Virus record (IMG/VR): IMGVR_UViG_2778261533_000004 | Location: 1 to 12,175 of that record | Strand: one strand, 5' to 3' | DNA length: 12,175 nucleotides | From: a virus | Lineage: Duplodnaviria; Heunggongvirae; Uroviricota; Caudoviricetes | Shown: positions 1 through 12,175 of the stretch, piece by piece | Numbering within the stretch: the first letter of the stretch is position 1 | Layout of the letters: each line of letters starts with the position of its first letter | Notes under the pieces: generated by a model | What the model was told of the DNA's origin: nothing | The model's database searches: none | What the model saw: the letters and a program-made list of their open reading frames with translations, nothing else | Program-made: the position numbers and the translations under genes

Positions 1-201
1 ACGATGATCTGGCAGCCTGAGTTCACAGATAAAACACTCTCTTGGAAACCCGGGGCGGTTCAGTTGCTCGATAAAGTCACGCCCTCACAGTGGGCGGCAA
101 TAGGTGTGCTGGGTAGTCTGGTGTTTGGCCTGCTGACGTATCTGACAAACCTTTATTTCAAGATTAAAGAAGATAAGCGCAAGGCTGCGAGAGGTGAATA
201 A
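1..201 (+). CDS. Class II holin (pinholin), phage 21 S-like; probably 5'-truncated by the window edge
   Basis: ORF ends ...[30 protein letters not shown], matching the S21/EssD pinholin C-terminus as I recall it (one TM segment plus charged tail). Codon 1-3 is in frame with the ATG at 4, so the true start may lie upstream of the window. Stop overlaps the next ATG (TAATG at 199-203). Confidence 0.8.
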
Positions 202-698
202 TGCCTCCATCATTACGAAAAGCCGTTGCTGCTGCTATTGGTGGCGGGGCTATTGCCATAGCATCTGTGTTAATCACTGGCCCAAGTGGTAACGATGGTC
301 TGGAAGGTGTCAGCTACGTACCATACAAAGATATCGTTGGCGTATGGACTGTATGTCACGGACACACCGGAAAAGACATCATGCTCGGTAAAACGTATAC
401 CAAAGCAGAATGCAAAGCACTCTTGAATAAAGACCTTGCCACTGTCGCCAGACAAATTAACCCGTACATCAAAGTCGATATACCGGAAACAACGCGCGGC
501 GCTCTTTACTCATTCGTTTACAACGTGGGTGCTGGCAATTTCAGAACATCGACGCTTCTTCGCAAAATAAACCAGGGCGATATCAAAGGCGCATGTGATC
601 AGCTACGTCGCTGGACATATGCTGGCGGTAAGCAATGGAAAGGTCTCATGACTCGTCGTGAGATTGAGCGTGAAATCTGTTTGTGGGGTCAGCAATGA
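201..698 (+). CDS. R: SAR endolysin (phage 21 R-type lysozyme, T4-lysozyme-like muramidase)
   Basis: 165-aa ORF with an N-terminal Gly/Ala-rich signal-anchor-release segment ([20 protein letters not shown]) followed by a lysozyme-like domain ([18 protein letters not shown]...). Sits immediately after the pinholin with start/stop overlap, the canonical pinholin plus SAR-endolysin pairing. Confidence 0.92.
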
Positions 699-1156
699 AC
701 AGAGTAACCGCGATTATCTCCGCTCTGGTTATCTGCATCATCGTCTGCCTGTCATGGGCTGTTAATCATTACCGTGATAACGCCATTACCTACAAAGCCC
801 AGCGCGACAAAAATGCCAGAGAACTGAAGCTGGCGAACGCGGCAATTACTGACATGCAGATGCGTCAGCGTGATGTTGCTGCGCTCGATGCAAAATACAC
901 GAAGGAGTTAGCTGATGCTAAAGCTGAAAATGATGCTCTGCGTGATGATGTTGCCGCTGGTCGTCGTCGGTTGCACATCAAAGCAGTCTGTCAGTCAGTG
1001 CGTGAAGCCACCACCGCCTCCGGCGTGGATAATGCAGCCTCCCCCCGACTGGCAGACACCGCTGAACGGGATTATTTCACCCTCAGAGAGAGGCTGATCA
1101 CTATGCAAAAACAACTGGAAGGAACCCAGAAGTATATTAATGAGCAGTGCAGATAG
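695..1156 (+). CDS. Rz: Rz inner-membrane spanin (i-spanin)
   Basis: Protein [29 protein letters not shown]... with an N-terminal TM segment and coiled-coil periplasmic region, essentially as I recall lambda Rz. Start taken at ATG 695 (overlaps the endolysin stop in ATGA) rather than the tool's upstream ATG at 683. Confidence 0.92.
915..1097 (+). CDS. Rz1: Rz1 outer-membrane lipoprotein spanin (o-spanin), embedded in the +1 frame of Rz
   Basis: 60-aa [27 protein letters not shown]... with signal peptide, lipobox (VVGC) and a proline-rich mature region, wholly inside Rz in another frame; the classic embedded Rz/Rz1 architecture. Confidence 0.88.
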
Positions 1157-1180
1157 AGTTGCCCATATCGATGGGCAACT
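1157..1180. terminator. Perfect palindromic hairpin between convergent Rz and bor; candidate bidirectional terminator
   Basis: agttgcccat-atcg-atgggcaact: 10-bp perfect inverted repeat with a 4-nt loop, exactly between the Rz stop (1156) and the bor stop (1188). Confidence 0.55.
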
Positions 1181-1187
1181 CATGCAA

Positions 1188-1481
1188 TTATTGTGAGCAA
1201 TACACACGCGCTTCCAGCGGAGTATAAATGCCTAAAGTAATAAAACCGAGCAATCCATTTACGAATGTTTGCTGGGTTTCTGTTTTAACAACATTTTCTG
1301 CGCCGCCACAAATTTTGGCTGCATCGACAGTTTTCTTCTGCCCAATTCCAGAAACGAAGAAATGATGGGTGATGGTTTCCTTTGGTGCTACTGCTGCCGG
1401 TTTGTTTTGAACAGTAAACGTCTGTTGAGCACATCCTGTAATAAGCAGGGCCAGCGCAGTAGCGAGTAGCATTTTTTTCAT
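1188..1481 (-). CDS. bor: Bor lipoprotein (lambda Bor family, serum-resistance-associated outer-membrane lipoprotein)
   Basis: 97-aa ORF MKKMLLATALALLITGCAQQTFTVQNKP... with signal peptide and lipobox (ITGC), matching lambda Bor as I recall it. Opposite strand just downstream of Rz, as in lambda. Confidence 0.92.
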   Translation of the reverse strand: MKKMLLATALALLITGCAQQTFTVQNKPAAVAPKETITHHFFVSGIGQKKTVDAAKICGGAENVVKTETQQTFVNGLLGFITLGIYTPLEARVYCSQ

Positions 1482-1771
1482 GGTGTTATTCCCGATGCTT
1501 TTTGAAGTTCGCAGAATCGTATGTGTAGAAAATTAAACAAACCCTAAACAATGAGTTGAAATTTCATATTGTTAATATTTATTAATGTATGTCAGGTGCG
1601 ATGAATCGTCATTGTATTCCCGGATTAACTATGTCCACAGCCCTGACGGGGAACTTCTCTGCGGGAGTGTCCGGGAATAATTAAAAACGATGCACACAGG
1701 GTTTAGCGCGTACACGTATTGCATTATGCCAACGCCCCGGTGCTGACACGGAAGAAACCGGACGTTATGAT

Positions 1772-2182
1772 TTAGCGTGGAAAGATTTGTGTAGTGTTCT
1801 GAATGCTCTCAGTAAATAGTAATGAATTATCAAAGGTATAGTAATATCTTTTATGTTCATGGATATTTGTAACCCATCGGAAAACTCCTGCTTTAGCAAG
1901 ATTTTCCCTGTATTGCTGAAATGTGATTTCTCTTGATTTCAACCTATCATAGGACGTTTCTATAAGATGCGTGTTTCTTGAGAATTTAACATTTACAACC
2001 TTTTTAAGTCCTTTTATTAACACGGTGTTATCGTTTTCTAACACGATGTGAATATTATCTGTGGCTAGATAGTAAATATAATGTGAGACGTTGTGACGTT
2101 TTAGTTCAGAATAAAACAATTCACAGTTTAAATCTTTTCGCACTTGATCGAATATTTCTTTAAAAATGGCAACCTGAGCCAT
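1772..2182 (-). CDS. ybcV: YbcV/YdfO-like DUF1398 family protein (lambdoid right-end accessory ORF)
   Basis: [34 protein letters not shown]... I chose the internal ATG at 2182 (136 aa) because it has a good SD (GGAAGG about 9 nt upstream); the tool's longer ORF to 2305 starts at a GTG with no obvious RBS. Recognised from memory as the prophage YbcV/YdfO family. Confidence 0.75.
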
Positions 2183-2467
2183 TGGTAAAACCTTCCATGT
2201 GATACGAGGGCGCGTAGTTTGCATTATCGTTTTTATCGTTTCAATCTGGTCTGACCTCTTTGTGTTTTGTTGATGATTTATGTCAAATATTAGGAATGTT
2301 TTCACTTAATAGTATTGGTTGCGTAACAAAGTGCGGTCCTGCTGGCATTCTGGAGGGAAATACAACCGACAGATGTATGTAAGGCCAACGTGCTCAAATC
2401 TTCATACAGAAAGATTTGAAGTAATATTTTAACCGCTAGATGAAGAGCAAGCGCATGGAGCGACAAA

Positions 2468-2674
2468 ATGAATAAAGAACAATCTGCTGATGATCCCTCC
2501 GTGGATCTGATTCGTGTAAAAAATATGCTTAATAGCACCATTTCTATGAGTTACCCTGATGTTGTAATTGCATGTATAGAACATAAGGTGTCTCTGGAAG
2601 CATTCAGAGCAATTGAGGCAGCGTTGGTGAAGCACGATAATAATATGAAGGATTATTCCCTGGTGGTTGACTGA
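2468..2674 (+). CDS. ybcW: YbcW-like small protein (68 aa), function unknown
   Basis: 68-aa [36 protein letters not shown]..., GGAG about 8 nt upstream of the ATG. Position and length match the DLP12-type ybcW that follows ybcV; divergent from the ybcV-like gene. Confidence 0.7.
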
Positions 2675-2838
2675 TCACCATAACTGCTAATCATTCAAAC
2701 TATTTAGCCTGTGACAGAGCCAACACGCAGTCTGTCACTGTCAGGAAAGTGGTAAAACTGCAACTCAATTACTGCAATGCCCTCGTAATTAAGTGAATTT
2801 ACAATATCGTCCTGTTCGGAGGGAAGAACGCGGGATGT

Positions 2839-3033
2839 TCATTCTTCATCACTTTTAATTGATGTATATGCTCTCTTTTCTGACGTTAGTCTCCGACGGC
2901 AGGCTTCAATGACCCAGGCTGAGAAATTCCCGGACCCTTTTTGCTCAAGAGCGATGTTAATTTGTTCAATCATTTGGTTAGGAAAGCGGATGTTGCGGGT
3001 TGTTGTTCTGCGGGTTCTGTTCTTCGTTGACAT
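2839..3033 (-). CDS. ylcI: YlcI-like DUF3950 family small protein (64 aa), function unknown
   Basis: 64-aa basic ORF MSTKNRTRRTTTRNIRFPNQMIEQINIALEQKGSGNFSAWVIEACRRRL..., located next to the cos-proximal right end as in lambda/DLP12-type prophages. Confidence 0.7.
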   Translation of the reverse strand: MSTKNRTRRTTTRNIRFPNQMIEQINIALEQKGSGNFSAWVIEACRRRLTSEKRAYTSIKSDEE

Positions 3034-3039
3034 GAGGTT

Positions 3040-3231
3040 GCCCCGTATTCAGTGTCGCTGATTTGTATTGTCTGAAGTTGTTTTTACGTTAAGTTGATGC
3101 AGATCAATTAATACGATACCTGCGTCATAATTGATTATTTGACGTGGTTTGATGGCGTAGATGCACGTTGTGACATGTAGATGATAATTATTATCATTTT
3201 GCGGGTCCTTTCCGGCGATCCGACAGGTTAC
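3040..3231. other. Lambda right-end (cos-proximal) non-coding sequence ending at or near the cosN cut position; left breakpoint of a large internal prophage deletion
   Basis: Sequence ...gcgggtcctttccggcgatccgacaggttac resembles the extreme right end of lambda DNA as I recall it (...ACGGGTCCTTTCCGGTGATCCGACAGGTTACG, followed in lambda by the cohesive end GGGCGGCGACCT). Here the cohesive-end and left-arm sequences are absent and lom codons follow directly. Confidence 0.6.
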
Positions 3232-3577
3232 CCGCTGGCATGAAGATTCCGTTCGTAACCGCTGGTTCAGCGTAATGGCGGGGCCGTCTGTGCGCGTGAA
3301 TGAATGGTTCAGCGCGTATGCGATGGCGGGTGTAGCTTACAGCCGTGTGTCGACTTTCTCCGGGGATTATCTTCGCGTAACTGACAACAAGGGGAAAAAG
3401 CACGATGTGCTGACCGGAAGTGATGACGGTCGCCACAGCAACACGTCTCTGGCGTGGGGGGCTGGCGTGCAGTTTAACCCGACCGAATCCGTGGCCATTG
3501 ATATTGCTTATGAAGGCTCCGGCAGTGGTGACTGGCGCACTGACGGTTTCATCGTGGGTGTCGGTTATAAATTCTGA
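3230..3577 (+). pseudogene. lom: lom remnant: C-terminal ~115 codons of a Lom/Ail-family outer-membrane protein, lacking N-terminus and signal peptide
   Basis: In-frame translation from about 3230 reads TRWHEDSVRNRWFSVMAGPSVRVNEWFSAYAMAGVAYSRV...GFIVGVGYKF, the C-terminal part of lambda Lom including the terminal aromatic beta-barrel signature. The tool's ATG at 3275 is an internal Met. No upstream signal peptide or start exists because of the junction with the cos-proximal sequence. Confidence 0.85.
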
Positions 3578-3603
3578 TTAGCCAGGTAACACAGTGTTAT
3601 GAC

Positions 3604-3630
3604 AGCCCGCCGGTTCAGGCGGGCTTTTTT
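3604..3630 (+). terminator. Rho-independent terminator after the lom remnant, immediately upstream of stf
   Basis: agcccgcc-ggttca-ggcgggct followed by tttttt: 8-bp GC-rich stem, 6-nt loop and T-run. Confidence 0.7.
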
Positions 3631-3641
3631 GTGGGGTGAAT

Positions 3642-6600
3642 ATGGCAGTAAAGATTTCAGGTGTACTGAAAGACGGCACAGGAAAACCGGTACAGAACTG
3701 CACAATCCAGCTGAAAGCAAAACGTAACAGCACCACGGTGGTGGTGAACACGCTGGCCTCAGAAAATCCGGATGAAGCCGGGCGTTACAGCATGGACGTT
3801 GAGTACGGGCAGTACAGCGTTATTCTGTTGGTGGAGGGATTCCCGCCGTCACATGCCGGGACCATTACCGTGTATGAAGATTCTCAACCCGGTACGCTGA
3901 ATGATTTTCTCGGTGCCATGACGGAGGATGATGCCCGTCCGGAGGCATTGCGACGTTTTGAACTGATGGTGGAAGAGGTGGCGCGTAACGCGTCCGCAGT
4001 GGCACAGAACACGGCAGCCGCGAAGAAGTCAGCCAGTGATGCCAGCACATCTGCCAGTGAGGCGGCAACTCATGCAACCGATGCTGCAGGCTCAGCACGC
4101 GCAGCCAGCACGTCAGCCGGACAGGCCGCGTCGTCGGCTCAGTCAGCATCTTCCAGCGCAGGAACGGCATCAACAAAGGCCAGTGAAGCATCGAAAAGTG
4201 CTGCTGCTGCAGAGTCCTCAAAAAGCGCGGCAGCTACCAGTGCCGCTGCGGCGAAAACGTCAGAAACGAATGCGGCAGCGTCACAACAATCAGCAGCCAC
4301 TTCTGCATCCGCCGCGACCACGAAGGCGTCAGAAGCAGCCACCTCAGCCCGGGATGCGGCGGCCTCAAAAGAGGCAGCGAAATCATCAGAAACGAACGCA
4401 TCATCAAGCGCCAGTAGTGCCGCTTCCTCGGCAACGGCGGCAGGCAATTCCGCGAAGGCGGCAAAGACGTCTGAGACAAACGCCAGGTCTTCTGAAACGG
4501 CAGCGGGACAGAGCGCCTCGGCTGCGGCAGGCTCAAAAACAGCGGCTGCGTCGTCTGCCAGTGCCGCGTCAACAAGTGCCGGGCAGGCCTCAGCCAGTGC
4601 CACCGCCGCCGGAAAATCGGCAGAAAGTGCCGCATCGTCTGCTTCAACAGCCACAACGAAGGCTGGCGAAGCCACTGAACAGGCCAGCGCAGCAGCGAGG
4701 TCTGCTTCCGCAGCGAAGACATCCGAGACGAACGCGAAAGCGTCGGAAACCAGCGCAGAATCCTCAAAAACGGCTGCCGCATCGTCCGCCAGTTCGGCGG
4801 CGTCATCGGCATCATCGGCGTCTGCTTCAAAAGATGAGGCGACCAGACAAGCGTCCGCAGCGAAGGGCAGCGCCACGACAGCATCCACGAAGGCGACAGA
4901 GGCAGCTGGCAGTGCGACGGCGGCAGCACAGAGCAAAAGTACGGCGGAATCCGCGGCAACGCGCGCCGAGACAGCGGCAAAACGGGCAGAGGATATTGCA
5001 TCCGCCGTGGCGCTTGAGGATGCAAGTACGACGAAAAAGGGGATAGTACAGCTCAGCAGTGCGACCAACAGTACGTCTGAAACGCTGGCGGCAACGCCAA
5101 AGGCAGTAAAATCAGCCTATGACAATGCAGAGAAACGTCTGCAGAAAGACCAGAACGGCGCTGATATACCCGATAAGGGACGCTTCCTGAACAACATTAA
5201 CGCGGTCAGTAAAACAGACTTTGCTGATAAGCGTGGTATGCGTTATGTGCGGGTTAACGCTCCTGCAGGTGCAACATCTGGAAAATATTACCCTGTTGTT
5301 GTTATGCGTTCTGCTGGCTCAGTAAGCGAACTGGCATCAAGGGTCATTATCACCACGGCAACGCGAACCGCAGGCGATCCGATGAATAACTGCGAGTTTA
5401 ACGGATTTGTTATGCCTGGTGGCTGGACTGACAGGGGGCGTTATGCTTATGGAATGTTCTGGCAATATCAAAACAATGAACGAGCCATCCACTCAATAAT
5501 GATGAGTAATAAGGGCGATGATTTGCGCTCTGTGTTCTATGTTGATGGCGCTGCTTTCCCTGTTTTTGCGTTTATCGAAGATGGCCTGTCAATATCCACA
5601 CCTGGTGCTGATCTCGTTGTTAATGATACGACCTATAAGTTTGGGGCAACAAATCCGGCGACTGAATGTATCGCGGCGGACGTTATCCTTGATTTTAAGA
5701 GTGGGCGTGGTTTTTATGAGTCTCATTCGTTAATCGTTAACGATAACTTGTCGTGCAAAAAACTTTTTGCCACAGACGAAATTGTAGCGCGTGGTGGTAA
5801 TCAGATTCGAATGATAGGTGGGGAGTATGGGGCATTATGGCGTAATGATGGCGCTAAAACTTACCTGCTGCTTACCAATCAAGGTGATGTTTATGGTGGC
5901 TGGAATACATTAAGACCGTTTGCTATTGATAACGCAACCGGCGAACTGGTTATTGGAACCAAACTGTCCGCAAGTCTGAACGGTAATGCATTAACAGCAA
6001 CAAAGCTGCAAACGCCAAGACGGGTTTCTGGTGTTGAGTTTGATGGTTCCAAAGATATTACTTTAACCGCCGCGCATGTGGCTGCTTTTGCCAGAAGGGC
6101 AACGGATACATATGCCGATGCGGATGGTGGCGTTCCCTGGAATGCCGAATCAGGCGCTTATAATGTCACCCGCTCTGGCGACAGCTATATTCTGGTTAAC
6201 TTCTATACCGGAGTCGGAAGTTGCCGGACCTTGCAGATGAAGGCGCATTACAGAAATGGTGGTCTGTTCTACCGTTCTTCAAGAGACGGTTATGGTTTTG
6301 AGGAAGACTGGGCAGAAGTTTATACCTCGAAAAATCTTCCACCAGAAAGCTACCCAGTCGGCGCACCAATCCCGTGGCCATCAGATACCGTTCCGTCTGG
6401 TTATGCCCTGATGCAGGGGCAGACTTTTGACAAATCTGCTTACCCGAAACTTGCAGCCGCTTATCCGTCAGGCGTGATCCCTGATATGCGTGGCTGGACG
6501 ATTAAGGGCAAGCCCGCCAGTGGTCGTGCCGTATTGTCTCAGGAACAGGATGGCATTAAATCGCATACCCACAGCGCCAGCGCATCCAGTACGGATTTGG

Positions 6601-7040
6601 GGACGAAAACCACATCGTCGTTTGATTACGGCACTAAATCCACGAATAACACTGGTGCGCATACCCATAGTTTAAGTGGCAGCACGAATGCAGCTGGTAA
6701 TCACAGCCATAGAGATGGCCGTCGATTTAACCCCAGTGTTTTTAAAGATACTTATCAATATGGTTATACAAGCTCAGGTCAAAATACCTGGGGTGTACAA
6801 GGCTCAGTAGGTATGTCTACGGGGTGGTTAGCTAATACCAGTACAGATGGTAATCATAGCCACTCACTGTCCGGCACAGCAGCATCTGCAGGTGCACACG
6901 CGCATACTGTCGGTATTGGTGCTCATACGCACTCCGTTGCGATTGGTTCACATGGACACACCATCACCGTTAACGCTGCTGGTAACGCGGAAAACACCGT
7001 CAAAAACATCGCATTTAACTATATTGTGAGGCTTGCATAA
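3642..7040 (+). CDS. stf: Side tail fibre protein Stf (long, StfR-like variant, ~1132 aa)
   Basis: N-terminus [37 protein letters not shown]... matches lambda Stf as I recall it; start taken at ATG 3642 (the tool's 3636 is a GTG). Followed by a long Ala/Ser/Thr-rich repetitive shaft, a central domain and a His-rich C-terminal tip (HTHS/HSHS/HAHT repeats, ...[11 protein letters not shown]). Stop overlaps the tfa start (TAATG). Confidence 0.93.
3990..5050 (+). repeat. Low-complexity Ala/Ser/Thr-rich coding repeats in the Stf shaft (reiterated ...AKTSETNA...[10 protein letters not shown]... units)
   Basis: Visible reiteration of GC-rich gcnncngcn codon runs and repeated KTSETNA / SASAA peptide units; this creates long spurious ORFs in other frames and on the opposite strand. 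Confidence 0.7.
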
Positions 7041-7624
7041 TGGCATTCAGAATGAGTGAACAACCACGGACCATAAAAATTTATAATCTGCTGGCCGGAA
7101 CTAATGAATTTATTGGTGAAGGTGACGCATATATTCCGCCTCATACAGGTCTGCCAGCAAACAGTACCGATATTGCACCGCCAGATATTCCGGCTGGCTT
7201 TGTGGCTGTTTTCAACAGTGATGAGGCATCGTGGCATCTCGTTGAAGATCATCGGGGAAAAACCGTCTATGACGTGGCTTCCGGCGACGCGTTATTTATT
7301 TCTGAACTTGGCTCGTTACCGGAAAATGTCACCTGGTTATCGCCGGAAGGGGAATATCAGAAGTGGAACGGCACAGCCTGGGTGAAGGATACGGAAGCAG
7401 AAAAACTGTTCCGGATCCGGGAGGCGGAAGAAACAAAAAACAACCTGATGCAGGTAGCCAGTGAGCATATTGCGCCACTTCAGGATGCTGCAGATCTGGA
7501 AATCGCAACGGAGGAAGAAAACTCGTTGCTGGAAGCCTGGAAAAAGTATCGGGTGTTGCTGAACCGTGTTAATACAACAACTGCACCTGATATTGAGTGG
7601 CCTACGAACCCTGTCAGGGAGTAA
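7040..7624 (+). CDS. tfa: Tail fibre assembly protein Tfa (chaperone for Stf)
   Basis: 194-aa [76 protein letters not shown]..., matching lambda Tfa as I recall it; translationally coupled to stf. Confidence 0.93.
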
Positions 7625-7638
7625 TCATTGGGATTATG

Positions 7639-7672
7639 CCGCAGAAACGTTGTATGCAATAACGTTTTGCGG
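7639..7672 (+). other. Stem-loop just downstream of tfa (12-bp stem with one bulge, 9-nt loop), no U-tract; possible terminator or regulatory hairpin
   Basis: ccgcagaaacgtt-gtatgcaat-aacgttttgcgg inverted repeat 15 nt after the tfa stop; followed by ttggctgg rather than a T-run. Confidence 0.35.
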
Positions 7673-7910
7673 TTGGCTGGTGAACTTCCGATAGTGCGGG
7701 TGTTGAATGATTTCCAGCTGCTACCGATTTTACATATTTTTGCCTGAGAGGATTTGAACCGCCTCCACAGACTCTACATCACAGATAACCACTGTCACGA
7801 GGACTGTTAGTGCTGTGAGTTCAACGGGGCGATGTACGCTACCTTTAATCAAGAGGGAGAGGTACGTTGCTAAGATGAGTTTATATTCATCAACTAAGTG
7901 CAGATCAGCG

Positions 7911-7958
7911 AATAACTAAAACTTGGCTGTCTGTGACAGGAACATCGATTGACAGCCA
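7911..7958 (-). terminator. Candidate intrinsic terminator for the large minus-strand gene
   Basis: On the minus strand, 26 nt after the stop at 7984: inverted repeat tggctgtc...gacagcca (8-bp stem, long loop with possible internal pairing) followed by the U-rich run UUUUAGUUAUU. Confidence 0.35.
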
Positions 7959-7983
7959 GTTTCTCCACATTTAGGTGTTTAGA

Positions 7984-10900
7984 TTAATCATCCTCTCCAA
8001 TATTTAGATTGCTGATAACCTGTGCAGCTTCGTGGTCATAGCCAACCGCTAAATCTCTTAAGGTAACGGCGAATCGCTGAAAACCAGCGTTTTCCACTTC
8101 TTCTGCTTTTGCCCGGAACTGGTCAGCTAGCTCTCTCTCAGGTTTTCCTGTTGGATCAACACAATAAACACCTCGTGAGTTGTAGGCTCCTGTCATGTAG
8201 CCCCTGCGCATACTCTCAGCATCTCGATCGTTGAGAGCAGCTGCGACCTCTCGGTTTATCCACAAGCCATTCGGATCGGAGGGAGTATAAATCAAGACTT
8301 CACCAACTTTGCTGAGTGCAACGTCCAGGTGACCTGATGCCGTAGAACCCTCCTTAACTTTCTGAAGCCATTCAGTAAAGCGTTCTCCGTTGAACGTCCC
8401 ATTTGATTGGCTTCCTGGCGGTGTCTTCCAGTTGTACAAAAGAGTCCAGGCATTTTTTGCGATTGCTTTCAATTCATCTGTTGGTTCACTTGTCATATTG
8501 TCTTCTTTGTCAGAACGATAAATGAGTTGGATTACTTCGCAGAAAAATTCTGGATCATTAGCCATTTTATTCTCAAGGAACTTAGGCACAGCATCTTGGT
8601 GACCATCGAGCAATGGAAGGTAAGCCCACTCGATCTGAAAAAGATTATCCGGATTCACTTTGGGATCAGTCTGAAGAAATTGGATAAGGGTAGTTATGTT
8701 GTAACCATCCATGTTGGAGCTAGATTCGTTAGTTGAAGTGGCAGCAAGCAAAGCGCGGATACACTGTTCAGTATCGATTGGCTGCTTTGTCTGATGCATC
8801 CTGCACAGGCAATTGATTGCCGCAAGTGGTCTGCCATGATCAATCAGCTTATCGATGGCACTAGTAAGATCACCTTCACCCAGGTCAGGATTTGCATCGG
8901 TGCGAGCCCAATATTCGTTCTCGGAAGCTTGAGGATAATGAGAGACTCGGGTCCAGGTCTCCTTGTTAAAAGGCAGATAAGCAAAGAATTGGCCTAACTG
9001 TTCAGGAGTCCAGTCAGCTTTATCCAGATTGTCGAACCACTCCCAGCCTTTGAGATAGAAACGCTTCCAAATAAAAGCGCTTACCAATGCCTTATACTTA
9101 TTTTCTTTTGTATTGAGGAAACGGGGCAAAAGAAGTTTTTCGAACACATCATCGTTGATAGTGCCGAGTACACTTCCTATTTGATGGGGCGCAGAAACGT
9201 GATCTGCAAATCGAATAACGCCTTCTGCGCCATCTTGCCTAAGAATTTCTGATATTGCGGATTCGCGCCTTGATTCGAGTTTATTTCTCCGTTCTTCCCA
9301 ATCGCCATTTTCTAAGTAAAGATCAAAATCTCGATTTGAAAAAAGGTGCTGATATAAGTTGAATGGATTGGTAGGTGCCAGTTGCTCGGCAACATTTTCG
9401 ATTTTGGTCAGCAGATCATCTGGTAAAGCCCAATTAGCATTAGAGAATCGCCGATGTTTATTTGCGAATCGATGAAGATGATCCCAAATTACAACTCGCT
9501 GCTCTTCATTAAGACAATTAATTGTTTCCGAAGAGAGGTGCTTAAGAAGATGTTCGAAAGCAGGAGATGGAAGGCTATCAAAATTATCAATCAACAAGGT
9601 AAGGCGTTCGATATCTTCTCCGGCGTTTTTGACGGCAAGCTCAGCATAAAAAGATGTCTGCAACCAGTAATCCTGATTAGTCACTTTGCTTTCCCAATCA
9701 TCTGGGATTATTCGGCGCCAAGAGGGCTTGTGTGACCCAGAAGAGGTTTGATGGTGACCGGGTAGAAGCTGGACGAGTAAATTCCAGGCAATGTCAGGCC
9801 ATTCCTGCAAGATGACGTTGACTGCAACTTTTCGTTTTTCTATAGATGCCAGCGTTTGCGGAAACCACGGTAATAATATAGTAGTAAGCGAGTTAGATGG
9901 TCGATTAGCCCACTTGCCCCCAGGATCGTGGCTGGCAAGTTCGGCCAGTACAACACAGACGCGTACTAGGTATTGCTCATCCCAGGCTAATTCTTCTAGA
10001 GCCCATAGCAGTCCTGTCAGATAATTACCACCAGTGATACCATTTACTTCTTGAGAAAAAAGCTCATCAAATACACAAGGAGTCTGACGCATTGCCTTCT
10101 CAACTGCATCAAGAAATTTTGCAGGAGCTGCTTCAGCCAAAGTTGGTAGCAAACCGTTTAGGCTACCCCATAAAACCCAGTTTGCATCAGTCAAAATTGT
10201 ATGTATTGCGACGTTAACGGAAGTTTCAGCATTCCCCTGAGAGCAGTTAACGCAAACCTCTGGCCGACTCCCGATTATGGCTAAACCCTCTGCTATACCT
10301 TGTCGCAGCGTGGATGAAAACTTCAGCACCTTACCATGAATACTAGCAGCGTAACGCTCTTCAGCAGGTAATTCGAAAGCAGGGTCTGGCTCTTTGAGTA
10401 CGGAAATCGCGGAAGACTTAAACAATTCAAGATTCTGATCAAAAATGCGGGATCCAAGAAGACTCCATAGCTCCATTCGATTTGTTACTTTCCAAATGCC
10501 GTTTTTTAGGGACAAAGGACTGTCTGGGCTATGTAAAATCTCTCGAGCCTTCCTTAGCCATTCGTCATAGCTGATACCAAGCAATTGGGTTAGTACATTT
10601 CGGTCACACTCATTTTTATCATTCCATTGCCCAATCAACACTGCTAAGGCTAAATAAGAGGCATCTGGGTGGTGAGTCCAGTCGGTTTTGACTACCGGTT
10701 GTACTAACCTCAACTTCTCAGGTATTTCAGCAATAACCCTTTGTTTGAAAACATCTAAAAGATCTTCAGGTAGCTTACTTGAAATGATAGTGCCAGCATC
10801 TTTATTCCAAGTTTGTACGATATCAACTATCCGCGACCAAACCCACTGAGGATACTGTTGATGGAATTGCGCTATGTGGGAGTGCAGCAAAGAAAGGACG

Positions 10901-11526
10901 ACGCCTGATTCATTACCCAGATCGTACCCTAGTAAATGGAAATGGTTCAAAAAGTCATAAAGCTCATCGTTTGTTAAATCGTTCCCACTGTTTGCCATCT
11001 TCAGATGAAACTGGATGGCCTCCAGTTTCTCAGTACTTTTAGGCGGGCTGAACTTGGCTTTTTGAACGTTCCTCAAAAATTCATCGACTGTTTTTGTGTG
11101 TCTAGCCTGATTCAATAACCAGAGCACATTGTGTGTATCGGTCGAACTGAGCGGACCGGTGATCAGTGCAATAACATCCTTGTTCTTGGTAAACAAGTCA
11201 GGATTGTTGAAATCGTTCCAAGCAGCCTGTATAACTTCCCCAAGTATCGCATTACCTTGCGTAAATGAAATAGAATGCTTTATTTGTCCTAATAGCTTCC
11301 GTTTTTCATTGCTGTTGAAATCTTTAACAACGACGATCAAGTCGTCGGTATCAAAACCATCAATCTTGCCCTGGAGATTTATCTCCACTATGGGCCAACA
11401 AGGAAGACAAGGTGCATTACCGCCTGTTAGCATTAGAGCAACAAAAGACGCTTGGACATGTGCTTCAAAATGAACACCGCCTCCGCCTGTAGAAAAAGGA
11501 TTACTCAAATTTTTTTTATTTGTCAT
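7984..11526 (-). CDS. Large hypothetical protein (~1180 aa), no family assignable by eye; candidate prophage accessory or defence gene
   Basis: Single uninterrupted minus-strand ORF of about 3.5 kb with coherent codon usage; many short antisense ORFs inside it are frame-shadow artefacts. Start assigned to ATG 11526 (MTNKKNLSNPFSTGGGGVHFE...); the tool's start at 11532 is a TTG two codons upstream. RBS is weak or ambiguous. Appears more AT-rich than the flanking phage genes, by eye only. Confidence 0.8.
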   Translation of the reverse strand: MTNKKNLSNPFSTGGGGVHFEAHVQASFVALMLTGGNAPCLPCWPIVEINLQGKIDGFDTDDLIVVVKDFNSNEKRKLLGQIKHSISFTQGNAILGEVIQAAWNDFNNPDLFTKNKDVIALITGPLSSTDTHNVLWLLNQARHTKTVDEFLRNVQKAKFSPPKSTEKLEAIQFHLKMANSGNDLTNDELYDFLNHFHLLGYDLGNESGVVLSLLHSHIAQFHQQYPQWVWSRIVDIVQTWNKDAGTIISSKLPEDLLDVFKQRVIAEIPEKLRLVQPVVKTDWTHHPDASYLALAVLIGQWNDKNECDRNVLTQLLGISYDEWLRKAREILHSPDSPLSLKNGIWKVTNRMELWSLLGSRIFDQNLELFKSSAISVLKEPDPAFELPAEERYAASIHGKVLKFSSTLRQGIAEGLAIIGSRPEVCVNCSQGNAETSVNVAIHTILTDANWVLWGSLNGLLPTLAEAAPAKFLDAVEKAMRQTPCVFDELFSQEVNGITGGNYLTGLLWALEELAWDEQYLVRVCVVLAELASHDPGGKWANRPSNSLTTILLPWFPQTLASIEKRKVAVNVILQEWPDIAWNLLVQLLPGHHQTSSGSHKPSWRRIIPDDWESKVTNQDYWLQTSFYAELAVKNAGEDIERLTLLIDNFDSLPSPAFEHLLKHLSSETINCLNEEQRVVIWDHLHRFANKHRRFSNANWALPDDLLTKIENVAEQLAPTNPFNLYQHLFSNRDFDLYLENGDWEERRNKLESRRESAISEILRQDGAEGVIRFADHVSAPHQIGSVLGTINDDVFEKLLLPRFLNTKENKYKALVSAFIWKRFYLKGWEWFDNLDKADWTPEQLGQFFAYLPFNKETWTRVSHYPQASENEYWARTDANPDLGEGDLTSAIDKLIDHGRPLAAINCLCRMHQTKQPIDTEQCIRALLAATSTNESSSNMDGYNITTLIQFLQTDPKVNPDNLFQIEWAYLPLLDGHQDAVPKFLENKMANDPEFFCEVIQLIYRSDKEDNMTSEPTDELKAIAKNAWTLLYNWKTPPGSQSNGTFNGERFTEWLQKVKEGSTASGHLDVALSKVGEVLIYTPSDPNGLWINREVAAALNDRDAESMRRGYMTGAYNSRGVYCVDPTGKPERELADQFRAKAEEVENAGFQRFAVTLRDLAVGYDHEAAQVISNLNIGEDD

Positions 11527-11845
11527 TAACAATCACATCCACATTTTGATTACGAATAGATGAAAAAGAAGAGCACTCATACTTCAGAACTTATTCCACC
11601 TATATCTTTTAAAGACACTGTTATGCCTAGCATTTACGTAGATTAGCTAGCTCTCGTAAGCAATGGCTATTGCTAAAATGAATAGTTAGGTTATATCCAG
11701 TATTTTATGCTGGCGCAAGATACCCTTCGGGCCTGACAAATTTTTGTAGGTCTGAGTCACCTCTTTCCGTATGGGAGCAAATTCACAGTGGTTTGAGGAT
11801 GCTAATCTTAAAGTGAGTAACGTCTTCATACTCCAAGGAGAGTAC

Positions 11846-12175
11846 GGTAATGACTCCAACTTACTGATAGTGTTTTATGTTCAGATAATGCCCGATGACC
11901 TTGTCATGCAACTCCACCGATTTTGAGAACGACAGTGACTTCCGTCCCAGCCTTGCCAGATGTTGTCTCAGATTCAGATTATGTCGCTCAATGCGCTGAG
12001 TATAACGCTTGCTGATAACGTGCAGCTTTCCCTTCAGGCGTGATTCATACAGCGGCCAGCCATCCGTCATCCATACCACGACCTCAAAGGCCGACAGCAG
12101 GCTCAGAAGACGCTCCAGTGTGGCCAGAGTGCGTTCACCGAAGACGTGCGCCACAACCGTCCTCCGTATCCTGTC
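11846..12175 (-). mobile_element. IS1 insertion sequence, partial (one terminal inverted repeat plus the 3' part of insB; continues beyond the window)
   Basis: ggtaatgactccaacttactgat at 11846 matches the IS1 terminal inverted repeat as I recall it. The downstream sequence encodes the InsB C-terminus on the minus strand. The other end of the element is outside the window. Confidence 0.9.
11861..12175 (-). CDS. insB: IS1 transposase InsB, C-terminal portion (5' part outside the window)
   Basis: Translation ...[98 protein letters not shown] matches IS1 InsB with several substitutions relative to the IS1A copy I remember. The reading frame is open to the window end; the tool's start at 12154 is an internal GTG. 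Confidence 0.88.

Follow-up and report, generated by a model that had tools for sequence, protein, structure and literature searches.

The sequence analysed here, referred to as the window, is the 12,175 nucleotide stretch at positions 1–12,175 of IMG/VR virus record IMGVR_UViG_2778261533_000004 (Caudoviricetes). It runs from the lysis genes of a lambdoid element through the lambda-type right end and a remnant of lom to the side tail fibre genes and a large cargo gene, and its features are listed in Table 1. The initial annotation had described a defective prophage that keeps only its lysis cassette, bor and the side tail fibre genes. All of these are present, however the lysis cassette is not intact, as the end of an IS3-family insertion sequence replaces the 5' end of the holin gene at 60/61, and the list of what is kept was too short, since the lineage also has int, a methylase and the 1180 aa cargo gene. 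Among the related assemblies described below, holin sequence is found at the position of the IS3-family end in L006, L012 and L015, and the full holin is present in L006, L012 and L157 (71 aa in the latter two).

The side tail fibre gene stf is identical to that of L154 (CP057555.1) except for one mismatch at 5598. The cargo gene is an open reading frame of 1182 aa in which the called start, two codons downstream, gives the 1180 aa gene. It is 99.9–100% conserved beside tail-fibre genes in many E. coli (677 index blocks listed), always in the thrW/pao/ecp region.

Table 1. Features of the window, with coordinates in nucleotides of the window.
Feature	Coordinates	Strand	Basis
IS3-family insertion sequence, 3' end and terminal repeat, abutting holin	1..60		100% match to the ends of annotated IS3-family transposase genes
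Holin (essD-type), lacking approximately the first 25 codons	61..201	+	Maps onto PEC1009 essD
Endolysin R (rrrD-type)	201..698	+	Pfam Phage_lysozyme, E = 8e-46
Spanin Rz; 99.4% lambda identity begins here	695..1156	+	Pfam Phage_lysis, E = 3e-54; lambda alignment
bor	1188..1481	-	Pfam Lambda_Bor
ybcV / lambda p78 (DUF1398)	1772..2305	-	Pfam DUF1398; PEC1009 annotation
ybcW / lambda p79, 68 aa; AGTTACCCT at codons 27–30 (window 2545–2553)	2468..2674	+	Annotation and sequence
ylcI (DUF3950)	2839..3033	-	Pfam DUF3950; annotation
Non-coding lambda right end, to lambda 48501	3034..3231	+	Alignments
TAC microhomology, the deletion junction	3229..3231		Three-way comparison of window with left and right parents; 3232 is lom
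lom remnant, 3' 346 of 600 nt, without signal peptide	3232..3577	+	Pfam Ail_Lom, profile positions 85–199 of 199; intact lom in L154 and L159
stf side tail fibre, 1132 aa, apparently intact	3642..7040	+	Pfam phage_tail_N, Gp34_trimer, Collar
tfa tail fibre assembly, 194 aa	7040..7624	+	Pfam Caudo_TAP
1180 aa cargo gene	7984..11526	-	No match in Pfam, NCBIfam or PADLOC
IS1	from 11846		Right part of the window

Window positions 695–3231 align without gaps to lambda 45966–48501 at 99.4% identity. The lambda-type homology ends at window 3231, which corresponds to lambda 48501, one base before the final base of the lambda genome. The junction reads ...GGCGATCCGACAGGTTAC up to 3231 and then CCGCTGGCATGAAG from 3232, the longer right-hand read being CCGCTGGCATGAAGATTCC. 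In the left parent, represented by PEC1009 (L001), NCTC9040 (L002) and lambda itself, ...GGTTAC is followed by G and GGGCGGCGACCT, then by CGCGGG. In the right parent, represented by the intact lom of L003, L154 and L159, ...CGTTACAGCGATAC is followed by CCGCTGG. The trinucleotide TAC is thus common to the left parent (...GGTTAC/GGGG) and the right parent (...GCGATAC/CCGC), and no further similarity between the two was found beyond it. Because TAC belongs to both parents, the crossover is placed between lambda 48498 and 48501, so that 1–4 nt separate it on the left from the cosN nick in the top strand (48502/1). The initial annotation had proposed that about 3 bp (tac) are shared at the junction, and this is the case. 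It had also taken the right-end homology up to cos, as is found here, although the homology ends at 3231 rather than at 3229.

The 12 nt cohesive end GGGCGGCGACCT is absent from the whole window, even with two mismatches permitted, in agreement with the earlier view that this sequence had been lost. Neither cosB nor anything homologous to lambda 1–190 was found, with lom directly following the right end. Approximately 30 bp upstream of cosN, the sequence GGGTCCT at 3203–3209 aligns with lambda 48473–48479, and this we take to be cosQ. A cosQ-like element is therefore present upstream of the junction, while the cohesive end and cosB that a functional lambda-type cos would have are both missing.

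The junction has neither an IS end nor an att core, and extended homology is also lacking; the nearest IS ends are those at 1–60 and from 11846. The TAC overlap falls within the 1–9 nt of short homology that characterises microhomology-mediated illegitimate junctions; at least 3 nt of microhomology would be found at a random junction with p ~0.05 by our calculation. With a 3 bp overlap and none of these other features, the join is illegitimate, and judging from the sequence it is probably of the RecA-independent type. What has been removed is cosN, cosB and ~19.3 kb extending from nu1 through J and into lom. The proposed deletion of the whole packaging, head and tail region with fusion into lom is therefore upheld, as all packaging, head and tail genes are gone with cosN and cosB, and so is its proposed size of about 19 kb, the distance from cos to the lom site being 19,318 bp in the intact relative VTB97432v (L003). 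As a consequence only 2.5 kb now separates the lysis genes from stf-tfa downstream of them, and the deletion product can no longer be cut or packaged.

The translated lom remnant, TRWHEDSVRNRW..., matches the Pfam Ail_Lom profile with E = 1.4e-70. Relative to L154 the gene is missing 254 of 600 nt (42%), not the 5' two-thirds that had been supposed, and the join is at lom nucleotide 255. The longest open reading frame in the remnant is 100 aa, from an ATG at 3275. The lom of the window, which is neither full-length nor equipped with a signal peptide, is a pseudogene.

The position of the element in the chromosome comes from L006, an IMG/VR contig (IMG 2875713109) with the same junction, which runs left into int-thrW-proA and is 99.1% identical there to VTB97432v. 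Because this junction-bearing contig reaches int-thrW-proA, the element is a decayed lambdoid prophage at proA-thrW, and not at the DLP12 site. Late genes are kept, packaging, head and tail genes are missing and the attachment site is a known one, as is found for defective lambdoid prophages.

The identical junction, with 100% identical flanks, is present in four further assemblies. Each of these has its own private changes: L006 has a 134 bp duplication in Rz, L012 (GCA_963281235.1) a 1,247 bp loss in stf/tfa, L015 (GCA_050474305.1) a deletion from window 5325 into ykgO-eaeH, and L157 (CP035331.1, a complete chromosome of 4.8 Mb) two small duplications. The private change of the window is the IS3-family insertion in the holin gene. 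Since the five assemblies share the junction yet differ by private decay, the junction is a single event inherited clonally and is not a misassembly. This answers the question raised at the outset of clonal inheritance versus a recurrent event. The tandem duplication in Rz of the sister assemblies covers 134 bp (window 935–1069; L006 5934–6202) and is not present in the window; L157 has the duplication in the Rz region and a second small one at the stf/tfa boundary (window-equivalent 6874–7169), both of which the window lacks. Not one of 5,426 complete RefSeq E. coli genomes has the junction, and its exact 22-mer had no match in GTDB species representatives or JGI metagenome contigs and one match in IMG/VR, which is L006. 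The other possibility considered in the initial annotation, that lom lies naturally beside the right end in related phages, is not borne out, this order not being seen in phage records or in the 5,426 complete E. coli genomes.

Two relatives at the same locus, L154 and L159, have J, full lom, stf, tfa and the 1180 aa gene all present, and differ from window 3232–12175 by one mismatch in 8,944 bp. An intact right side like that of the parent therefore exists, and the deletion is recent. The comparison with VTB97432v is different, with ~6% divergence from 3232 to ~4900 (lom to the middle of stf) and a single mismatch from ~4900 to 12175. A recombination boundary is thus marked inside stf, between loci that are otherwise near-identical. 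The divergence of 3232–4900 was considered as an imported tract, a reading that was rejected in light of L154 and L159, which show the tract to be native to the locus. At the same locus, L162 (15231–16799) and L163 (16544–18112) each have a single open reading frame of 522 aa with Nu1, tail protein L and tail-fibre domains, which would be the scar of an in-frame double deletion.

Approximately 140 lambda-type right ends from IMG/VR, annotated genomes and contigs found through YlcI, Rz and the 1180 aa protein were compared base by base. All of these other right ends keep cosN, and there is no second independent cos-nick junction among them. In L136 (909–920) a variant cohesive end, GGGCGGAAGGCG, is found in place of GGGCGGCGACCT between a lambda-type right end and cosB. 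Searches for patterns in which the right end is not followed by G gave 15 matches in IMG/VR and, L006 aside, these were unrelated genes in which the 15-mer occurs by chance. The apparent breaks in L081, L085 and L142 were likewise in unrelated genes. Of 4,638 E. coli records, 3,460 cover 80% or more of a 300 bp probe centred on the nick. No truncation at the nick was found in a spread sample of 60 rows from these 4,638 records, in which partial matches end at mosaic boundaries at -57 to -30, +45 and +95.

Deletional decay of such prophages is abundant at thrW and its sister loci, where ~30 distinct alleles were surveyed, many of them with overlaps of 1–6 bp. In lambda coordinates their left ends are at +234, +261, +310, +347, ~+410, +425/427, +551, +583/586, ~+690–720 (several), +880, +960 and +1018 (the DLP12 of K-12), with others farther away at +1540, +1758, +2179, +2270, +2529, +2905, +3145 and +3469. 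Approximately 20 of the left ends are crowded between +234 and +1018, in nu1. A further two alleles begin left of cos, that of L008 at the start of Rz and that of L013 within a ybcW homologue. None of the ~30 alleles has a left end in the interval from the nick to +230, and deletions that begin right of cos never cut cosN-cosB. The allele in the window is the only one surveyed that destroys cosN while the whole right end stays. The apparent sparing of cosN-cosB could be due to selection to keep cos, for example for mobilisation by a helper phage, to protection by bound proteins, or to a sampling bias towards short contigs.

Breakpoints within lom also coincide between alleles. The lom breaks of L008 (~5913–5916) and L009 (~5914–5916), both of them remnants in the lambda attachment locus, are no more than 1 bp apart (CTAT/GCAGG, at lom nt ~213), with the start of Rz joined to lom in L008 and nu1 joined to lom in L009. 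Together with a second pair, formed by the window and L013, this suggests that there are preferred breakpoints in lom. Two coincident pairs have p ~0.05–0.1 once it is allowed for that a single 100 aa open reading frame led to all of them, which provides a sampling window of ~100 bp. No hairpin or Chi site accounting for the coincident breakpoints was found. A hairpin hotspot in lom was rejected because the DNA folds no better than shuffled sequences (z = -0.19), as was protection of an end guided by Chi, since neither strand of the window contains a Chi site.

It is almost certain that the scar is an illegitimate deletion in a decaying lambdoid prophage at proA-thrW, inherited clonally. The initial annotation had gone further, in proposing that a terminase-cut end was joined by microhomology within lom. 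The join through TAC stands. The terminase origin of the left DNA end is plausible at slightly less than an even chance, with the break 1–4 nt off the nick, the overhang gone and no recurrence weighing against it. In one route the cos of the prophage would be cut in situ by a lambda-type terminase, either that of the prophage itself or one co-resident with it, with end joining following. In another, a mature genome would have lost its left arm, its natural right end would supply the DNA end, and it would be circularised by end joining and then integrated by Int. The left arm is the one held by terminase, packaged first and injected last. By either route, the recessed 3' end ...GGTTACG would lose its last base and the 12 nt 5' overhang, the trimmed end would use TAC to pair with an end resected to within lom, and sealing would be by the native end joining of E. 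coli (RecBCD and LigA).

In favour of a terminase-made end, a break within the four ambiguous positions at the nick has p ~2e-4 if ends are uniform over ~22 kb, and ~3e-3 once the way other deletion ends crowd around cos is taken into account, and the loss of cosN with the whole right end kept is confined to this allele among the ~30 surveyed. After cleavage in lambda and Dlp12 the end left of cos, which is the one kept in the window, is exposed and recombinogenic, with the other side protected by terminase (PMC3945230), and 10 of the 19 recombinant junctions from lambda x Dlp12 crosses adjoin cos (De Paepe et al. 2014, PMC3945230). Double-strand breaks in the E. coli chromosome undergo RecA-independent, RecBCD-dependent end joining at ~3e-5, with 1–3 nt of microhomology at every one of the junctions and deletions of up to 83 kb (bioRxiv 10.1101/605246). 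Against a terminase-made end, the join is off the nick, with G48502 and the whole 12 nt overhang missing, and no other independent cos-nick junction was found in the ~140 right ends or in the 60-row sample of the 4,638 records. In addition, the free right end, which RecBCD attacks, is nearly intact, whereas the side protected by terminase has lost 19 kb, and a cell expressing terminase is normally heading for lysis. That the scar records a cohesive end joined illegitimately, either because an in situ cos cut was survived or because a right-end-first genome without its left arm was circularised and integrated, is put forward tentatively, as a reading that is possible and somewhat less than probable.

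The same scar could have been left by an ordinary spontaneous deletion, through replication slippage or repair of a random break, with its left end coming to lie beside the nick by chance and without terminase. The abundance of prophage decay at thrW and its sister loci fits with this, as do the left ends that crowd near cos in any case, a TAC overlap only weakly above expectation and the lack of recurrence of the cos-nick junction. Chance would nevertheless have had to hit four positions beside the nick, at the low probabilities given above, in a region from -200 to +230 of the nick where no other allele breaks. A deletion of this kind is considered a fairly unlikely explanation. A more specific alternative comes from L013, at the Qin locus (ydfJ), in which codon 30 of the ybcW homologue is joined to lom at the breakpoint of the window (L013 5952–5960). 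L013 reads ...ATGGGTTACCCG and then CTGG of lom, the window reads ...CAGGTTACCCG and then CTGG, and the 9 bp GGTTACCCG is common to the two junctions (window 3226–3234). A truncated lom allele that already existed would then have determined the site through microhomology, with the L013 and window junctions derived one from the other by gene conversion or homology-facilitated illegitimate recombination, with lom-stf homology on the right and the 6 bp GGTTAC or the 9 bp GGTTACCCG on the left. This is also the chief reservation about a terminase-made end, as with the same lom break and GGTTACCCG across the junction, 6–9 bp of microhomology could have picked the site. Four GGTTAC sites lie between Rz and the lom break in an intact relative. 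Were the Qin allele the older of the two, the site proximal to cos would be just another of the four, and no cut would be needed. The lom remnant and intergenic sequence of L013 (409 bp) are identical to the window, and on its left side the parent is a ybcW homologue in which GGTTACCCG occurs naturally (L017 5383–5401); at the same codons the ybcW of the window has AGTTACCCT. However, the two junctions are in different prophages (thrW versus ydfJ), so that an inter-locus event or imported DNA would be needed, and no imported tract is visible, the right flank of the window belonging to the thrW locus itself and differing from L154 by 1 mismatch over 8.9 kb. The identity in lom is also weak evidence of descent, because the same lom allele, with 0–1 differences, occurs in unrelated prophages such as L008 (1 difference). 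The L013-type junction is absent from the 5,426 E. coli genomes and IMG/VR. Derivation of one junction from the other is judged to be quite unlikely.

The number of steps is a question orthogonal to the origin of the end. At least two nested steps, in which an earlier deletion joined nu1 to lom and a later one removed 0.6–0.8 kb from cosN into the lom remnant, have a modest chance of being correct, well short of even. Alleles with cos, a truncated nu1 and a lom remnant do exist, in PEC1009 (joined at ATACCG), L009 and AR_0369. The lom remnant of the window, at 346 nt, is shorter than the 438–531 nt of these alleles, and relative to PEC1009 the window has 787 bp of extra deletion. However, derivation from a PEC1009-like allele is not favoured, its lom-stf being only 95.6% identical to the window versus 99.99% for L154, and the closest known relatives, L154 and L159, are essentially identical to the window and still have full lom and J. 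A single 19 kb step therefore seems somewhat more likely than nested steps on these comparisons. An assembly or chimera artefact at the end of linear phage DNA is so improbable as to be negligible. Linear cos ends can produce coverage breaks, but assemblers do not join contigs via a 3 bp overlap and the junction is identical in five assemblies that differ elsewhere, including the 4.8 Mb complete chromosome CP035331.1 and a 4.7 Mb contig.

The window is a new allele of a well-known event, the deletional decay of a lambdoid prophage. The closest likeness is to DLP12 of E. coli K-12 (essD-rrrD-rzpD-bor-ybcV-ybcW-ylcI-cos-nohD), to which the late module is 98–99.8% identical over window 61–3231. 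The kind of decay is the same, with head and tail genes lost and lysis genes, bor and tail-fibre pieces kept. DLP12-type alleles differ in that they still have cosN and cosB together with some or all of nu1, with the K-12 break at +1018 and the others from +234 to +3469, while the window ends 1 nt before the nick, without cos, and is at the proA-thrW locus. The right end of lambda is matched at the identity given above, including the GGGTCCT at 48473–48479. In contrast to the cos of lambda, only the leftmost bases of cosN remain in the window, and with the 12-mer and cosB gone this is not a functional cos.

The join resembles the alternative end joining (A-EJ) by which E. coli repairs double-strand breaks in its chromosome, as seen in Cas9-induced deletions, in having 1–3 nt of microhomology, no long homology and a deletion of tens of kb that is in the reported range (10.1101/605246). 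It differs in that the loss in the window is extremely asymmetric, at 1–4 nt and the overhang versus 19.3 kb. In the lambda x Dlp12 crosses (PMC3945230), the end left of cos that is exposed is also the end that is kept in the window. Those crosses were homologous exchanges in lytic growth, however, whereas the illegitimate join in the window became fixed in a chromosome that survived.

This deletion, being a single clonal event, leaves the understanding of lambdoid prophages unchanged. In practical terms, the element is beyond cutting and packaging, with lom dead and stf-tfa apparently intact. Descriptions of prophage decay are usually statistical, and the lesion behind a given prophage deletion can seldom be named. 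A junction 1 base from the nick comes close to the natural footprint of a phage-made end that has been repaired by host end joining. If the proposal of a terminase-made end is true, the ends that terminase makes would seed prophage decay and create defective lysogens.

Follow-up and report, generated by a model that had tools for sequence, protein, structure and literature searches.

Among the described bacterial immune systems, several offer points of comparison for the gene analysed here. DSR2 is a single-gene abortive-infection system in which an N-terminal effector is followed by a C-terminal HEAT-like sensor, with no ATPase. In Avs proteins, oligomerisation is driven by a central STAND NTPase. 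Cap4 of CBASS is controlled by a SAVED domain together with a cyclic oligonucleotide, LmuA of Lamassu by the SMC-like LmuB, and type I-B HamA of Hachiman by the helicase HamB; in the Cap4 domain of HamA, D45, Q58 and K60 form the experimentally required active site (PMC11914072). PrrC, which is an ABC-ATPase anticodon nuclease, PARIS, which consists of AriA/AriB, and Ronin are all sited within or next to operons of type I R-M or BREX systems.

The window, that is the whole stretch of 12,175 nucleotides analysed, carries a large cargo gene that is a strong candidate for a single-gene anti-phage system. The in silico data point to an uncharacterised single-gene defence function, because the predicted product has a Cap4-like fold, its relatives swap immune effectors, and some of them are embedded in R-M, BREX and DISARM-like loci. 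The locus is organised as follows:

3636..7624, plus strand: stf-tfa tail-fibre genes, given for context only (stf 3636-7040; tfa 7040-7624, Caudo_TAP)
7922..7960, minus strand: hairpin then U-run, a likely intrinsic terminator, 24 nt past the stop codon of the cargo gene (-20.1 kcal/mol, z -2.2)
7984..11526, minus strand: complete CDS of the cargo gene, TAA stop 7984-7986, ATG at 11526, 1180 aa, RefSeq WP_000182525.1 'hypothetical protein'
11527..11845, minus strand: AT-rich upstream non-coding region of 319 nt, presumed native promoter, bounded by the IS1 end
11846..12175, minus strand: partial IS1, cut by the window end, forming the right boundary of the cargo

The minus-strand cargo gene converges on tfa, which follows stf, as the initial annotation had it. 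The phage genes of the window are, in order, R lysozyme, Rz, Bor, DUF1398, the C-terminal half of Lom, and Stf-Tfa. Just the C-terminal half of Lom is present and Stf-Tfa comes next; the prophage therefore lacks every head and tail gene, in keeping with the earlier description of a defective lambdoid prophage. The right-hand boundary had also been assigned correctly to IS1, with its terminal base at 11846 and a DDE_Tnp_IS1 ORF at 11861-12154, and in a related strain without IS1 the homology stops exactly at 11845. The exact end of the prophage (attR) is masked by IS elements. With its position beyond stf-tfa, a G+C content of 44% and a terminator of its own, the gene has the features of lambdoid 'b-region' cargo (a moron), and the evidence supports the earlier proposal that it was acquired horizontally, as cargo of a defective lambdoid prophage at its tail-fibre-distal end. 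Homology with the Kosakonia copy stops 14 nt upstream of the ATG; at the other end, a 3′ flank is common to the Kosakonia and Pantoea copies, and the sequence past it differs throughout. The terminator thus likely travels with the gene. A promoter scan upstream of the gene revealed no strong sigma-70 consensus and nothing above shuffled expectation.

A single open frame covers 7984..11532 on the minus strand (1182 codons counted from a TTG). The alignment with orthologues is gapless across 1180 codons with a dN/dS of 0.08-0.17; the ORF is real and under purifying selection. At least seven E. coli genomes, which come from various hosts and continents, share the intact frame at 99.5-100% identity, and it is truncated in one genome, E. 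coli ES4; about 7 of 5,426 complete E. coli genomes carry the gene. Its G+C content is 43.9% overall and 0.42-0.47 per 500-nt window, so that the AT-richness claimed for it stands in relation to stf (up to 0.64) but not in relation to every phage gene in the window. The initial annotation was right that Walker A and HExxH are both absent from the protein, that it is rich in Trp and Leu (3.1% and 11.5%, respectively), and that its body is probably α-helical, since the predicted structure of the body is all-helical. CxxC occurs at residues 40 and 425, and the conservation of these cysteines is limited to a close subclade, not family-wide.

In the predicted structure, the protein is divided into an N-terminal module, a connector and a long solenoid:

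10732..11526, minus strand: N-terminal effector module (aa 1-265), a predicted Cap4-like PD-(D/E)xK endonuclease core with a helical subdomain
11152..11487, minus strand: nuclease core (aa 14-125), with putative catalytic residues E21, D62 and Q81-x-K83
10477..10683, minus strand: connector (aa 282-350), two helices and a beta-hairpin, winged-helix-like, at the start of the body
7987..10476, minus strand: C-terminal alpha-solenoid (aa 351-1180), HEAT/ARM-like, presumed sensor/scaffold
9847..10206, minus strand: best-conserved stretch of the body (aa 441-560), from a profile over 73 diverse full-length homologues

A full-length AlphaFold run with 44 close homologues gave a pLDDT below 50 for the N-terminus and a pTM of 0.46, whereas the N-terminus was modelled in a second run that was limited to aa 1-300 and drew on 102 sequences of wider diversity. 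In this model, a Gly-rich lead-in (G14, G17 and F20), corresponding to the Gly-rich motif reported before, is followed by a helix bearing E21, strands 45-50, 63-68 and 75-83, a helix at 93-106 and a strand at 118-123. The predicted module shows the restriction-endonuclease αβββαβ core plus a helical extension, and Cap4-type domains are its closest structural neighbours. E21, D61, D62 and K83 are invariant in three alignments, and Q81 is invariant in one and at least 90% conserved in the two others. Compared at the level of the motif, D...QxK of the module is the same as D45/Q58/K60 of HamA. The core is also the most constrained part of the gene, with a dN/dS of 0.06. From the predicted structure together with this short motif, the N-terminal module may be regarded as a Cap4-like putative nuclease. 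The earlier statements that the protein matches no known defence family and bears no nuclease or defence signature are overturned by this fold and motif. At the sequence level, Pfam gave no match for aa 1-280 at E ≤ 10, the Cap4 nuclease model (Cap4/DUF4297) included, and the Cap4, LmuA and HamA models of PADLOC gave none for the cargo protein at E ≤ 1.

Beyond residue 265 the model is all-helical save one hairpin. It is a moderate model of the whole protein, as the pTM of 0.46 indicates. The solenoid contains no NTPase motif, Walker A being absent under both strict and relaxed patterns, and fold searches with it found no specific similarity to any known sensor. Its best-conserved stretch contains the motifs SLNGLLPxLAEA, GLLWALExLAW, DPGGxWxNRPxNS and ILLPWxPQT; L510, E511 and T558 of the body are invariant.

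The gene had been called an orphan, which is no longer tenable given its thousands of homologues: it belongs to a large, horizontally spread and as yet unnamed family, whose members in bacteria and archaea fall into more than 6,600 clusters when grouped at 50% identity. Chlorobium, cyanobacteria, Chloroflexi, Firmicutes and methanogenic archaea all have close homologues (48-83% identity), and full-length ones are present in free-living Chlorobium, sulfate reducers, Paenibacillus and methanogens. Relatives are found on 40 plasmid records. The 50,697 phage genomes searched are essentially without the family, with one weak partial match, and phrog_18693 (PHROGs, unknown function) matches the body only. 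For the whole protein and three sub-segments, Pfam returned only sub-threshold noise (THR4_C, TPR_LAA1_C, Carot_N) and NCBIfam no match; no family of PADLOC-DB v2.0.0 (2023) matched the protein at E ≤ 1, and a PDB sequence search was without match for both the single sequence and the 73-sequence profile. A literature search that included the DefensePredictor supplements found no description of the family, and no phage-protection assay of the gene was found in the literature and supplements.

The solenoid is constant in the homologues while the N-terminus varies among SIR2 (as in homologue P0187), PNP nucleosidase, FRG, Schlafen, metallophosphatase, DUF4062 and GT4-conflict domains. The alternative domains are fused at the connector, and in some homologues the N-terminal part is encoded by a separate adjacent gene, the division of this split form falling at about residue 320. 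An hhalign comparison of the N-terminal module with the commonest alternative one (P0206 type) detected no relationship. A match of P0206 to the PADLOC model PD-Lambda-4_A (E 0.0013) was judged to be repeat-level noise.

Neighbourhoods were surveyed at about 75 loci, and the counts are given without a formal background model. Relatives lie inside type I R-M (hsdS-X-hsdR), BREX-1 (pglX-X-pglZ) and DISARM-like (DrmD-X-DUF1156) loci, carrying different effectors and often with reading frames that overlap those of their neighbours. The most frequent direct neighbours are HsdS and PglX, and about one fifth of the surveyed loci show embedding in R-M or BREX. Such recurrent siting in or beside known defence systems of unrelated genomes marks the family as a defence candidate by guilt by association. 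Other relatives lie among toxin-antitoxin genes, integrases and IS elements, and most loci, including that of the E. coli copy in the window, have no R-M or BREX genes next to them. Across the surveyed loci, there is no conserved partner of the cyclase, SMC or helicase kind.

How does the cargo protein compare with the described systems? It shares with DSR2 the concept of its architecture, and SIR2-bearing relatives exist; however, there is no sequence relationship, and the effector is an NADase in DSR2 and a putative nuclease here. The combination of an N-terminal SIR2 NADase with a DSR model match, which marks DSR2/DSR1, is not found in the cargo protein: neither this protein nor the body of P0187 matches the PADLOC DSR models, and DSR2 structures are missing from its fold-search matches. 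Different from Avs, it has no Walker A or P-loop fold, and so lacks the central NACHT/NB-ARC-like P-loop NTPase of STAND proteins; it matches no Avs/STAND model in PADLOC or Pfam, and its HEAT/ARM-like solenoid shows no specific similarity to the sensor of Avs proteins such as Avs3 (SeAvs3, PDB 8dgc). Compared with Cap4, LmuA and HamA, whose control is described above, the putative nuclease of this family is joined covalently to a solenoid, or accompanied by it in an adjacent gene when split, and has no conserved helicase partner. PrrC and PARIS resemble the family in siting but are unrelated as proteins. Ronin was likewise rejected as an identity for the family, RonA being a 61-aa membrane peptide. 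Upx (Gao et al. 2020; PDB 9wuf, 1212 aa) matches weakly, through the generic nuclease core only; it gave no PADLOC or PDB sequence match and is missing from the whole-model fold matches.

We consider that the gene probably encodes a sensor-effector abortive-infection nuclease, carried as prophage-borne cargo, with a HEAT/ARM-like solenoid of about 830 aa and no NTPase. That the protein cuts DNA, is autoinhibited, responds to a trigger and protects against phage is what we infer only, with a likely mechanism drawn by analogy with DSR2, Avs and the Cap4/HamA effectors. The solenoid would hold the nuclease inactive before infection and would bind an infection-associated cue, which might be a phage protein or a perturbed host/restriction complex. 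Binding of the cue would release or oligomerise the nuclease, which would then degrade DNA indiscriminately and thereby abort the infection. The gene and its terminator would have been gained horizontally at the tail-fibre-distal end of the now-defective lambda-like prophage. Against the sensor-effector reading, there are no matches to HMMs of known defence systems, and the Pfam Cap4 nuclease model is silent too. Also against it, the whole-protein model is of moderate quality, the solenoid is not specifically similar to any known sensor, and R-M/BREX embedding concerns about a fifth of the surveyed loci. No restriction partner is present within the window, and IS1 lies 320 nt upstream, where no strong promoter was detected.

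An alternative that we regard as unlikely is that the protein acts as a back-up 'anti-anti-restriction' guard, its solenoid not recognising a phage structural protein but monitoring the methylation-based restriction machinery (type I R-M, BREX, DISARM) or binding its phage inhibitors (Ocr/ArdA-like DNA mimics), and its effector being unleashed once restriction is blocked, in the manner of PrrC, PARIS and Ronin. It would account for the relatives with varied effectors inside hsdS-X-hsdR, pglX-X-pglZ and DrmD-X-DUF1156 operons and for the prevalence of HsdS and PglX next to them; there are documented precedents of suicide modules that are linked to restriction and set off by anti-restriction proteins, back-up nucleases are known to be embedded in BREX operons, and a partner that is itself conserved, rather than a phage antigen in fast evolution, would better suit the highly conserved core at aa 441-560. 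However, the absence of adjacent R-M or BREX genes at most loci, that of the E. coli copy included, argues against it, and R-M operons are defence hotspots in which mechanistically unrelated defence genes also cluster. The corresponding proposition for the whole family, namely unrecognised NTPase-free modular immune receptors whose solenoid guards R-M, BREX or DISARM, senses phage anti-restriction proteins or restriction complexes that are stalled or inhibited, and fires the attached effector, is likewise tentative and doubtful. If the guard function were true, it would amount to a widespread second immune layer that is also portable as a stand-alone gene.

It is improbable that the gene has no part in anti-phage defence and is a selfish module for addiction or mobility. 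In such a module a toxic nuclease, with its inhibitor domain built in, would stabilise or spread the mobile DNA that carries it; it would kill segregants, for example, or act as a homing-type nuclease accounting for the precise insertion into operons. The transferred unit, gene plus terminator alone with sharp boundaries, would suit such a module, as would the siting among toxin-antitoxin genes, integrases and IS elements and the 40 plasmid records. But the SIR2, PNP, Schlafen, FRG and phosphatase effectors found in relatives cannot do homing and are typical immune effectors; moreover, a search of the gene's surroundings for terminal repeats and target-site duplications gave nothing convincing, and there is no cognate antitoxin gene.

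Whatever the role of the family in other genomes, there is also little likelihood that the copy in the window strain is a passenger, intact but silent or in decay. The loss of the head and tail genes, the IS1 located 320 nt upstream, the failure to find a strong promoter and the truncated copy retained by E. coli ES4 are all compatible with a passenger, whereas the intact, 99.5-100% identical frame in at least seven E. coli genomes speaks against one. Two of those genomes have either another element or no IS at the upstream junction; the gene was therefore there before IS1 inserted, and it was kept.

It is highly improbable that the protein is a virulence effector secreted by a type III or other system, a role that had been raised on the sole ground that tail-fibre adjacency is a common effector slot in pathogenic E. 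coli prophages, or that it is an accessory protein of phage structure or lysis: close homologues span Chlorobium to methanogenic archaea and include free-living phototrophs, for which reason the effector proposal is unsupported, full-length ones also occur in cyanobacteria and Chloroflexi, the carrier strains are commensal or environmental isolates, the N-terminus is a predicted nuclease fold and not a secretion signal, and the near-absence of the family from phage genomes speaks against a phage part.

If the sensor-effector reading is confirmed, a large family, with more than 6,600 clusters in many phyla and missing from Pfam and the 2023 PADLOC models, would join the bacterial immune proteins, and it would be a clean case of modular effectors and sensors that work with no ATPase switch, STAND or otherwise. 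Because members have inserted repeatedly into R-M, BREX and DISARM loci, layered 'back-up' immunity becomes directly testable. With a constant solenoid, at least eight interchangeable effectors and natural split versions, the family is a tractable system for studying how one helical-repeat sensor governs very different enzymes, and the E. coli copy is a ready experimental entry point in a model host.

The cargo gene occupies a single unbroken minus-strand frame in the window (7984..11532), which confirms the large ORF described in the initial annotation. RefSeq places the start at the ATG at 11526 and lists the product, WP_000182525.1, as a 'hypothetical protein' of 1180 aa. The G+C content of the gene is 43.9%. 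It is under purifying selection: dN/dS is 0.08–0.17 against orthologues of Kosakonia, Dickeya, Pantoea, Thiorhodococcus and others, all 1180 codons aligning without gaps. The constraint is tightest in the predicted nuclease core (dN/dS 0.06) and weakest in the C-terminal half (0.21–0.25). Earlier remarks on the sequence also hold: the protein is rich in Trp and Leu, contains neither Walker A nor HExxH, and carries CxxC at residues 40 and 425.

No significant match to the protein was found in Pfam, NCBIfam or PADLOC, nor was any PDB sequence matched, either with the single sequence or with a 73-sequence profile. The full-length AlphaFold model, built with 44 close homologues, presents an all-helical solenoid from about residue 300 to 1180 with good local confidence and leaves the N-terminus unresolved. 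The alignment of the N-terminal module was deepened to 102 sequences (47–75% identical), and residues 1–300 were then modelled with a pLDDT of 85.9 and a pTM of 0.78. In this model, helix 18–33, strands 45–50, 63–68 and 75–83, helix 93–106 and strand 118–123 form what is predicted to be a PD-(D/E)xK restriction-endonuclease core, behind which a helical subdomain extends to about residue 260. Glu21, Asp61, Asp62 and Lys83 are invariant in homologues down to 34% identity; Gln81 shows no variation in one alignment and at least 90% conservation in two others. The active site of the HamA Cap4 domain consists of Asp45, Gln58 and Lys60, and its mutants lose both nuclease activity and defence (PMC11914072). 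The same signature is found in the cargo protein as D62…Q81-x-K83. According to the models, the cargo protein possesses a Cap4-type nuclease fold with its predicted catalytic residues intact, followed by a long solenoid without an NTPase. Within this helical body, residues 441–560 form a strongly conserved core with the motifs GLLWALExLAW, DPGGxWxNRPxNS and LLPWxPQT.

The N-terminus of the family is exchangeable. The Cap4-like module is absent from 45 of the 150 best cluster representatives, in which the alignment starts only at about residue 250–330. The alternative N-termini are SIR2_2, a PNP_UDP_1 phosphorylase/nucleosidase, a 'GT4-conflict' glycosyltransferase, FRG, a calcineurin-like metallophosphatase, DUF4062, Schlafen/AlbA_2, two small helical domains that we suspect to be HEPN-like, and a 360-residue domain of unknown type, which is the commonest (14 representatives) and has no detectable relationship with the Cap4-like module. 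PADLOC models match the SIR2 N-terminus as pAgo-associated SIR2 (E 1e-101), the PNP one as a CBASS effector and the FRG one as candidate system PDC-S15; among homologues with such known N-termini, the shared body is never matched. Prokaryotic immune proteins, among them Avs, DSR and CBASS effectors, have as their hallmark a constant sensor or scaffold combined with swappable 'death' effectors. Versions of ~860 residues without any N-terminal module were also found. On a 4.6-Mb contig (L090, 8001–11547), among PIN and ParDE toxin-antitoxin genes, a gene for a 321-residue Cap4-like module overlaps that for an 863-residue body by 11 nt. Since many independent database matches are exactly 321 residues long, this natural two-gene split is recurrent. 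Plasmids of rhizobia, Ralstonia, Arthrobacter and Shewanella carry distant solenoid relatives (H26–H36; about 27% identity) whose annotations read 'helix-turn-helix transcriptional regulator' or 'HigA antitoxin'; this suggests an HTH N-terminal to the body and perhaps a regulator or sensor role.

The initial annotation regarded the gene as an orphan, a view that its distribution refutes. When 1.84 billion cluster representatives were searched exhaustively with HMMER, 6,665 homologous clusters emerged at E≤1e-3, of which 3,112 reach E≤1e-30. Word-indexed searching yielded over 1,900 matches; the best 120 are all 1149–1196 residues long, share 68–100% identity, and belong to Enterobacterales, Vibrio, Microbulbifer, Chlorobium, Planctomycetota and Acidithiobacillus. 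By a pattern scan with one genome per species, the gene is present in at least 311 of 185,579 species, including cyanobacteria, Chloroflexi, Firmicutes, spirochaetes, one Saccharibacteria bin and two methanogen bins (48–83% identity). Among 50,697 sequenced phage genomes the family is nearly missing (a single weak, partial match). It is thus atypical of phages, being cargo of hosts or mobile islands that landed at a prophage end by chance. The alternative of a secreted effector is rejected.

Carriers are rare in E. coli: 7 of 5,426 complete genomes contain at least 80% of the region, and one further genome (H8) has a truncated copy of the gene. In the three carriers inspected, the gene lies at the same chromosomal spot, the right end of the prophage beside the yagP/pao/ecp region. 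In three carriers (H3–H5; L008 11240–11998), tfa is separated from the cargo gene by a serine acetyltransferase gene and an HTH pseudogene, and strain A28 has ISSen4 in place of IS1 upstream of the cargo gene. The slot has thus been remodelled repeatedly, with the 1180-aa gene intact throughout.

The prophage was correctly described as a defective lambdoid one, because every head and tail gene is missing relative to the intact relative L001. The following features were located in the window, all by Pfam except the inverted repeat.

201–698, R lysozyme
683–1156, Rz
1188–1481, minus strand, Bor
1772–2305, minus strand, DUF1398 protein
3275–3577, Lom, C-terminal half only
3636–7040, Stf
7040–7624, Tfa
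11846, terminal base of the IS1 inverted repeat
11861–12154, IS1 transposase, right of the cargo ORF

The lambda-like right arm (R, Rz, bor, the DUF1398/p78-like gene and a p79-like small ORF at 2469–2675) leads, within 2900–3280, into a sequence ('...tccggcgatccgacaggttac') that we take to be the right cohesive-end region of lambda. As this sequence is joined straight to the interior of lom (junction at about 3223–3233), one end of the deletion of nu1 through J seems to lie at or beside the cos cleavage site. The lowest G+C of the window (0.37–0.38), below that of the cargo gene, is at 1500–2500 around the DUF1398 gene. Within stf, positions 4056–5015 (plus strand) encode a 320-residue low-complexity segment rich in Ala, Ser and Thr (G+C 0.60–0.64, AT skew about 0.4), in which Tandem Repeats Finder reported no tandem repeats; this stretch yields three long spurious ORFs in other frames or on the other strand (4036–5046, 4139–5068 and 4234–5025). 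Right behind tfa, in the 360-nt spacer before the cargo gene, RefSeq annotates a 39-residue 'capsid protein' (WP_106121378.1) in related genomes; it corresponds to 7628–7747 (plus strand) and seems to be a fragment or a miscall.

DNA homology with the Kosakonia copy (84.7%) is confined to 7898–11540, which takes in the gene, about 86 nt behind its 3′ end and 14 nt ahead of its 5′ end. The conserved 3′ flank is predicted to fold into a hairpin followed by a U-run. The mobile unit would therefore essentially be the cargo gene plus its own terminator.

No neighbour gene is conserved across the family loci, so the cargo gene works alone or with unlinked partners. The family is associated with restriction-type defence loci. 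Among 130 proteins encoded right next to family members, at about 72 non-redundant loci, the families seen most often were the type I specificity subunit HsdS (7–8), PglX-type methyltransferases (5), HsdR (3), AAA_21 (2) and PIN (2), and roughly a fifth of the loci, a raw count from clustering, lie within an R-M or BREX operon or right next to one. With X as the family member and frames abutting or overlapping, the order hsdM-hsdS-X-hsdR occurs in L037 and, by clustering, in L048, L052, L078 and others, and BrxC-(Schlafen/ATPase)-PglX-X-PglZ(type 1B)-BrxL in L031, L038, L044 and L075. The SIR2 variant comes after hsdM-hsdS, overlapping by 4 nt, and adjoins a DUF4238 gene. The variant with the unknown 360-residue domain (L092, 4405–14623) is flanked by a DrmD-like HTH-SNF2-NOV_C helicase and a DUF1156 'anti-phage-associated' protein, with AbiE adjoining. 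This variant, the type from which phrog_18693 derives, may not stand alone but belong to a DISARM-like or BREX-related multi-gene system. Other copies, in integrative islands, have these neighbours: CbtA/CbeA, anti-restriction and RadC genes and a type I R-M system with AAA_21 in Kosakonia; an integrase, CcdAB and a reverse transcriptase in Dickeya; SymE, Fic and HsdR in Alloalcanivorax. In three Dickeya assemblies (L004/L005, 13956–15664), two genes without Pfam match (257 and 276 aa) lie behind the homologue on the same strand, and beyond them CcdAB, an ArdC-like protein and a 309-residue reverse transcriptase; this set may represent additional defence cargo, so far uncharacterised.

By analogy with Cap4, HamA, Avs3 and DSR2, we propose that the solenoid would keep the nuclease inactive and sense an infection cue, that activation would probably proceed via a changed oligomeric state, and that the active nuclease would degrade DNA non-specifically and abort the infection. 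What could the trigger be? It might be a disturbance of methylation-based restriction, which is what sets off PrrC, PARIS and Ronin; BREX-embedded back-up nucleases are also on record. Although most copies, including that of the window, are not beside such systems, this option is worth testing because of the strongly conserved body core (residues 441–560) and the recurrent insertion into R-M, BREX and DISARM-like operons across the family. Alternatively, a phage protein might act as the trigger, as for DSR2 and Avs.

The cargo protein probably shares the sensor-effector working style of Avs and DSR2 but is a member of neither family; different from Avs, it has no STAND NTPase, and it matches neither the DSR nor the Upx model of PADLOC, nor any other. 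Its N-terminal module resembles Cap4-type nucleases in modelled structure and catalytic motif, whereas their sequence profiles miss it. No description of the family was found in the literature, the PADLOC comparison covering models up to v2.0.0 (2023), and WP_000182525.1 is not in the DefensePredictor supplements. The suggestion of a candidate single-gene defence system carried as prophage cargo is substantially strengthened, in silico, and we rate the proteins as a putative new family of NTPase-free sensor-effector immune proteins, of a kind already known. The family is noteworthy because it is large, unnamed, modular and directly testable in E. coli.

Follow-up and report, generated by a model that had tools for sequence, protein, structure and literature searches.

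The 1180-amino-acid protein encoded on the minus strand at 7984-11526 of the window (the whole 12,175-nucleotide stretch of DNA analysed) is best read as an uncharacterised effector-sensor defence protein, in which a Cap4-like nuclease effector and a helical solenoid lacking an NTPase probably make up a single-protein anti-phage system carried by prophages and genomic islands. Structure prediction and conservation together point to a nuclease head with E21, D62 and Q81-x-K83, joined to a modular NTPase-less solenoid. We infer the anti-phage role from the defence-island and prophage contexts of the gene and from the effector that it has in common with Avs4. If this reading is true, a gene universally annotated as 'hypothetical' would be a compact, one-protein immune system whose roughly 1900 homologues keep an identity of about 70% all the way from Enterobacteria to Chlorobium and Planctomycetes. 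It would also be a clean test case for a Cap4-like nuclease gated by a purely helical sensor, because it carries the effector module of Avs4 without the ATPase switch that is regarded as the driver of assembly.

The gene and its surroundings

The open reading frame begins with an ATG at 11526-11524, ends with a stop codon at 7984-7986, and corresponds to RefSeq WP_000182525.1 ('hypothetical protein'). An alternative TTG start would extend it to 1182 codons (7984-11532, minus strand), but the ATG start, giving 1180 amino acids, is the one used by the RefSeq entry and by all homologues. Residue numbers given here are ATG-based, and those of the first-pass annotation, which were TTG-based, are higher by two. 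The sequence features picked out in that annotation are all present in this reading frame: the glycine-rich stretch S12-T-G-G-G-G-V-H-F-E21 (11464-11493), the first CxxC within A38-P-C40-L-P-C43-W (11395-11415), the acidic cluster G57-F-D-T-D-D62 (11341-11358) and the second CxxC within E-V-C425-V-N-C428 (10243-10260), all on the minus strand. The second pair had been placed about 380 residues beyond the first, in agreement with the 385 residues that separate C425 from C40.

The window comes from E. coli and covers the distal end of a defective, DLP12-like lambdoid prophage. Encoded in it are genes for a lysozyme (201-698), an Rz-like protein (683-1156), bor (1188-1481, minus strand), ybcV, ybcW and ylcI together with a lom fragment, a tail fibre (3636-7040) and a tail-fibre assembly protein (7040-7624), beyond which comes the 3.5-kb minus-strand gene of the 1180-residue protein. 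One end of an IS1 element occupies 11846-12175, about 320 bp upstream of the start of the 1180-residue gene. This element, with an InsB-like open reading frame at 11861-12154, is annotated as IS1 in one of the loci examined (L001), and a genome lacking IS1 matches the window only up to position 11845; we regard it as context outside the system. The G+C content of the gene is 41-46%. A promoter and terminator scan around it returned fewer sites than shuffled sequences did and was uninformative.

A predicted Cap4-like nuclease domain

When the full length was modelled with AlphaFold2 (AF2) from a shallow alignment, the N-terminus stayed unfolded (pLDDT about 30-45; overall pLDDT 63.9), whereas a run on residues 1-270 with 35 diverse homologues gave a pLDDT of 90.6, a pTM of 0.87 and an αβββαβ core. 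This predicted PD-(D/E)xK nuclease core spans residues 17-125 (11152-11478, minus strand) and comprises α1 (17-34), three strands (45-51, 63-69 and 74-83), a helix (93-106) and a final strand (118-123). It is followed by a helical subdomain, residues 126-265 (10732-11151, minus strand), which reaches about residue 260 in the model and includes the conserved residues D130, K167, F192 and D202.

Structural comparison of the N-terminal model gave the highest score to SeAvs3 (13.9, 213 residues aligned), followed by the Cap4 proteins of E. cloacae (11.0) and A. baumannii (10.7), Lamassu LmuA (10.9) and Hachiman HamA (8.8), with restriction endonucleases, NucS, Can2, Card1 and NucC scoring 5-6.6. 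An independent Foldseek search also ranked LmuA, Cap4, HamA and Avs3 first, with E-values of 3e-5 for LmuA and Cap4, and the similarity to Cap4-like nucleases covers both the core and the helical subdomain. Residues ~17-265 are accordingly predicted to be a Cap4-like PD-(D/E)xK DNA endonuclease domain, and the enzymatic module that the first-pass annotation had proposed for the N-terminus is borne out by the model and its structural matches. Sequence profiles gave a different picture. There were no Pfam matches (E up to 1) for the full protein, for its N-terminal 250 residues or for 35 family members; DUF4297 (PF14130), Mrr and other nuclease HMMs did not match the window protein; and sequence searches of the PDB, whether started from the protein or from the N-terminal profile, returned nothing meaningful. 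The nuclease assignment therefore rests on predicted structure, and, as Pfam gives no match, the domain is a structural relative of PF14130 that lies outside that family as currently modelled.

Conservation was measured over 135-136 N-terminal domains of 41-70% identity. G17, F20, E21, Q25, D61, D62, Q81 and K83 are each conserved in at least 97% of the 136 domains, with individual values of 100% for G17 and D62, 99% for E21 and D61, 98% for Q81, and 97% for F20 and K83. P39, Q52, W103, D105, D117, K167, F192 and D202 are likewise near-invariant. The acidic cluster, whose conservation had been proposed as a check on the first-pass annotation, holds up at D61 and D62 but not at D59, which is variable. 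Across the wider range of 20-70% identity, the near-invariant positions are G14, G17, F20, E21, Q25, D61, D62, Q81 and K83.

These positions fall at the places expected of an active site. E21, in helix α1 (11464-11466, minus strand; motif F20-E21...Q25), is a putative metal-binding or catalytic glutamate and is invariant in one of our alignments (A4). D61-D62 (11341-11346, minus strand), at the start of strand β2, would supply the 'D' of PD-(D/E)xK, and Q81-I-K83 (11278-11286, minus strand), at the end of strand β3, would supply the '(D/E/Q)xK' motif, with Q in place of the usual D or E. The distance from the aspartate to QxK is 19 residues, compared with 18 for D41...E59xK61 of the DUF4297 nuclease, a triad described as one that 'resembles that of Cap4'. 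On the strength of the model and the conservation, E21, D62 and Q81-x-K83 are predicted to occupy the canonical metal-binding and catalytic positions of the PD-(D/E)xK fold.

The motifs persist at much greater divergence. A deep alignment of seven sequences takes in TPR and NACHT fusions of 20-30% identity. In it, D62 and Q81 show no variation, K or R stands at position 83, and five of the six other sequences keep E21, the sixth having a truncated annotated start. Proteins of 1500-1800 residues whose annotations read TPR, NACHT or ATP-binding have the domain at 20-30% identity and give the consensus [ST]-T-G-G-x-G-x-x-[FY]-E ... DD ... Q-x-(K/R). The signature [ST]TGGxGxxFE...DD...QxK thus defines a new predicted nuclease-domain family, one that Pfam, NCBIfam and PADLOC miss although it is borne by many STAND, NACHT and TPR proteins.

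An NTPase-less helical body

The nuclease module is connected through a linker and the first body helices (residues 266-333; 10528-10731, minus strand), a region of low pLDDT that contains the point, at residues ~326-334, where the gene is split in some relatives, to a solenoid body formed by residues 334-1180 (7987-10527, minus strand). The full-length AF2 model is all-helical from about residue 280 to residue 1180, and its only PDB matches are to HEAT/ARM solenoids of a generic kind, CAND1 and karyopherin-β2 among them (TM <0.25). These results agree with the large helical-repeat body that had been suspected from the sequence. The only PHROGs match of the protein is that of the body to phrog_18693, a family of unknown function (E 5.8e-119), and none of the other domain libraries has a name for the body. 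Among 75 proteins of the same architecture, the most conserved patch of the body lies at residues ~441-560 and includes E465, P468, L510, E511, S546, P553, W554 and T558.

The body also occurs apart from the nuclease. In one metagenome-assembled genome (locus L012), a 326-residue gene encoding the nuclease and linker overlaps an 860-residue body gene whose product is 44% identical to residues 334-1167. Proteins of 1320-1370 residues on plasmids of Rhizobium, Shewanella, Arthrobacter and others have a homologous body (hhalign Prob 100, E 2.6e-93; residues 281-1170 against 441-1344), which is preceded by an Xre/C-protein-type HTH and about 370 unassigned residues; the nuclease module is absent from these HTH-headed relatives. 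The split genes, the HTH-headed bodies and the presence of the nuclease module on other bodies together mark the solenoid as an independent module. The two-gene form and the HTH-headed relatives are ready-made tools for separating sensor and effector.

No Walker A or Walker B pattern was found anywhere in the 1180 residues, in keeping with the earlier observation that the protein has no P-loop. The Pfam models for AAA, NACHT and STAND domains did not match the window protein, and neither did the Avs HMMs of PADLOC, at E-values up to 10.

Relationship to Avs4

Proteins of ~1700 residues that share the nuclease module fit the PADLOC Avs4 model from residue ~270 on (E 1e-108 to 1e-184) and carry a GxGKS P-loop near residue 320, and a 2191-residue relative has a NACHT domain. 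The N-terminal module of the Avs4 proteins, ~265 residues long, is homologous to that of the window protein along its whole length at 45-51% identity, and profile-profile comparison of the two families aligned all 279 columns of the module (hhalign Prob 100, E 6.9e-96). The [ST]TGGxGxxFE, DD and QxK motifs are present in both, and each is one large protein whose C-terminal region is long and helical. They differ in that Avs4 has a STAND NTPase, whereas the window protein has neither Walker motifs nor a match to the Avs4 HMM, and the body of the window protein is at best remotely related to the C-terminal region of Avs4. By these sequence comparisons, the nuclease module is a genuine effector head in antiviral STAND proteins. 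The first-pass annotation had likened the layout to that of single-protein anti-phage systems by analogy only, and its comparison gains substance from the finding that the same module heads Avs4 proteins.

The body might instead be what is left of an Avs4-type protein after loss of the NTPase, derived from the part behind the P-loop (helical and winged-helix domains and the sensor), still sensing the portal class of trigger and oligomerising without nucleotide. Besides the N-terminal module, which shares about 48% identity with its counterpart in Avs4-type proteins, an hhalign comparison of the body with the Avs4 C-terminal profile speaks for this origin (Prob 92%, E 6.7e-7, 564 columns), set against E-values of about 0.5 for reversed-profile controls; its strongest segment pairs residues 439-735 with Avs4 353-626 (E 1e-5). 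The signal is borderline, however, with per-segment probabilities of 2-7% and an E-value of 0.03 for the sensor part, and repeat proteins are prone to spurious profile matches. HMMER finds nothing, the AF2 model has no β-strands where a remnant of the nucleotide-binding domain would be expected, and protein-family comparison reports the N-terminal module only. We consider a degenerate Avs4 unlikely, and descent of the body from the post-P-loop part of Avs4 is treated here as a lead only. Were the protein an ATPase-less descendant of Avs4, it would illustrate a way for STAND receptors to do without their switch.

Distribution and genomic context

The window protein had been called an orphan, but a word-indexed search turned up 1902 homologues; cluster P0001 is 100% identical to it. 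The best 120 of the 1902 are all about 1180 residues long and 68-100% identical, and come from Enterobacterales, Vibrio, Microbulbifer, Chlorobium and Planctomycetes. A genome-contig scan with the body returned three loci and yielded a homologue from Desulfobulbales. When residues 1-260 were used in a phmmer search of 1.84 billion cluster representatives, 1286 matches were obtained, 299 of them below 1e-30. Within E. coli the gene is rare (8 of 5426 complete genomes) and is positioned beyond the tail-fibre genes.

No conserved neighbour gene was found across the loci examined, and several of the homologues lie beside defence, toxin-antitoxin or mobility genes. The Kosakonia homologue is next to a type I restriction-modification system with an embedded Septu-like pair, and to antirestriction, RadC and CbtA/CbeA genes; that of Dickeya is beside an integrase, CcdAB, ArdC and a reverse transcriptase; that of Alloalcanivorax is beside SymE and Fic; and that of Vibrio is beside Dsr1, GmrSD and an OLD/Gabija-like ATPase. 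One further locus (L011) had no obvious defence neighbours. On viral contigs, the gene follows the lambda O/P replication genes in one prophage and lies between a CI-like repressor and the integrase in a P2-like prophage. In all, it occupies accessory positions in three kinds of prophage. This distribution is typical of a horizontally mobile defence gene.

The family has no name in PADLOC v2 (2023), Pfam, NCBIfam, the PHROGs annotation or the literature searched, and may have been named elsewhere. Literature searches found no paper on it.

Comparison with known defence systems

The Cap4-like domains of SeAvs3, CBASS Cap4, LmuA, HamA and HerA-DUF4297 resemble the nuclease head in structure but are only 8-15% identical to the window protein in sequence. 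They have ExK where the window protein has QxK and no PF14130 match, and they are partnered by SAVED, the SMC-like LmuB, a helicase, HerA or a STAND NTPase, whereas the partner here is an NTPase-less solenoid.

In layout and size the protein matches Dsr1/Dsr2-type systems, in which a single gene encodes an N-terminal enzymatic effector and a helical sensor of about 900 residues with no NTPase. The sensor of Dsr1 is common to Avs7, which shows that such sensors work without STAND. The Dsr1/Dsr2-type effector is SIR2, in contrast to the predicted nuclease of the window protein. Homology of the body to the Dsr1 sensor was considered and rejected: comparison with one Dsr1 sequence gave no BLASTP similarity at E <1 (best 1.3) and an hhalign E-value of 0.28, equal to that of the reversed control, and the PADLOC Dsr1 model did not match the window protein. 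Homology of the body to PD-Lambda-4_A was likewise rejected on comparison. Upx (Gao 2020; structures 2026) is another single-protein PD-(D/E)xK defence system of about 1200 residues, and senses a phage protein, the terminase, without a STAND NTPase.

A more distant resemblance was found to the accessory protein of type VIII retrons (PADLOC 'DUF626_VIII'), the first ~140 residues of which are homologous to the nuclease core. Twelve of 35 family members match this model, with a best E-value of 4.4e-9 and one of 0.0046 for the window protein; this weak match was all that PADLOC gave for the protein and its N-terminus, the full-length protein scoring no hit, and NCBIfam gave none for either. The DUF626_VIII protein has a profile of 474 positions, is described as a putative serine esterase, is paired with a reverse transcriptase and has no solenoid body.

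The window protein therefore falls outside Avs, since an NTPase was looked for and is absent, and also outside Pfam DUF4297 (current model), Dsr1, Upx and PD-λ-4. By analogy we propose that it works in the manner of an Avs/Dsr-type effector-sensor.

Proposed mode of action

The body of about 850 residues, acting as sensor or scaffold, would hold the nuclease inactive until a phage-derived trigger binds to it, whereupon the nuclease heads would be released or oligomerised. The active nuclease would then cleave DNA indiscriminately and lead to abortive infection. This model of gating and triggering is drawn from the activation by oligomerisation of Cap4, Avs3/Avs7, LmuA and HerA-DUF4297, together with the NTPase-less sensing of Dsr1: the nucleases of Cap4, Avs3/Avs7 and HerA-DUF4297 are inactive until assembled in oligomers, and the helical sensor of Dsr1 works without a STAND NTPase.

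A broader proposal, which we put forward tentatively and hold to be doubtful, is that the family represents an unnamed, widespread and strongly conserved class of immune receptors with an NTPase-less solenoid and interchangeable heads, either a nuclease (fused or separately encoded) or an HTH-containing one. A trigger would bring about their assembly and so turn on the nuclease without nucleotide hydrolysis, and they may descend from Avs4 by loss of the ATPase.

The solenoid could also bind DNA or a modification of it directly, so that foreign DNA would be cut in a restriction-like (type IV or modification-dependent) or other DNA-targeting manner without abortive infection, or the protein could serve the prophage itself, for instance in superinfection exclusion or host takeover; we judge either of these quite improbable.

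The glycine-rich stretch and the cysteines

The glycine-rich stretch and the cysteine pairs were the features that first drew attention to the protein. A GGGG run is expected 0.0096 times, and a CxxC 0.14 times, in a protein of the same composition. Conservation of the run is uneven: G14 (95%) and G17 (100%) are maintained, but G15 and G16 are each found in 76% of about 136 N-terminal domains, and G16 and the positions between G17 and F20 are variable. The expectation that the motif would belong to a fold is similarly satisfied in part, as G17 starts the folded helix α1 of the AF2 model but residues 1-16 are disordered (pLDDT <50) and the first three glycines fall in this low-confidence tail. 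The survival of the motif through deep divergence, along with the fold and the conserved positions, suggests that the glycine run is an N-cap or loop leading into the active-site helix α1, beside E21, and the functional residue at this stretch is predicted to be E21. It is not a nucleotide-binding element, as had been considered, nor a macro-domain-like or P-loop-like one.

The first cysteine pair, C40-L-P-C43 (11398-11409, minus strand), is not conserved: C40 is present in 64% and C43 in 16% of the 136 N-terminal domains, and in 46 and 17, respectively, of the 75 proteins of the same architecture. The second, C425-V-N-C428 (10243-10254, minus strand), is kept among close relatives only. Neither of its cysteines varies among 39 sequences that are at least 68% identical, but only 12 of the 75 proteins have C425, most of the others having L or F there, and 55 have C428; in the split form, the position of C425 is L. 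Because neither pair is conserved beyond the closest relatives, neither is a family-wide metal site, and a structural or catalytic metal-cysteine site, as suspected earlier, is unlikely. As far as the alignments indicate, the cysteines are lineage-specific and have no conserved role. An N-terminal module that works as an NTP- or NAD-dependent enzyme instead of a nuclease, with a nucleotide- or metal-binding glycine loop and a zinc site at the CxxC pairs, would accommodate the improbability of the GGGG run by chance, the conservation of G14 and G17 and the invariance of C425 and C428 in close relatives, but is very hard to reconcile with the PD-(D/E)xK fold, the absence of Rossmann, P-loop and macro folds among the top structural matches, the lack of Walker motifs, the low-confidence position of the first three glycines and the poor conservation of C43 and C425.

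The residues ahead of α1 form a conserved N-terminal tail and glycine-rich N-cap (K5...S8-N-P-F-S-T-G14-G-G-G17; 11476-11514, minus strand), with the deep consensus [ST]-T-G-G-x-G. Being strongly conserved and yet unstructured, the tail (K5, S8-N-P-F-S-T) may, speculatively, have a role in gating or in contacts between nuclease heads.

Homologues of the predicted nuclease domain and of the body

The predicted Cap4-like nuclease domain also heads large proteins encoded on plasmids of Burkholderia, Polaromonas, Hymenobacter and Neorhizobium (L023-L026), at 20-30% identity. These host proteins are annotated as TPR, NACHT or ATP-binding proteins, and the nuclease domain itself carries no annotation. 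In the Neorhizobium gene, the tblastn match starts at 301, upstream of the annotated start (L026 367), which therefore appears to be too late and to exclude the TGGxG motif.

The solenoid body is found behind another type of head in three plasmid-borne proteins of 1320-1370 aa (L020 152-4264, L021 3516-7580 and L022 3576-7538). In these, an Xre/C-protein-like HTH and about 370 further residues precede the same body, and the annotation given is 'HTH transcriptional regulator' or 'HigA antitoxin'. The HTH-headed gene in L021 has an AbiE toxin-antitoxin pair on one side and a PD-Lambda-4_A-like gene on the other. A natural two-gene version occurs in L012, where the nuclease and linker (8001-8981, 326 aa) and the body (8974-11556, 860 aa) are encoded by separate genes that overlap by 8 nt; in L013 the second gene begins as in this split form.

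In a profile-profile comparison, the body (7987-10527; signal mostly from residues ~439-735) gave a borderline match to the region that follows Walker A in Avs4, the STAND NTPase proteins headed by the same nuclease module (probability 92%, E 6.7e-7), with E values of about 0.5 for reversed-profile controls. This is a hint that the body may be what remains of a STAND protein without its ATPase.

Genomic setting of the gene

The end portion of an IS1 copy (11846-12175) lies approximately 320 bp upstream of the start codon of the gene. The insertion is recent, since the match of a related E. coli genome, NZ_LR778147.1, to the window stops at 11845. IS1 may have replaced the promoter of the gene or may be its source; a consensus promoter scan of 11527-11845 found no convincing promoter. 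A 114-aa ORF with a TTG start (11129-11473, plus strand) runs antisense to the nuclease-coding region, overlapping the coordinates of the motif, but is most likely spurious and lacks support.

On its other side, the gene directly adjoins the tail-fibre assembly gene in the window strain (intervening sequence 7625-7983), whereas in strain 2017.02.03CC (L001 10896-12000) the two are separated by a gene for serine acetyltransferase and by an HTH pseudogene. Strains thus differ in the cargo region that lies distal to the tail fibres. Within the tail-fibre gene itself (3636-7040), especially at 4000-5050, about 370 residues form a low-complexity stretch rich in Ala, Ser and Thr, where AT skew is strong and local G+C reaches 62%. 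This stretch gives rise to spurious long ORFs in the other reading frames (4036-5046 on the plus strand; 4139-5068 and 4234-5025 on the minus strand).
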